64,000 bases of DNA from Acidobacteriota bacterium. GTDB lineage: Bacteria; Acidobacteriota; UBA890; WLXD01. The translations under genes and the position numbers were made by a program. The notes under the pieces are model-generated. The model was given only the letters and a program-made list of their open reading frames with translations, had not been told where the DNA came from and searched no databases. This document shows positions 1-64,000 of this stretch, piece by piece (the stretch's first letter is position 1; each line of letters begins with the position of its first letter). The stretch is taken from positions 1,728,001 through 1,792,000 of the forward strand of contig CAXWPH010000015.1 in NCBI GenBank assembly GCA_963666055.2. Reading direction: 5' to 3'.

Positions 1-375
1 TCACGGGGTGATCCGGTTCCAAACCCGGTCGTTCCGGGGCGTCTGTACGACCTTGGCAGCTCGGACCTACTAAACGCTGGCTTCGCGAGCGATCCAGCCA
101 GCGCCGGTGAATTCGTCGTATCGCTATCCGACGGCCGTGTCCTCGTGGGCCACTACCAGGCCTTTGCGGACAAGCCCCCCGGGTGGGGCACGATCTTCCG
201 GAAGCGGTCCCGCGAGTACCATACCGACGAGAGCGTCCACGGGATGCTGGCGGGTATCGCCACCGCGGCCGATTCGGAGCACTGGGTCAAGTGCGAGTAC
301 GTGACCTTCGACTCGGCCACAGGCCACGGATACTGCGACAGCAGCTGGGATACGGTTTACAGGCTGCTGTTCTAG
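1..375 (+). CDS. Hypothetical protein, 5'-partial (runs off window start)
   Basis: Frame of ORF 145..375 is open from base 1 (SRGDPVPNPVVPGRLYDLG...GHGYCDSSWDTVYRLLF*); no recognisable family. Confidence 0.55.
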   Translation, partial: SRGDPVPNPVVPGRLYDLGSSDLLNAGFASDPASAGEFVVSLSDGRVLVGHYQAFADKPPGWGTIFRKRSREYHTDESVHGMLAGIATAADSEHWVKCEYVTFDSATGHGYCDSSWDTVYRLLF

Positions 376-419
376 AGGGATGACGCGCGTAGTGGGCCGA
401 CGAAACGCCGGCGTGCGCC

Positions 420-595
420 ACGTTGCGGTCGTTGGGGCGATCGGCACCTGCGCGCAGATCGGCTCGACCGCGTGGTCGTCTCGATGCTCATCGATGAACC
501 GCACCATCCCGTCGCTCGGCGGCCGAGTTCCGCCTGGGCGAAATACGCTGATGCCTTGTGCAGGACCTCGTTGGCCCGCTTCAGCTCCTGGTTTG
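420..595 (-). mobile_element. IS3-family (IS51/IS6110-like) remnant covering the OrfA/OrfB junction
   Basis: Minus strand reads NQELKRANEVLHKASAYFAQAEL (OrfA C-terminus) then MVRFIDEHRDDHAVEPICAQVPIAPT (OrfB N-terminus); no ends or DDE domain present. Confidence 0.8.
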
Positions 596-680
596 GAGCG
601 GGAGAGTGTGTAGTTTGGGAACAGAACTTGCTTGTCTACGAACGTGAAATGGATAACCGATACCAAGGCAAGGATGAAGA

Positions 681-2033
681 ATGAAAGTCGCCGAACTCAC
701 AGATGACATTCGTAACCACAACTTGGTGCTTCCCGAATTCCAGCGTGAGTACGTTTGGACACGCGAGCAATCCAAACAGCTAATGGTGTCTCTATCGCGA
801 GGATATCCAGTCGGCGGAGTCCTTTTCTGGAAGACAACTGAACCACCAGAATTGAAGAACGTCGACCAACTACCTGACTTACTCGGGACGGTATCCATAA
901 TCCTCGATGGCCAACAACGTCTCACAACATTATTCCTTCTCATCTCAGGGCAGATCCCACCCTACTACCGTGAGCGAGATATAACCTACGACCCGCGGGA
1001 TTTGTTCTTTAACATTGCCGACGGCGACTTTCAGTATTACCAACCGACGCGGATGAAGGGGAACCTTCTGTGGCGGCGCGTCGTTGACGTATTCACAGAT
1101 TCCGCGTCATTGAACGTCTTCCAGATCGCGCAGAATCAAGCTGACGACGCCGACGAGCAACTGCGCCTCGCCCAAATCTTCAACGAGCGCGTCGAGACTC
1201 TCAAAGGGATCCGGTCCATCGATCTGCCTGTGCAGATAGTTCCTGCCCACGCGAGCCTGGGCGAAGCAATCGACATCTTCGATCGCGTAAACAGTAAAGG
1301 TACGAAGTTAACAGACGCTGATCTAGCGTTGACGCACGTCACTGCCCGATGGCCTACGGCGCGACGAGAAATGAAGAAGAAGATCGAATGGCTTGATACC
1401 CAACGCTTCTACTTCGACCTCACTTTCATGACCCGAGCATTGACGGATGTTGTCACGCAGAGGGCGCTATTCGAGACGATCCACCCGAAGGAGCGCGAGG
1501 TTCTTGAGGCGGGCTGGACACAACTCTCAAAGATTCTTGACTACCTCGCTGGATTGTTACCTGAGAAGGCGTTCATCCAGTCAACCGAGGACGTAAACAG
1601 CACCAACGTTTTCGTTCCGCTAGTCGTTTATCTATCGACTCACGAGGGCAAGTGCCCAGACGAACGAGCGCTGCAGAACGCACTTCACTGGTTGTACGCG
1701 GCTCATACATGGGGAAGGTATGCAGCCCAGACCGACAATCGATTGGAGCACGATCTGAGTCTTATCGTTCGCGAGATGGCTCCATGGGAGAGCCTCCGGG
1801 AGCAAATCACCGATCAGCGGGGTCGCATCGAGGTCAAGGCGGCAGACTTCGAGGGCCGAGGCGCTGCACATCCCCTCTACCGAATGACGCTCCTGCTCGC
1901 GAAGGCCCTAGGTGGGATTGACTGGTTCAACGGTATGCCCCTCACCAGTCGACTGGACGGTCGATATCGCCTGCACAGCCATCACATTTTCCCGCAGTCG
2001 GTTCTCTATGAAGAGCTCTACGGATCCGCGTGA
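681..2033 (+). CDS. DUF262 / GmrSD-family modification-dependent restriction protein, probably C-terminally truncated
   Basis: LPEFQREYVW, DGQQRLTTL and IFDRVNSKG motifs of DUF262; ends 11 aa after HSHHIFPQS, the first half of a DUF1524-type HNH motif. Confidence 0.85.
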   Translation: MKVAELTDDIRNHNLVLPEFQREYVWTREQSKQLMVSLSRGYPVGGVLFWKTTEPPELKNVDQLPDLLGTVSIILDGQQRLTTLFLLISGQIPPYYRERDITYDPRDLFFNIADGDFQYYQPTRMKGNLLWRRVVDVFTDSASLNVFQIAQNQADDADEQLRLAQIFNERVETLKGIRSIDLPVQIVPAHASLGEAIDIFDRVNSKGTKLTDADLALTHVTARWPTARREMKKKIEWLDTQRFYFDLTFMTRALTDVVTQRALFETIHPKEREVLEAGWTQLSKILDYLAGLLPEKAFIQSTEDVNSTNVFVPLVVYLSTHEGKCPDERALQNALHWLYAAHTWGRYAAQTDNRLEHDLSLIVREMAPWESLREQITDQRGRIEVKAADFEGRGAAHPLYRMTLLLAKALGGIDWFNGMPLTSRLDGRYRLHSHHIFPQSVLYEELYGSA

Positions 2034-2278
2034 ATACAACAACGCGCTCCCTAGATCCGCAGGCCGCACATGCCTATATCCAGACCCATTGGGGATGACG
2101 CGCGTTTTGGGCTCGGCGTGCCTTCGGAAGTGGCGCGGGTGCGGTCCCTTGGTGGTGCGCAGGGTGACTCGGGGACCATCGGCGCGTGAGTCATCTGCTG
2201 ACTCGCATTGTACGAGGCAGCGGGACCGGCGCCTCCGCGCCCTCGGGCTGATAGCTGATGTTGTCGAGGAGCAGATAC

Positions 2279-2400
2279 ATGAGACATCACGGGCTCACCC
2301 CGAAGCAGCAGGAGTTCGCTCAGGAATTGGTGAAGAACAGGACCGCCGCCGCACGGCGGGGAGCTCGCAGTCCCTCCCTCCGCCTCGCAAAGTGGCTACA
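2279..2400 (+). pseudogene. Terminase small subunit-like N-terminal remnant
   Basis: GAGGAG SD then MRHHGLTPKQQEFAQELVKNRTAAARRG, resembling the TerS HTH start LTPKQxxFxxE...NATxAAxRAG; degenerates and runs into hsdR. Confidence 0.45.
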
Positions 2401-2437
2401 TCGACGCGCTGACCCCGGGAGGGTCAGTCCGCCGGGA

Positions 2438-5400
2438 TCACGTCGCGCCAAATCTGGTGGCGACGTACTTGTCGGCATCCTCCTGGGCGAGTCGCACCGT
2501 ACCGGGGCCACTGCGGACGTACAGATCGCCGTTAACGGCCTTCTCTATACCCTTCCATCGCAGATACACCGGCTCGGGACTCCGCTGGCAGCTCACGAGG
2601 CAGACAGTCTTGCCCTCGACGATCTGCGCCTCGGGATCGATGCAGGTTCCGGCGCGGTCACCGAGGCCATTGCGCACGACCTGGGCTAAGTGCCGCATGA
2701 ACTTATCGTCGCTGTCGAGGCGGTCATGCTCGATGCCGACAACCTTGCGGTCGTCGTCCACGCCGATCAGCAGGTCGCCACCCTCGGTGTTGAGGAACGC
2801 GGCGATGCTCTTGAGCGCCGCGTGGGTGACGTGCTTGTCGTCCTTGCGGTCTTTTCTCAGGTTCCAGCGCAGGCTCGACTTGAACTCGAGCGTCTTGGAC
2901 TCCTGGAGCTTGAGCAGTTCCTCTGCTCGCCGGTGCCGCTGGATGTAGTCGTCAAACAGGAAGTTCTTGAGCGCCCGGCCGAAGCTCTCATCGTCGGTGA
3001 TGCGCTTGTACAGCTCGAAGTTGGTCTCCACGATCTCCTGGCACTTGTCCTCAACCTTGGGGTCGAAGGTCAGCCGCACGTTCTCGCGCGTGTTTACCCG
3101 GGCGCTGGCCGCCAGGCCGGGGTCCTGGTCGAGGGCCAAGCGGATGTTCTCGAGAGTGACGCGGTGCTCAGGGCCGAGGTCTGTGCCGAAGCGCTCGTTG
3201 AGCGCCTCGATGATGCGCGAGAGCGCCTCCAACTCCTGCGCGCCGGCCCCACTGTGCGGCTTGCTCCCGGCCGGGTCGAGCGGCCAGACCTGCCGCTCCA
3301 GCGCGATTGAGCCCTGGCTCGTCTGCTGGATGCGGAAGGACTCCATGTCGATGTTCTGCTGCACCTCGAGAGGTAACTCCTCACGGCTGGCCGGCAGCAG
3401 GCGCCTGAGGTGCCGGGCAAAGACGTAGAGCTTCTCCAGGTCGAGGTCGGCGAATCTCAGCACCTGGGACAGGAACGCGTACAGGCGTGCGTAGTCGCTG
3501 AGGTCGCCACGGAAGTCGCCTCCCTCCTCAGGACCAAGCTCCCCGAAGCGCTGACGCGCCGGCTCCAGCGCCGCGTACAGCCTGTCCTGGGTGCCCTTGG
3601 GGTCGAAGTACACCCGCCCGAAGGCCTCCACGTCGTCGGCCACGAACACGCCGTAGTTCAGCAGCCTGCCCTGGATCTCGTACAGGAGGTTGGGGTCGGT
3701 CTCCTCGGAAAGCAGGGTGGTCTCGTAGTACGGCTCGAAGGCTTTCCGGATCTCCTCGGCCTCGTTGGCGAAGTCGAGCACCATCGCACCCTTCTTGCCG
3801 GGGTGGGTGCGGTTCAGGCGGGACAGCGTCTGGACCGCGTTCACGCCACCGAGCTTCTTGTCCACGTACATCGTGTGCAGCAGTGGCTGATCGAATCCGG
3901 TCTGGAACTTGTTGGCGACCACCAGGAAGCGGTACTGAGGCTTGTCGAACTCGGCTGCCGTCTGCCGCTCGCCGATCACTCGCTCCTGCCCGGCGGAGTT
4001 CATGCCGGACTCCGTGTAGGAGGCGCCACGGTCCTTCACCGTTCCGGAAAAGGCGACGAGCGCCTTGTACGGATGGCCCTTATCGGCCAGATACTGATCC
4101 AGGGCGAGCTTGGCCCGCACCGCGTGCAGGCGTGAGCGCGTCACGATCATCGCCTTGGCCCGCCCGCGGATCTCACGTGCGACCTGCGCGGCGAAATGCT
4201 CCACGCAGATGGCGATCTTGTCGCCGATGGCATGCGGGTGCAGCTCGACGAAGGACTTGAGCAGGTACTCCGCTTGGCTCTTGTCGTACCGCGGATCCTG
4301 CTCGATCTTCTTCAGCAGGCGCCAGTAGGCCTTGTAGGTGGTGTAGTTGGCCAGGACATCGAGGATGAACCTCTCCTCGATCGCCTGGCGCATGCTGTAA
4401 AGATGGAAGGGCTCGAACTTCCCGTCCGGCCGCTTGTGGCCGAACAGCTCCAGCGTCTTGGGCTTCGGGGTCGCCGTGAAGGCGAACGTCGAGAGGTTCG
4501 GCTGCCGCCCGCGGCTTTGGATTTCCTCCAGGACCCGGTTGTCGATCTCCTCTTCCGGGGTCTCCGCACCCGCTTCCTCTTGTTCGGCCTGCTCCAGGCT
4601 CCCTGCTCTGAGCACCGCCTTGAGGCTCTTGGTGCTCTCGCCAGACTGCGAGGAATGGGCCTCGTCCACGATGACTCCGAAGCGCTGGCCGGGGAGCTGG
4701 CCGATCTGCTCGGCGATCACCGGGAACTTCTGCAGCGTGGTGACGATGATCGTCCGGCCAGCCTCGAGAGCCTCGCGCAGCTGGCGGGAGGTCTGGTCGA
4801 TGTTCTCCACCACGCCGAGGGTCTGCTCGAACTGCCGGATGGTGCGCTGCAACTGCCGGTCGAGCACCCGCCGATCGGTCACCACGATGACCGAGTCGAA
4901 CACACGCCGGTCCTCTCGGTCATGCAGCACCGAGAGCTGGTGGGCAAGCCACGCGATCGTGAAGCTCTTGCCGCTGCCCGCCGAATGTTGGATCAGATAG
5001 CGCTCGCCGGTGCCGTGGTGTAGCGCATGGCGCACAAGGCGGCGCACGCAGTCCAGCTGCTGGTAGCGCGGGAAGATCAGGAAGCGCTGGCCGGTCTTGC
5101 GTCCGGTATCGTCCTCCTCCTGCACCTCGTGAATGAACTGGCGCAGCAGGTCCAGGACACTGTCCCGGGCCCAGATCTTCTCCCACAGGTAATCGGTCGG
5201 AAAGCCCGGACGGGTGGGCGGGACCGGTGAATTCCCCGCGCCGCCGAAGCGCCCCTGGTTGAAGGGTAGGAACCGAGTCCCGGGCCCGGACAGCTGCGTC
5301 GTCACGAATACCAACTCCGGGTCCACGGCGAAGTGGGCCAGGCAGCACCCGTAGGACAGGAGCGGCTCTCGCGGGTCGCGGTTGTGCCGGTACTGCCGGA

Positions 5401-5974
5401 TAGCGTCCTGCACGTCCTGGCCGTTGAGCGGGTTCTTGAGCTCGGCCGTGAAGATGGGGATGCCGTTCAAAAACAGCGCGAGATCGAGGCTCTCCTCGCT
5501 CTGCTCGCTGAAGCGAAGCTGGCGCACCACGGCAAAGAGGTTGGCCGCGTGAAGGCGCTGCAGCTGTTCGTTGAGCCCGCTCGCGGGCCTGAAGTAAGCG
5601 AGGTGGAACCTGCAGCCTGAGTCCTTGACGCCGTTGCGCAGCACGTCGAGTGCCCCCCGTCGGCCGATCTCGCGCGACAGCCGGCCCAGGAAGCGCACCT
5701 TCACGTGAGCGCCGTGGTGCTGCTTGAGCTTGTCCCACTCCTTCGGCTGGGTGGCCAGCAGGAAGTCGACGACGTCGGTCGGAATCAGACAGAGCCCGCG
5801 GTCGTAGTCCTCCGGCTGGCGCTTGCGGTAGCCACCCGGCACCGGCTCATCGTCGTACTCGGGCGGCGACTCGCTCACTGCCGTCGCTTCATCCGAGCGT
5901 GCGGCGAACCCGTCTCGCAGCAGCGCGCACTCGATCGCCTCCTCGAAGGCCTGCTCGGAGACCTCCGGGCTCAT
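2438..5974 (-). CDS. hsdR: Type I restriction enzyme R subunit with C-terminal Schlafen/AlbA_2 domain
   Basis: DLALFLNGIPIFTAELKN nuclease motif, HSAGSGKS Walker A, IVDEAHSSQ, FTATPK, KFQTGFDQP; last ~160 aa ESKTLEFKSS...IAAFLNTEGGDLLIGVDDD...YVRSG. Confidence 0.93.
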   Translation of the reverse strand: MSPEVSEQAFEEAIECALLRDGFAARSDEATAVSESPPEYDDEPVPGGYRKRQPEDYDRGLCLIPTDVVDFLLATQPKEWDKLKQHHGAHVKVRFLGRLSREIGRRGALDVLRNGVKDSGCRFHLAYFRPASGLNEQLQRLHAANLFAVVRQLRFSEQSEESLDLALFLNGIPIFTAELKNPLNGQDVQDAIRQYRHNRDPREPLLSYGCCLAHFAVDPELVFVTTQLSGPGTRFLPFNQGRFGGAGNSPVPPTRPGFPTDYLWEKIWARDSVLDLLRQFIHEVQEEDDTGRKTGQRFLIFPRYQQLDCVRRLVRHALHHGTGERYLIQHSAGSGKSFTIAWLAHQLSVLHDREDRRVFDSVIVVTDRRVLDRQLQRTIRQFEQTLGVVENIDQTSRQLREALEAGRTIIVTTLQKFPVIAEQIGQLPGQRFGVIVDEAHSSQSGESTKSLKAVLRAGSLEQAEQEEAGAETPEEEIDNRVLEEIQSRGRQPNLSTFAFTATPKPKTLELFGHKRPDGKFEPFHLYSMRQAIEERFILDVLANYTTYKAYWRLLKKIEQDPRYDKSQAEYLLKSFVELHPHAIGDKIAICVEHFAAQVAREIRGRAKAMIVTRSRLHAVRAKLALDQYLADKGHPYKALVAFSGTVKDRGASYTESGMNSAGQERVIGERQTAAEFDKPQYRFLVVANKFQTGFDQPLLHTMYVDKKLGGVNAVQTLSRLNRTHPGKKGAMVLDFANEAEEIRKAFEPYYETTLLSEETDPNLLYEIQGRLLNYGVFVADDVEAFGRVYFDPKGTQDRLYAALEPARQRFGELGPEEGGDFRGDLSDYARLYAFLSQVLRFADLDLEKLYVFARHLRRLLPASREELPLEVQQNIDMESFRIQQTSQGSIALERQVWPLDPAGSKPHSGAGAQELEALSRIIEALNERFGTDLGPEHRVTLENIRLALDQDPGLAASARVNTRENVRLTFDPKVEDKCQEIVETNFELYKRITDDESFGRALKNFLFDDYIQRHRRAEELLKLQESKTLEFKSSLRWNLRKDRKDDKHVTHAALKSIAAFLNTEGGDLLIGVDDDRKVVGIEHDRLDSDDKFMRHLAQVVRNGLGDRAGTCIDPEAQIVEGKTVCLVSCQRSPEPVYLRWKGIEKAVNGDLYVRSGPGTVRLAQEDADKYVATRFGAT

Positions 5975-7347
5975 GCCGCTTGTTCCCGGACGTCGATCTT
6001 GCCGGTGACCGCAGCGGAGATCAGCGCGGTGCGGAATTCTTTGAGAAGGCCGATGGCATCTTGGACTCGTTCAATCAGAGAGCTAATCGTGTTGTAGACG
6101 TCCTGCCCGTACTGAGCGATATCCTCTTGCTCTGATCTTGGTGGCACCGGAACGAAGAGCTTCTTAATCTGGACAAGGTTGATTCGCTTGAAGGTGGAGC
6201 CCACCACGAGCGCCTCCAGCTGAGCCAGTACAACGCGGCTCCGAAGCGTATGGAGTAGGAACAACGGCTGGTTGGATACTGAACGGATCAGGGATACGTC
6301 TTGTCCCATGCAGAACGGCTCTTCGTTGTCGACGATGGCGGCCTCGCCAACCGTTGCGTTTCTGCTGTAAATGATGTCACCAATCTGAGGCTTTCTTCCT
6401 CCAGCAATCATGCTCTGGTATTCCTCGATCGACGTCCGATTCGCATTTGATAGGTCTACCTTAAGCCCATGCACCTCTCCGATACTGGCCACGGCTATTC
6501 CTTCGTCGAGAAACGGCACGGTTCGGTGGCTTGCAATCGAGCACCGTCCACCATCGCGAAAGGGCTCCTGCTTCCCAATGTGCCGGGATCTCCCCCATCC
6601 ACTCCACGCCGGAATCCTTCATGGGGACGTTCGGGTCCAGACCACGGGTGACGGCACGGGTGATGAGGGCGATGCGTTTCTCCTGAAGTAGCTCGATCAG
6701 CCGCTCCTTGCTCGCCACCAACCCATCGATCTTCGCTGTCTCGCGGTCGAGGAAGGTGGCGATGCTGCGTTGCTCCTCGATTGCAACCGGTAGCACGACG
6801 GGCATGTTGCGCACCCTTTTTGCACTCAGGTTGTCCTGCGTATTGCTGGCTGACAACATCTGGATATGGGCCTGCATGAACTCGAACCACCACCGCAGGT
6901 AGTCGCGGAGCGCCTCGCTCTCACGAGGTACGACACCGAGAATCGCTTGGTTGGTCACGGCCTCAGTCTCCAAGCAGTGCAACCTTACCTAGCGAAGGCG
7001 TACATGGAGTAGAGAAGCGTCCCTACGGGCAAGATTCGAAGACGCTTCGACATCCGCCCTTCTTCGGTGATCCGCTTGCCCGTCACGTGTAGGTGAAAGT
7101 CTCGTGTCATATCCGAGATCGCCACCCAGGGGATGCCATGCTCTTCGTCCGTCCAATATGCGACGTTGCCCGATTCAGGAGTTCCGCCAGATTCGAGACG
7201 AGCCACACAATTCTTGAGCGTCTTGAGGTTCCAACGCGCCGGGATCTTGCCCAGCCACCCCACGCCGGAATCCCAGTACTCCGGGTACGGCCGGAATCGC
7301 CGAGCTCGCGCCTTCTCGATCTGATCGGCCACGTCAGGCACAGTCAC
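5971..7347 (-). pseudogene. hsdS: Type I R-M specificity subunit, split by three +1 frameshifts (real or sequencing error)
   Basis: PEYWDSGVGWLGKIPARW, EEQRSIATFLDRETAKIDGL, MKDSGVEWMGEIPAHW and ALISAAVTGKIDVR are spread over three ORFs; one extra base each at about 6995, 6971 and 6528. Confidence 0.88.
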
Positions 7348-7623
7348 TCGCGCCTTCCATCCGAGCCTGAGTCCCCGTCCGCCAGGGCCTGCCAGTGGGC
7401 CAGGCCTGCGTGAACAGACTCTCCTCGATCAAGGAGTCTCGGCCCTGGCAGAGCCATAGCATCTCGCCCGCGTCCACGAGCCGAGCCAAACCGCCGACGC
7501 CGGTCCCGACTTGGCGCTGCACCTCCTGCCAACGCTGCGCCCACGTGGTGTCCTCGTAGTAGCTGGGAAGCAGCGCCACCGGTCTCTGGCCGGTAAACGA
7601 CAACCCCCTACGGGCATGTTCAA
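7344..7623 (-). other. Probable small frameshifted hypothetical gene between hsdM and hsdS
   Basis: 280-bp gap whose end ORFs overlap hsdM stop and hsdS start by 4 bp; protein-like stretch LPSYYEDTTWAQRWQEVQRQ...IEESLFTQ lies in a third frame. Confidence 0.3.
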
Positions 7624-9731
7624 CCCGCCACCTCACGCAGCATGGCCACGATCTCCTTCTCCACCTGCTGGATGTCGGCCTGTATCTGCTCCAGCGGCCG
7701 CGGTGGGCGGTACTCGTAGAAGTAGCGGTTGAAGTTGATCTCGTAGCCCACGAGCCCGACCTGTCCATCCCGCGCATCCCGGCGCTTCGTGTCGATCCAG
7801 GCGTCGGGAACGTGTGGTTTCACCTCGCGCGCGAAGAACGACTCGACATCCTCGACAAGGGGCACGCTCTCCGTGTCGCGAAGCTGGGGATCAGGCTCAG
7901 GGCGACCCTCCCGGTCCCGGCAGACCTCCGCCTCGTCGTTGCGCTCGGACAACGCGGAGAAAATGGCTTTCTTGATGGGCGCGGCGAGCTTGATCTTCGC
8001 TTCTTGTGTCGCCTGGGAAAGCTCGGCCTCGAAGAGTGCCTGATCCAGAAACAGCTTGTCCGGCAGATTCTTCAGCAGGGCTCGGATCTCGGCCTGTTGC
8101 TCCCGGCCCGCCTCCTCGTCCTTCGCCTTCGCTTCGACCTTCTTGCGTGACACCGCCAGGCTCACGAAGGCGCGCTCCTCTTCGAGCCGTGCGATCCGCT
8201 CGGAGCTGGCCTGGAAATCCAGCTTGAGCGGACGCTCCACCGTGATCTTGCGGAAGCCGAAGTGCGTGGTCGGGTAGATGCGGCTGACGACAACCTCGCA
8301 CTCCTCGCCGTCCTGGACGACCTTGCGGGTCGCCCCATCCTCGAACTCCGCCAGCAGCCCCAGGATCTCCTCCTTTCGCTCGACCGGAACCTCGCGACGC
8401 TTCGCGCCCAGACTCTTGCGCAGAGGGACCCAGAACGAAGTGGCATCGATGAGCTGCACCCTGCCGGCCCGCTCGGGCCGTTTCCGGTTCGTGAGCACCC
8501 AGACGTAGGTCGCGATGCCCGTGTTGTAGAACAGCTGCTCGGGCAGTGCGATCAGCGCTTCCAGCAGATCGTTCTCGAGGATCCAGCGGCGGATCTCGCT
8601 CTCACCGCTGCCCGCATCGCCGGTGAAAAGCGGCGAGCCGTTCATGATGATCGCGACCCGCGAGCCGCCCTGGGCTTGCTCCTTGGAGTGCGCGAGCATG
8701 TGCAGCAGGAACAGCAGCTGGCCATCGCTTATCCGCGGCAAGCCCGCACCGAAGCGGCCCGCGTCTCCCCGGTCGTGCTCGGCCCGCACCGCGTCCTGGT
8801 CGCGCTTCCAGTCCTTGCCGTAGGGTGGATTGGCGATCATGTAGTCGAACGTTGTGCTGGCGTGCCGGTCGTTGGAGAGCGTGCTGCCGAACAGGACATT
8901 GTCCGCGTCGCGGCCGTCTTCCGACTTCATGAAGAGATCTGACTTGCAGATGCCGAAGGTCTCCGGGTTCACCTCCTGGCCGAACAGGTGGATGTCGGCT
9001 TGAGGGTTCACGGCGCTGCCGCAGAGTTCACCCTCGCGCCTTTCTCCGACGTTGATGTGCTCCTTGGCGATGGTGAGCATGCCGCCCGACCCACAGCACG
9101 GGTCGTAGACACTCAGCACGACCCCTTTGGTGCGCAGCCGTTGCTCGTCGCCAGCCAGCAACAGGTCCACCATGAGATGGACAACGTCGCGGGGAGTGAA
9201 GTGCTCACCGGGGTTTTCGTTCAGCGCCTCGTTGAACTTCCGGATGAGCTCCTCGAAGACCGTGCCCATCGTGAAGTTGTCGACCAGGTCCGGGTGCAGA
9301 TTCACCTTCGGATCGCCGAACCGCTGCACGACCTGGAACAGGAGCCCCGCCTCGTCGAGCTTGGCGATGGTGTTGTCGAAGTCGAACTTCTCCAGCACCT
9401 CGCGCATGTTGGGGCTGAACCCGGCGATGTAGTTGCGCAGGTTCTGAGCGATGTGGGGCGCGTCAGCGAGCAGTTTGTCGAAGTCGTAGCGGGAGGTGTT
9501 GTAGAACGCGAAGCCCGAGGCGCGCCGAAGCTGCGGCTCGAGGTTCTCGATCCTGCCCCGGTACTTGGCCTGGACCGCCAGCACCTGCCCTTTGGTGGGG
9601 GCCAGCACGCAGTCGAGGCGCCGCAGCACGGTGAGCGGCAGGATCACGTCCTGGTACTTGCCTCGCTTGAAGGTGTCGCGGATCAGGTCCGCTACGCCCC
9701 AGATGAAGCTCGTGATCTCGCTGTGGTTCAT
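7620..9731 (-). CDS. hsdM: Type I R-M N6-adenine methyltransferase
   Basis: FIWGVADLIRD, GEHFTPRDVV, YDPCCGSGGML (SAM binding), ANPPY (catalytic), GYEINFNRYFY. Confidence 0.95.
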   Translation of the reverse strand: MNHSEITSFIWGVADLIRDTFKRGKYQDVILPLTVLRRLDCVLAPTKGQVLAVQAKYRGRIENLEPQLRRASGFAFYNTSRYDFDKLLADAPHIAQNLRNYIAGFSPNMREVLEKFDFDNTIAKLDEAGLLFQVVQRFGDPKVNLHPDLVDNFTMGTVFEELIRKFNEALNENPGEHFTPRDVVHLMVDLLLAGDEQRLRTKGVVLSVYDPCCGSGGMLTIAKEHINVGERREGELCGSAVNPQADIHLFGQEVNPETFGICKSDLFMKSEDGRDADNVLFGSTLSNDRHASTTFDYMIANPPYGKDWKRDQDAVRAEHDRGDAGRFGAGLPRISDGQLLFLLHMLAHSKEQAQGGSRVAIIMNGSPLFTGDAGSGESEIRRWILENDLLEALIALPEQLFYNTGIATYVWVLTNRKRPERAGRVQLIDATSFWVPLRKSLGAKRREVPVERKEEILGLLAEFEDGATRKVVQDGEECEVVVSRIYPTTHFGFRKITVERPLKLDFQASSERIARLEEERAFVSLAVSRKKVEAKAKDEEAGREQQAEIRALLKNLPDKLFLDQALFEAELSQATQEAKIKLAAPIKKAIFSALSERNDEAEVCRDREGRPEPDPQLRDTESVPLVEDVESFFAREVKPHVPDAWIDTKRRDARDGQVGLVGYEINFNRYFYEYRPPRPLEQIQADIQQVEKEIVAMLREVAG

Positions 9732-9804
9732 GTCGGGTCCAATGTCTCGGCGCAGCTAAGGGACTCTCAGCGCAGGCCCCGGTGCCGCCAGGTGCGCGGC
9801 TTGG

Positions 9805-10560
9805 CTAAGAATCCGAATCGTCGCCCGAGCGCTTGTCCGCAATGCCGAGTAGGTGACTCGCCAGCACGATCATCTCCACGGCCTCGGCTCGTTCGATGGT
9901 CACGCTACGGTGGCTGTGGGGGTTCTTGTAAGAGCCGATGGCGCCGGCAAAAAGATGAGCGAGCGCATCCTGCTCCACCTTCGGCGCCTCAGCGTCCGCC
10001 AGAGCACCGCCTGTCCTGAACGCCTTCCGCATCAAAGCGACTCCGATGTCCGTGTCTGCACATTCCGCGGCCTCCCGGACCCGCACTTCGACCTCTTTGA
10101 ATGCCTGAAACACCGCCGTATCGTAGTCGCCCCTGAGGAACAACGCCCACACCTTCTGCGCGATTCTCGGATGAAGCTGGCCACGCGGAAGCAAGTTCGC
10201 ATGACGGTAATCGTGCACCTGCTCACGCGTCTGTAGCCGTCGGCCGCGCCTGGAGATGACCACATCCCCCTCACTCGGTGACCCAGGCTTCGGCACCAGA
10301 AGCCCCTCACGCTCAAGCCAGACCCACGCCTCCATGAGGGCCAGGATCACCTCTTCCCGCGAGTCCTGCGGATACTCTTGCACTGTGTGTTCGAGACCGA
10401 AGTTGAACCGGTTTAGGTTTCTCTGTTCGGAGGCAGGGAGACGGTTGAGCCGTTCCACCAGTAAGCCGGCAAGCTCCTCGGGCTCAAGCGCGAGCACAAC
10501 CTCCGGGTCGGGAATCAGCGAATGGATGGAGCCAGGGACCGCGCCTCCTGTGTCGTTCAT
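9805..10560 (-). CDS. TIGR02391 / Ymh-family HEPN-like protein
   Basis: YDTAVFQAFKEVEVRVR, GVALMRKAF, LFAGAIGSYKNPHSH motifs in the C-terminal half; helical N-terminal domain. Confidence 0.8.
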   Translation of the reverse strand: MNDTGGAVPGSIHSLIPDPEVVLALEPEELAGLLVERLNRLPASEQRNLNRFNFGLEHTVQEYPQDSREEVILALMEAWVWLEREGLLVPKPGSPSEGDVVISRRGRRLQTREQVHDYRHANLLPRGQLHPRIAQKVWALFLRGDYDTAVFQAFKEVEVRVREAAECADTDIGVALMRKAFRTGGALADAEAPKVEQDALAHLFAGAIGSYKNPHSHRSVTIERAEAVEMIVLASHLLGIADKRSGDDSDS

Positions 10561-10760
10561 GCTTGCCCTCTCGTGTCGTTGATCTCGTTAGCCAAGAGGA
10601 GATCGTCCCTCGCTCCAGCGACGGTCACGTGCTGGTACGGTTGCGGATGCAATACAAGACCCGATCGCTACCTTTTGCCAGGCACGACCATAGGGAAGAA
10701 TCCAAGATGATCAAAGCCGAATAGGGAGTCTAGTTGACCTTGCCCCGCTTTCCCGGACAC

Positions 10761-11790
10761 TTAGTTAAGATCCATTGTCGTAGTCGTATTAGCGGCTGTG
10801 GGAGCTGTTGGCAACGCGGAGCGTTGTCCAAGCGACGGTGGAAATCGGGAGTCGATTTCCACGGGCGCGTCAGCTTCCACAGCTGATTGGCCGCTCTGGC
10901 CTGGCCGCCGCATTGCCGCCTCGAACTGAGCCGGACTCTGGTCTCCGATCGAGGTGTGCATGCGAGCCCGGTTGTAGAACACTTCGATGTAGTGGAACAA
11001 CTCGGCTCGGGCCGCCGCCCGGGAACTGAAGCAGCCACCGAGTTCGAACTTCAGGGTAGAGAAGAAACTCTCCATCGGCGCGTTATCCCAGCAGTCTCCT
11101 TTCCTGCTCATGCTGATGGTGAAGCCACGGTCACGCAGCTTGTCTAGGTAATCGTCGCTGCTGTACTGGCTGCCGCGGTCGCTGTGATGGAGCACTCCGG
11201 AACCGGGACGGCGTTGCTCCAAGGACTGATCCAGGACCGCCAGCGTCAAATCGTCCGTCATCGTCTCGCTCACCGCCCAGCCGATGATCCGTCGCGAGCA
11301 CAGATCCATCAGCACGGCCAGGTATAGCCATCCTTCCTGCGTCCACAGGTATGTCAGGTCGCCCACCCAGACGCTGTCCACGGCATCCACCGTGAAGCGC
11401 CGTGCCAGCACGTTGGGCGCCGCTGACCGCCCAGGTGTGGGCCGTGTTGTCACCCGGAACCGACGGGGTTGGCGAGCTCGAAGTCCTTCCTGGCGCATCA
11501 GCCGAGCTACCCGCTTGCGAGAGCAGCGGATCCCTCGTTGCCGAAGTTGCTTGTGGATGCGCGGACTTCCGTAACGGTCGCGGCTCTCTCGGAATGCAGC
11601 TCTGATCTGCACACGTAGACGGCGATCTTCTCGCGCTCTCGGGCTCGGCCCCCTTCCTCGCCACTCGTAGTAACCGCCGTGAGACACCTCGAGCATCTTG
11701 CACAACCGCCGCACCGGGAACTTGCCGGACAGTTGCTTGATGATCGGGTACTTCATCGCGGGCGTTCCGAGAAGATCGCCAACGCTTTTT
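10761..11790 (-). CDS. IS3 transposase OrfB (DDE), expressed by -1 frameshift
   Basis: YGSPRI, WVGDLTYL, HHSDRGSQYSS, CWDNAPMESFFSTLK. Confidence 0.92.
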
Positions 11791-12046
11791 TTAGAATGTC
11801 GCGCTCCTGCCGTACTCGCCGCAGGTCCCGCCGTAGCTGTTGCCCGTCCAGGTCCTGGTCGGGCATCTTCCCCGCGCCCGGAAACGCCGTGACCCCCTGC
11901 TCCTGGAGCTGTTTGCGCCACTTGGTCAACATGCCGCGGCCAACACCCAGATCCCGGGCCACCTCAGACACCGGATGGCCCAGCTGCGTCACCATCCTCA
12001 CTGCCTCAATCTTGAACTCGCGACTGTACCGCCGTCGTGACCCCAT
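11753..12046 (-). CDS. IS3 transposase OrfA
   Basis: RRYSREFKIEAVRMV...VSEVARDLGV HTH; ERDILKKA end. Confidence 0.9.
   Translation of the reverse strand: MGSRRRYSREFKIEAVRMVTQLGHPVSEVARDLGVGRGMLTKWRKQLQEQGVTAFPGAGKMPDQDLDGQQLRRDLRRVRQERDILKKALAIFSERPR
11784..11792 (-). promoter_or_regulatory. Programmed -1 frameshift slippery site A7G
   Basis: Minus strand CTAAAAAAAGC at the OrfA/OrfB overlap. Confidence 0.8.
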
Positions 12047-12107
12047 GCTTCACCTCCGAGCCCATTATCGGGCTTCCAAAGGTGTCCGGGAAATCGGGGG
12101 AGGCCCA

Positions 12108-12440
12108 TTTCGCTGGCTGACATCTTGATTGTCGCCCCGTACAACGCACAGGTAGCTGCGATCGCTGAGTGGGTACCTGGAGCTCGGGTAGGGACGGTGG
12201 ATAAGTTCCAGGGACAGGAGGCCCCGATTGTGATCTATTCGATGGCTACGTCATCCCCCGATGACGCGCCCCGCGGTATGGACTTTCTGTACGACCCGAA
12301 TCGCTTTGAACGTTGCCACCAGCCGCGCCCGCTGCGCGTGTGTCCTCGTTGTGAGCCCGCGGCTCCTTAGCCCCGAATGCAAGAGAGCCCGGCGCAGATG
12401 AAGCTCGCGAACGCCCTGTGCCGCTACAATGAGCTTGCGC
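12108..12440 (+). pseudogene. C-terminal fragment of an SF1 (UPF1/DNA2-like, TM0106-type) helicase
   Basis: DILIVAPYNAQV, VGTVDKFQGQEA, then across frameshifts (R)LNVATSRAR and MKLANALCRY; 5' part missing at the IS end. Confidence 0.85.
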
Positions 12441-12813
12441 GTCGGATCACCACACTGGCCTCGCGAACGGTCCAACCCTGTCGGCGGCGTCGTACTTCTT
12501 ACGCTCGGCCTTGTCCATTCCCGAGGTCCCTTCCAATCTGCCCTTTTGCGCACTAGGAAGCGCGATCTCCCGGGCCAGCTCTGTAAGTTAGTCCGCGCCC
12601 GGCTGCTGGCGACGAGACTAGTACTTCCTCGCGCCGTGGGCCCGTCCGCATCTACGGTGACGGGGTTCCTTCTCCGATCCTCCGGCCTACGGGCTAGAAG
12701 CCTGGTTCATCTGCAGAGGCTCCGCCGGACCGGCGAGATGCACTATGTGACGATGAGCTAAGCACCACAGCCATGTAGCGTGACGTCGGGTCCGGCGCTA
12801 TAACTCTGCAACC

Positions 12814-14313
12814 ATGACAAGACTCGGGATCTGCCTGGTCGTCGTATCGTTAGCGCTCGTGTCGCCATCGGGTAACGCCACCGGACAGCACGCTGGCCGC
12901 CACCGCCTGATCGGAACCGGTGAGCTGATCGCTCCGAACGGTCAGGGACGATGGCAGGGGTTCACGTCGGAGCTGTCGCCCGAACAGCGTGCCACGCTTG
13001 GCTCCGACATCACCGCGGCCGAGTACGCGAGGGTCCACGCTGCGCTCGACGCGTACGAGCGCACCTACGGGTTGCCGCCGGCAACCAAAACTGACATCTC
13101 GACCCGCTACCCCTTTTACCCGCAGGCCGGGGTGCACGAAGGCGACCTGTTCTTTTCTGGCTTCGTCGACCTGGACCCGACTCAAGGAGATGCCGCCATC
13201 TTGGATTGGAATTGCACCGACTACACCTATGATGGGCACCAGGGACACGACTCTGACGTGCGGAGCTTCGCGTTCCAGGACATCGGGGTGCCGATCTACG
13301 CGGCGCTGGACGGACGCGTGGTCGCTGCTCAGGACGGTAATTCCGACCGCTCGACGACGCTGACGTACAAGCCCGCCAACTACGTCATCATCAGCCACGG
13401 CGGCGGTCAGCTGTCGCTGTACTGGCACATGCGCAAAGGCAGCGTCGCGGTCAAGATGGGTGATGACGTCGTAGCCGGGCAGAGCATCGGCATGACGGCC
13501 TCGAGCGGCTACAGTTCCGGACCGCACCTGCATTTCGAGACCTGGGTGAATCGGGTTGTCATCGAGCCGTTCGCAGGCCGCTGCAACCCGGGCGCCAGCG
13601 GCTTCGTCAAGCAGCTCAAGTTCAAGCGCAACACCTACCTGTTCGACGCCGGGATCACCCACGAAGAGCTCCGCACGCTGGCCGAGGACAAGCTACCGCC
13701 CGAGCAATTGCCCTCGTCGGGCCAGTTTCAGACCGACGATGAATGGCTCTACATCTGGTTCCTGCTGCAGAACCTACCGGCCAACAGTACCCAGCGGGTG
13801 GTGTTCCGGCGGCCCAATAACTCCGTCGCGTTGGACACTGGCGCGCGTGAGCTCGGCAACATCGATTCTCTCCACTACAGCTGGTGGAGGCAGCGCTGGA
13901 TCGTCAACGGCATGCGCGTGTTCACCGGCACCTGGAAGCTCGAGTTGCACGTCAACGGCAAGAAGCTCGCCACGATGCCCTACGAGGTCATGACCAAGCG
14001 GGATCCCGAACTGAACCGGGCGCCGGTGGCGCTCAAGAGGGTCAAGTTTCGCAACAAGCCGAAGGCCCGCAGAGTGCCGTTGTGCGAGATCAAGTACCCG
14101 CTGGTGACCGACGACCCCGACTACGACGTCGTCTCGTACCAGTACGTATGGAAAGTAGACGGCAGGGTCGTACGCGACGTCACCATCGCAGCGCACTCCG
14201 ACGCCCTCGCCACCGACCTGTTCACCAAGGGCGACCGCCTAGAGTGCACCGTGACGCCGACGGACGGCGATCTGCAGGCGGCCAGCAAGTCGGTTCGCTC
14301 CAAGGTGAGGTAG
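12814..14313 (+). CDS. Secreted M23 metallopeptidase with C-terminal beta-rich domains
   Basis: Signal peptide; HQGHD (HxxxD), PIYAALDGRV, YWHM, GPHLHFE (HxH). Confidence 0.88.
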   Translation: MTRLGICLVVVSLALVSPSGNATGQHAGRHRLIGTGELIAPNGQGRWQGFTSELSPEQRATLGSDITAAEYARVHAALDAYERTYGLPPATKTDISTRYPFYPQAGVHEGDLFFSGFVDLDPTQGDAAILDWNCTDYTYDGHQGHDSDVRSFAFQDIGVPIYAALDGRVVAAQDGNSDRSTTLTYKPANYVIISHGGGQLSLYWHMRKGSVAVKMGDDVVAGQSIGMTASSGYSSGPHLHFETWVNRVVIEPFAGRCNPGASGFVKQLKFKRNTYLFDAGITHEELRTLAEDKLPPEQLPSSGQFQTDDEWLYIWFLLQNLPANSTQRVVFRRPNNSVALDTGARELGNIDSLHYSWWRQRWIVNGMRVFTGTWKLELHVNGKKLATMPYEVMTKRDPELNRAPVALKRVKFRNKPKARRVPLCEIKYPLVTDDPDYDVVSYQYVWKVDGRVVRDVTIAAHSDALATDLFTKGDRLECTVTPTDGDLQAASKSVRSKVR

Positions 14314-14580
14314 GCGAACGCGCGAAGGAACGCGTCCTGGAGCGAAAGCCTGGGAGCACCCCGGCCAGAAAGAAGGCTGGAACCGTCGACGGAAGAGGAT
14401 TACCTCGGAGAATCGCACCAGGCTCAGCCCTGTTGACACCGGACCAGCGACGAAATGTTAGATGGATGTTAGAGTGGACCAGAAAAGGGGGGCAGGTCAC
14501 CGTGTCCGCCGCGCTGACGCCATCAGACACGCGATCGCGTTCGCCCTCGACGCCGAGGCCTAACCAAGGAGGCACCCTGG

Positions 14581-15853
14581 ATGGGACGCCGAATCCTATG
14601 CGCAGCCATTCTGTGCTGCGGTGTCTTGGTCGCTACGCCTCTTTTTCGCGCAAACGCGCGACGACTTCGACTACTGGGATGCCAACGGAAACGGCGACCT
14701 GACATGCAGTGAAGCGGCGGGGCGCGACGAAGGCCTGAAGCTGCCAGCGTATCGGGACAATCGCGACGGCACCGGCATCATCTACAACTGGCTACAGCGC
14801 AGCAGATCGAGCGATAGCGATGGCGATGGCGTCGCCTGCGAGAGCAGCCCCAACTCCAACGGGTACATCCCTAACGCACAGCCGCCGCCTCCTCCTCCTC
14901 CGCCTCCGCCCGGGGGCGCCTGCCCAGCGAACGCGGAGACCTGGAGCGGGCTGAAGGTCTGCCCAGAGCAGCCGCGGGCCGGCTACGACCGTGACGCCTT
15001 CGGGACGGGCTACAGCAGCCTCGAGGACGACATCATCGCGGCGTTGCCGCCAACGATGAAGGCGAACGGGCAAGTCTACACACCCTACTCCTGCATCGCG
15101 TTTGAAATCACGGCGTCCGGAACCGCCGCGACGGACATCGAGCACATCGTTGCGCTGGCTGAGGCGCACGACAGCGGGATCGCCGACGATCGTCGCCGTG
15201 CCTTCGGCGGCGACATCGACAACCTGACGATCGCAGACCCGACCGTCAACCGGTCGCAGAAAAGTGACCGCGACGCCGCCGAATGGCAGCCAGCTCGCCA
15301 CGGCGCGTGGTTCGCGAACCGGGTGATCCAGGTAAAGCGGGAATACGGATTGAGCGTCGATCTCGCCGAGCGGGCTGCGCTCGAGGTGCTGCTCACAGGC
15401 GGAGGAGCGCAACTGAGCTGCACGTCTGCCCCACCACCGCCGCCACCACCACCACCACCGCCGCCGCCTAACTGGACACACGTCCGTACAGTCTCCGGTC
15501 GCCTAGAAGCATTCGAGCGAGAGGATGTCGCGGTGCGGCTTTCGATATCGCGGCACCGCGAAAGAGTCTTCCAGTACCGGTTCAGGGTCGAACACGCCCC
15601 GGCCTCCCCGTTCCTGAAGACCATCGTGCGAAACCCTGATGGCGACGTTGCCACGAGTGAAGGTCGCGACGGCTGGGTCGAAACATCCATCGGCGTCCCG
15701 ACTCGGCGCCGTACGAACTATCAGTTCGTGCTCACGCGCGTTGCCAGCAGGAACCGGAAGGCGGTCGATTACGACATCACCATCGAACGGCGCGAGGTCG
15801 AAAAGCCTGGTGCCTCATCGCCTCAACGCGCGTCCCATCGCCTGCGGCAATAA
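14581..15853 (+). CDS. Secreted HNH (DUF1524-like) nuclease with Ca-binding (excalibur/EF-like) N-domain and poly-Pro linkers; frameshift in signal peptide
   Basis: AAGGAGG SD then MGRRILCAAILCCGVLVATPLF; removing one T at 14642-14646 joins it to AQTRDDF...; DANGNGDL, DSDGDGVACE, DIEHIVALAEAHDSG, NLTIADPTVNRSQKSDRDAAEW. Confidence 0.8.
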
Positions 15854-16135
15854 GGGGATGATGGCGGCTGAGCGAGCCCCAGAAATTGCAACCGCTACAA
15901 GCGCCAGCCGCTTAGGCCCTTCGAGCCGGGCGGATGAGGTATCCGCCGGCCACACACACACGGGGGGTAGTAGGAGCGGTAAGCAGTACGGCGTTACGGA
16001 GAGCGCCCGCTCATCTAGCCGAAGAGGTCCTATCGCCAAAGATAGGAAATCAAGATGCCTACAAGCGCCTTCAAGTCGAAGACCCAACAGCGTTCCGTAA
16101 GCTTCTGCGCGGAGCCTCGGAGGAGGAGACGAACG

Positions 16136-16357
16136 ATGACGACTAGATTCCTTCGCCGCGCCGACGTCGAGGAGCTGACTGGGCTTTCACGCTCCACGAT
16201 CTACGCTGCGATGGAGGCGGGGGAGTTTCCCCGTCCGGTGCGCATTGGCCGCCGTGCCGTAGCCTGGCGACAGGAGGATATCCAAGAGTGGGCAGATAGC
16301 CGTCCGATTGCCATGCCCAGGGGTGATGAGCCTGGCCCTTCCCCGTCGGCGGAGTGA
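16136..16357 (+). CDS. AlpA-family regulator / excisionase
   Basis: GGAGGAG SD; RFLRRADVEELTGLSRSTIYAAMEAGEFPRPVRIGRRAVAW. Confidence 0.92.
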   Translation: MTTRFLRRADVEELTGLSRSTIYAAMEAGEFPRPVRIGRRAVAWRQEDIQEWADSRPIAMPRGDEPGPSPSAE

Positions 16358-16450
16358 CATCTCCAGTGTACGAGGACCGCAACCTGCGCCTGAGGGTGAC
16401 GCAGCGCGACGGGCAGGCTCTGCTGCACTGTCACACTGGATGGGCATCAG
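16354..16450 (+). pseudogene. Degenerate primase zinc-binding domain remnant
   Basis: SPVYEDRNLRLRVTQRDGQALLHCHTGW resembles CPAHxDxxPSLSV...LLHCxAGC; coupled to the alpA stop. Confidence 0.5.
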
Positions 16451-16456
16451 AACTCT

Positions 16457-17665
16457 CTAGGCAGGACGCAGCATCGGCACCACCTTGCCGCCCTCAGCGC
16501 TCAGGTAAGCGGCCCAGTCGTTCATTAGCTGCCGGCGCCGCTCCAGCAGGTCGGAGCGCGCATAGGCCGCCTCGGTCCGGTCGCGTACTACATGCGCCAG
16601 GGCCGCCTCCATGACCGTCCGCGGTGCGTTGGTGCACTCCGCCGCCCAGTCCCGGAACGATGAGCGGAACCCGTGCGGTACCGCGGCGATACCCAGCTGC
16701 CGCATGAGCTTGGAAAGCGTTGCGTCCGACAGCGGCTTACCAGCTCGCGAGCCTGGGAACACCAGTGTCTCCCTATCCGACAGTGCCCGCGCCTGGCTCA
16801 GGATCTCCAAGGCTCGAGTCGACAGCGGTACCCGGTGGGCACGCTTCGACTTCATGCGCTCGGCCGCAACTGTCCACTCCCCCGCCTCCCGGTCCATCTC
16901 CTGCCACGTAGCCAACCGCACCTCGCCGGAGCGGGATGCCGTCAACACCAGAAACTCGAAGGCCAGCTTCACACTCATCGAGGCATCCGAAGCCCGCACT
17001 GCCTCGATCGCACCGGCCACCTTGGCATGAGGCAAGGCGCGCATGTGGGCTCTGACCTTGCTGTGTCGTGGCAGCGCCTGGGCGATGGCCTCACCGGCCG
17101 GGTTGTCGCCACGGTACCCCTGCGCCACGGCCCACTTCATCACCGCACCGATGCGCTGACGTACCCGCCGTGCGGTCTCCGGCTTGTCATGCCAGATCGG
17201 TTCCAGTACCTCCAACACCTCGGCCGTTGTTACCTCCGACACCGGCATCGCACCGATGCGGGGGAAGGCATACGTAGTAAGCGTGGACTCCCACTGCGCC
17301 GCGTGTTTGGCGTTGCGCCAGCCAGGGCGGTGCATCTCGATCACCTTTGCAGCCGCTTGCGCGAAACTCGGCGTATCCCGGGCCTTGCGCTTGTCGCTCA
17401 GCGGGTCACCGCCAGCGCGTGCCAGCTTGCGGTTTGCAAACGCCACCTCGCGGGCCTCGGACAGCGACACCAGCGGCCAGCCTCCCAGGCCCAGCGTCCG
17501 TGGCCGGCCTTGGATCACAAGCCGCTGCACCCAACGCCGCACGCCCGACAGGTCCACGCGCAAGTTCAGTCCGCTGCCGTCGCAATAGAGACCCGGCGGA
17601 GCATTGCGCACGAACTGGGCGCTCAGCGCCTTGACCGGATGCCTGCTGCCGCGCTGCTTGGGCAT
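16457..17665 (-). CDS. P4-type tyrosine integrase (arm-binding DUF4102 plus catalytic domain)
   Basis: YCDGSGLNLRV, LGLGGWPLVSLSEARE, LTASRSGEV (R), MKSKRAH (K), HGFRSSF (HxxR), LAH, AAYARS (Y). Confidence 0.95.
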   Translation of the reverse strand: MPKQRGSRHPVKALSAQFVRNAPPGLYCDGSGLNLRVDLSGVRRWVQRLVIQGRPRTLGLGGWPLVSLSEAREVAFANRKLARAGGDPLSDKRKARDTPSFAQAAAKVIEMHRPGWRNAKHAAQWESTLTTYAFPRIGAMPVSEVTTAEVLEVLEPIWHDKPETARRVRQRIGAVMKWAVAQGYRGDNPAGEAIAQALPRHSKVRAHMRALPHAKVAGAIEAVRASDASMSVKLAFEFLVLTASRSGEVRLATWQEMDREAGEWTVAAERMKSKRAHRVPLSTRALEILSQARALSDRETLVFPGSRAGKPLSDATLSKLMRQLGIAAVPHGFRSSFRDWAAECTNAPRTVMEAALAHVVRDRTEAAYARSDLLERRRQLMNDWAAYLSAEGGKVVPMLRPA

Positions 17666-17686
17666 AGTGTCCGTCCTGCTGCCGCG

Positions 17687-17740
17687 ATACCGTATGTAGT
17701 GGTTGGGGGTGGAATACCGTATGTAGTGGTTGGGGGTGGA
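17687..17740. repeat. Perfect 27-bp tandem duplication upstream of the integrase
   Basis: ATACCGTATGTAGTGGTTGGGGGTGGA x2 (17687-17713, 17714-17740). Confidence 0.95.
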
Positions 17741-17908
17741 GGGGTTGAACTCGGAAACTACAATCCAATGTACAATTCCAATCTGGAATGTAACGGATTT
17801 CTGTGGAACACGCAAGGCGCTCCCAGTAACTGTAACTATCTGTAAATATTGGTGTTCTAGGACATTTTAGGAAGGTAATAGAACATGACGGAACCGTCAA
17901 ATAGCGGT

Positions 17909-17921
17909 CACCCCCTCCGCC
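17909..17921 (+). other. Candidate att site: tRNA-Ser-like 3' fragment
   Basis: CACCCCCTCCGCC matches typical tRNA-Ser 3' ends; lies where the AT-rich integrase leader gives way to core genes; only 13 bp. Confidence 0.4.
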
Positions 17922-17962
17922 TTTTTCCGCGAAGGCCAGCCGGGTCACGTACAATCCGAGCC

Positions 17963-18298
17963 GTGAGCGCCAGCGAGCTTGATCCACACGACGGCCCGGG
18001 CTTGGTCGATATTGCCGACCCCGTAGCCGCTGCAACGCGTACCGCGGGGGTGGCCGATGACGTTTGCCAGTCGTGTGACGCCCCCGGGTCGTGGACGCTG
18101 AGCAAGCGACATCGATTCAGTCCGTTCGGCGGTGTCACGCTCATCACGCTGGCCTTCTGGGCGGTGCTGCTGGGATGGCTGACGGGATTCTCGCTGCTAC
18201 CCGGTGCGGTGTTCGCGTTGCTGGGCGTGATCTTGATCGCGGCCCGACGCACGGCGCTCGAATGCCAGGTATGCGGCTTCGTCCGGTCGCGCAACTGA
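17963..18298 (+). CDS. Small membrane protein with split CxxC...CxxC zinc ribbon (LITAF-like layout)
   Basis: CQSC, two hydrophobic segments, CQVCG. Confidence 0.65.
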   Translation: MSASELDPHDGPGLVDIADPVAAATRTAGVADDVCQSCDAPGSWTLSKRHRFSPFGGVTLITLAFWAVLLGWLTGFSLLPGAVFALLGVILIAARRTALECQVCGFVRSRN

Positions 18299-18489
18299 CG
18301 CCTCGATAGACGGCGGCTGGCGAGACTGCCGCCGACCGGCTACCATTCCGACGTCGAGGCCGGCAGGGGCTGTTTATCAATCAGGAGTCGATTCGCCCCG
18401 CCGAGCCACCCGCGAGGTTGTTCCTCCTTCCGCGAGACACCCCTTCTGTTTCCATCGAGCTGTGCATCTTGTCCATGGAGAGATAACGA

Positions 18490-19980
18490 ATGTCTGACAA
18501 GTCCGAGGTTCGCGTCCGCTTCGCGCCCAGTCCCACCGGTGAGCTGCATGTCGGCGGTGCCCGCACGGCGCTTTATAACTGGCTGTTCGCTCGCCACCAC
18601 GACGGCAAGTTCATTCTGCGCCTCGAGGACACCGATGAGCAGCGCTCGCAGGACGAGTTCCTGGACTCGATCCTCAACTCCCTTACCTGGCTCGGGCTCG
18701 ACTGGGACGAGGGGCCGGTAAGCCAGAGCGAGCGACTGGATCTGTATCGCGACTACATATCGCTGTTGATGAACTCGGGCCACGCCTATTACTGCTTCGC
18801 CAGCCAGGAGGAGCTCGACGAGCAGCGGCAAGAAGTCCATGAAGACGAGGAGGAGAGCTGGGTCTACCGTGGAGCCGATCGCGATCTGGCGGCAGACGAG
18901 GTACGCAAACGCATCGAGGCCGAGGAGCCGCATACGGTTCGCTTCAAGGTTCCCGATGATGGGTCGATCACCGTCAATGACCTGGTGCAGGGCGAGGTGA
19001 CCTTCGAGTGCTCGATCATCGAGGACTTCGTGCTGCTGCGCTCAGACGACAAGCCCACGTATCACCTCTCCAACGTCGTCGACGACATCGAGATGGGGAT
19101 CACACACGTGATCCGCGGCGCCGACCACCTGTCGAACACGCCGAAGCAGCTGCTCGTCTATCAGGCGCTCGATGCCAAGCTTCCGGAGTTCGGCCACCTG
19201 CCGCTCATCCTGGGGCAGGACGGCAAGCGCCTGTCGAAGCGCCACGGGGCCACCTCCGTGACCTACTTTCACGACAAGGGCTACCTCCCTGGCGCCGTGG
19301 TCAACTACCTGTCGCTGCTTGGCTGGAACGCAGGCGACGACCGTGAGGTGTTCACTGTCGCCGAGCTGATCAGCGAGTTCTCCCTGGAGGGCGTCAACAA
19401 GTCGAACCCGAAGTTCGACCTCGAGAAGCTCTCCTGGCTCAACGGTGAGTACATCTCCAAGGTTCCCGCCGGAGAGCTGCGTGAAGCCGTACGTGAGGCG
19501 CTGCGCGTTCGTGGTTGTTGGGAGGAAGAGCTCGATATGGAGCGGCGCGACTACTTCTTCGCGCTCATCGAGCTGTGGCAGTCGAGGGCGCGTACAACAA
19601 ACGAGCTCGCCGACAACATCGCGCCCTTCCTGACCGAGGCGTTTGCGTACCACCCCGACGGCATCAAGGAGCACATTCAGGGCAAGGATGTCCTCGGCCT
19701 GGTCGAAGCGTTCCGCGAGACCTTGCTGCAGGTCGATCCTTGGGAACAGGAAGAGCTCGAGAAGACGCTTCGCGAGGTCGTCGAGGGCATGGACCGCGAG
19801 GCCAGCGATCTGATCCACGTGGTCCGCATCGCGCTTACCGGCAAGAAGGCATCACCCGGCATCTTCGAAGTGCTCGAGATGATGTCGCGAGACAAAGCAC
19901 GCGCCCGACTCGACCGCATGATCCGATATCTACGCAAGCTCGAGATCGCCCGAAAGAAGCGCGAGGAACGAGCGGGGTAG
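18490..19980 (+). CDS. gltX: Glutamate--tRNA ligase
   Basis: VRVRFAPSPTGELHVGG, LRLEDTD, HVIRGADH, LSKRHG. Confidence 0.97.
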   Translation: MSDKSEVRVRFAPSPTGELHVGGARTALYNWLFARHHDGKFILRLEDTDEQRSQDEFLDSILNSLTWLGLDWDEGPVSQSERLDLYRDYISLLMNSGHAYYCFASQEELDEQRQEVHEDEEESWVYRGADRDLAADEVRKRIEAEEPHTVRFKVPDDGSITVNDLVQGEVTFECSIIEDFVLLRSDDKPTYHLSNVVDDIEMGITHVIRGADHLSNTPKQLLVYQALDAKLPEFGHLPLILGQDGKRLSKRHGATSVTYFHDKGYLPGAVVNYLSLLGWNAGDDREVFTVAELISEFSLEGVNKSNPKFDLEKLSWLNGEYISKVPAGELREAVREALRVRGCWEEELDMERRDYFFALIELWQSRARTTNELADNIAPFLTEAFAYHPDGIKEHIQGKDVLGLVEAFRETLLQVDPWEQEELEKTLREVVEGMDREASDLIHVVRIALTGKKASPGIFEVLEMMSRDKARARLDRMIRYLRKLEIARKKREERAG

Positions 19981-20067
19981 GATCACCCGGCCGGAGAAAG
20001 GGCTGGAATGGCCTACGCAGAGCCGGCTCGCCGGATCTCGTTGGAGCTCGGAGGAACCGAGCCATGG

Positions 20068-21312
20068 TTAGCGCAGGATGCCGGCGGTGCGAACCGGGTT
20101 GCCGTCGTTGGCGGGCACCTGGATACCGAGCGCGGCGGCGAGCAGCGCGTAGACGTCGACCGCCTCGATTGGTGGCACGATGACGCCGCTCGCGAACGCC
20201 GGGCCGGCGGCTACGAAGATCGCCTGCATATCCGGGTGCGTCGGGTCCTGGCCGTGATCGCCGGCGGGGATTCTGTTGCCCCACTCGGCGCGCCGCGAGC
20301 GGGTGAGCACCTCCCATCCCACATCCGGTGTCGCCAGTATCGGCGGCAGCCGCGGGTGGTCGTATAGGCGCAGCCGTGCGGGCAGTTCTTGGCGACGATA
20401 GACGTGCAGGTTTGGATGGGCACCAGCCAGCGCTTCGTAGATCAGGTCTTCGCGACCGGAGCGCGGAAACAACTGCAGCAGCGCACCCTGCTCGAAGACC
20501 TCGTCGGGTTCGAGATCGACGAGGTCATCCACCAATATCACTCGTTCGGAGTCCATCTGCGCCATGCCATGGTCGGCGACCAAGACGATATTCGTCGACT
20601 GCCGCAAGCGACGTTCGTCGAGGCCGTCGAGCAAACGTCCAACGGTCGCATCGACACGACGAACCGCGGCCATCGTCTCGCCGGCCAACGGGCCGAAGCG
20701 ATGGCCGCTGTCGTTGGGCTCTCCGAAGTACAGCGCGATAAGCGACGGGCGCTCGTTGGCGGGAAGATCAATCCACTCGAGGGCCTGGTCGACGCGCGCT
20801 TCGAACGGAACGCTGGCGTCGAACTCGTACCAGTGAGTCGGGCGTACCCCCTGCACAGCCGCCTCGGATCCCGGCCAAAAGTAGACGGCCGACCGGAGTC
20901 CTTGGCGCTGTGCGGCCACCCAGATCGGTTCGCCGCCCCACCAACGACCGTTCTCCACCTCGCGCCGCCGGTCCAGACCGAACTCCTCTGGCCAACCCGG
21001 ATCGCGCATGTTGTTGGAGATGATTCCGTGGTGACCCGGATAGAGGCCGGTCACCAACGTGTAGTGGCCTGGGAAGGTTTTGCTCGGGAACGGCGGGATC
21101 AGCCCCTCGGCACGCACCCCGCCGGCGATTACGCGATCCAGGTGCGGTGTCTCGACCCGCTCGATGTAGTCGGAGCGGAAGCCGTCCATCGAGATCAAGA
21201 CCAGCGTTGGCGGCAAGCTCGGAGACTCACTTCGAATCGAGCCGCATCCGACAGGCGCCGCCATCAGCACGGCTACCAGTATGGCTCCCACCCTTGAAAT
21301 CGCCCGATGCAT
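20068..21312 (-). CDS. Nucleotide pyrophosphatase/phosphodiesterase (alkaline phosphatase superfamily), probable lipoprotein
   Basis: LISMDGFR, PSKTFPGHYTLVTGLYP, GGEPIW, ADHGM, GDHG. Confidence 0.92.
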   Translation of the reverse strand: MHRAISRVGAILVAVLMAAPVGCGSIRSESPSLPPTLVLISMDGFRSDYIERVETPHLDRVIAGGVRAEGLIPPFPSKTFPGHYTLVTGLYPGHHGIISNNMRDPGWPEEFGLDRRREVENGRWWGGEPIWVAAQRQGLRSAVYFWPGSEAAVQGVRPTHWYEFDASVPFEARVDQALEWIDLPANERPSLIALYFGEPNDSGHRFGPLAGETMAAVRRVDATVGRLLDGLDERRLRQSTNIVLVADHGMAQMDSERVILVDDLVDLEPDEVFEQGALLQLFPRSGREDLIYEALAGAHPNLHVYRRQELPARLRLYDHPRLPPILATPDVGWEVLTRSRRAEWGNRIPAGDHGQDPTHPDMQAIFVAAGPAFASGVIVPPIEAVDVYALLAAALGIQVPANDGNPVRTAGILR

Positions 21313-21509
21313 CGCGCTCCCCCGTCGCCCCCGATGGCGCTCACCGCCGCCGGAGCTCCGCCGACGTAGACGCCACCAGCCGAGGAGTCTAGCTTGTCGT
21401 GGACAGGCTTGATGATCCGACGGGCAGCCTCCCATGGGGGCGTCAAGATGTGGAATGCGCCGATCCGCTGGTCACCGGAGGCAGAGCGTCGATTCCAGCG
21501 ACCGCAGGT

Positions 21510-21538
21510 GGAATGAGACCGTTGACTGGACTGTCTAA
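21510..21538 (+). promoter_or_regulatory. ECF-type promoter, probably autoregulatory
   Basis: GGAATG-N17-GTCTAA, 12 bp upstream of the ECF sigma ATG. Confidence 0.6.
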
Positions 21539-21550
21539 TATGCGACGGTC

Positions 21551-22156
21551 ATGGAGACTCCTGTGCCCGACTCATCCCCAGGCGCCGATCAAGATGACCG
21601 GATCTTGGTCGATCGGGCACAGAGCGGCGACGAACAGGCGTTCAGGCTACTGGTGGAGCGCTACGAGGGAGCGGTGGCAGCAACGGTAATCGGCATGCTG
21701 GGTCCCGGCGCCGACGCCGACGACGTTGGCCAGGAGGTCTTCGTGCGCTTCTACAGATCGCTCCCCAGATTCCGCGGCGAGGCGGCAGTGAAGACCTACC
21801 TGACACGTATCGCCATCAATCAGTCACTCAACGCGCTAAAACGTCGCCGCAGGCTACTCGACCGATTCGTCAGCCGCGACCGTTCCGCCGATGAGGCCCC
21901 TCTGGTCGAACCGACCGTGAGTGGCGAACGAGCCGTGTCCAGCAACGATGTAGGCGGGGCGGTGCATGCGGCGATCCGCTCGCTCAGAGTCGAACATCGG
22001 GCGATCGTGGTTCTGCGTATGATCGAAGGCTATTCGACCCGCGAGACAGCAGAGCTTCTCGGAGTTCCGCAAGGGACCGTCATGTCGCGTCTGTCCCGGG
22101 CGATGAAGACGCTGAAGCCGATGCTCCGACCATGGGCGGCCGAATCCGATGGCTGA
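21551..22156 (+). CDS. ECF RNA polymerase sigma factor
   Basis: GDEQAFRLLVERY, DDVGQEVFV, YLTRIAIN, ETAELLGVPQGTVMSRLSRA. Confidence 0.93.
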   Translation: METPVPDSSPGADQDDRILVDRAQSGDEQAFRLLVERYEGAVAATVIGMLGPGADADDVGQEVFVRFYRSLPRFRGEAAVKTYLTRIAINQSLNALKRRRRLLDRFVSRDRSADEAPLVEPTVSGERAVSSNDVGGAVHAAIRSLRVEHRAIVVLRMIEGYSTRETAELLGVPQGTVMSRLSRAMKTLKPMLRPWAAESDG

Positions 22157-22475
22157 ACGAACCCCGGAAACCGAAACCGAACGGCTTGTCCGCGCGCACG
22201 CGCGGCGTTCTTTCGGCCCCGGATTCACCGACCGCGTGATGGAGCGCGTGGGCGAGGACGCCAGCGGCTTGGTGCTCTTGCAGCAGTTTTGGCGACTCGC
22301 TGCGGCAGCGACAGCTGTCACGCTATTGCTGGTCGGCTACAGCGTGCTGTGGACAGAGCCCGTCGAGGGCCAATCTCTCATGGAGGCGGCTCTGGGCCTC
22401 GAGCCTGTTTCGATCGCGGCAGCCTACCAGTTGGCTGACAAGCTACCCGACATCAGCGTTGGCGATTCGCTGTGA
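22149..22475 (+). CDS. Putative anti-sigma membrane protein
   Basis: Overlaps sigma stop; PGFTDRVM motif then one TM helix. Confidence 0.65.
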   Translation: MAERTPETETERLVRAHARRSFGPGFTDRVMERVGEDASGLVLLQQFWRLAAAATAVTLLLVGYSVLWTEPVEGQSLMEAALGLEPVSIAAAYQLADKLPDISVGDSL

Positions 22476-22867
22476 GCCCCAGTGCCCGCTCGTCCCTGCT
22501 GCTCGGCATTACGCTGGCGATTGGCGTTGTGCTCGGAGTGTTCCTCGGCGGCGCCCTACAGCAATTCCGCTTCGGGATAATCCAGGGTCTTGGCGACAGA
22601 CAAGGTTTCGTACGTCACTTGGAGCGCATCATCGGTCCGCGAGACGAACAGCAGCGGCAAGCGATCCGCCCGATCCTGGAGGCAGCGGCCGAACGCAACC
22701 ACGAGATCGACCGTGGATCCCGCGACCAGCTGCGCGCCGCGCTCTACGCGATGATCGCCGAGCTCAGCGAGCACTTGGACGACGAGCAGCTGCAGCGCTT
22801 GGAGGGCTTCGCGCGCCGTCCGCCGCCCCGAGGGCCGCCCGGCGGGCCGCCGCCGCCGCGACGCTAG
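22472..22867 (+). CDS. Periplasmic helical (Spy/CpxP/heavy-metal-sensor-like) protein
   Basis: N-terminal TM, EQQRQAIRPILE...LDDEQ, Pro-rich tail; third gene of the ECF operon. Confidence 0.6.
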   Translation: MSPSARSSLLLGITLAIGVVLGVFLGGALQQFRFGIIQGLGDRQGFVRHLERIIGPRDEQQRQAIRPILEAAAERNHEIDRGSRDQLRAALYAMIAELSEHLDDEQLQRLEGFARRPPPRGPPGGPPPPRR

Positions 22868-23073
22868 CGCACCAGCTGCCGCAGCGTCGCCAGCTTGGGC
22901 TCGAGGCTGGCCTGGATCTGCTCGACTCGACGCTCGACGTCGAGCGCCTCGATGCGTTGCTTGATCTCCTGCACCTTGCCATCGACATCGAGCACAGTCG
23001 CTCCAATCGATTGGATCCAAGGCGCAGATCCGGCCCGATCGCGCCACCTTCGAGAACCTCGCCAACCTCGCAC
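22864..23073 (-). CDS. Small coiled-coil hypothetical protein
   Basis: Fills intergenic gap; amphipathic DGKVQEIKQRIEALDVERRVEQIQASLE. Confidence 0.45.
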   Translation of the reverse strand: MRGWRGSRRWRDRAGSAPWIQSIGATVLDVDGKVQEIKQRIEALDVERRVEQIQASLEPKLATLRQLVR

Positions 23074-23189
23074 AGTCGCCGAAATCCCCCTGGGGTATAA
23101 CGAGAAACCTTCGCGCCGGGCTCGACAATCGGGCCTTCAGGGTCCAGCCTGGGAGCTATCCAATACCACTTGCTTCCTGTGGGGGGAAA

Positions 23190-23558
23190 ATGACCAAGGC
23201 CGATATGGCTGCGAAGCTAGCCACCAAGTGCGACCTTTCCAAGGCCAAGGCCGAGGAGATCATCGACTGCATCTTCTCGACCAAGCCGGGACAGGGAATC
23301 CTCGCCGTCGAGCTCGATGCCGGTAGAAAGGTCTCGATCGCCGGCTTCGGGAACTTCGAGACTCGCCATCGCAAGGCGCGTCTTGGCCGCAACCCGGCGA
23401 CCGGAGCAACGATCAACATCGCCGCCACCACGGTGCCAGCGTTCAAGGCTGCAAAAGGTCTCAAGGATCGCGTCGCCGACCGTGAATCATCGATGACAGG
23501 TGGATCACCGATGACAGGTGGATCACCGATGACAGGTGGATCACCGATGATGGGCTGA
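23190..23558 (+). CDS. hup: HU-family DNA-binding protein with (MTGGSP)3 tail
   Basis: MTKADM, VSIAGFGNFE, RLGRNPATG, PAFKAAKGLKD. Confidence 0.92.
   Translation: MTKADMAAKLATKCDLSKAKAEEIIDCIFSTKPGQGILAVELDAGRKVSIAGFGNFETRHRKARLGRNPATGATINIAATTVPAFKAAKGLKDRVADRESSMTGGSPMTGGSPMTGGSPMMG
23493..23546 (+). repeat. 18-bp tandem repeat x3 in HU 3' end
   Basis: ATGACAGGTGGATCACCG x3, perfect. Confidence 0.95.
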
Positions 23559-23574
23559 CCGAAGGGACCATCGG

Positions 23575-23781
23575 GTGGCCGAATCGGATCCGCCAGCGGG
23601 CGGGAACGATAGATCTGGCTTGCTCGTGGTCATAGTGCTGATCGCCTCGGCGATTGCGTTCTTCATAGCCGGTGTTGCCCTGCTGCTTATGGGCGACTAC
23701 GAGTTGATCGGGGGCGTCCTTCTCGCAGTTGCGTTGGGGGACGCCCTTTGTGCGTTCGTGGTCAGCCGGAGGGCCCGCTAG
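23575..23781 (+). CDS. Small two-TM membrane protein
   Basis: Two hydrophobic segments, operon position. Confidence 0.55.
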   Translation: MAESDPPAGGNDRSGLLVVIVLIASAIAFFIAGVALLLMGDYELIGGVLLAVALGDALCAFVVSRRAR

Positions 23782-23787
23782 CAGGCC

Positions 23788-24936
23788 GTGGTGATTCGCG
23801 ACCCGGTGGCGGTGGTCCTGGTGCTGGCTGCGGTGGTGTTTCTAGCGCTGTGGCTGGAGGAGAGGTTCGCCCTCTTCCGCGCCCTGGGCGCCGCCCTGGT
23901 GGGGATCTTGCTCGGCATGGCGCTGTCCAACTCCGGCGTTCTGCCGGGGACCTCGCCCACCTATCATTGGCTGAGTAGTCACGGCGTCAGCCTCTCGATC
24001 GCGCTAATCCTGATCAATGTCGATCTGCGCTCTCTGGCGGACGCAGGGATGAGCATGCTCGCCGCCTTTGGAATCGGCGCCGCGTCCACCGCCGCGGGAG
24101 CCGTCACCGGAGCGTTGCTGTGGGGGCACCGGGTCGGACCCGAGAGCTGGAAGCTTGCCGGTCAGTTCACCGGCACCTACACGGGCGGAGGAATGAACTT
24201 CGCGGCGCTAGGGCGTGCCTTCGACACCAGCAGCGACCTTTTCTCGGCGGCAATCGCCGCCGACGTAGCGCTCACCGCTCTGTGGATGGCGGCGTGTCTC
24301 GTCGCACCATTGCTGCTGTCGACCGCCAGCCCAGCCCGAGACACCACGGCCAACGGAATTCGGAAGGAGGAGCCGTCGGGCATTGCACGGGCGCTCAACA
24401 GCAGCGTTCGGCCAATCGCCATTACCGACTTGGCGGCGCTGGTGACGCTGGCCATCGGAGCAGTCTGGCTCGCTGGGCAGGTCGCCGCACTGGTACCTGT
24501 GCTGCCCGAGATTCTCTGGTTGACCACGATCGTGCTGTTGCTGGCACAGGTGCCAGGGATCAAGGGGTTGGCCGGGGGTGCTCTGCTCGGCAACTACGTT
24601 CTGCTGTTGTTCCTGGCTGGTAACGGCGCGCAATCGGTGCTGGCGAACATATTTCGCGTCGGGCCAGCCGTCTTCTGGTTCGCCGCCACGACGGTCGTCG
24701 TACATGGCATCGGAATCTTCGGGATCGGCCGGCTGGTCGGAATCGATGCCGCAACGTTGGCGGTGGCGTCGCAGGCCAACGTCGGCGGCCCCGCTTCGGC
24801 GGTTGCTTTGGCGTCGGCGCGCGGCTACACGGACCAATTGCTCCCCGGCGTTGCCATTGGCCTGTTGGGGTACGCGGTCGGAAACTACACTGGCTTCATG
24901 GTGGCGAACCTGATGCGCGCCTGGCTGGGCGGCTAA
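23788..24936 (+). CDS. DUF819 family membrane protein
   Basis: [31 protein letters not shown]; many TM helices. Confidence 0.85.
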
Positions 24937-24959
24937 TCTCGCACCCGGAGGTTCTTCTC

Positions 24960-26615
24960 ATATCCAGACAACCGATAACCGGCATGCTGCAAGGCCTGCA
25001 GGCCTCGCAGAAGCGAGGCCTGGAGCGCACGTTCCGGCGCCGCGTACCACCCGAGAGGGTGGTCTCCGGTGAGCTCGCACGGCACCTCGCAGAGCTGTCT
25101 GGCGAGCTCGGCCGCCAGATCGGCGTGCTCTTGGCTCGGAACGGAGCCGTACGGCACGTGATTGTAGGTGACGCCCACAAGCTCATGCTGCCCGATATCG
25201 GCCGGCTGCGAGGCGGTGCCGGCCGCTTCCGCGGTCTGCGACTGGTACATACGCATCTGCGGGGCGAGGCGCTTACTGCCGACGACCTGAACGACCTGGC
25301 GCTACTGCGACTGGACATGGTGGCGATGATCGAGGTGCAGGCCGATGGTCTACCCGGCCGTATCGAGGCGGCCTATCTCGATCCCGCAGCGCTCGCTGAG
25401 CCTGGCGACGGCGAGCCCCTCGACGATCCGTTCGTTCATCAGCACGCCCGCAACGTTCAGTCGCTCGATCTCGACTTCGCCGCCACGATTGCCGCGCTCG
25501 AGGAGGAGTTCGCCCGTGTAGTCGGTCGCGCGCGTGGGCCCAAGGATGCCGAGCGTGCCCTGGTAATCGGCTGTCGGCGGCAGGACGAGCATTTTGCGGA
25601 GACGCTGGAGCTCGTGCGCTCGTCCGGCGTCGTCGTTGCCGGCACCATGCGGCAGAAAAGTCGTATCCATCCGAAGACGATCGTCGGCCGAGGCAAGCTA
25701 CAGGAGCTCATCCTCGAGGCGATGCGCCGCAACGCAGACGTGGCGATCTTCGATATCAATCTCAAGCCGGCCCAGGCCCGAGCGTTCGAAGACGCTACTG
25801 GAATGAAGGCAATCGATCGCACCCAGCTGATCCTCGATATCTTCGCCCAACGGGCCCGCAGCCGCGACGGCAAGCTGCAGGTCGAGCTCGCACAGCTCCG
25901 CTACTCACTACCGCGATTGACCGACGAAGACGCCGGCCTATCGCGCCTCACCGGCGGTATCGGCGGACGCGGTCCCGGCGAGACCGTGCTGGAAATCGGC
26001 CGCCGCCGCATCCGCGATCGCATCCGGCGCTTGGAGAAACAAGTCGAGCAGCTCTCCAAGCAGCGCGACGTGCGACGGCGACGGCGACGCCAGCAGGGCC
26101 TTCCCGTGCTGTCGATCGTCGGCTACACGAACGCCGGCAAGAGCACCTTGCTCAACGCGCTCACCTCGTCGAACATCGAGACCGAAGACCGACTGTTCAT
26201 GACGCTCGATCCCACCAGTCGGCGGCTGCGCTTCCCGCGCGAGGGCGAGGTGATCATCACCGATACCGTCGGTTTTATCGCCGAGCTACCACGAGACCTC
26301 TTCGACGCGTTCCGCGCCACCTTGGAGGAGCTCGTCGATGCGGATCTCTTGCTGCACGTCGTCGACGCGTCCGATGCCCGCATCGATGACAAGATCGACG
26401 CCGTCAACGGCCTGCTGGATGATCTCGACGCCCTGCGAATACCGGTTCTGAAGGTGCTCAACAAGGCCGACCTCGTGCCCGACGAGGAGATGACCGGATT
26501 GGTCGTCAGACACGATGCGGTCGCCGTTTGCGCCACCCGGCGGACCGGCCTCGACAGGCTATTGAGGGAGGCCGAGAGCCGGATCAATGGCAGCCGGCCG
26601 GCTCCTCGACGGTAG
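24960..26615 (+). CDS. hflX: GTPase HflX, long form; probable ATA start (first ATG at 24984)
   Basis: [40 protein letters not shown]. Confidence 0.95.
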
Positions 26616-26650
26616 AATACTGAGCGACGGCACAGCCGCAGCGAAGCCGT

Positions 26651-27832
26651 CTATCGCGCTTGGAACCAGGCACGCAGGATCTGCTGAGCTGGCTTGCCGC
26701 GCGGCGTGAAGTCGCTGTTACCGGGTCCGCCCCAAGCGAGATCGGTGTGCCAAATCCAGAAGTACACGCCGACGAGCCAACTGGCGTTCTCGCTGTCGGG
26801 CACGCCGAGACCGCCGCCGCCAGCCACCGCGCCGAGTGACTCGACCAGGCAGGCGTAGGCAGTGGTCTGAACGGTGACATCGGCAACCTGATCGTCGTGC
26901 CACTCCCAGGGGCGGTAAGCAGCGCCGAATGCCGACTTGTAGCCGACCTCGGTAAGCAGAACGGGGCGGTCGTAGCGTGCTGCCACCGTCGCCATGACGT
27001 TACGGATCCGGTCCAGGCGCTCGAGGCAATTGGCGCCGTTGATCGCTTCGTCGCGATCGCCGGTAAGGGGCCAGAACGCGTCGACACCAATGTAATCGAC
27101 TGCGTCCCACCATTCGATCTGCTCGAATTCGTTGTCCCAGTTGGCTGCATAGGTGAGCTCGCCGGAGAACACCCGGCGGATGTCAGACGCCAGCTGACGC
27201 CAAAAGTCGGGATGCCCCAGGGCTACACGCGTGAGCTCCGAGCCCATGGAGATGCCCACGACCCGCTCCTGCTCACCGAGTCGCGCGAAGCCCAGCACCG
27301 CGTCGCGATAGGCCTGCTCCCACACCGGCCATGCCGCCCGATCGGGATCGATGTCGCCCCGCCACGCCCCATCCGAGCGATCGTCGAGCCAGAGGTGCGG
27401 TTTGAGCAATACCGCCAGCCCACGTTCGTGTGCCAAGCGAATCGCCGACCGCGTGTCCGCCTCGACGCGGTGGCGCGAGGGCCGCCAGGTAAGCTCCGCA
27501 ACACCGAGCTGCGGTTGAAAGAAGCTCGGTATGAGTGCTACGTGATCAACACCCAACTCGACCAACGCGTCGAGGCTCACGGGCAACGCCCCGAGATCGA
27601 TCGGAGCGCCGTAGCCGCCGATCGGCTCGATGTTCATGCCACGGTGAAAGCTCGTTGGCAGCGGCGGAATGGCCTTCTCGGGGCCGCCCATCGCTGCATC
27701 CGGCGCGTCAGAAACGGTACACGCCCAGGTCATGGCAAGCACGGCAGGCGCGAGCGACCACCGGCGCCAGCAACGCCGGGCGCGCGGCGGTGGCCAGCGG
27801 CACCAGTCGAGCCCCCATGACAACGTACTCAT
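26651..27832 (-). CDS. GH113-like TIM-barrel glycoside hydrolase (start uncertain)
   Basis: LLKPHLW, WRGDI, GSEL, LTYAANWD, DYIGVDAFWPL, LLTEVGY. Confidence 0.82.
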   Translation of the reverse strand: MSTLSWGLDWCRWPPPRARRCWRRWSLAPAVLAMTWACTVSDAPDAAMGGPEKAIPPLPTSFHRGMNIEPIGGYGAPIDLGALPVSLDALVELGVDHVALIPSFFQPQLGVAELTWRPSRHRVEADTRSAIRLAHERGLAVLLKPHLWLDDRSDGAWRGDIDPDRAAWPVWEQAYRDAVLGFARLGEQERVVGISMGSELTRVALGHPDFWRQLASDIRRVFSGELTYAANWDNEFEQIEWWDAVDYIGVDAFWPLTGDRDEAINGANCLERLDRIRNVMATVAARYDRPVLLTEVGYKSAFGAAYRPWEWHDDQVADVTVQTTAYACLVESLGAVAGGGGLGVPDSENASWLVGVYFWIWHTDLAWGGPGNSDFTPRGKPAQQILRAWFQAR

Positions 27833-27940
27833 GGCGAAATCTTACATGCGGTTCTGGGCCGTCATGAATCGCCACTGGCGCCGAGTCGCTCCGCGCGGTC
27901 AAATACCCCCTTGCCAGCTAGCCTGCCAACGGAGCCCGCG

Positions 27941-28768
27941 ATGAAATGTTCACGGAACACCATTGTGCTCGTCATTCCCCTACTCTTGACGGGCGCGGTG
28001 GCGCCCGGCGACAGTGCCGCTGGCGAGCCGGCTGCGACCCGCCTAGCCGTGATCGCGCTGCAGGACTGTGGCGACTGGCGCTACCCGGTGCTCTGCCGTG
28101 TCGAACTGCGCGTCAAAGCCGACAGCTATGACTGGCAGGACTATGACCCCGACGACGTGCTCGCCATCCCGCCGCGTGGTGACCTCGATATCGAGATCAG
28201 CGGACGCGACCAGGACGGCCGCAACTTTCCCCAAGATCGCTTGGCGCTAGGGTTCGACGACCGCGGCTGCAGAAGCGTCCTGGACGTCGAGCCTAGGGAC
28301 GAAGGGACCATGCGGATCTCGGCACGACGTCCAGATGGTCGATGTCGGCTCGAGCTCTACGTACCCGGTAACCTCAACTTCGCATGGCGCATCGATGTCG
28401 AGGTGCGCCGCGACATGGCCTCCGGCTACGAGCGCCAAGAGGCCGAGGCAATCGTCCGCGCGCTTTATCGCGGCATACTGGGGCGCGACGCCGACGTTGG
28501 CAGCTTCGCTGGCGCCGTGTCGGAGGTGCAACGAGGTCGCCTCGAAATGCAGCTCCAGGCGATGCTGCGCAGCGGTGAGTTCCTGCAAAGCGTCGCGAAT
28601 ACGAGCTCGGCGGAGCTCCTCGACAGATTTTATCAAGGGCTGCTCGAGCGCAGCCCGGACTCCACCGGAACCCGCGACCTGTTACCGGAGTTGGAGCGCC
28701 GACGCTACCTGGACGTGGTGCTTTCGATCATTCGTTCCGCCGAGTTCGAGGAGCGGTTCCTACGCTAG
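27941..28768 (+). CDS. Secreted protein with DUF4214-like repeats
   Basis: Signal peptide; ALYRGILGRDAD...SGEF and FYQGLLERSPD...SAEF. Confidence 0.65.
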   Translation: MKCSRNTIVLVIPLLLTGAVAPGDSAAGEPAATRLAVIALQDCGDWRYPVLCRVELRVKADSYDWQDYDPDDVLAIPPRGDLDIEISGRDQDGRNFPQDRLALGFDDRGCRSVLDVEPRDEGTMRISARRPDGRCRLELYVPGNLNFAWRIDVEVRRDMASGYERQEAEAIVRALYRGILGRDADVGSFAGAVSEVQRGRLEMQLQAMLRSGEFLQSVANTSSAELLDRFYQGLLERSPDSTGTRDLLPELERRRYLDVVLSIIRSAEFEERFLR

Positions 28769-28854
28769 GGTCGCTGGCGCGCCGGCGATCAAAGATGTAC
28801 CTGCAACGAGCCGCAGGCGGCCGGCGGAAGTGGCCGTCTGAGAGACTGGTGACC

Positions 28855-30024
28855 ATGCCTTCGTTCCGTTCTCACTGCGCGCTTGGCGTAATGGCCCTGA
28901 TGCTAGCCACGCTGGGCGGTTGTCAGCCTGACGTCGACGCGACGGCGGCGGGAGCTCGCCCCGATCCGGTCGTTGCCCTACCGGACGAGCCGAAGCTCGA
29001 CGACAACACGGCGCTGGCGCTGGCAGCAATGTCACTCGCATGCCTTGATCGGCCGCACACAGCTCCCAGCGGCACCGGGTACCTGTACGAGCGCACCGCG
29101 GCGCTGCGTCCCGACTTTGAGACCACGCGCGCCTTCTACGGTTGTTTCGACTGGCACTCGGCGGTGAACTCGACCTGGGCGCTGGTCGAGATCCTCGATC
29201 GGTTCCCGGAGTCGCGCATCGCTCCGCTCATCGTCGAGAAGCTCGACGAGCACCTCGGAGCGCAACCGCTCGCCGGTGAGCTTTCCTTCTTCGCCGACAA
29301 CCGCTCCTTCGAGCGTCCCTATGGCTGGGCCTGGTTGCTGGCGCTGCATGCCGCGCTGAGCGACTCCACACACCCCGCGGCCGCCACGTGGACCGAGAAC
29401 ACGGCCTCGCTGGCGCAAGTGTTCGTCGATCGCCTGTCCTTCTATTTCGAAAGCCTCGACTATCCGGTGCGCGGCGGCCGCCATGCCAACACCGCCTTCG
29501 CGATGGATCTGATTCTCGACTACGCGCAGAGCACCGATGATACGGACCTACGACACCTGGTGGTATCGCGCGCCGCGGCGCTCTACGGCGCTGATGTCGA
29601 TTGCCCGTTGGCCTACGAGCCATCGGCCTCTGATTTCTTGTCGCCATGTCTACAAGAGGCGATGTTGATGGCACGGGTCCTCGATCGGCCGAGCTTCACG
29701 AGCTGGCACGACAGTTTTCTGCCGGCCCCGGACAGCCCGGGCTTTCGCCGGCTCGCTGAACAAGTGCAGCTGGGCGAGAGCGTCGCAGAGGACGGCGGGC
29801 TCATGGGGGCGAAGTCGCACCTGATCGGGCTGGCTTTCACGCGTGCCGAGGCGCTCAGTCGCCTGGCTGCCACCCTCGGTAGCGAGCATCCGAGCTTTGA
29901 GGCCTACCGATCAACTGCGGCACAACAGGCGGCCCACGGCACCGCGGCCATGTTCGAAGCCGACTACTACGGGTCGCACTGGCTCGGCACGTTCGCGATC
30001 AAGTACCTCATCACGCTGCAATAG
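28855..30024 (+). CDS. DUF2891 family lipoprotein
   Basis: LGGC lipobox; FYGCFDWHSAV, FERPYGWAWLL, EPSASDFLSPCL, YYGSHWLGTFA. Confidence 0.88.
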   Translation: MPSFRSHCALGVMALMLATLGGCQPDVDATAAGARPDPVVALPDEPKLDDNTALALAAMSLACLDRPHTAPSGTGYLYERTAALRPDFETTRAFYGCFDWHSAVNSTWALVEILDRFPESRIAPLIVEKLDEHLGAQPLAGELSFFADNRSFERPYGWAWLLALHAALSDSTHPAAATWTENTASLAQVFVDRLSFYFESLDYPVRGGRHANTAFAMDLILDYAQSTDDTDLRHLVVSRAAALYGADVDCPLAYEPSASDFLSPCLQEAMLMARVLDRPSFTSWHDSFLPAPDSPGFRRLAEQVQLGESVAEDGGLMGAKSHLIGLAFTRAEALSRLAATLGSEHPSFEAYRSTAAQQAAHGTAAMFEADYYGSHWLGTFAIKYLITLQ

Positions 30025-30053
30025 GCGCGCAGCACCTGATAACGGGAAACTTC

Positions 30054-30566
30054 ATGCCGGTTTCGCTAGACAACTCGCGGGTCGTCTACGAGGCGCTCAA
30101 GTCGTGCGGCGTCGAGATCATCTCGGCGCTTCCGGAGACCTGGCTTGTACACCTCATTCAGCTCGCCGAGGAGGACGCCGACACCACGCTTGTGCGCCTC
30201 GCCAAGGAAGAGGAGGGCGTCGGGATCTCGATGGGTGCCCACCTCGCCGGCGTGCGAACGGCGATGCTCATGCAGAACCATGGGTTCCTGGCATCGATCA
30301 ACGGCATCGTCTCGGGGGCACAGCTTTATCGTATCCCGCTGCTGATGCTGATTAGCGACCGCGGCTCGTTCGGCGAGCGCGACCCGTGGCAGACGGAGGG
30401 CGGCGGACAGACCGTGCACGTCCTTGACGCATTGCGTATTCCCTACCTCCGTCTGGACGCGCCTGACCACGTGCTCTGCCGCGTCGAGCAGGCGATGTCG
30501 TTGGCTTACTCTTCCTTGCGGCCAGTCGGCGTGTTGCTCGGGCGCGACCTGATGTGGGAGGACTGA
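30054..30566 (+). CDS. comD: Sulfopyruvate decarboxylase-like alpha subunit (TPP enzyme, Pyr domain)
   Basis: EEEGVGISMGAHLAG, MQNHG, IPLLMLISDRG. Confidence 0.78.
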   Translation: MPVSLDNSRVVYEALKSCGVEIISALPETWLVHLIQLAEEDADTTLVRLAKEEEGVGISMGAHLAGVRTAMLMQNHGFLASINGIVSGAQLYRIPLLMLISDRGSFGERDPWQTEGGGQTVHVLDALRIPYLRLDAPDHVLCRVEQAMSLAYSSLRPVGVLLGRDLMWED

Positions 30567-30568
30567 CG

Positions 30569-31150
30569 GTGGGCGACCGGATGCTGCGGATAGATGCCCT
30601 CGGCGCGCTTTACGACCGGCTCGCCGACTGCGTGGTGGTGACCATCATGGGAGCGGTGGCGGCGGAGCTGCAATCGCTCGGACACCGACCCAACCACTTC
30701 TATCTGCAACACGCCATGGGATTGGCCTCATCCATGGGGCTGGGCCTGGCACTGGCCCTACCGGAACGCGAGGTCGTGGTGGTCGACGGAGATGGGTCGG
30801 CGCTGATGAATCTGGGCGGACTGACGACGTTGGGACGCTACCGACCTGGCAACCTAGTGCACCTGGTGTTCGACAACGAGAGCCTGTTGTCGGTCGGCGG
30901 GTTTCCCACTGCCACCGCCACAGGTTCCGATTTGGCGGCGATCGCCGCCGGCGCGGGAGTTCCTCGGACCAGCACCGTCGGCGATATCGATGCGCTGCTC
31001 GCAGCATTCGACGCCGCTCGTGAAGCACACGAGCTAGCCACCATCGTCGCCAAGGTGGCCGACGAAGGGCCCCAGGTATTCGTTACCGACCTAGGGCTGC
31101 TGGAGAATCGCTTCCAGTTCGCCCGCTACTTGCAGCAGGAGAGCTCATGA
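30569..31150 (+). CDS. comE: Sulfopyruvate decarboxylase-like beta subunit (TPP-binding)
   Basis: MGLASSMGLGLAL, DGDGSALMN...VFDN. Confidence 0.78.
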   Translation: MGDRMLRIDALGALYDRLADCVVVTIMGAVAAELQSLGHRPNHFYLQHAMGLASSMGLGLALALPEREVVVVDGDGSALMNLGGLTTLGRYRPGNLVHLVFDNESLLSVGGFPTATATGSDLAAIAAGAGVPRTSTVGDIDALLAAFDAAREAHELATIVAKVADEGPQVFVTDLGLLENRFQFARYLQQESS

Positions 31151-31929
31151 GCGGCCTTCTGACCCGGCTAGCTGATGCCATTCGAGACGGCAGTGTTCGC
31201 ATCGTCGACCTCACACAACCCCTCGAACCAGACACGCCGGTGATCGCCTTGCCGCCACCGTTCGCGCTCTCTCCCGGCGTCACCATCGAGCAGATCTCGC
31301 GATTCGACGACAACGGACCGGCCTGGTACTGGAATGCGCTGAGCTTCGGTGAGCACACCGGCACGCACTTCGACGCACCTGGACACTGGATCAGCGGCAA
31401 GGACCTACCCGACAACACCACCGATACAATCCCTCCGAATCGCTTCGTCGGCCCCGCCAGCGTGATCGATGTAACTGCGGCAGTGGCCGATGACCCCGAC
31501 TATCTGTTCGCCCCGCAAGAGCTGCGGACGTGGGAAGGCGAACACGGGCCCCTGGCGGCCGGCGGCTGGGTGCTGCTGAATACCGGGTGGAGCAACCGTC
31601 GCGGTGCCGAGGCGTTCCTCAACATCCACGACGACGGTCCGCACAGTCCGGGATTCCACACCGACACGATCCGGATACTGGCGCAACGAGACATCCTCGG
31701 CATCGGTGTCGAGACGGTCGGCACGGATGCCGGCCAGGCCGGTGGCTTTGATCCCGCTTTCCCGGCCCACACGCTCATGCACGGGGCCGGCAAGCTGGGG
31801 CTTGCTAGCTTGTGCAATCTCGACAAGCTACCGCCCACGGGCGCGATGGTGATTGCTGCACCGTTGAAGCTGGTCGACGGTAGCGGCAGCCCCTTGCGCG
31901 TCATCGCGCTGGCTGACGAGGTCACTTGA
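31147..31929 (+). CDS. Cyclase family metallo-hydrolase (kynurenine formamidase/isatin hydrolase-like)
   Basis: EHTGTHFDAP, PLKLVDGSGSPLRVIA. Confidence 0.9.
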   Translation: MSGLLTRLADAIRDGSVRIVDLTQPLEPDTPVIALPPPFALSPGVTIEQISRFDDNGPAWYWNALSFGEHTGTHFDAPGHWISGKDLPDNTTDTIPPNRFVGPASVIDVTAAVADDPDYLFAPQELRTWEGEHGPLAAGGWVLLNTGWSNRRGAEAFLNIHDDGPHSPGFHTDTIRILAQRDILGIGVETVGTDAGQAGGFDPAFPAHTLMHGAGKLGLASLCNLDKLPPTGAMVIAAPLKLVDGSGSPLRVIALADEVT

Positions 31930-32058
31930 ACCGACACGCCGGCGCGGTCCCGACAGACCCAGACAACGTCCATCGATGGCTACCGACGTGCGGCCACCAC
32001 GGGCTGCAAGCGGCCACGAACAAGAGATAGTCTTGTTCGCAGCGACTATGGAGGGTTC

Positions 32059-35000
32059 GTGGTGATCGGCACGCGACTGGCGCACTACGAGGTCGTGCGC
32101 AAGCTCGGCAGCGGTGGCATGGGCGAGGTGTTTGCCGCCCGCGATACCAAGCTCAACCGCCAGGTAGCGCTGAAGCTCTTGCCGGAGAGTCTGGCCGACG
32201 ACCCGGCGCGTCTGGCGCGCTTCGAGCGCGAGGCCAAGAGCGTTGCCGCGCTGAGCCATCCGAACATCGTCACGATCTACGCGGTCGAAGAGGCTGACGG
32301 CATTCGCTTCATGACCATGGAGCTGATCATCGGTCAAACGCTCGACCAGCTCATTCCGCGCGAGGGGATGCCGGTCAAGGAGTTCCTGGAGATCGCCGTG
32401 CCGCTGGCCGATGCGGTGGCGGCCGCTCATGAGCGCAACGTCCTGCACCGCGACCTCAAGCCGGCCAACGTCATGGTGGACGATGCCGGGCGCGTCAAAG
32501 TGCTCGACTTCGGACTCGCCAAGATCGATGAGCAGCGTAGCGGACCCGACGGCATGACGCAGATGCTGACCGGCGACTTCACCGGCGAGGGAAAGATTCT
32601 CGGGACCATCGCTTACATGTCGCCGGAGCAAGCCGAGGGACGCAGTCTCGATCACCGGTCGGACATCTTCTCGCTCGGAATCCTGCTCTACGAGATGATC
32701 ACCGGGAAGCGTCCCTTCGACGGCGAGACCAACATTTCGGTACTCTCGTCGATCCTCAAGGATGACCCCGATTCGGTCAGCGATGTGCGCCCGGCGATCC
32801 CGGTGTCGATCGCGCGCCTCATCCAGCGAACGCTGGCCAAGCAGCCCGACCAGCGTTACCAGTCGGCATCCGACCTGCGACAGGATCTGATGGAGATCCG
32901 CCGCGATCTCGAGACCGGCGAGTTGCTTTCGTCCGGGCTCCATGCCGACGTCAGCAGGGCGTCGGAGCTCGGAGCCTACCTTCGCGGCTCCAGGATCGTC
33001 GTGGTAGAGGCTCCGTCGTGGCTCCGCTACGGTGCCCTCGCGGCCGCTGTCGTGGCCGTCTTGGCGATCGGCTATTTCGGTCTCCGCGGTAGGCTGGGGT
33101 CCGATTCGGGCGTCGGCCGACCAGCAGCATTTCCGGCCTCGTTGGACGCCCGACTCTCGGTTGCGGTGTTCTACTTCGACAACATCAGCGGCGACACCGA
33201 GCTCGAATGGCTACGCAGCGGCCTCACTGAGATGTTGGTTACGGATCTTTCCCAGATTCCCGGCGTCCGTGTGCTGGCCACCGATCGCCTGTACTCGATG
33301 CTGCAAGGCATGGGACATCTGGGCGATTCCACCACCTCCGGCGAAGTGGTCGGCGAGATCGCCCGCCTGGCTGGCATGAACCGAGTAATCGTCGGCAGCT
33401 TCGCCCGCGCCGGCGACGAGATCCGCATCAACGCCCGCATCCAAGACCCGGACTCGAGCGAGGTGTTGTCGTCCGGATCGGTACAGGGGAGCGTCGACGA
33501 GCTATTCGACCTGGTCGACGAGCTGCATGCGTGGATCGAGGCGAGCTTCGACATGAGTCACGCCGACCACGACGCGACGTTGTCGGGCGGCGCTATGGGC
33601 CATCGAGACATCGAGGAGGTCACGACCGACAACATCGAGGCGTTCCGCTTCTACAACGAGGGCATCGAGCTCAACTTGCAGTCCAAGTACCGCGACGCTG
33701 TTCCGCTGCTCGAGAGGGCGGTTGAGCTGGACCCCGACTTCGCCATGGCGCACGCCAAGCTCTCGGTGGCGCACGGCAATCTCGGCGACAAGGAGATGGC
33801 GGCTCGCTACGCCAAGCGAGCCTTCGACATGACCGACCGCTTACCGCCGCGCGAGCGCTACTACATCCGTGGACGCCACTTGGGGATGGATCCGAGCACC
33901 ATCACCGAATCGCTGGCCGAGTACGCCAAGGCCGTCGACTCGTACCCCGACCACCTCGCGGCGCGCACCAACCTTGCCCAGGGCCTCATGGAGCTGGAGC
34001 GGTTCGACGAGGCAATCGAGCACTTCGAGGAGCTGCGGCAAACGCGTGATCCCTTCGCGCCCAACGCCTCCTCGATGGCCTTCGCCTACGCGGCAGGAGG
34101 GAGGAATACCGATGCCGTGACCGTGCTCCGACGGTACGTCGAGGCGAACCCGGACAACGCCGAGGGGTACTTCAACCTCGCCGCCGGGCTGGCGCGCAAC
34201 AGCGCCTACGACAAAGCCCTAGACGAGCTCGCCACCGCGAACCGTCTGGCACCCGAGTACCGCAAGCGCGTACTGCGCTGGGGCATCCTGGTGATGCAAG
34301 AGCGCTGGGACGAGGCCCGCGCCGAGACTCGCACGATGCTCCAGGATCCCAATCCGAAGGCCAAGCTCGAGGGCTACTTGGCACTCTCGACGCAGAACTT
34401 GTATTTCGGCCAGGCAGCCACGGCGAGAACGGCGCTGCAGGAGGCGGAGGCGCTGTTTCCGCCCGGCAGCCTGGAACACCAGCGCGCGCTTGAGGCGCAG
34501 ATCGAGCTGGCGCGTAGCCTGGAGGACGCGGAGCTGACGCTCGAGCTCACCGAAGAGCTGCGTCAGACGGCACCCGAGCCGGCGAACCCACAGCTCGTGG
34601 CGTTGAACGAGATGGTCGGGCGCATGCTGGCCGGCGATGGGGCGAGGGCACGCCAAGCGGCCGGTGCGTTCCGCGAGTCGATCGCCGGAATGCAGCTGAC
34701 CGAGATCCGCCAGCGCCGTGCGGAGGCTCAGATCGACGGGATACTCGCCTGGGCATCAGGCGACCTCGAGGCCGCGGTTCCCTACCTACGGACCACCTTG
34801 GAGCTGCTGCCGACCCGCGACCTGAGCGATGAAGGGTTCGCGCTGAGATTTATCCTCGCCGAGTCGTTGTGGCGCGGCGGCCACAAGGAGGCCGCCGCGC
34901 GTGAGCTCAGGGCCGTGGAGGAAGCGTCGATGCCGCGGGCCAGCAACCCGATCATGTGGCTCCGTGCGCTGAACTATCTGGGCATGTATCACGCAGAACG

Positions 35001-35112
35001 CCAAGAGCGGGCACAGTCGGAGAGCTACTTCCGACATTATCTGCGCTACTGGGGCGACGGTGAGATTGACCGCGACGAGGTTGCGACGGCCCGTGCCCAT
35101 CTATCCCGGTAA
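32059..35112 (+). CDS. Ser/Thr protein kinase with TM, TolB-N-like and TPR domains
   Basis: LGSGGMGEV, VALK, HRDLKPAN, DFG, YMSPEQ; VAVFYFDN; TPR repeats. Confidence 0.94.
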   Translation: MVIGTRLAHYEVVRKLGSGGMGEVFAARDTKLNRQVALKLLPESLADDPARLARFEREAKSVAALSHPNIVTIYAVEEADGIRFMTMELIIGQTLDQLIPREGMPVKEFLEIAVPLADAVAAAHERNVLHRDLKPANVMVDDAGRVKVLDFGLAKIDEQRSGPDGMTQMLTGDFTGEGKILGTIAYMSPEQAEGRSLDHRSDIFSLGILLYEMITGKRPFDGETNISVLSSILKDDPDSVSDVRPAIPVSIARLIQRTLAKQPDQRYQSASDLRQDLMEIRRDLETGELLSSGLHADVSRASELGAYLRGSRIVVVEAPSWLRYGALAAAVVAVLAIGYFGLRGRLGSDSGVGRPAAFPASLDARLSVAVFYFDNISGDTELEWLRSGLTEMLVTDLSQIPGVRVLATDRLYSMLQGMGHLGDSTTSGEVVGEIARLAGMNRVIVGSFARAGDEIRINARIQDPDSSEVLSSGSVQGSVDELFDLVDELHAWIEASFDMSHADHDATLSGGAMGHRDIEEVTTDNIEAFRFYNEGIELNLQSKYRDAVPLLERAVELDPDFAMAHAKLSVAHGNLGDKEMAARYAKRAFDMTDRLPPRERYYIRGRHLGMDPSTITESLAEYAKAVDSYPDHLAARTNLAQGLMELERFDEAIEHFEELRQTRDPFAPNASSMAFAYAAGGRNTDAVTVLRRYVEANPDNAEGYFNLAAGLARNSAYDKALDELATANRLAPEYRKRVLRWGILVMQERWDEARAETRTMLQDPNPKAKLEGYLALSTQNLYFGQAATARTALQEAEALFPPGSLEHQRALEAQIELARSLEDAELTLELTEELRQTAPEPANPQLVALNEMVGRMLAGDGARARQAAGAFRESIAGMQLTEIRQRRAEAQIDGILAWASGDLEAAVPYLRTTLELLPTRDLSDEGFALRFILAESLWRGGHKEAAARELRAVEEASMPRASNPIMWLRALNYLGMYHAERQERAQSESYFRHYLRYWGDGEIDRDEVATARAHLSR

Positions 35113-35158
35113 CGCCGCGTAACGGGTTCTGAAGAACTCTGGTGGGAGGATTGCTTCT

Positions 35159-36955
35159 ATGCTTCGAGCTGCCACTTGTCTGCTGATTCTTTTCACCTCG
35201 TTGGCGTGCGCCGCAACGGGCGATGGTCCGGCCACACCGGCAGCCGCCGAGGCTTTCATCGCCGAGTCCGAGGAGCAGTTGGCAGCACTGGGCCGAGCGC
35301 AAGCCAACGCTGACTGGGTGCAGGCGACGTACATCATCTACGACAGCACCAAGGTCGCCGCCGCCGCACAAGAGCGCATCACCGCCGCGGCGGTCGATCT
35401 GGCCAACGCATCGACCCGCTTCGACGGACTCGACCTGGCTTTCGACACCAGGCGCAAGTTGGGAATGCTGAAACGAGCTCTTTCGGTGCCGGCACCGGCT
35501 GACGAACAGTTGATCGCGGAGCTCGCGCAGCTCTCCAACGAGCTGACCGGAACCTACGGCTCGCACGAGTACTGTCGCGACGATGGCGAGTGCCTCCAAG
35601 AGCCGCACATGGTCGACATCATGGCAAACAGCCGCAACCCGGATGAGCTTCTCGAGATTTGGCAAGGCTGGCGCACCATGGGCCCGCCCATGCGCAACGA
35701 CTACATGCGGCTGATGGAGATCGCCAATCAGGGCGCGCGCGAGCTAGGGTTTGCCGATCTCGGAGCATTGTGGCGCTCCAACTACGACATGGAGCCCGAT
35801 GCGTTCGCGGCAGAAGCCGAACGCCTGGTGCGCCAAGTGCAGCCGCTCTACGAGGCGCTCCAATGCCACGTCCGCGCCGGCCTCCACGACTACTATGGGT
35901 CGCGCATCGTTCCCCCGGACGGCCCCATCCCGGCCCACCTCCTGGGCAACATGTGGGCACAGAGCTGGACAAACATCTACGACCTCGTGGCGCCGGAGTC
36001 GTCGGCAGCAGGGTACGACCTCACGGAACGCATCCAGCGCTCGCGGATGAGCGAGCTCGACATGGTCAGCACCGGTGAGGCGTTCTTCACATCGCTGGGC
36101 TTCCAGCAGTTGCCGGAGACGTTCTGGGAACGTTCACTGTTCACCAAGCCGCGAGACCGCCAGGTTGTGTGCCACGCCAGCGCTTGGGACATGGGGGACG
36201 GCGAGGACTACCGCATCAAGATGTGCATCGACAAGACGGCGGACTCGTTCGATACCATTCATCACGAGCTCGGCCACAACTTCTACCAGCGCGCCTACCG
36301 CGACCAGCCAACGTTGTATCAGGGCGGCGCCAACCCGGGCTTTCACGAGGCCATCGGCGACGCCATTGCGCTGTCGATCACCCCCGAGTACCTGCACCGG
36401 ATCGACCTCATCAACGAGGTCCCTGCCGCATCCGGTGACATCGGACTGCTCCTGAACATGGCGCTTGATCGCGTCGCAGCGCTACCGTGGACCTACCTGC
36501 TCGACCAGTGGCGCTGGCAGATCTCCAGCGGTGAGATCGGCGCCGACGAGCTCAACAGCACCTGGTGGGAGCTGCGTGAGCGCTACCAAGGCGTGGCGCC
36601 GCCGATCGAGCGAACCGAGGAGAGCTTCGATCCGGGCGCCAAGTACCACATCCCGGCAATGGTCTCGTATACCCGGTACTTCATCGCCCGGATCCTGCAG
36701 TTCCAGTTCCACCGCGCCATGTGCGACGCGGCCGGATTCGAGGGCCCGCTGCATCGCTGCACGATCTACGGAAGTGAGGAGGCCGGAGCGCGACTCAACG
36801 CCATGCTCGAGCTGGGCGCCAGCCGCCCGTGGCCCGAGGCTCTCGAGGCTCTCACCGGCGAGACCGAGATGGACGCCACCGCAATTCTCGACTACTTCGC
36901 CCCCCTGCAAGCATGGCTCGACGAACAGAACGCCAACCGCCAGTGCGGATGGTAG
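35159..36955 (+). CDS. M2 family peptidyl-dipeptidase (ACE-like)
   Basis: [45 protein letters not shown]. Confidence 0.95.
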
Positions 36956-36959
36956 GCGC

Positions 36960-37622
36960 TTGCCGCCCGGCGCTCAGGTATCGATCCGTCGTCTCGCGGT
37001 CGCAGGCTGTGCGTTGCTTGTAGTCGCCTCTTCGACGAACCGAGCCGGTGCGTCGGTGCAAGGGTATGGCCCTCTCGACAATCGCGACCCGATCGGCTTC
37101 TACGTTCCAGCGGGTGAGCCGGACACCGGGTTTCGTGCCCGCGATGACGAGCTCGCGGCGTGGGCGCTGCGCGCTTGGGAGCGTGCCGCAAACGGCCAGC
37201 TGGTACTCGAGCCGGCGCCATGGCAGGACGCGCTGCTCCATCTCTATTGGGTGTCGGCCTCCGGAGGCCTATTCGGCGAGATGCGACCGTTCAGTTACCA
37301 AGGTAAGCCCGGGGCTGCGATTTTCGTGCGTCCGGCCACCGACGGGTTGGGGCCGGAAATCGACCGCCGTGCTCGCCGCGATCCGCTATACCGCGACACC
37401 GTGGTGTACTTGACTTGTTTGCATGAGTTCGGGCATGCGCTCGGGCTGCCGCACAGTGGGGAGTTCGAGGATGTCATGTACTCGTTCCGGCTCGGCGGTG
37501 ATATCCCGATGTACTTCCAACACTATCGGGCTCGTCTCGATGAGCGTGCCGACATCGAAGCCACCGACGGATTGTCGGATGCCGACAAGGCGGCGTTGGC
37601 TACTCTCTATGCGGCCCCGTAG
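36960..37622 (+). CDS. Matrixin/M10-like metzincin protease (start uncertain)
   Basis: HEFGHALGLPHS plus Met-turn DVMY. Confidence 0.8.
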   Translation: MPPGAQVSIRRLAVAGCALLVVASSTNRAGASVQGYGPLDNRDPIGFYVPAGEPDTGFRARDDELAAWALRAWERAANGQLVLEPAPWQDALLHLYWVSASGGLFGEMRPFSYQGKPGAAIFVRPATDGLGPEIDRRARRDPLYRDTVVYLTCLHEFGHALGLPHSGEFEDVMYSFRLGGDIPMYFQHYRARLDERADIEATDGLSDADKAALATLYAAP

Positions 37623-37756
37623 CCAGCCGCTGGTGCACTCGTGGCGCCCCATATCGACGGATTGCATGCCAGACGGTGGCACACGGCGCAACGCAGCGGC
37701 CAGCGGGAGGACACGGAGGCGACCCCATTCAACCGGCGCGCAGCGACGAGCGTCCG

Positions 37757-38089
37757 TCAGGCCGGCAGAACGATCGCCCGGCGCTTGGCGTCGGCCCGAC
37801 GCCGGTAGAGGATCACGACGCCGCCGATTGAGCCCACGTGTTCGGCGCCGCTCGCATCCGCCAGCATGGCGGCGATGGCTGGCCGCGAAGAGCGCTCGGC
37901 GTCGAGTCGCACCTTGATGAGCTCGTGATCTTCTAGTGCCGAGTCGAGCTGTGATCGCACCGCCGGCGTGAAGCCCTGCTTGCCAACGTGGACCACTGCG
38001 GCCAAGCCGTGTGCCAGGCCCCGCAGATGACGTCGCTGCTTGCTCGTCAGCGCCGACGGGGACAACCGATCCGTGGGGTTCAAGCGCAC
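37757..38089 (-). CDS. yhbY: CRM-domain RNA-binding protein
   Basis: LTSKQRRHLRGLAH, VGKQG, HELIKV, IGGVVILYR. Confidence 0.9.
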   Translation of the reverse strand: MRLNPTDRLSPSALTSKQRRHLRGLAHGLAAVVHVGKQGFTPAVRSQLDSALEDHELIKVRLDAERSSRPAIAAMLADASGAEHVGSIGGVVILYRRRADAKRRAIVLPA

Positions 38090-38113
38090 GCTCCTCGAAG
38101 CTCCGACAACAAC

Positions 38114-38175
38114 CTAGTGGCCTGTAACAGATGATCGTTGCGTATCGTGGTGTCGAAATGGGTCCGGATGACTAG
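38114..38175. repeat. Solo end of CTAG element family A
   Basis: 55/57 match to the reverse complement of 46669-46725, followed by a second CTAG. Confidence 0.85.
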
Positions 38176-38327
38176 CAGGGTGCTTGTGGTTATACCGCGC
38201 CACCGCCGCTCGCACAGTTGGCTCACACCCATCGTGCAGACGTGAAACGGGTTGGTGCCGTGCGGCACAGTTATTAGGTATAGCGGGTCCCCTCGCGGCC
38301 GCCCAAGTGGCGGCAGGAGGTGCTGCG

Positions 38328-39581
38328 ATGGCAACGAAGAAGGCTGCCACGGTCAAGACCGACGCTACCCCAAGCTTGCGGCCGGCCACCCACAAGAGCC
38401 CAAAGGCCGCGCCGGGTTCGGGGAGCCGGGGGTCGCCTGACAAGCGACTCAGCTCCCGGTCGTTCCGTCGCATCGCCGGCGAGCGCACCCCGATGCGTCC
38501 TGATTGCCGCCTCGAGAGCAGCGAGCCGCTAGCGCAACATCTGAGCCGTCGCGTCATCGGACAGGGCGACGCCATCGACGCGCTGGTCTGCTCGTGGTCG
38601 AGGGTGCTGTCGGGGCTGCGAGATCCTCGCCGCCCGTTGCTTACCGGCATGCTGCTCGGGCCGACCGGCGTGGGCAAAACCGAGACCGCGCTGGCGCTGG
38701 CCGAGGCACTCTTCGGATCCGCCTCGGCGCTACATCGCATCAACTGCGAGGAGTACGCCCACGGACACGAGGTCGCCAAGCTGCTGGGCTCGCCGCCCGG
38801 CTATGTCGGTGGCGACATCGAGCCACTGCTGAGCCAACAACGCATCGATCTGCCGCACTGGCAGATGCGCCAAGCCGGCGGACAACGAGATGACGAACAG
38901 CCGGCGCTCATCGACCGAGCGCACGATGCCGGCAACGGTCTGTGCTCGATCATCTTGTTCGATGAGATCGAGAAGGCTCATCCAACGCTTTGGAACGCGT
39001 TGCTTGGCATCCTCGAGGAAGGACAGGTAACCCTCGGCAACAACAAGACCACAGACCTGACACGGTCGATCATCTTGATGACATCGAACGTGGGCAGCCG
39101 CGAGATGAGCCAGGCAATGGAGCGTGTCTCGATCGGGTTTCGCGCCGCCGACACAGCGGACGACACCGAGCACACCCTGCGCGACATTGCCAGCAAGGCG
39201 GCGCGCGATGTGTTCCCGATCGAGTTCCTCAACCGTTTCGACGAAGTTCTCGTGTACCGGCCGCTGCGGAGCGATCATCTGGGGCAGATCTTCGACAAGT
39301 TCCTTGCCGATATCAATCAGCGAGCCCTCGAGCAGGCCGGCGTGCCGCTGCTGATCAAGATGAGCCCGGCAGCGCGGGCGTTCGTGATCGACGCGGGCAC
39401 TGACCCAACTCTCGGCGCGAGACCGCTGAGACGCGCCACCGAGCGCTTGATCGTCGACCCGGTGTCGCGACTCCTAGCATCGGCTCAGATCACCGCCGGT
39501 GACGTGGTGGAAGCAGAGCTCGAGGACGGCGCGCTCAGCTTCTACCGGTGGCCACGATCAGCGGATTCCATCGTCGCCTGA
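38328..39581 (+). CDS. Stand-alone Clp/Hsp100 D2-type AAA+ ATPase
   Basis: AGGAGG SD; RVIGQ, GPTGVGKT, GSPPGYVG, LFDEIEKAH, MTSN, SIGF, EFLNRFD, GARPLRR. Confidence 0.9.
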   Translation: MATKKAATVKTDATPSLRPATHKSPKAAPGSGSRGSPDKRLSSRSFRRIAGERTPMRPDCRLESSEPLAQHLSRRVIGQGDAIDALVCSWSRVLSGLRDPRRPLLTGMLLGPTGVGKTETALALAEALFGSASALHRINCEEYAHGHEVAKLLGSPPGYVGGDIEPLLSQQRIDLPHWQMRQAGGQRDDEQPALIDRAHDAGNGLCSIILFDEIEKAHPTLWNALLGILEEGQVTLGNNKTTDLTRSIILMTSNVGSREMSQAMERVSIGFRAADTADDTEHTLRDIASKAARDVFPIEFLNRFDEVLVYRPLRSDHLGQIFDKFLADINQRALEQAGVPLLIKMSPAARAFVIDAGTDPTLGARPLRRATERLIVDPVSRLLASAQITAGDVVEAELEDGALSFYRWPRSADSIVA

Positions 39582-39621
39582 AGCCGCCTGGTACCGGCAA
39601 GCCGTGGTGGAAATGTGGCTC

Positions 39622-39975
39622 TCAGTCGGTTCGTAGCGGCATGTGCTGTTGACGCAGGATTGTGTCGAGATCGGCCCACAGCACCCGGCGTCTCTGCAAG
39701 CTTGGAGTCGACTCGATCTGAACCACGAGCCGGCGCGCTCGCCGGTGCCAATCTGCAGCGCGATGTGGACACGCAAAGCGGTCGATCAGCCTCGGCGGTC
39801 CATTTTCAGGTGATGTCGCGATGATCGCCCGAGCCTCGTCACAACGGCTGCCACAGACACGGCAGGGCACTTCGTGGCGGCGGCGTGGGCCGGTCACAAA
39901 GGTGTCGTAATCGATCTCGGCATCGGCACCGAAGAGATGTGCCCGCCAGGTCGAGAGCCAGTTGGAAACGTACAT
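39622..39975 (-). CDS. Hypothetical Cys/His protein
   Basis: CRVCGSRC...FACPH...WH. Confidence 0.55.
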   Translation of the reverse strand: MYVSNWLSTWRAHLFGADAEIDYDTFVTGPRRRHEVPCRVCGSRCDEARAIIATSPENGPPRLIDRFACPHRAADWHRRARRLVVQIESTPSLQRRRVLWADLDTILRQQHMPLRTD

Positions 39976-40380
39976 CACACACGTCCTTTCGAAGAGATAC
40001 CGCACGTCGGGCGCGGCTGATTTCGCACATGGTTCCGGGCTGTTGCCCAGCCGGCGGTACCACCGTCAGGACGACGGTTGGCGAGCGGGTCTGCGAGCCG
40101 GTCCTCTCACCGCTCTCTTCATGTCGCGGCCCCTGGCCGCGTCGTGCGTGCTTACGATACTTTCCTCCTGGGTGGACACAGTCTCAACCAAAAAAGCTCG
40201 CGGCAGATGCCGCGAGCGCGGCAACTTAGATGGTCTCTGCTTGCTGCCCCGCACGGTCCATCAAGTTGCTGCAAATCACCGCATCGGTACACATACATGT
40301 AGCACGGTGGGATGCCGCGTTCAACGGCAACAACGCGGCATCCGGATGCTACCGAGCCGTCAAGGAAACCGGCCCGAGCG

Positions 40381-40413
40381 CTAGCAGGGCGTGGTGGACA
40401 CGTGGCCTGCTAG
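40381..40413. repeat. Collapsed mini-element of CTAG family B
   Basis: CTAGCAGG-N17-CCTGCTAG. Confidence 0.7.
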
Positions 40414-40790
40414 TTGGCGTCGTTCCCCTTGGCGGCGAAGTAGAACGAGGTCGCGAAGATGAGCAGTTGGAACTCGAACCCCATGTTGCCGATCGAGTTG
40501 AAGCCGTTGGCGGCGTGCACCATGCCGATCGCGCCCACCATGACGATACAGAAGATCAGCCCGGCGATGCGCGTCGCCGAATCGGAGCCGACGCCCCCGT
40601 ACAGCATCAGCGCCGCACCGGCGATCTCCGCCACGCCGAGCAACATGACCGCAATCGCCGGCATGCCCATCATCTCGGCCATGGCGCCGGATTCGGTCAA
40701 CTTTGGCAGCGCGTGAAACGCAAAGGTGGCGAAAAGCGACAGGCGTGGAAGCCAGTGCGCGAAACCCGCAAAGCCCTTGAGAAAGTCCAT
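40410..40790 (-). CDS. DoxX family membrane protein
   Basis: RLSL...HALPKL, AEIAG, MVGAIGMVH, GFEFQLL. Confidence 0.85.
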   Translation of the reverse strand: MDFLKGFAGFAHWLPRLSLFATFAFHALPKLTESGAMAEMMGMPAIAVMLLGVAEIAGAALMLYGGVGSDSATRIAGLIFCIVMVGAIGMVHAANGFNSIGNMGFEFQLLIFATSFYFAAKGNDAN

Positions 40791-40837
40791 TTCTCCTCCT
40801 CGGGTCGTACAAGACTACGGACCATGGTTCGCGGTAT

Positions 40838-40862
40838 CTAGCAGGCCGTAGTGGAAGTGTGT
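40838..40862 (+). repeat. Solo degenerate end of CTAG family B
   Basis: CTAGCAGGCCGTAGTGGAAGTGTG vs CTAGCAGGCCGTGGTGAAAGTGTG. Confidence 0.7.
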
Positions 40863-40934
40863 CAACCGGCGGCCTGTACCGGGGCTCACGCCGCGGCTCG
40901 CGAAATCGCCCGGCAGGCAACGGGCTCGAGAGCC

Positions 40935-42389
40935 TCAGCCGCCCCGAGCGCGTTCGAACAACCGGTCCAGGGACGGGGATTCCACCACCGCCGAGCGCCT
41001 GGCGGTGAGGACATACAAGAGAGTCGAAAGGAAGACTGCAGGAAAGACCTGATGCACGGTGGACGCGATCGGCAGCCGCGGCCACAGCAGCAGGGTCGTC
41101 AACCCGCCGGCAAACGACGCCAGCACGGCCGCCCCGGTTCCGCGACGCCAGTACAACCCCAGCAGCACTGCAGGCGCGAAACAGGCGGCGAACACAGCGC
41201 CCGAGAGCGCCGTCAAAGCGACGATCCCGCCGGGGGGACGCAGCGCGATGATCGCCGTAACCAAGGCGAACGCCGCCACCCACAGCCGCGTCTTGCGAAG
41301 CTCTGCCCCCTCGGCGCCGGTGCGACCGAGCACACCGGCGATATCACGCTCGGCGGTCGACGCCATCACCAGCAGGACGCTATCAAGCGACGACATCGCC
41401 GCGGCGACCATCGCCAGCAGCAAGAAAGCGGTAATCCCGGGACTGAACACCTCGCCGCCGGTGAGCAGCAGCGGAACGATTTGATCGGTGTCGTCGATTC
41501 CGCTCGGGTAGATGCGCCGGGCGTAGAGACCAAGCGGCACCAGCAGCGAGTAGACCAGTGCGAACGCCAATGTCGATGTCCAGAATCCGGCGCGCACCGC
41601 ATCGACGCTCTTCAGGGCATAGAAGCGCGATAGCTGGCGAGGGTCGGTAACGAACTTCGCCGTACCGGCGATGAGCACGCCTAGCACGTATACGAACGGT
41701 ACCGCGCCGTTCCAGGAGAACAGATGCGCCGTCTCCGCCGCGGCGCGGACCTCGGCGAGCGCGCCCACTCCTCCGGCGGCGCGCACCACACCACCGAACA
41801 GCAAGACGGCGGCGACGATCATCACCAGCCCCTGCACGGCATCGGTCCTCACCACCGAGATGAAACCGCCGATCATCGTGTACGCCACCACGATCACGAA
41901 CACGACAACGATTGCGGCCTCGTAGGGGATCCCGAGGAACGCCTGTACCAGTGTTCCGATGCCTTTGAACACCGCGATCATGTAGAAGATGCTAGCGAAC
42001 AAGACGATCACCGCGGCCATGACCCGCGCCGACGTGCTAGCGAATCGAAACCCGATAAAGTCGGGGATCGTCAACGATTCAAGCTCCTCGGTGAAGAGGC
42101 GCAGCCGTGGTGCGACGCAACGCCAGGCCAGCGCCGACATGATCACGGTCAGCGGCGCCAGCAGCAGCCAGGCGATCCCCCACTCGTAGCTCTGACCGGC
42201 AAAGCCGACGAAGCTATTGGTACTCGAGTAGGTCGCGAAGAACGACAGCCCCAAGGTGACCCCGCCCATCGAGCGCCCGCCAACGTAGTAGTCGGCCAGG
42301 CCGCGCGTCTCACGACTTCCTCGCCAGGCGTGGTAGGCGAGCAACCCGGTATAGGCCGCCAGCAGCAGGTGCACCGGCCAGTAGGTCAT
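40935..42389 (-). CDS. Sodium:solute symporter
   Basis: DYYVGGRSMG, TIPDFIGFRF, SVVRTDAVQG, AAAMSSLDS. Confidence 0.92.
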   Translation of the reverse strand: MTYWPVHLLLAAYTGLLAYHAWRGSRETRGLADYYVGGRSMGGVTLGLSFFATYSSTNSFVGFAGQSYEWGIAWLLLAPLTVIMSALAWRCVAPRLRLFTEELESLTIPDFIGFRFASTSARVMAAVIVLFASIFYMIAVFKGIGTLVQAFLGIPYEAAIVVVFVIVVAYTMIGGFISVVRTDAVQGLVMIVAAVLLFGGVVRAAGGVGALAEVRAAAETAHLFSWNGAVPFVYVLGVLIAGTAKFVTDPRQLSRFYALKSVDAVRAGFWTSTLAFALVYSLLVPLGLYARRIYPSGIDDTDQIVPLLLTGGEVFSPGITAFLLLAMVAAAMSSLDSVLLVMASTAERDIAGVLGRTGAEGAELRKTRLWVAAFALVTAIIALRPPGGIVALTALSGAVFAACFAPAVLLGLYWRRGTGAAVLASFAGGLTTLLLWPRLPIASTVHQVFPAVFLSTLLYVLTARRSAVVESPSLDRLFERARGG

Positions 42390-42414
42390 CAAAGAATCGA
42401 GTATCGTGCTCAGT

Positions 42415-43911
42415 TCAAACACCCCCGGCAAAGTATCGGTGCAGCGCCAGCTTAGTCACCTTACCCATCGAGTTACGGGGGAGCTGGTCGAGATACCGTA
42501 TGCGGCGAGGCACCTTGTATGGCGCCAGCCGTTCCTTGCACCAGCTGCGGATGGCCTCCGGGCGCGGCTCATCGCCACCCACCACGACGATCGTTGCGCA
42601 CACACGCTCGCCCCACTCCTCGTCGGCCACGCCGACCACCGCCACGTCGGCGATCGCCGGGTGCTGGCGTAGGGTCTCCTCGATCTCCAGGGCCGAGACC
42701 TTGTACCCACCGGTCTTGATGATGTCGACACTGCGGCGCCCGAGGATGCGGAAGTAGCCGTCTTCCAGAACTCCCTCGTCGCCGGTCATGAACCAACCCT
42801 CGCGAAACGCCACCGCAGTCTCCTCGGGTCGCCGCCAATACTGGCGGAACACTTGCGGACCACACACCTCGATCTGGCCGGACGTACCCTCCGCTACCTC
42901 GATGCCGGCGCCATCCACGATACGGGCCTCGACGCCGGGCAGCGGCTGCCCTACCGTGCCGGCGCGGCGCTCTCCGTCCAGCGAATTGGACAGCGCCATG
43001 CCGATCTCGGTCATACCGTAGCGCTCGAGAAGACGGTGTCCGGTGATCTCCTGCCAGCGTTCCATTGTCGATACCGGTAGCGCCGCCGAGCCCGACGTCA
43101 TCAAGCGCAATCCCGCCGCCGCCCGCGACCATCGGTCTCGTGCCGCATCCGAGGCGTTCTCCCAGGCACGGATCAACCGACCATAGATCGTCGGGACGGC
43201 CATGAACACGGTGATATCGCCCGAGGCGAACCGCTCCCACACCACCTCCGGATCGAACGGCGAGGAAAATTCGCAACAAGCGCCCGACCAGAGCGCCGTG
43301 TCCATCGCGACGATCATCCCGTGCACGTGGTGCAATGGCAGCACGTGCAGAATGCGATCGTCGGCACGCCAGCCCCAGGCCTGCGCGAGCGCCGTGATCT
43401 GCGCTTGGACCATCGAGTGCGTCGTAACGACTCCCTTCGGCACACCCGTTGTACCGCTCGTGTAAACCATGAGCGCCGGACGATCGGGCGCCACCTCCGG
43501 GAGCGCCGGCACGGCGGCTGCAGCGCTCAGCGCCTGCACGGCCAGGAGCTCGATTCCGGCGCGGCCTGCAATGCCACGCAGGCGCTCTGCCTCCGCGTCG
43601 GATCCGATCAGAGCAGTGGGCTCACAGTCGGCAACGGCGCGCTCGAGCTCAGGCCCCGGGTGTGACAGCGCCAGGGGTACCGCCATTCCGCCGGCGCGCC
43701 AGATACCCCACCGCACGGCAACATGATCAACGCCCGGCGACACCAGAAAGGCCACGCGTCGATCGCGCAGGTCGTCTCGGTCGCCCAGCAGGGCTGCTGC
43801 GACCGCACCCGAGCGCGCCAGCAGCGCCAAGTATGTCGCCGTCCCGCCTGACCCGTCGATCGCCAGCCGATCGCCAAAGCTGCCGGCTTTGCGAGCAAGC
43901 TCGATTCCCAT
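42415..43911 (-). CDS. Acyl-CoA synthetase, malonyl-CoA synthetase (MatB/ACSF3)-like
   Basis: YTSGTTGVPKG, LPLHHVHG, LLERYGMTE, TGD, PRNSMGK. Confidence 0.9.
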   Translation of the reverse strand: MGIELARKAGSFGDRLAIDGSGGTATYLALLARSGAVAAALLGDRDDLRDRRVAFLVSPGVDHVAVRWGIWRAGGMAVPLALSHPGPELERAVADCEPTALIGSDAEAERLRGIAGRAGIELLAVQALSAAAAVPALPEVAPDRPALMVYTSGTTGVPKGVVTTHSMVQAQITALAQAWGWRADDRILHVLPLHHVHGMIVAMDTALWSGACCEFSSPFDPEVVWERFASGDITVFMAVPTIYGRLIRAWENASDAARDRWSRAAAGLRLMTSGSAALPVSTMERWQEITGHRLLERYGMTEIGMALSNSLDGERRAGTVGQPLPGVEARIVDGAGIEVAEGTSGQIEVCGPQVFRQYWRRPEETAVAFREGWFMTGDEGVLEDGYFRILGRRSVDIIKTGGYKVSALEIEETLRQHPAIADVAVVGVADEEWGERVCATIVVVGGDEPRPEAIRSWCKERLAPYKVPRRIRYLDQLPRNSMGKVTKLALHRYFAGGV

Positions 43912-44115
43912 GCGCGTAGACTCTATACACGCTGCATGGCCAGGGTCCGAATTCTATGCGGGCCAGTATCGAACACCTGTGCGCCTGGATGGCCAGCAAT
44001 GGGGCCGACACCTTCGACGGTGGGCCACTCTTACGACCCCCGCTGTTGGTTTCCGCCGGTGCAGCGGATAGATTGCAGAGGTACTTGCAAGCTGTGCTGT
44101 GTAGGAGTGTGCCCG

Positions 44116-46437
44116 ATGAAGAGGTCCCGTCCGCCCGTTCTCACCATCGCGCTGTTGATGCTGGTATCGGCAGCCGTGCTGCCCTCATCGAACCGCGCCG
44201 CCGCCGCGATCCACTCCAACGCCATGGCGCATCCAGGGCTCGGCATCGCTCAGGAAGCGCTGCCGGCGCAGACGCCGCTGTTCCGCAGCGCGGTGACACG
44301 AGTGCGCGTCGATGCCATCGTCACCGACAACGACGGCAATTTTGTCGACAACCTCACTCAGGAAGACTTCCAGATCTTCGAGGACGGCGTCGAGCAGCGA
44401 ATTCTCAATATTCAGCTGGTCGACCTCGAGACCGGCGAAACGGTCGACGTGCCATCGGAATCTGCCGCGCACGAGAGCGCCAGCTCGAGCACCGGCGGCA
44501 ACGGTGCGTACGACGCTGGTGCGGAGCTCACAGCGATCGCCAGAACGCCCGGTACGCTCGGTGCGATCGTCTACCTCGTCGACCTGCCAAGCCTGGATCA
44601 AAAAAACAAGCCCAGGCTCGCCGCGACTTTCCACGACTTCATCGAGGGTTCCGAGACACTGCACGTGCCGCGTAGCGTGTTCATGATCGACCAGCATGGC
44701 GCAGTGCAGGAGCTCGCCCCCCTGACCACCGATCGTGACGTGCTACGCGAGGCGGCCGAGAAGTTGTCTGTGGCTGGGCTGACACGCAAGACCATATTCA
44801 CGCGCATCACGACGGACTACGAGCCCGTGATGCAGCTGGCGATCGAGGCAGTGAACTCCGCCACCACGGGCGCCGGTTTCGCCGTGGGGACACCGCTCCA
44901 ACAAAATGTAAGACTGCGCGAGATCGTCGGCAACCTGGAAGAACAGGCGCGGCGAGACGGGGATCTGGAGCGCCAGCGGGGTGAGGCGACACTCACCACC
45001 CTTCTCCGCTTCACCAACGCCCTGTCGGCGATGGAGGGGCGCACGGCGCTGGTGTGGATCTCCTCCGGGGCCATGCTCAGTGAAGGCGGCCCGTACCAAG
45101 CCTACGCGGCCGCCGTTCGCGATGCGGTTGCCGTAGAGGCCGGCCGATCGCGGCTCGGGCGGGCCGCGCCGAACCGTCGCATCCTGGACCTACTGGAGGA
45201 GCTGTACGAAACCGCCAACACCGGCAACGTGAGCATCTATACGGTGGATCCGCGACCGATCTCCGAGCTCAACAATCTCGGGACCGCGGCTAGCGTCAGC
45301 GACAATCTCGTTTCGCAAGCGCTGCGTCGGCACGTTCGCCCTGCATATCGCGACCTCACTGCGCCTCTGCACGAGATTGCCAGCAGGACCGGCGCCCGGG
45401 CGTTCATCGGCTGGAGCAACCTGTCGGACGCCTTCGAGCAGCAAGTCCGCGACGCGAGCCGCTTCTACCTGGTGTTCTACGAGCCGCCACCGCCGCACGC
45501 CGATGGCGAGTACCACCAGATCGAGGTGACCCTGCGGCGGCAGGGCTTGCAGGTCCGCGCCCGCTCAGGCTACCGCGATCTGGCAGAGCCCGAGCTGAAG
45601 ACGCGCCAGATCGCCGCCGCGCTGGCGCTGCCCGGCTCGGTCATGGGTCGTCCGGTTCCGACTGCGGCGTATCAGCGATTCGCCGACGACGGCACGCCAA
45701 CCATCCTGCTAGTCGCTGGTCTGCCGCTGCCTGCGGAATCAGTCGACGGCAGCTGGGCTCCGGCGTTCGAGAGCATCGATATCTCGAGCCCCGACGTCAC
45801 CGCTGCCGACGGCTGGGTCGAGACCCTCGGTATCCGATACTTCCGGGTGCACGCCATCGCGCTGAACCGCGCCGGCAAAGTCGGCGCCGAGAGCCATGTA
45901 GTGGTCGAGCCGAGGCCGGACCTGTTTCGATACGCGCCCGACAACGCCTTCCGGCACTTCCGGTATACGGCCGAGTGGAGCGTCGATCCGGGTGAGTACG
46001 ATCTGCGCGTCGTGATCGCCGAGGACGGCGGCGACCGTGTGGGCACGGCGCGCCTCGAAGTTGAGGTGCCGTCTCCGGCAGACGGTTGGAACATGGGAGA
46101 CCCGATGCTCGTGGCGGTGGATCAGCGCACCGGGCTGATGCCGTTGCTCGGGCAAGGCGTGCCGGCGGGCATGCCGATCGCAGCCAGTGTCGAGGTTATA
46201 CATGGCATCGATCCGTTCGTGTCGGCAACGATTTTCCGTCGCGATGCGCGACGACCGGTTGCCGACATACCGGGGCAGTCGCTACCGCCCACCGGCCTGA
46301 CGGTGCACCGAGGAGCGCTCAAGCTGCCCACCAACCTCGAGCCAGGGAACTACCTGGTCGAGGTTCGGGTCATCGATGTCGACGCCAATGGGCAGGCGAT
46401 TCGACTGCTGCCCCTGGAAGTAGTCGCCCGCAACTAG
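44116..46437 (+). CDS. Acidobacterial-type VWA domain secreted protein
   Basis: FRSAVTRVRVDAIVTD...LTQEDFQIFEDGVEQ, GRTALVWIS, DGEYHQIEV...VRARSGY. Confidence 0.82.
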   Translation: MKRSRPPVLTIALLMLVSAAVLPSSNRAAAAIHSNAMAHPGLGIAQEALPAQTPLFRSAVTRVRVDAIVTDNDGNFVDNLTQEDFQIFEDGVEQRILNIQLVDLETGETVDVPSESAAHESASSSTGGNGAYDAGAELTAIARTPGTLGAIVYLVDLPSLDQKNKPRLAATFHDFIEGSETLHVPRSVFMIDQHGAVQELAPLTTDRDVLREAAEKLSVAGLTRKTIFTRITTDYEPVMQLAIEAVNSATTGAGFAVGTPLQQNVRLREIVGNLEEQARRDGDLERQRGEATLTTLLRFTNALSAMEGRTALVWISSGAMLSEGGPYQAYAAAVRDAVAVEAGRSRLGRAAPNRRILDLLEELYETANTGNVSIYTVDPRPISELNNLGTAASVSDNLVSQALRRHVRPAYRDLTAPLHEIASRTGARAFIGWSNLSDAFEQQVRDASRFYLVFYEPPPPHADGEYHQIEVTLRRQGLQVRARSGYRDLAEPELKTRQIAAALALPGSVMGRPVPTAAYQRFADDGTPTILLVAGLPLPAESVDGSWAPAFESIDISSPDVTAADGWVETLGIRYFRVHAIALNRAGKVGAESHVVVEPRPDLFRYAPDNAFRHFRYTAEWSVDPGEYDLRVVIAEDGGDRVGTARLEVEVPSPADGWNMGDPMLVAVDQRTGLMPLLGQGVPAGMPIAASVEVIHGIDPFVSATIFRRDARRPVADIPGQSLPPTGLTVHRGALKLPTNLEPGNYLVEVRVIDVDANGQAIRLLPLEVVARN

Positions 46438-46451
46438 TCGCCCGCAACTAG
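46421..46451 (+). repeat. 14-bp tandem duplication at VWA gene stop
   Basis: TAGTCGCCCGCAAC x2 + TAG. Confidence 0.9.
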
Positions 46452-46725
46452 TGGCCTGTAACAGATGATCGTTGCATATCGCAGATGGGATTTGCGGGTG
46501 AGATCAAGGCGCGGCGAGGAAGGCGATGCAGTGGGCATCGTCGATGAGGCGCAACGCCGAGATCGCCCGCAACTGCCCATCTGTCCGCAGGATGGCGGCG
46601 AAATCGGCCCGTCTGCGGCGTTGCTCCTCCTCGAGGATGGGCAAACATCGTCTCGTCGTCGCGCCTGGCATCCGGACCCATTTCGCCACCACGATATGCA
46701 ACGATCATCTGTTACAGGCCACTAG
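46448..46725. mobile_element. 278-bp MITE-like element, family A
   Basis: Perfect 34-bp terminal IR CTAGTGGCCTGTAACAGATGATCGTTGCATATCG; non-coding; between convergent genes. Confidence 0.85.
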
Positions 46726-46746
46726 TGTCCTGAGTCAGGACACTAG
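46722..46746. repeat. 25-bp CTAG-bounded palindrome
   Basis: CTAGTGTCCTGA-G-TCAGGACACTAG, sharing CTAGs with neighbouring elements. Confidence 0.85.
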
Positions 46747-46781
46747 AGCGCCGTGGTGGAAGTGTGGCGGGCCGTCAGATT

Positions 46782-48014
46782 CTACGAGGCTCCTTGACCC
46801 GGCTCCGTGGCGTTGACCAACGCTCCCATGTTGCCGTAGGGGTGGCGGTTCTCGTGCATCAGCTGATGCGCCTCGCCGATCTCATCGAACGCGAAGGTCT
46901 GTGACAGGCAAGGATCCACTTTCTTGTCGATGATCAGCTGGTTGACCGCCGCTGCCTGCTCGTCGTTGGACAGGTGGCTGCCCTGGAAGCGCTTCTGACG
47001 CATCCAGTGATACCGCAAATCGAGCGTCGCGTTGTAACCGGTGGTGCCGGCGCAGATCACCACCATGCCGCCAGTCGAGGCCACGAAGATCGACGTCGGG
47101 ATGGTCGCTTCTCCCGGGTGGTCGAAGACGATCGTCGGGCTTACGCGCCCGCCGGCAGCCTCCCAGATCGCCTTGCCGAAAGCTCGTGCCCCCTTCGCCC
47201 AGGCGCCGTACTCCGGGCTGTTGGTGTCGGGCATCACCCCCCAGTGGTCGAAGTCGCTGCGATTGATGACACCGATGGCACCGAGCTGCTTGCAGAAGTC
47301 GACCTTGTCCTCGCTCGAGACAACCGCGATCGGCCGGCCGCCGACGGCGGCGGCGATCTGGATCCCCATCGAGCCTAGCCCCCCCGCGCCTCCCCAGATC
47401 AACACCACGTTGTCGGGCTCGACGACGTTCGGCGCCCATCCCATCAACATGCGATAGGCAGTCGAGGCGCAGAGCATATAGCAGCCGGCCTGCTCCCAGG
47501 TGAGGTGCTCGGGCTTGGGTTGGCACTGGTGCGCTTGTGCTTTGGCGAACTGGCAAAAACTGCCGTAGTTGGTCTGGTAGCCCCAGATCTTGGTGCTCTC
47601 GGCGAGCATCGGGTCGCGCCCCGACAGCACCCACGGATCCTCCGGATGCCACCAACCGCTATGAACCACGACCTCGTCACCTGGCTTCACGTTGGTGACA
47701 TCGTCGCCGACCTTCCAGACAATCCCCGAGCAGTCGCTGCCTCCGGCGTGGAAATCCTCGGGCTCGCCGCCCTTCTGGCGCACCGCGATGACGTCGAGCG
47801 GCTTGCCGAGCGCCGCCCATACGTTGTTGTAGTTGATTCCCGTCGCCATGTTGTAGATCAGCACCTCGTCGGAACCGATCACAGGCGTCGGGATGATCTC
47901 GTGCTTGAACGCGTCGCGAGGCTCACCAAAGCGGTCCTGCCGGATGATGCAAGCGTGCATCTCGTCCGGAACCTCACCGAGTGGCGGGCGTTCTCCAAGC
48001 TCACAAATCTTCAT
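46782..48014 (-). CDS. ccr: Crotonyl-CoA carboxylase/reductase
   Basis: [54 protein letters not shown]. Confidence 0.9.
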
Positions 48015-48158
48015 GGGGTCTCCTGACCGAGGCAGTTCGCAAGTCTCTTACTCAAGCGGCGTGGCACGAACGCCAGGACGCCAGTGGATCCCCTCATATC
48101 GCCGTTCCGCCCGTCGATGTCAAGTCGGCAGGGCGGCAAGACCAGCGGCTGACACCTG

Positions 48159-48436
48159 CTAGCAGGCCGTGGTGAAAGTGTGGTGGGTCTGGTTACGGCG
48201 AGTTAGGGCCAGGTGCAAGGCGGCCTGACACAGGCGATGCCCCGGCCATCGTCGAGGAAGGCCAACGCCGCAAATGGCCCCAAATCGCCATAACCCTTCG
48301 GGCGACAGGGGGTTGCGCGCGTATGCTGCGTCGTTCCTCGTCAACGATGGGGTAACCATCGCCTCCTCCTCTCTCCTTGCCTCACTTCGCAAGACCCTGT
48401 CGCCAGACCCGCCACACTTTCACCACGGCCTGCTAG
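48159..48436. mobile_element. 278-bp MITE-like element, family B
   Basis: 34-bp terminal IR CTAGCAGGCCGTGGTGAAAGTGTGG(T/C)GGGTCTGG, 33/34. Confidence 0.85.
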
Positions 48437-48448
48437 TGTGCGCCCTAC

Positions 48449-49240
48449 ATGCATGCAACAAAGCCCGGGGGAGCCCTCGAAGCCACGCTCCGTAACGACC
48501 GCCTGTTCGTGCTGGGCGGGTTGATCGCCGCCTCACTGCTCGCCTGGGTGTACACGGTCAAGCTGGCTCGGGAGCTCCCGCACCTGCCCGCAGCGCACAT
48601 CGGCGCAGCGCGAACCCTCCCCTGGAATCCGGGTGACTTGGGGCTGCTGTTCCTGATGTGGACGGTCATGATGACCGCCATGATGGTACCAACCGCCGCG
48701 CCGATGGTGCTGGCGTTCGCCAAGATCAAGCGCAAGCAGGGCCCAGATCTTGCACCGATGTGGCCGGTGGTCGCCTTCGTGCTCGGCTACGTTGTCGTGT
48801 GGACGGTGTTCAGCGGCTTGGCAACTATTGTGGAGTGGAGGCTGCATGTTGCCACCCTGGTAGACGTCGACGGCGCCGCCGCCAGCCCACTCTTCGGCGG
48901 GGTGCTCCTGTTCACGGCCGGAGTGTTCCAATGGACGCCGTTGAAGCAAGCCTGCCTCAGACACTGCCGTTCGCCGCTGGCATTCTTCATGACCAGCTGG
49001 CGCGACGGCTGGCGCGGTGCCCTGGCCATGGGGCTCGAACACGGCATCTACTGTGTCGGTTGTTGCTGGGCGCTCATGGCCCTGATGTTCGTCGCCGGGG
49101 TCATGAACCTGCTATGGCTGGCGGTAATCGCCGCCTTCGTGCTGCTGGAAAAAGTGGTCCCGTCCGTGCGACTGGTGAGCAATACCGCCGGCGTCTTGCT
49201 GACCGTCTGGGGGTTGTACTTGATCCGCCTGGGCTTCTGA
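48449..49240 (+). CDS. DUF2182 family metal-binding membrane protein
   Basis: MWTVMMTAMMVP, QWTPLKQACLRHCRSP, YCVGCCWALM, LLEK. Confidence 0.9.
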   Translation: MHATKPGGALEATLRNDRLFVLGGLIAASLLAWVYTVKLARELPHLPAAHIGAARTLPWNPGDLGLLFLMWTVMMTAMMVPTAAPMVLAFAKIKRKQGPDLAPMWPVVAFVLGYVVVWTVFSGLATIVEWRLHVATLVDVDGAAASPLFGGVLLFTAGVFQWTPLKQACLRHCRSPLAFFMTSWRDGWRGALAMGLEHGIYCVGCCWALMALMFVAGVMNLLWLAVIAAFVLLEKVVPSVRLVSNTAGVLLTVWGLYLIRLGF

Positions 49241-49278
49241 CAGGTGCTAAGGTCCTGACTCGAGAAACGGGAGGAGCT

Positions 49279-49890
49279 ATGGCGGCAGGTTGGAGGATCC
49301 GTGGCGAGATTGTGCTGAGCTGCAACTGCGATGTGTTCTGTCCGTGTGTGGTGTCGCTCGGAACCGCGCAGCCCAGCCATGGTGTCTGCCACACCTGGTA
49401 CGCCATCAACATTCACCAGGGCAATGCCGGCCGGTTGAAGCTTGACGGCCTCAAGGTCGCTGTCCTGATGGATGTACCTGGCGCGCTCGCCGACGGAGGT
49501 TGGACGGTAGGGCTCTACGTCGACGAGAAAGCCAGCGCGGCAAAAGTGACGGCGCTCGAGAGGATCCTGTCGGGCAAGGCAGGTGGGCCCATCAGCTGGT
49601 TCTCGATCATGATCGCCGATTTTCTCGGCACCAAGCAGGTACCGATCAGCTTCGAAAAAGAGGGGCGCGGCTGGCGTGTCGGCATCCCTAAGATCATCGA
49701 CGGCCACGTGGAGCCCATAAAGGGGCGCGGCGGTAAGGGAGTCACCAAGGTGACCAACAGCGGCTATTGGATGGCGCCCGATATCGTCGTGTGCAGCGCA
49801 AAGGTGAGCCGGTACCGTGACTGGGGACGGAACTGGAACCTCGAGGGCCAGAGCGGCGAGTACGCCAAGATCGACTGGCAGGGGCCCTAG
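49279..49890 (+). CDS. DUF1326 family protein
   Basis: GGAGGAG SD; SCNCDVFCPC, YVDEKAS...ILSG. Confidence 0.9.
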   Translation: MAAGWRIRGEIVLSCNCDVFCPCVVSLGTAQPSHGVCHTWYAINIHQGNAGRLKLDGLKVAVLMDVPGALADGGWTVGLYVDEKASAAKVTALERILSGKAGGPISWFSIMIADFLGTKQVPISFEKEGRGWRVGIPKIIDGHVEPIKGRGGKGVTKVTNSGYWMAPDIVVCSAKVSRYRDWGRNWNLEGQSGEYAKIDWQGP

Positions 49891-50143
49891 CAGGCCGTGG
49901 TGAAAGTGTGGCGGGCCTGGTTACGGCGAGTTGGGGCCAGATGCAAGGCGGCCTGACGCAGGCGATGCCCTAGCCATCGTCCAGGAGGGCCAACGCCGCA
50001 GATGGCCCCAAATCGCCGTAACCCTCCGGGCGATAGGGGGTTGCGCGCATGTGCTGTGTCGTTCCTCGTCAACGATGGGGTAACCATCGCCTCCTCCTTT
50101 CTCCTTGCCTCCACCTCGCAAGACCCTGTCGCCAGGCCCGCCA
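49887..50143. mobile_element. Second family B element, right end truncated
   Basis: Collinear close copy of 48159-48436 in the same orientation, lacking the last ~21 bp. Confidence 0.85.
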
Positions 50144-50182
50144 AGCTACGGATCACGACCCGCGCATTCGTCTCAGTCGCCG

Positions 50183-51952
50183 TTAGTCCCGTCGGGCGAC
50201 CACGCCACGCTCCTGATCGACGACGATCTGACCGGGCGCCACATCGGTGAGCACCGTCTCCTCCCCGACGCCCCAAATTACCCGGAGCTCGTCGGCGCGG
50301 CCTGACGGCAGGTAGATGAGTAGCCGCGCGTCGTTGCTGCCGAGATAGCCATCGCCGCTGCTCATCTGCAGCACCTGCACATCATCGCCCGAGCGCACCA
50401 CGAGGCGCGATCCGTAGCCCATCCGGTTGGCCTCGCGACCCACCAGCCGCACCTGCAGCGCGGCAAGCCGTGGCTCGGTGTCGTTACGCAGCAGGTCCGG
50501 AGCACCGTTGATGTTGGTCACCAGCACATCGGCATCGGCGTCGTTGTCGTAGTCGCCGATGAGGGCGGCGCGCGACGTCGCCTCGATCGCCATCCCGGGT
50601 CCCGCCTGCTGCCCTATCTCCTCGAACTGCGCCTCACCGGTTTCGCGCCGTCGATTCAACAAGAGCAGGTTGCGTTGTGCGTAGGGCTCAAACTCGTCGA
50701 GCTGCGGATAGATGTGGCCGTTGGCAACGAACACGTCGACGTCGGCGTCGCCGTCCGGGTCGAAGAACTGCACCGCCCAACCCATGTATGGAAGGCTGCT
50801 GGCAGCCAACCCGAGCAGTTGGCTGACTTCTTCGAAGGAGCAGTCGCCGAGGTTGCGGTAGAGGGCGTTGTTGTCGTTCTGAAAGTTGCTGACCAGCAGG
50901 TCGAACTGCCCGTCGGCATCGAAGTCTGCCGACGTGGCGCCCATCCCCGCCTGCTCCAGGCCCTCGCTGCTATAGCCGGCGCCCGAGAACAAGCCCCATT
51001 CTTCGAGTACGCCGGTGGCGTCGCGGCGATACAGCAGGTTGATGGTCGAGTCGTTGGCGACGTAGATCTCGGGCCGCGCGTCACCGTCGCAATCGGTGGC
51101 CACCAGCGCCAGCCCGTAGGTTGATTCGCGATCGACTCGTTGACTCGGCCACGGCTCGAACGTGCCGTCCGCCCGGTTTCTGAAGAACACATCGCGCGCG
51201 CCATCGAGCCCCTCCGGCCCGCAGAAGACATCGACGCCCTGATACATACAGTAGCGGTCGCCCACCGTGTGAGTGTTGGCACCGTCGAAATCGACGTACT
51301 TGGCAACATAGACATCGACCCAGCCATCGCCGTCCCAATCGAGAAAGGTGGCGCTTGCGCCCCAGCCCTTGTCCTGCACTCCGGCCGGCCACGCGCTGAA
51401 CGTGCCGTCGCCGTTGTTGCGGTACAAGCGATCGGGACCGATGGCCGTAACCAGCAGGTCGGGGAAGCCATCGTTGTCGACGTCGGCGACCGCTGCACCA
51501 TTGCCCCAAACGTGATCGCCGGCACCGCCTCCACCGGGCACGCGATCATAGCCGCCTTGCCTGCGTCGGTAGAGAGCGTGCCCACCACTGGAATACCGAC
51601 CCGCGAGACCCGCGATCGATGCAGCAACCGGGTCGGCGCCGGAGCCCTCGAGGCCGTTCACCAGGAACAGGTCGAGGCCACCATCGCGATCGTAGTCGAG
51701 CCACGCCCCGCCCGAACCGCCGAACTCCGATATGTACGCCTTCTCGGCTCCACCGTAGTCGTGCGTAAACGTGATCCCGGCATTGTCCGGCACACGCACG
51801 AAGCGTACTTCTTGTCCCTGGGCGGCGGTCGAGCTGGGCGGCGACGCGAGCAGCAACAGTGCTCCGAGCATTGCGCACCGGGCACGAGAAACCCTGCCGA
51901 GACGCATGCGGATCGACCTTCGGCGAGCGCCGTCAGTCTGGCGTCGAATCAT
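50183..51952 (-). CDS. CRTAC1 family (FG-GAP/VCBS repeats plus ASPIC/UnbV) protein; start uncertain
   Basis: Repeated DYDRDGGLDL, DVDNDGFPDL, DFDADGQFDL; LYRNNGDGTF. Confidence 0.9.
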   Translation of the reverse strand: MIRRQTDGARRRSIRMRLGRVSRARCAMLGALLLLASPPSSTAAQGQEVRFVRVPDNAGITFTHDYGGAEKAYISEFGGSGGAWLDYDRDGGLDLFLVNGLEGSGADPVAASIAGLAGRYSSGGHALYRRRQGGYDRVPGGGGAGDHVWGNGAAVADVDNDGFPDLLVTAIGPDRLYRNNGDGTFSAWPAGVQDKGWGASATFLDWDGDGWVDVYVAKYVDFDGANTHTVGDRYCMYQGVDVFCGPEGLDGARDVFFRNRADGTFEPWPSQRVDRESTYGLALVATDCDGDARPEIYVANDSTINLLYRRDATGVLEEWGLFSGAGYSSEGLEQAGMGATSADFDADGQFDLLVSNFQNDNNALYRNLGDCSFEEVSQLLGLAASSLPYMGWAVQFFDPDGDADVDVFVANGHIYPQLDEFEPYAQRNLLLLNRRRETGEAQFEEIGQQAGPGMAIEATSRAALIGDYDNDADADVLVTNINGAPDLLRNDTEPRLAALQVRLVGREANRMGYGSRLVVRSGDDVQVLQMSSGDGYLGSNDARLLIYLPSGRADELRVIWGVGEETVLTDVAPGQIVVDQERGVVARRD

Positions 51953-53549
51953 CGCCGAGACGCTGGCCGTCCTCGTCGTATTCCACCACTGGCAGAGGCG
52001 GCGTGGCGAGCGCCTCGCCGTAGTCCTCGAGCAGGTCCTTCACGAAGGCCCACGCGAGCACATATAACGCGAGCAGCACCGGCAGCGCCATCACGATGGA
52101 GGAGGCCTGGAGTACCTCGAGGCCGCCGATGCTAAGCATCATCATGGCGGTCAAACCGAGGACGGCCGCCCACAGCACGCGATTCCAGCGCGCCGGCTCC
52201 TCATCGGCGTGAAGCTCACGCGTCGAAACCGCGGCGAGAATGTACGCCGAGGAGTCGATGGTGGTCGCCATGAAGATGAACAGCACCACCACGATGGTCG
52301 GCAACACCACGCCGCTCATCGGCAGCGACGCCAGGATCGCCGCGCCCGTTTCCGCCGGGCCCACCTCGGTGAGCAGCCGGCTGACGTCGAGAGCGCCGGT
52401 GACCTGCAGGTGGAGCGAGTAGCCGCCGAAGACGGCAAAGTAGGCCCAGCAGCCGACCGAGCCCCAGAAACACATTGCAAAAACGACCTCGCGGAAGGTG
52501 CGGCCTCGGGAGATGCGGGCAACGAACAGCCCCATCATCGGCGCGTACGCCACCCACCAGGCCCAATAAAACACCGTCCAGGTCTGTGGAAACCCTTCCT
52601 GGGCGATGGGGTCGGTCCATAGGCTCATACGAAAAAAGTTGTCCAGCATCAGGCTCATGCTGTTGCTGAACATGTTGAGGATGAACACCGTGGGGCCAAC
52701 CACCAGCACGAAGGCGACCAGGAGGAGCGCCAGGTAGGTGTTGATGTTGCTGAGCCGCGCGATTCCACGCTCGAGACCGAGATAGACGCTGGTGCCGAAT
52801 ATGAGCGTCCAGATGAACAAGATCACCAGGTTCAGTCCGAGGCCTTGCGATATGCCGAGGATCTCGGCCGAGATCGCCGCGATCAGAGGCGTACCCAGAC
52901 CCAGTGACGTACCCACGCCGCCGATAATTCCGAACATCACGGCGACGTCCATGGCGATCCCTAGCGGGCCGGTGGTGTGCCGCCCGAGCACGCTCTTCGA
53001 GGCCATGCTGAAGGTCAGCCGGGGCTGGCGCCGCACGTAGTACGAGTAACCGATGATGATCGCCGGGACGGCCCAGAAGGCCCAGGCGCTGAGCCCCCAG
53101 TGAAAGTTGCCGTACATGGCGGCCCACTCGTAGGAAAGGGCGGAGCCGCTCTCGAGCGCGAAGGGAGGCGTCTGCAGATAGTAAATGGGCTCGAGCAGGG
53201 CCCAGTAGGTGAGGCTGGAACCGATACCGCCACAGAAGAGCATCGCGATCCAGGTGAAGGTGGAGAACTCGGGCTCGTCATCAGGTCGGCCGAGCTTGAC
53301 GCCGGCGAAACGGCCGAACGTCAGCCAGGCGAGCAATCCGAAGCACGCGATGCCGGAGAACAGGTAGAGCCAGCCGAAGTTGTAGCTCACCCAGTTTCGC
53401 GCCTGGTTGACCACCACCCCGCCGGCCTCGGGCCAAATCATGGCGGTAGTGCACATCGTCAGGATGACGATCAACGCCGGCCAGAAGACACGAGGTTCGA
53501 TCTGTCTATCCATACAGGCCTCGATCTCCTTCGTGTCGTTCTGTTGCAT
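51933..53549 (-). CDS. BCCT family transporter
   Basis: PEFSTFTWIAMLF, FHWG, WTVFYWAWWVAYAP...ARISRGRT. Confidence 0.94.
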   Translation of the reverse strand: MQQNDTKEIEACMDRQIEPRVFWPALIVILTMCTTAMIWPEAGGVVVNQARNWVSYNFGWLYLFSGIACFGLLAWLTFGRFAGVKLGRPDDEPEFSTFTWIAMLFCGGIGSSLTYWALLEPIYYLQTPPFALESGSALSYEWAAMYGNFHWGLSAWAFWAVPAIIIGYSYYVRRQPRLTFSMASKSVLGRHTTGPLGIAMDVAVMFGIIGGVGTSLGLGTPLIAAISAEILGISQGLGLNLVILFIWTLIFGTSVYLGLERGIARLSNINTYLALLLVAFVLVVGPTVFILNMFSNSMSLMLDNFFRMSLWTDPIAQEGFPQTWTVFYWAWWVAYAPMMGLFVARISRGRTFREVVFAMCFWGSVGCWAYFAVFGGYSLHLQVTGALDVSRLLTEVGPAETGAAILASLPMSGVVLPTIVVVLFIFMATTIDSSAYILAAVSTRELHADEEPARWNRVLWAAVLGLTAMMMLSIGGLEVLQASSIVMALPVLLALYVLAWAFVKDLLEDYGEALATPPLPVVEYDEDGQRLGDDSTPD

Positions 53550-53707
53550 GCGCGTGCTGCTCCGCGTGGTATCACATCCGGCGGCCGCTGACCTTGTCTG
53601 GCCGGCCACGCGCTGTGGAACCGGCGGATTCATTTCGTCCGTCAGACCCACACTGTAACTTACCAACTAGCCGCGTCGTCGAGCCTCAGCGCCCCCGGAC
53701 CCTGGTC

Positions 53708-56311
53708 GTGCAGAAGCCCAAGTCAGTTCTCTTCCTGTGCATCGCGCTCGTCGTGGCTGCCGGCCCGCCGTCGGAATCCATCAGCCAGTCCAGCGCTGGC
53801 TCGGCGGGACGCAACCGTCAGAGCCGAGCCACCCGGCAGCCACAGCAGGCGGAGCGGCGGCGCCCGATTCCCGTACGCATGGTCATTCCGGGCCCGCGCG
53901 TCACCCTGCCGAGGGTGCCGCTGGCCGGGAGCGGAAGCGCACCACCTGCGCCGCTCATGGTGCCGACCCGGTCACCGAGAAGACAGATTCCGGTGCGGAT
54001 GGTCACGCCGGGCGAGCTGCACGCGCCCGTTCGTGGCACCGACGCTCCGGTCATCGGCCCGGCCGGCATGCGGCCGGCGCCCGCCGGTGCCATTGTACCG
54101 ACACCGCCGTTGGATGCGACCGACGATGCCGTCGCTCCAACACCCACCGCTCTGGAGATGGCGCTCGGTGCCACCCGACCCCGACCGCGGTCTACGCGGG
54201 CACCCGGTGAGGCACCAGACATGGCGGTGACGCGTACCAACCAGGCTCCGGTGATGGACGGGATCGTCGACGACGCTAGCTGGGCCCTTGCCGATGTCGC
54301 CAGCGACTTCCTTCAGCGCGAGCCACAAGAAGGGCAGCCAGCCTCGGAACGCACGGAGGTCCGTGTTTTATACGACGACGAGAACCTCTATGTCGGCGTG
54401 ATTGCGTACGACAGCAACCCGAGCGCCGTGCTCGCCACCGAGATGCGACGCGACGCGCTGGGCTCACGATTCGGCGGATCCGACGACACCTTCAGCATCT
54501 TGCTGGATACCTTCCACGATGGTCGCAGCGCCTTCCTGTTCACCGTGAACGCACTCGGCACCCGCTACGACGCCACCATTCGCAACGAGCGCGAGATCAA
54601 CTCCGACTGGGATGAGGCCTGGGAGGCGGCGGCGCAGGTCACCTCGCGTGGCTGGGAGGCCGAGATGGTCATCCCGCTGGGGATCCTGCGCTTCTCGTCC
54701 GGTATGGCCGACTGGGGCGTCGATTTCGAGCGTCAGATCCGCCACAAGAACGAGCAGGTGGCCTGGAGCAACTACCGGCGCGACTTCCGCTTCATCGCCG
54801 TATCGCAAGCCGGCGACCTGCGCGGCTTCGAGAACCTGTCGGTGACCCAGCGCTTCCGGCTCAGGCCCTACTTTCTGGGCAGCGCTATCTCGCTATTCGA
54901 CGACCCCGGCCGCACCAACGACGTCACCGACGAGTTCGGCATCGACGACTTCAAGATCCAGATCACCTCGAACCTGACCGCCGACCTCACCTACAACACC
55001 GATTTCGCGCAGGTCGAGGTCGATCAGCAACGCGTCAACCTGACGCGCTTCTCGCTCTTTTTCCCCGAAAAGCGCGACTTCTTCCTCGAGGGGGCCAATA
55101 ACTTCAGCTTCGGCCAGCAACGCGGTGGCTTTGGCGGCTTCGGAGCCCCAACGTTGCGTCTCTTCCATTCGCGCAACATCGGCCTGTCGGAAGACGGCGA
55201 GCCAACGCCTATCGACTTCGGCGTCAAGATGACGGGCAAGGTGGGCAGCGGCAACATCGGCTTTCTCAACGTCCAGACGGGCGACTCCGAGTTCGGTGAA
55301 GGGCAAAACTACACGGCGCTGCGCTGGCGTCAGGACGTGCTGGCCCGATCGAGTGTCGGCGCGCTGATAACGAACGTCGAAGGGGCGGACGGAGCAACCA
55401 ACACGGTTATCGGAGCCGACGCCAGCTTCACCTTCTTCGACAATCTCAACATCTCGGCCTTCGCGGCGCGGGCCACCGACGATGACCTCGAGGAAGGCAA
55501 GTTCGCCGGCCAGTTCCGCGTCGGGTGGGACAGCGACCTGTGGAGCGCCAGCGTCGACATCCTGCGCATCGACCCCGACTTCCAGAGCGATCTGGGCTTC
55601 GTCCTGCGGAATGACATCGTGCGCCGCGCCTACCGGACTTCATGGAACCCGCGGCCGGGCATTGCATGGATGCGACGGGTGAGCATCGACGCCAGCCTGT
55701 CGACCTTTCACGATACCGGTGGGACGCTGGTCAGCCGCCGGGGAGAGGTCTTTGCGTTCCTCGAGCTCGAGTCGGGAGACTCGATTGGCGGCGGCTACGC
55801 CCGGGACTTCGAGCGGCTCGACGTCCCCTTCGAGATCCACCCCGACGTGACGATCCCGCCCGGCGAGTACAGCTTCGGCAGCTTGGATGTGTTCCTGTTC
55901 ACTTTCGGTGGCCGCAGGGTCAGCGGCAGCCTCAGCACCAACATCGGAGAGTTCTTCGATGGAACGATACTGACGCTGTCGCCACGACTGACGTTTCGGC
56001 TCAGCGAGAGGCTCCGCGTAGCTCCAACCTTCAGCTACAACAAGATCGATCTTCCGGGGGGGAGCTTCACAAGCAACGTGCTCAACGTGCGCGCCAACTA
56101 CAGCTTCTCGGACCGCTGGCTCACCGATGCGCTGGTTCAACACAGCAACGTGTCGAACGACATCGCGATCTTCGCGCGCCTGCGCTACATCTACCGCATC
56201 GGTGACGACATCTATCTCGTCTACCGTCAGGCGGGCGAATACGATGGTCTTCGCTTCGGTCGGCACAACCGCTCGCTGACGTTGAAGGTCACGCGCTCGT
56301 TGAACTGGTAG
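53708..56311 (+). CDS. CBM9-like plus DUF5916 outer-membrane protein with Pro-rich N-terminus
   Basis: TEVRVLYDDENLY, LDTFHD, NTDFAQVEVD, LFFPEKRDFFLEG; barrel-like C-terminus. Confidence 0.85.
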   Translation: MQKPKSVLFLCIALVVAAGPPSESISQSSAGSAGRNRQSRATRQPQQAERRRPIPVRMVIPGPRVTLPRVPLAGSGSAPPAPLMVPTRSPRRQIPVRMVTPGELHAPVRGTDAPVIGPAGMRPAPAGAIVPTPPLDATDDAVAPTPTALEMALGATRPRPRSTRAPGEAPDMAVTRTNQAPVMDGIVDDASWALADVASDFLQREPQEGQPASERTEVRVLYDDENLYVGVIAYDSNPSAVLATEMRRDALGSRFGGSDDTFSILLDTFHDGRSAFLFTVNALGTRYDATIRNEREINSDWDEAWEAAAQVTSRGWEAEMVIPLGILRFSSGMADWGVDFERQIRHKNEQVAWSNYRRDFRFIAVSQAGDLRGFENLSVTQRFRLRPYFLGSAISLFDDPGRTNDVTDEFGIDDFKIQITSNLTADLTYNTDFAQVEVDQQRVNLTRFSLFFPEKRDFFLEGANNFSFGQQRGGFGGFGAPTLRLFHSRNIGLSEDGEPTPIDFGVKMTGKVGSGNIGFLNVQTGDSEFGEGQNYTALRWRQDVLARSSVGALITNVEGADGATNTVIGADASFTFFDNLNISAFAARATDDDLEEGKFAGQFRVGWDSDLWSASVDILRIDPDFQSDLGFVLRNDIVRRAYRTSWNPRPGIAWMRRVSIDASLSTFHDTGGTLVSRRGEVFAFLELESGDSIGGGYARDFERLDVPFEIHPDVTIPPGEYSFGSLDVFLFTFGGRRVSGSLSTNIGEFFDGTILTLSPRLTFRLSERLRVAPTFSYNKIDLPGGSFTSNVLNVRANYSFSDRWLTDALVQHSNVSNDIAIFARLRYIYRIGDDIYLVYRQAGEYDGLRFGRHNRSLTLKVTRSLNW

Positions 56312-56368
56312 GCCCTGTCCAGCGACCCGGCCTCGCTCAGTGGAGCGCACGCTGGGCACAGCGCAGGC

Positions 56369-58102
56369 TCAGAAGCCCCCGGCGCGGAAGACTTTCTCGC
56401 CGTCAAGCAGCGTGAGCAACACCCGCACATCCTCGATCTGCGTCTTCGGGATGTCGAACAGATTGCGATCGAGCACCACCAGGTCCGCCTGCTTGCCGAC
56501 CATGATCGAGCCGGTGATGTCGGCCTGGTGCAGCAGGAACGCGGCATCCAGCGTCAGCATGCGGATGGCGACGGCGAGTTTGCCGACCGGTTCGGTGAAA
56601 CGCGTCAGGGCGCGCTGGATGGTGCCCAGCGGCGACAGCGGGCCGGCGTCCCAATCGCTGCTCAGCACGGTCTTCGCTCCGGCGTCCAGCAGCGATTGCA
56701 CCGGCAGCAGCCCGGCGGCCGCGTCATCGCCGACCAAGCGACTCAGATAGCGCGCGTAAGCACGGTTGACCGCGTCGGGGGGCATCTGCAGGTCGGCGAT
56801 CACACCGAGCTCGAGGAACCGCCCCCGGTCCTCTTCGTCCACCAGATAGAGGTGGGTGACGCGATGCCGCCGATCCGCAGCACCATTGCGCGCCCGCGCC
56901 GCCTCGACAGCGTCAAGCGCCATTCGCACGCCACGATCACCGGTGGCGTGGAAGTGCAGTTGAAATCCGATCTCGTCGAGCACCCGGACATACTCCTGGA
57001 GCACATCCTGCTCGAAATAGACGAACCCCGAAGGCGACGGGCTCGGGGGAGACGCTTTCTCGAGGTAGGGATCCAGCAGCGCCGAGGTTCCGAAATCGAG
57101 AATGCCGTCGATGTAGATCTTTGCCTGGTTGAATCGCAGCAGGCTCCCGGACTCGTTGGCATACAGGCGCCGAAGGTCGGCGATCTGGGCATCCAATGGA
57201 CGGTCCGGAAACACGTACAGCGCGTTGCTGGCGCGGACCGTGAGCTCACCTAGGCGCTGGGCGCGCGCCCACACCTCGTGGTGGCCACGCGTCCAGTAGC
57301 CGCCGGCATCGCTGACCGAGGTGATCCCGTGCATGTTGAGCTCGGCGAGGCTGCCGATCAGCCCCTGATACGTCTCTTCGAGGTTTTGTTCGGTCGGTGG
57401 CCAGGCTGCGTCGCGCAGCTTCTGCTGAGCGTTCTCGAACACGATTCCGGTCAGACGCCCGCTTACTGCGTCGCGATCCAGGATTCCGCCTGGCGGGTCC
57501 GGGCTGCCGCGACGATATCCAGCGGCTTCCATGGCCATTGTGTTGGCCCACGCGCCATGCCCCAGGTCGTCGAGAATCAGCACCGGCCGGTCCGGCACGG
57601 CGCGATCCAGCACATCAATCGGCAGCTCGTCTCCTTGCAGCAGCGCCGCCACAAACACTCCCGCCCCGACTACCCAGTCGCGGCTCCGCTGGCGGTTGGC
57701 GCAGTTGCGAGCCGACTGCTCGTAAGTCGCCAACGGACGTCGCCAGGGAAAGAGACAGAGGCGCTCGTTGACCCCCGCCTCGACCACGTGGACGTGCGGA
57801 TCATGGAAGCCGGGAAGCACCATGCGACCGTCCAGGTCGATCAGCTCGGTCATGCTGCTGCCCAGGCCGAGCACCTCGGTGTCGTCGCCCACGGCAACGA
57901 TCTTGCCTGCCTCGATGGCAATCGCCTCGGCCCAAGGTCGAGCCGGATCGATCGTGTAGATGCGGCCGCCGTGAAGGATCGTCTCGGGCGCACGACGCGC
58001 CGGCGCCGCTTCCCGCCCGCCCGCGGCGCCCAGAACCAAGAGCGCCAATGCGAGAACTAGCGTCCCCGTCAGAGGCGTGCGGTTGGCTCGCTTGGATTCC
58101 AT
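56369..58102 (-). CDS. Secreted amidohydrolase_3 (YtcJ-like)
   Basis: PGFHDPHVH, KIYIDG, HATGD, SSDW, GKQADLVVLD. Confidence 0.9.
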   Translation of the reverse strand: MESKRANRTPLTGTLVLALALLVLGAAGGREAAPARRAPETILHGGRIYTIDPARPWAEAIAIEAGKIVAVGDDTEVLGLGSSMTELIDLDGRMVLPGFHDPHVHVVEAGVNERLCLFPWRRPLATYEQSARNCANRQRSRDWVVGAGVFVAALLQGDELPIDVLDRAVPDRPVLILDDLGHGAWANTMAMEAAGYRRGSPDPPGGILDRDAVSGRLTGIVFENAQQKLRDAAWPPTEQNLEETYQGLIGSLAELNMHGITSVSDAGGYWTRGHHEVWARAQRLGELTVRASNALYVFPDRPLDAQIADLRRLYANESGSLLRFNQAKIYIDGILDFGTSALLDPYLEKASPPSPSPSGFVYFEQDVLQEYVRVLDEIGFQLHFHATGDRGVRMALDAVEAARARNGAADRRHRVTHLYLVDEEDRGRFLELGVIADLQMPPDAVNRAYARYLSRLVGDDAAAGLLPVQSLLDAGAKTVLSSDWDAGPLSPLGTIQRALTRFTEPVGKLAVAIRMLTLDAAFLLHQADITGSIMVGKQADLVVLDRNLFDIPKTQIEDVRVLLTLLDGEKVFRAGGF

Positions 58103-58106
58103 CGGG

Positions 58107-59867
58107 TCACTTTACCTCGACCCGGATGCGCGTCTGCGGCGCCTGATAGACGATCTCTCCGTTGACCAGCGTCAACTCGCAGCGCATCTCCTTGATCTGG
58201 TCGGTCGGCACCGAGTAGAGATCACGATCCCATACGGCGATGTCGGCGTACTTGCCGAGCTCGAGGGTACCGATGCGGTCCTCCATGAACAGCTGCCGGG
58301 CGTTCCAGGCAGTGTAGGAACGCAGCGCGAGCCGAATGTCGACGGACTCTTCGGTACCGAAGGGAGTCGCACCGTGGGTGCCCATGAGCGTCTCTCGAGC
58401 CACCGAGGCCCAGAGGCCGTAGCGCGCCGCAAACGGCGTGACGTCGTAGTCAGAGCCGCTGCCCCAGCGGATACCGCGATCGAGGTAGGTCTTGAGGCCC
58501 AGCAGCCGTTGATTCCGCTGCGGGCCGAAGTTGCCGGCGTAGGTGTCGCCGATCCACCATGTAAAGCCCGGTTGGACTTCCGGGTAGACGGCGTCGTAGT
58601 CGGCCTGCAGGCGGGCGATCTTGTCCAATGCCGCGTCGGTCGGGATGTTGGAGTGGATGATGCTGTGCCGCAGCCCGTATGCCGGATTCTGCTCGAGCGC
58701 ATCGGCAAAGGCATCCACCACTACATCGATGGCGCGATCACCGATGGCGTGCACGCCCAGGTGCAGACCAGCGTCGTGGACGGCGATGATCTGCTCGCGA
58801 AGCACCTCAGGCGTGGCTCGCGGCACACCGTAGTTGCCCTTATCGACCTCGGTGAGGTTCTTGTTCCACTCATCGTGCAGCCACGCGGTGCGTGCGCCGC
58901 CGCTACCGTCGGCGTACAGCTTGATACCTCCCGAGACCAGCATGTCGTCGCCGGTGGTTATCCATGGCTTGGTAAACGGGCCAACCTGTTCGATGAGCCG
59001 ATGCGTATCCTCGACGGTTCGCCCGACGCGCCACAGCACGAATACCCGGGCGGTGAGCTTCCCCGACGCCAGCACCGCCTGGTAAGCGCGCCAGGTGCGG
59101 AAGCCGATCTCCGGGTCCTTGATCGCCGTCATCCCTTCCTTGTGCAGCTCGGGAACGTAACGTTCGATGGCCTCGCGCAGGCGATCATCGTCGCGGCTCG
59201 GAATGTGGCGTCGCACCAGCGACGTCGCGGTGTCCTTGAACACGCCCGTCGGCGTGCCATCGGGCTGGCGGTCAATCACCCCTCCAGGCGGGTCTGGTGT
59301 GTCGCGCGTCACACCGGCCAGATCGAGCGCCAGGGAGTTGCCAACGCTGTAGTGCGCCGTCGTGTGCGTCAGCCAGACCGGGTTGTCGGGCGACACCGCA
59401 TCCAGATCACGGGCATAGATATAGCGCTGTTCCTCGAGCTTTCCCTCGTCCCAGCCACCGCCGGTGATCCATTCGCCGGGCTCGCTCTCGGCGACCGCGG
59501 TGCGAACCACCTCCACGACGTCGGTGATCGACTCGACCTCCGGGTACGACACGTCGAGGGTGAAGAGCGCTCCGACGGCGCCCACCGCGAAGTGGTTGTG
59601 GGTATCGATGAGCCCGGGTGTTGCGGTCAGGCCACCAAGATCAATTCGACGCGTGGCGTCTCCCGCCAGCGCTTCGATCTCGTTCGTCGACCCTAGCGCG
59701 ACGATCTTGCCGTCACGAATCGCCAGCGCCTCGGTGATCGAGTCGTCCGGATCGACGGTAATCACCTTGCCGTTGACGACAATGGTATCGGCCGGCAGCT
59801 GCAACGCCGGGGAGCACCCGGCGCACAGCGTGACGGCGGCGACCAGCGCCCCAGCATGGAGCCTCAC
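58107..59867 (-). CDS. Amidohydrolase_3 (YtcJ-like) lipoprotein
   Basis: CAGC lipobox, PGLIDTHNH, KLYADG, HAIGD, GSD, GKYADI. Confidence 0.9.
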   Translation of the reverse strand: MRLHAGALVAAVTLCAGCSPALQLPADTIVVNGKVITVDPDDSITEALAIRDGKIVALGSTNEIEALAGDATRRIDLGGLTATPGLIDTHNHFAVGAVGALFTLDVSYPEVESITDVVEVVRTAVAESEPGEWITGGGWDEGKLEEQRYIYARDLDAVSPDNPVWLTHTTAHYSVGNSLALDLAGVTRDTPDPPGGVIDRQPDGTPTGVFKDTATSLVRRHIPSRDDDRLREAIERYVPELHKEGMTAIKDPEIGFRTWRAYQAVLASGKLTARVFVLWRVGRTVEDTHRLIEQVGPFTKPWITTGDDMLVSGGIKLYADGSGGARTAWLHDEWNKNLTEVDKGNYGVPRATPEVLREQIIAVHDAGLHLGVHAIGDRAIDVVVDAFADALEQNPAYGLRHSIIHSNIPTDAALDKIARLQADYDAVYPEVQPGFTWWIGDTYAGNFGPQRNQRLLGLKTYLDRGIRWGSGSDYDVTPFAARYGLWASVARETLMGTHGATPFGTEESVDIRLALRSYTAWNARQLFMEDRIGTLELGKYADIAVWDRDLYSVPTDQIKEMRCELTLVNGEIVYQAPQTRIRVEVK

Positions 59868-61351
59868 TGACGGATGCCGTACAGAGCTCTGGTCCGCGCT
59901 TCGATGCTGTTAGCGAGAGCCTCTCCCAGGCGCCAGCCGTTGAGCGCCTCTGTGCCGCTGTAGTAGGTCAGGTATCGCCGAGCAAGCTCCGGCGCATCGG
60001 CCTCGAAAAGCTTCAGCGCGGTCCGCTCGACGCTCTCCTGGCGCTCGATCAATCGTGCTTCGAAGGCCTCGAGCGCCTCCGTGACCTCGGGCAGGAACTT
60101 CTCCTGATGCTCCTCGGTCAGGTAGAGCAGGCGTTTGTAGGTGCGCAGTGCGAAGCGGGTGGACTCGACGCCACGCGCCGCATCCGACATGAATCCCGTG
60201 GCCTCGCCGCTGCTTAGGTAGCGGTGGCGTCGAAGCTCGAGCGGCACCTCGGTGGTGCCGATATAAAACGGGATGAACGGCGCCATCGACGACGTCGTTG
60301 CAGCGACCCAAAGCACCCCGAGCTCCGGGTGCATGCCCTTGCGCAGATGAGCCACCTGCCCGTAGCCGGCAGAGTCGCCGGTCAGCTCGGTGGTACGGAC
60401 CACGGCGATCATGTCCGTCAGGCCGACCTTGCCGGCCAGCTTCCGCAGTCGCTCCTCGATCATCACCACTGCCGGATGCCGCATCTGGCCGTCGCCGTAG
60501 ATCTTGTTGACGTTGAACGGCTCACCGGAGTCCGGGTGGTACCAGCCCTGCTCGACGGCGAACGACACCAGGTTGGGTGAGCCCATGTGGTCAGCGCTGG
60601 CCTCGAAGTCCACCGGGATGTCGCCGATATAACCGGGACGTGAGACTCGCACGTCGTCCGGACCGAGCCGCTCTGCCGCCCACAGCCCGTTGCCGCCGGC
60701 GAAGTTGATGAATACCCAGCCCTCGTCGGCATCGGCGAACAGGTGCGAGTTGCCGCCGTAGCTGGTGTAGCCGTACTCGTTGATCAGGCCGCCGATGATC
60801 TCGACCGCGCCGCGCGCCGTGCGCGCGCGCTGCAAGGCAATGCGCGCCAGATCGCTGTAGTTCGGACCGCCCAGTTGCGGATTGGGGGTCATCTCCACCA
60901 GCTCGCGCCGCGACGGTGACCAGACGTCGCGCGCCGCCACGCCGTGCTCGTTGAGACCGCCGTTCGTGAGCGGCTCCGGATAGCCAGCGTACTCGGAGTA
61001 GTTCATCGTGATGTACTTCGCGGTGCGCGCCGCCTGCGGGATCTGCGACATGCTGGCAGGCAACCTAGCGTTTTCCGTCGCGCCCACCCAGATCATCGTG
61101 CCCGGCGCATGGGTGCGCGCCGGCAAGATCTCCAGCCAGTGGCTCGAGGGCTCGTCGCCGTAGCCGCCGAGGAACACGCTGCCGTCGATCGTGAGGTTCT
61201 TGCCCACGTACACGCAGTAGCTCGCCCAGGCCGGGTTGGCAGAGGCCACAAGGGCGACCAGAACCATCGCCAGAACCCGCTTCGCCTTGGCTGTCGCGCT
61301 CTGGTCTCGAGCACCTAACGTACGCACCACGAAACGTTGCCGCTTCTTCAT
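59864..61351 (-). CDS. C69 dipeptidase-like Ntn hydrolase, secreted
   Basis: AWA|SYCVYVGK, GLNEHGVA, LQRARTARGAV, FADADEGW, FIPFY. Confidence 0.82.
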   Translation of the reverse strand: MKKRQRFVVRTLGARDQSATAKAKRVLAMVLVALVASANPAWASYCVYVGKNLTIDGSVFLGGYGDEPSSHWLEILPARTHAPGTMIWVGATENARLPASMSQIPQAARTAKYITMNYSEYAGYPEPLTNGGLNEHGVAARDVWSPSRRELVEMTPNPQLGGPNYSDLARIALQRARTARGAVEIIGGLINEYGYTSYGGNSHLFADADEGWVFINFAGGNGLWAAERLGPDDVRVSRPGYIGDIPVDFEASADHMGSPNLVSFAVEQGWYHPDSGEPFNVNKIYGDGQMRHPAVVMIEERLRKLAGKVGLTDMIAVVRTTELTGDSAGYGQVAHLRKGMHPELGVLWVAATTSSMAPFIPFYIGTTEVPLELRRHRYLSSGEATGFMSDAARGVESTRFALRTYKRLLYLTEEHQEKFLPEVTEALEAFEARLIERQESVERTALKLFEADAPELARRYLTYYSGTEALNGWRLGEALANSIEARTRALYGIRQ

Positions 61352-61443
61352 TACCACCACCTCTTCTCTCAGGGTTGCGGCTCCACCGGCCCTCCGACTC
61401 CGCCGATGTTCTCGAATCATCCGTTCCAGCGCCAAGACGGTAG

Positions 61444-63588
61444 TCAACGCCGCGCCTCGATCGCACGCAATAGTTCATCGTAGCGCCGGTTCGCCTCCAC
61501 GACGCGCTGCCGTATCAGCGGACGCTGGCGTTGCCACAGGGACTCGAGGTCGTCGTCCGTCTCCCAGAACTCCAGCTCGTGTACGGGAACGATCGGTGTA
61601 TCCACGAGTCGGCTCAATCGAGCTCGCATCACGTCAATGAGCGCCGGCGCACGCTCGGCGCTCCAGGAACCGTGGCCATCAACCTCAACGTAGACCGGCG
61701 ACGAGTGGGCGAGGGCCTGCGCCTTGCCGTAGGCGCGCACCGCCAACCAGGCCCCTGTTTGTGCGGTCAGCTGGTGGCGCAGCGTCAGGGTGCCTTCTGA
61801 GTCGGACGTCGACACGCTCGCCACAACATCGCCGTGAGCTACGAGCTCCAGCCGATCGAGCTCATCGATGTCGGGGTTGATGCGGGCGGTCGCCTCGATG
61901 TTCAGCACATCACCGCGCCCCGCGCTCATCGCTGAGCCCATGCCCTGCCCGTTGATCTCGAACGTCAGCATCGGACCGTTGGTCACGAAGGTGTTGCCTT
62001 TCTCCAGCGCGCCGTACCAGGCCTGCGGGGTGAACTCACCTTCTACGCGGGCGTAGCTGCGCACCGCGCCGGCCTGGTCGTAGTAGGGAAAGTCGGACCC
62101 TGCCACCGGGGTCAACTGGTAGCCGAGGTTGAGAAACTCGTACCACAGCTCGGTGTACAGCGATCCGCCCTGGAGAATCTCCACGAAGTCAACAAGGCCG
62201 AACGGAACGTCGAGCGCCAACCCCCAGGAGCCGTTGAACTCTTCCTGTCCTACGTGCGCGTAGCCGCTCACTCCACCTTGTTGGGCGTAATCCTCGAAGA
62301 CCTCGTGGTAGAGGAAGTACTGCTCGGGCCGGTGCAAGGGCTCGAGGATATTGAGCGATATGGTGTGGCCTCGTTGCGCCGTGCGCGGACCCTCGATGCC
62401 GGGGACGACGACGTGATCACCGACAAGGTGTTGCCCGTCAATTCCCCAGGCATATTGCGCGAAGTGAACTGCGGCCGGATTGTTCATCTCCAACGTGTTG
62501 GAAACGTGCACATCCTCGGCGCGGAGGTAGGCGCTGATGCGATCGTCGCCCGACTTGTCGGGGCGCGCGACGTGGATGTGAACATCGCCCGAATACCAGT
62601 TCCTGGCTGGCATATCGTCCCAGCGCGGAATCACCACTTCGAGCTCGAGCTCGCGCCCGACCTCGACCTTGAGCTGTCGTTCGATGATCCGATACTCGGG
62701 CCCCTTGGATACGACGAGGTGATAGGTACCCGCAGCAACCTCGGCGCGGTACCTGCCGTCGGCGTAGAACACGTGTCGGTTGTCGGCCGGCCAAGGCTGC
62801 GACAACCCGAACGTGCCGCCGCGCAGGAAGATCTGCCTGGCCTCGTCATCGTAAAAGTTGACGATCAGAGCATCGTCGCTGGGCAGCGGCATGCGACCGG
62901 TGGCGTCGTACAACCCGAGCCGCACCGGCGTGGGCTCGCCGCTTGCTCCGTCGATAAGACTCATCTCGACGTGCCCGAATCCGGCCGGCGCCGTGCTTCG
63001 GTATGAGCGCTTCAAAGCTACGGAGCACACGCTGAGGGTGTTCGGCTCGTCGGTGGCGCGCCGGCGGTTGGCACCGATCGCCGACAGAGCGATATCCGTC
63101 CCTCCCATGCCGCGGTTGGCGAAACGGGCGCGCTCGAGCGTGATGACCTCGCGGCGCCAGCGGCCGGCGGCGCGCTCCGGCGGCGCAATCTCGCTGACCG
63201 CCTCACTCCGTCCACTACGATCGTAAGAAAGCATGATGGTACCGGTGGCCTCGCTGTCGAGCTCCAGCTCGAGCTCCACCGTCTCATCGATATCGAACGC
63301 GAACGCGTCATCGACATCGAGCGCGATGAAGCTGGCCTCAACACAACGGCGTCCGTCGATCTCGTGGACCGTAGGAAGCTCGCGGCGCGGAAAAGCGAAC
63401 AGGCCGAGCGAATCCGGATAGCCGCCCGACAATGTGCGACCGACGTTCGGCATCGGCCAGTGAATCTCGACCAAACCGAGCGGGTTGGTATGCGCCAGCG
63501 CCTGGCTCGCCGCCCAGGCCAGCAGCAGCGCTACTGCGCCGGCCGCACAGAGCGTGGAACGTATTGGTACGGAGGTCATCCTTATCAT
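61444..63588 (-). CDS. CehA/McbA-family (PHP-like) metallohydrolase, secreted
   Basis: KGPEY, WYSGDVHIH, YAHV, WYEFLNLG...AGSD, GNTFVTNGP, AHSSPVY. Confidence 0.82.
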   Translation of the reverse strand: MIRMTSVPIRSTLCAAGAVALLLAWAASQALAHTNPLGLVEIHWPMPNVGRTLSGGYPDSLGLFAFPRRELPTVHEIDGRRCVEASFIALDVDDAFAFDIDETVELELELDSEATGTIMLSYDRSGRSEAVSEIAPPERAAGRWRREVITLERARFANRGMGGTDIALSAIGANRRRATDEPNTLSVCSVALKRSYRSTAPAGFGHVEMSLIDGASGEPTPVRLGLYDATGRMPLPSDDALIVNFYDDEARQIFLRGGTFGLSQPWPADNRHVFYADGRYRAEVAAGTYHLVVSKGPEYRIIERQLKVEVGRELELEVVIPRWDDMPARNWYSGDVHIHVARPDKSGDDRISAYLRAEDVHVSNTLEMNNPAAVHFAQYAWGIDGQHLVGDHVVVPGIEGPRTAQRGHTISLNILEPLHRPEQYFLYHEVFEDYAQQGGVSGYAHVGQEEFNGSWGLALDVPFGLVDFVEILQGGSLYTELWYEFLNLGYQLTPVAGSDFPYYDQAGAVRSYARVEGEFTPQAWYGALEKGNTFVTNGPMLTFEINGQGMGSAMSAGRGDVLNIEATARINPDIDELDRLELVAHGDVVASVSTSDSEGTLTLRHQLTAQTGAWLAVRAYGKAQALAHSSPVYVEVDGHGSWSAERAPALIDVMRARLSRLVDTPIVPVHELEFWETDDDLESLWQRQRPLIRQRVVEANRRYDELLRAIEARR

Positions 63589-63675
63589 CCTGGTAGTGAT
63601 AGCAAGCAGCCGGGGACCACACCAGCGTTGTCCGGGGGCGATCCTGAGCCGGCGCTAAGGTATCGTACCGGCGCC

Positions 63676-64000
63676 ATGATTTGCCGAAGCCCGTTTCCGG
63701 ACGTGGAAATCCCGCACGACGTGTCGCTCACCGACTTCGTCCTGCAAGGCGCAGCCGAGTACGGCGACAAGCCGGCGATGATCAACGGCGCGACCGATGA
63801 GGTCACCTCGTTCGCGGCGTTTGTCGCTGCCGTGTCGAACGTCGCCGCCAATCTTGCCGAGCGCGGGTTCAGCAGAGGCGACATATTCGCCTTCTACGCT
63901 GTCAACTCCCCTGAGTACGCCATCGCTTTCCTGGCGGTCGCGAAGCTCGGCGGCACCGTCACCACCGTCAACCCGTTGTACACCGAGGGCGAGCTCCAGC
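63676..64000 (+). CDS. AMP-binding enzyme (4-coumarate-CoA ligase-like), 3'-partial
   Basis: MICRSPFPDVEIP...GDKPAMI...NSPEY...TTVNPLYT. Confidence 0.8.
   Translation, partial: MICRSPFPDVEIPHDVSLTDFVLQGAAEYGDKPAMINGATDEVTSFAAFVAAVSNVAANLAERGFSRGDIFAFYAVNSPEYAIAFLAVAKLGGTVTTVNPLYTEGELQ

Follow-up and report, generated by a model that had tools for sequence, protein, structure and literature searches.

MITEs are usually pictured as stripped-down copies of a single insertion sequence (IS), of which the ends alone matter. Those mobilised by IS630/Tc1-mariner transposases include RUP of pneumococcus and Nezha of cyanobacteria, and the Correia/NEMIS elements of Neisseria are IS5-superfamily-related MITEs that contain an IHF site and are processed as RNA hairpins. 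REPINs have neither long terminal repeats nor a target duplication and need a Y1 (HUH) transposase (RAYT). Both MITEEc1_IS630 and IS1106_IS5-type MITEs are among the elements listed in PMC11602168, and the account of IS630-family transposases in PMC2170065 includes binding of the terminal repeats and duplication of TA.

The window analysed here is a 64,000-nt stretch of an Acidobacteriota genome (contig CAXWPH010000015.1, positions 1,728,001 to 1,792,000). A sequence-only reading had singled out two elements in it, A and B, in which the middle is conserved and the ends are not. The explanation that we consider probable is that these MITEs of one family share a two-arm middle of about 200 bp and carry ends copied from two IS families, whose transposases are predicted to move them.

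Elements A, B, and C

Element A (46448..46725, plus strand) is a complete 278-bp MITE with putative IS630-type ends (CTAGTGGCCTGTAACAG...). Its left (46448..46481, plus strand) and right (46692..46725, minus strand) terminal inverted repeats form inverted pair I4 and are 100% complementary; in the repeat analysis, the arms measure 35 nt (46447-46481 and 46692-46726), again with 100% complementarity. The left core module, which forms the tip of arm 1, spans 46505..46559 (plus strand, direct-repeat family D2), and a mirrored module at the tip of arm 2 was placed at approximately 46612..46670 (minus strand) from inverted pairs I2 and I10 and the module alignment. The genome contains about 10 full-length copies of A, with 96-97% identity. 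At the orthologous site, A is absent in the related genome G001 and in the strain of run X8; G001 has one CTAG there, followed by CGGGCC, which may be a remnant.

To the right of A lies a 25-bp palindrome, CTAGTGTCCTGAGTCAGGACACTAG (46722..46746), which consists of two fused IS630-type end tips, shares its CTAGs with its neighbours, and has about 14 copies in the genome. It is followed by a solo B-type left end (46743..46776, plus strand; direct-repeat family D4, inverted pair I6), a remnant that is absent in G001.

Element B (48159..48436, plus strand) is likewise a complete 278-bp MITE and has IS5/IS1182-type ends (CTAGCAGGCCGTGGTGAAAGTG...). Its terminal inverted repeats (48159..48192, plus strand, and 48403..48436, minus strand) form the 34-nt inverted pair I5, with 97% complementarity. 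In arm 1 (48193..48295, plus strand), the left core at 48216-48270 sits on stem S1, in which about 48193-48216 pairs with 48270-48295 (equivalents of inverted pairs I8/I9); arm 2 (48298..48407, plus strand; inverted pair I17) comprises stem S1' (48298-48317 with 48388-48407), capped by the mirrored core at about 48324-48383. The genome contains 79 full-length copies of B. At the position orthologous to B, G001, G003, and G004 have a single CTAG, and an X8 contig joins 48154 directly to 48429, without B.

Element C (49887..50143, plus strand) is a B-type copy that lacks the right end and is 92% identical to B over 225 nt. It belongs to direct-repeat families D1 and D7, its core (49944-49998) is the third copy of family D2, and its tip loop (CCCTAGCC) contains a CTAG. 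The ORF that lies upstream of C terminates at the first TAG of the element (49888-49890). The site of C is empty, with one CTAG, in G001 and contains deletion remnants in G003 and G004. The check proposed in the earlier reading, a comparison with relatives for empty sites with a single CTAG, thus gave such sites at both B and C.

The same reading had described A and B as 278-bp, CTAG-bounded elements with unrelated 34-nt ends and an ungapped core at the same offset, and we find the same. Of the 34 end positions, 16 are identical between A and B; without CTAG, the count is 12 of 30. The 55-nt core, which starts at +57 from the first base, aligns without gaps among A, B, and C with 73-75% identity.

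Abundance, distribution, and insertion sites

Of the 212 family loci in the genome, 105 are full-length and 107 partial, and all 268 core modules of the genome lie within these loci. A and B belong to the same abundant MITE family, which is short, apparently non-coding, multicopy, and bounded by inverted repeats, with empty sites of a single CTAG and with insertion polymorphism among close strains. A 20-base core pattern retrieved at least 106 stretches from public genomes, at least 102 of which were confirmed as homologous elements by a whole-element HMM; among the matches listed, the carriers include MAGs labelled Gemmatimonadota and Brocadiaceae. A search with B found the family in 22 of 41 genomes, namely, 4/4 of its own genus, 9/10 of the family, 11/15 of the sister family, and 1/15 of other families of the phylum. 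In G039, a diverged core is located inside a different repeat. Full-text literature searching returned no description of the family, which the supplementary MITE lists of PMC11602168 may contain, and cmscan of 45500-51000 against Rfam (both strands, E up to 1), a search proposed in the earlier reading, gave 0 matches.

Insertions are associated with CTAG, a tetranucleotide that is rare in this genome (5391 occurrences, compared with 18834 expected from base composition). The MITE loci occupy 0.77% of the genome and hold 6.1% of its CTAGs; A ends are preceded by CTAG in 43 of 49 cases, and elements abut and nest at common CTAGs. The target duplication is probably TA: of 105 paired B elements, 83 have CTAG on either side and are uninformative, a 2-bp TA duplication accounts for 10, and a 4-bp duplication for 1. 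Some elements with the same body have ends that give 3-bp TTA/TAA duplications.

Conservation and fold of the body

Compared across 25 representatives, the tip stems are the most alike, with a mean identity of 0.95, followed by the left core (0.74) and the ends (0.48). The core is more similar than the ends in 281 of 300 pairs, which upholds the contrast first noticed between A and B. The body and the ends are sharply delimited: A is 71-73% identical to D-type elements over A positions 39-233, and homology breaks off at about 39 and about 233. In every class, both cores are equidistant from the ends and the total length is constant, and the two-armed 277-283-bp form dominates in every class and genome sampled. 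Selection would act on lineages and not on loci: the 79 B copies resident in the genome diverge by 3.7% overall, and the profile along the element is flat (core 1-7%, ends 2.6-4%).

Covariation supports a Y-shaped fold, in which the paired ends would form the closing stem and the conserved cores would cap two arms. Compensatory changes occur in 71 of 98 predicted pairs, and in the arms alone 43 of 65 pairs are changed on both sides (33 expected), although such counts can be inflated by related or palindrome-born sequences without selection for structure. In helix 1, the stem of arm 1, 18 of 19 pairs are changed on both sides, and in helix 7, the stem of arm 2, 12 of 13. For the arms alone, 92.7% of cells pair, compared with 71.7% in shuffles (0/500) and 32-44% in slid controls, and A and B folded as DNA reach z = -11. 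The core had been proposed to fold as a hairpin; it does so at the arm tips, on stems that covary. A second, inverted core in the right half, also part of that proposal, is substantiated by inverted pairs I2, I3, and I10 and an alignment of 34 modules. The two halves are nevertheless not simply inverted copies, because each has its own stem, S1 or S1', of unrelated sequence, and only the ends and the core are mirrored.

The tip stem retains a G-T/G-U pair on the inward-read strand from either end, in arm 1 in 14 of 17 sequences. The right tip stem has been replaced in a compensatory manner in two classes, so that sequence-specific recognition would hold for the left tip only. K-turn, CsrA, IHF, dif-like, and attC-like readings of the core were compared by eye, and none fits the conserved positions.

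End classes and matching insertion sequences

At least 10 end classes were distinguished, all of them on a homologous 277-283-bp element, and several match the ends of actual IS. The B ends agree at 21/21 and 20/21 nt with those of an IS5/IS1182-like IS in G011, which is 1505 bp long, occupies 4 loci, and encodes a 472-aa DUF772 protein (69.4 bits); this protein scores 158.6 with the IS1182 model, its best NCBIfam match, and 79.7 with the IS5 model, both below the NCBIfam cut-offs. The D-class ends match those of a 1345-bp IS in G007 at 24 of 26 positions; it scores as IS5 family with NF033581 (269.9 bits). The F-class MITE of G012 matches the ends of the resident IS630-family IS, a single DDE_3 copy (NF033545, 282 bits), at 23 of 24 positions. 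The A ends appear to be of the IS630 type, with a weaker match than the B, D, and F ends have to their IS: they agree at only 19 of 24 positions with the right end of an IS630-family IS of G007 and at about 17 of 24 with the single resident IS630 copy. Judged from these matches, the difference between the A and B ends would reflect ends of different IS families on the same body.

In 32 B-lineage elements sampled from 17 genomes, the 34-nt end hardly varies, although identity between whole elements is only 72-77% and the stems of the arms have drifted. One-armed derivatives, without arm 1 and its core, are present at no fewer than 12 distinct loci with shared breakpoints. These derivatives have spread, and the arms are therefore not essential. 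Composites bounded by B ends were found at 6 distinct loci, again with shared breakpoints.

The elements are not internal-deletion remnants of an IS, an alternative that the initial reading had named as one that would refute it: the element and core HMMs gave 0 matches inside 19 IS630 copies, and 29 of 30 IS5-like loci lack the tip motif. As that reading had stated, the region of the window contains no transposase. A search of this genome for an IS with B-type ends yielded none; inverted pairs of B ends at most 3.5 kb apart enclose ordinary ORFs. Several candidate partners were rejected. The resident 1173-bp IS5-like element (8 DUF772 copies) has unrelated ends (GGAACCTCTGATC...) and TTAA flanks, and a second DDE_Tnp_1 gene, C2:402886, has no B end nearby. 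A dependence of B on IS630, suggested by its TA-type junctions, was dropped once the IS5/IS1182-like IS with B and D ends were found, and G001:C192, taken for an A-type parent, is really an IS630-type IS that abuts an A fragment at a common CTAG. DUF772 was detected in none of 4 other genomes of the genus, DDE_3 matches are absent in G003, G004, G005, G011, and G012, all of which are rich in these elements, and PF13586 gave no match. A RAYT/REPIN reading was rejected, as the Y1 (HUH) transposase (PF01797) was found in none of 5 genomes, the present one (G000) included.

Gene context and RNA

Full-length elements often provide the end of the adjacent gene: 51 of 89 supply the TAG stop codon to a high-GC3 ORF of 100 codons or more, compared with 21% of 5064 other CTAG sites. 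Genes enter from the arm-2 side more often than from the other (36 vs 17; binomial p = 0.013), and the corresponding counts in other genomes are 9 and 5. This orientation bias towards the upstream gene (17 vs 36) would fit an RNA-level effect better than an architectural role. Contigs with A- and B-type pieces occur in RNA libraries X20, X21, and X23, which is weak evidence, as DNA may be present. The unique flanking genes have no cover in X20-X23, so these libraries have no bearing on expression of the locus.

An intrinsic terminator was rejected, as no T-run follows the hairpins and terminator-like sites occur at the level of chance (3 found, 1.9 expected). A coding function was also considered and is probably to be discarded. 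A contains 86-codon ORFs on both strands, and the tip loops inside them differ by 1-3 nt in length between lineages. In the ORFs of 65-86 codons whose stop is the terminal TAG, the length changes of the loop just inside are out of frame from one lineage to another, and there is no conservation of the Shine-Dalgarno-like run.

Discussion

These results are consistent with a model in which each end class would be mobilised in trans by the matching transposase, and in which IS630-type and IS5/IS1182-type transposases would both target the rare CTAG. A new class would originate whenever the body takes on the ends of a different IS, and the body itself would be kept by selection on transposing lineages, whichever transposase is used. 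Because the ends that flank this one core belong to two or more unrelated transposase families, the core cannot serve as the binding site for any single one of these transposases, and the sharing of a folded middle by such different ends makes it likely that the middle has a role of its own. This role may be that of a cis-acting architectural DNA module, whose foldable arms, with tips bound by a host factor, would hold the ends in a fixed geometry for pairing. We put this forward tentatively, as a possibility held with limited confidence; the spread of one-armed derivatives counts against it because the arms are not essential. The two-arm body might also be a hitch-hiker with its own trans-acting partner, a host or other protein reading the GGCGATG...CATCGTC tips, which would have repeatedly taken the ends of CTAG/TA-targeting transposases (IS630, IS5/IS1182, and TTA/TAA duplicators) across Acidobacteriota, an idea that we regard as unlikely.

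A body that acts at the level of RNA seems somewhat unlikely. The elements would land after stop codons and be read through, and the arms would provide 3' structure in both directions, as a terminator, a processing site, or a block to exonucleases, so that the insertion is harmless or useful whichever transposase delivers it. The frequent supply of TAG stops, the bias of gene entry towards arm 2, and the A- and B-type pieces in RNA-library contigs, weak as they are, all agree with this, as do covariation, which is a typical trace of RNA structure, and the retained G-T/G-U pair. However, an RNA hairpin needs neither a constant length nor equal distances between core and ends, 95% sequence conservation of the tip stem exceeds what a stem requires, and no additional constraint is seen on the core in the resident copies; terminator signals are at chance, with no T-run. 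Alternatively, the body may be a functionless old passenger, with new MITE classes produced by template switching into existing copies and hairpin pairing kept by arm-to-arm repair. The sharp homology break between ends and body, the flat divergence among resident copies, and the mobility of one-armed forms would all be expected, and abutting and nested elements at common CTAGs would provide the opportunity. Arm-to-arm repair would maintain pairing but could not preserve the tip sequence so well (0.95 identity) between lineages in which half of the remaining positions differ, and the two-armed 277-283-bp form dominates everywhere sampled; we consider this explanation improbable.

The proposal that accompanied the discovery of the pair, that the core is the recognised unit, an internal hairpin read by one recombinase or transposase, and that nothing but pairing and a terminal CTAG is required of the outer repeat, has become very improbable. 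It would account for a core that is kept across at least 10 end classes, for end pairing that is kept through many pair types, and for the several element-rich genomes without a DDE_3 match. It is contradicted by ends whose sequence hardly changes within a lineage, in contrast to the drifting arm stems, and that equal those of IS5/IS1182-like and IS630 IS, which lack the core. In addition, derivatives without arm 1 have multiplied, every core in this genome lies within an element, and 5 genomes contain no Y1/HUH transposase.

According to the preferred explanation, a folded body of about 200 bp with near-invariant tips and fixed length would be carried on the ends of at least two unrelated transposase families and has spread in uncultured Acidobacteriota. 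Should the body promote transposition or render insertions harmless, it would constitute a portable accessory module common to different transposons, an idea that is easy to test now that matching IS/MITE pairs have been identified; if it is a hitch-hiker, it would be a transposase-agnostic chassis and not a by-product of one IS. The elements also hold about 6% of the genome's rare CTAGs, supply many gene stop codons, and break short-read assemblies.

Comparison with known systems

The family resembles REP/BIME/REPIN sequences in its abundant intergenic hairpins, with conserved sequence at the structure and compensatory changes in the stems. Unlike REPINs, its members leave a single CTAG at empty sites, and the Y1 transposase is missing from the 5 genomes. 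Element A and the E/F classes resemble IS630-type MITEs, as they are short and apparently non-coding, have IS630-like ends, putatively so in A, and are probably inserted at TA inside CTAG. They differ in their two-arm body, which is unrelated to the IS and is common to elements with IS5/IS1182-type ends. Elements B and C and the D class share with IS5-superfamily MITEs their IS5/IS1182-like ends, CTAG target, intergenic location, and palindromic structure, and may hold an internal host-factor site. In contrast to those MITEs, they have two independent arms with a near-invariant tip and a constant length of 277-283 bp, and their body is also found with IS630-type and TTA/TAA-duplicating ends.

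Related CTAG-bounded elements in the window

The window contains three related MITEs. Elements A (46448-46725) and B (48159-48436) are each 278 bp long with CTAG at start and end, the inverted ends being 35 nt and perfect in A, and 34 nt and 97% complementary in B. Element C (49887-50143), also CTAG-bounded, is a copy of B at 92% identity in which the right end is missing. A 55-nt core is present as an ungapped direct repeat at +57 of all three (73-75% identity), and the right halves of A and B hold a mirrored copy that is more diverged than the left one. Repeat analysis and module alignment thus bear out what a sequence-only reading of A and B had described, namely CTAG elements with a shared ungapped core and a second, diverged inverted copy. 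The Rfam search that this reading called for returned zero matches for the region at E values up to 1.

Just before A (46421-46451), the 14-bp unit TAGTCGCCCGCAAC is duplicated in tandem, so that the stop-codon CTAG of an 833-aa ORF is present twice. The unit is single in G001, a genome of the same genus; slippage or insertion-linked duplication are possible origins. Between A and the next gene lie two remnants, a 25-bp palindrome (46722-46746) and a solo B-type end (46743-46776). The palindrome, which has about 14 copies in the genome (e.g. C14:220825 and C15:616916), consists of two fused IS630-type end tips, is bounded by CTAG and often adjoins an end of type B. It could be either the remnant of a repair event or a mobile unit reduced to a minimum.

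One body with many end classes

Comparison of A with elements of the D end class showed 71-73% identity over A positions 39-233 and none outside, with a sharp break immediately inside the ends. A search of public genomes with a 20-base pattern of the core matched at least 106 stretches, with 102 homologous elements among the matches listed. Most of these come from MAGs with an Acidobacteriota or Thermoanaerobaculia label; a few of those listed carry labels of Gemmatimonadota, Brocadiaceae and others, for which binning errors or transfer may be responsible. Boundaries are clean in 34 elements among the matches listed, and 26 of these 34 measure 277-283 bp. At least 10 end classes occur on the family body. 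One class, with GGGCC... ends, has the same triplet, TTA or TAA, on both sides in 9 of 11 cases, and the end of another, GGAACCTCTGAACAAGTT, is similar to that of a resident 1173-bp IS5-like element. Pairwise comparison of 25 representatives sharing <85% identity gave mean identities of 0.48 for the ends, 0.50-0.55 for stem S1, 0.74 for the left core, 0.95 for its tip stems and 0.63 for the right core; core identity exceeds end identity in 281 of 300 pairs.

For 17 representatives, RNAalifold predicted a three-way junction, in which a closing stem (alignment columns 2-34 with 261-293) pairs the two ends, arm 1 consists of stem S1 with the left core at its tip, and arm 2 consists of stem S1', of unrelated sequence, capped by the mirrored core. 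Compensatory change was found in 71 of the 98 predicted pairs. When the arms were taken alone, 92.7% of cells pair, compared with 71.7% in shuffles (0/500 reach the observed value), and both sides have changed in 43 of 65 pairs (33 +/- 2.2 expected), including 18/19 pairs of S1 and 12/13 of S1'. Sliding the partners by 1-3 columns gave 32-44% pairing. The tip stems GGCGATG / CATCGTC are nearly invariant and retain a G-T pair, and the right tip stem has been replaced compensatorily in two classes. The tip loops vary freely in sequence and length (6-8 nt), and that of consensus B contains CTAG.

Origin of the differing ends

The ends of A and B are unrelated because they would belong to two unrelated transposase families that both use CTAG: judged by end similarity, A probably has IS630-type ends, and B and C have IS5/IS1182-type ends. 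The A end (CTAGTGGCCTGTAACAG...) resembles the right end of an IS630-family insertion sequence (IS) of G007, a genome of the same taxonomic family as the window's, at 19/24 nt. The window's genome itself has one IS630-family IS, which scores on DDE_3 and reaches 282 bits on NF033545; its ends, CTAGTGTCCTGAGTCAGAAGTTCG / CTAGTCTCCTGAGTTATAAATTCG, recur as the 25-bp palindrome adjoining A and, at 23/24 nt, in the F class of MITEs of genome G012. The B end resembles none of six delimited IS630-type elements, and DDE_3 has no match at all in several element-rich genomes. The B end does match the ends CTAGCAGGCCGTGGTGAAAGT / CTAGCAGGCCGTGGCGAAAGT (21/21 and 20/21 nt) of a 1505-bp IS present at four loci in the relative G011; the 472-aa DUF772 protein of this IS scores best, though below cut-off, on the IS1182 model of NCBIfam. 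Similarly, a 1345-bp IS5-family IS of G007 (269.9 bits on NF033581) has the end CTAGCAGGGTGATGAAGAACGCTGG, equal to the D-class end at 24/26 nt.

In G011, the stop codon of the 472-aa transposase ORF (L260 1327-2745) is the TAG of the terminal CTAG of the IS. G007 is rich in IS, with at least 146 DUF772 (IS5-like) and 44 IS630-type transposase matches, and five of seven copies of one of its IS630-type elements abut a B-like MITE end. G039, from a distant family of the phylum, has at least 48 IS630-type copies and at least 25 copies of another ~200-bp repeat, one that contains a hairpin resembling a diverged core (L226-L248); one ~290-bp copy terminates in a G-class end beside an IS.

Mobility and distribution

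In the window's genome, which comprises 15 contigs and 5.73 Mb at 64% G+C, the family has 212 loci, 105 full-length and 107 partial. Full-length copies are mostly of type B (~79), followed by A (~10), with the D and E types rarer. The genome strongly avoids CTAG, with 5391 sites observed and 18834 expected from base composition. The elements account for 0.77% of the DNA and contain 6.1% of the observed CTAG sites. Elements abut and nest at shared CTAGs, since each insertion rebuilds two CTAGs. The CTAG in the arm-1 tip loop is itself a site of nested insertion (C1:107440-107801, C12:297190-297551 and four more), and in G002 and G004, of the same genus, A is split at ~82-86 by inserts of ~173-284 bp at nine loci or more.

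A comparison of empty sites in relatives had been proposed by the sequence-only reading, and a single CTAG was indeed found. Orthologous site B is empty in G001, G003 and G004 (GACACCTG-CTAG-(T/G)G...), as is site C in G001 (GGGGCC-CTAG-TTGCG); site A in G001 has one CTAG followed by CGGGCC, possibly a remnant. Contigs from X8, a sequencing run of a closely related strain, are joined across A, B and most of C. This strain lacks these sequences and differs from the window by ~3% in the flanks within 46200-50400, whereas the more distant G002 (93% identity) still retains B in truncated form and part of A, a pattern suggestive of excision, of allele replacement or of recurrent insertion at one and the same CTAG.

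When 41 genomes were searched with B, 22 gave matches: 4/4 of its own genus, 9/10 of its taxonomic family, 11/15 of the sister family and 1/15 from other families of the phylum. The element family is thus both old and widespread.

Ends, core and the possible role of the body

The core had been proposed as the recognised unit, and the lineage data speak against this. The 34-nt end is nearly invariant across 32 elements of the B lineage, drawn from 17 genomes, while whole-element identity is only 72-77% and the arm stems have changed. B derivatives that lack arm 1, and with it the best-conserved core copy, share common breakpoints and occur at 12 or more distinct loci, and 362-bp composites of B(1-84) with a full B occur at the six nested-insertion loci noted above. 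These comparisons indicate that the ends, rather than the core, probably decide which elements spread. The alternative that the elements are simple internal deletions of known IS did not hold either, because the core is absent from all 19 IS630 copies and the tip motif from 29 of 30 IS5-like loci.

The 79 resident B copies diverge from their consensus by 3.7% overall, evenly along the element (core 1-7%, ends 2.6-4%), so conservation between lineages would reflect their continued spread and not upkeep at each locus. Any partner of the core should not be a transposase, since the same core serves the ends of unrelated transposases. We tentatively favour an architectural role at the DNA level together with a host factor, because the length is constant, both cores are equidistant from the ends, and the stems are constrained in structure only and the tips in sequence. 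Only slightly less likely, albeit doubtful in its own right, is a function at the RNA level within 3' untranslated regions. It is in line with placement at stop codons: 51 of 89 full-length elements provide a long ORF of high GC3 with its TAG stop, as do only 21% of the other CTAG sites. Orientation is also biased among full-length elements across the window's genome (L011-L107). The gene that takes its stop codon from the element lies on the side of arm 2 in 36 cases and on that of arm 1 in 17 (p = 0.013), and other genomes lean the same way (9 vs 5). RNA libraries contain pieces of the elements, which by itself does not amount to transcription of this locus; the fold has no clear strand-specific RNA signature, as G-T pairs are about as frequent as A-C mismatches outside the conserved pair.

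Taken together, the elements are MITEs, an ordinary kind of thing, and the family to which A, B and C belong is apparently undescribed. Its unusual property is that a single conserved folded body probably wears the ends of two different transposase families, side by side in the window.
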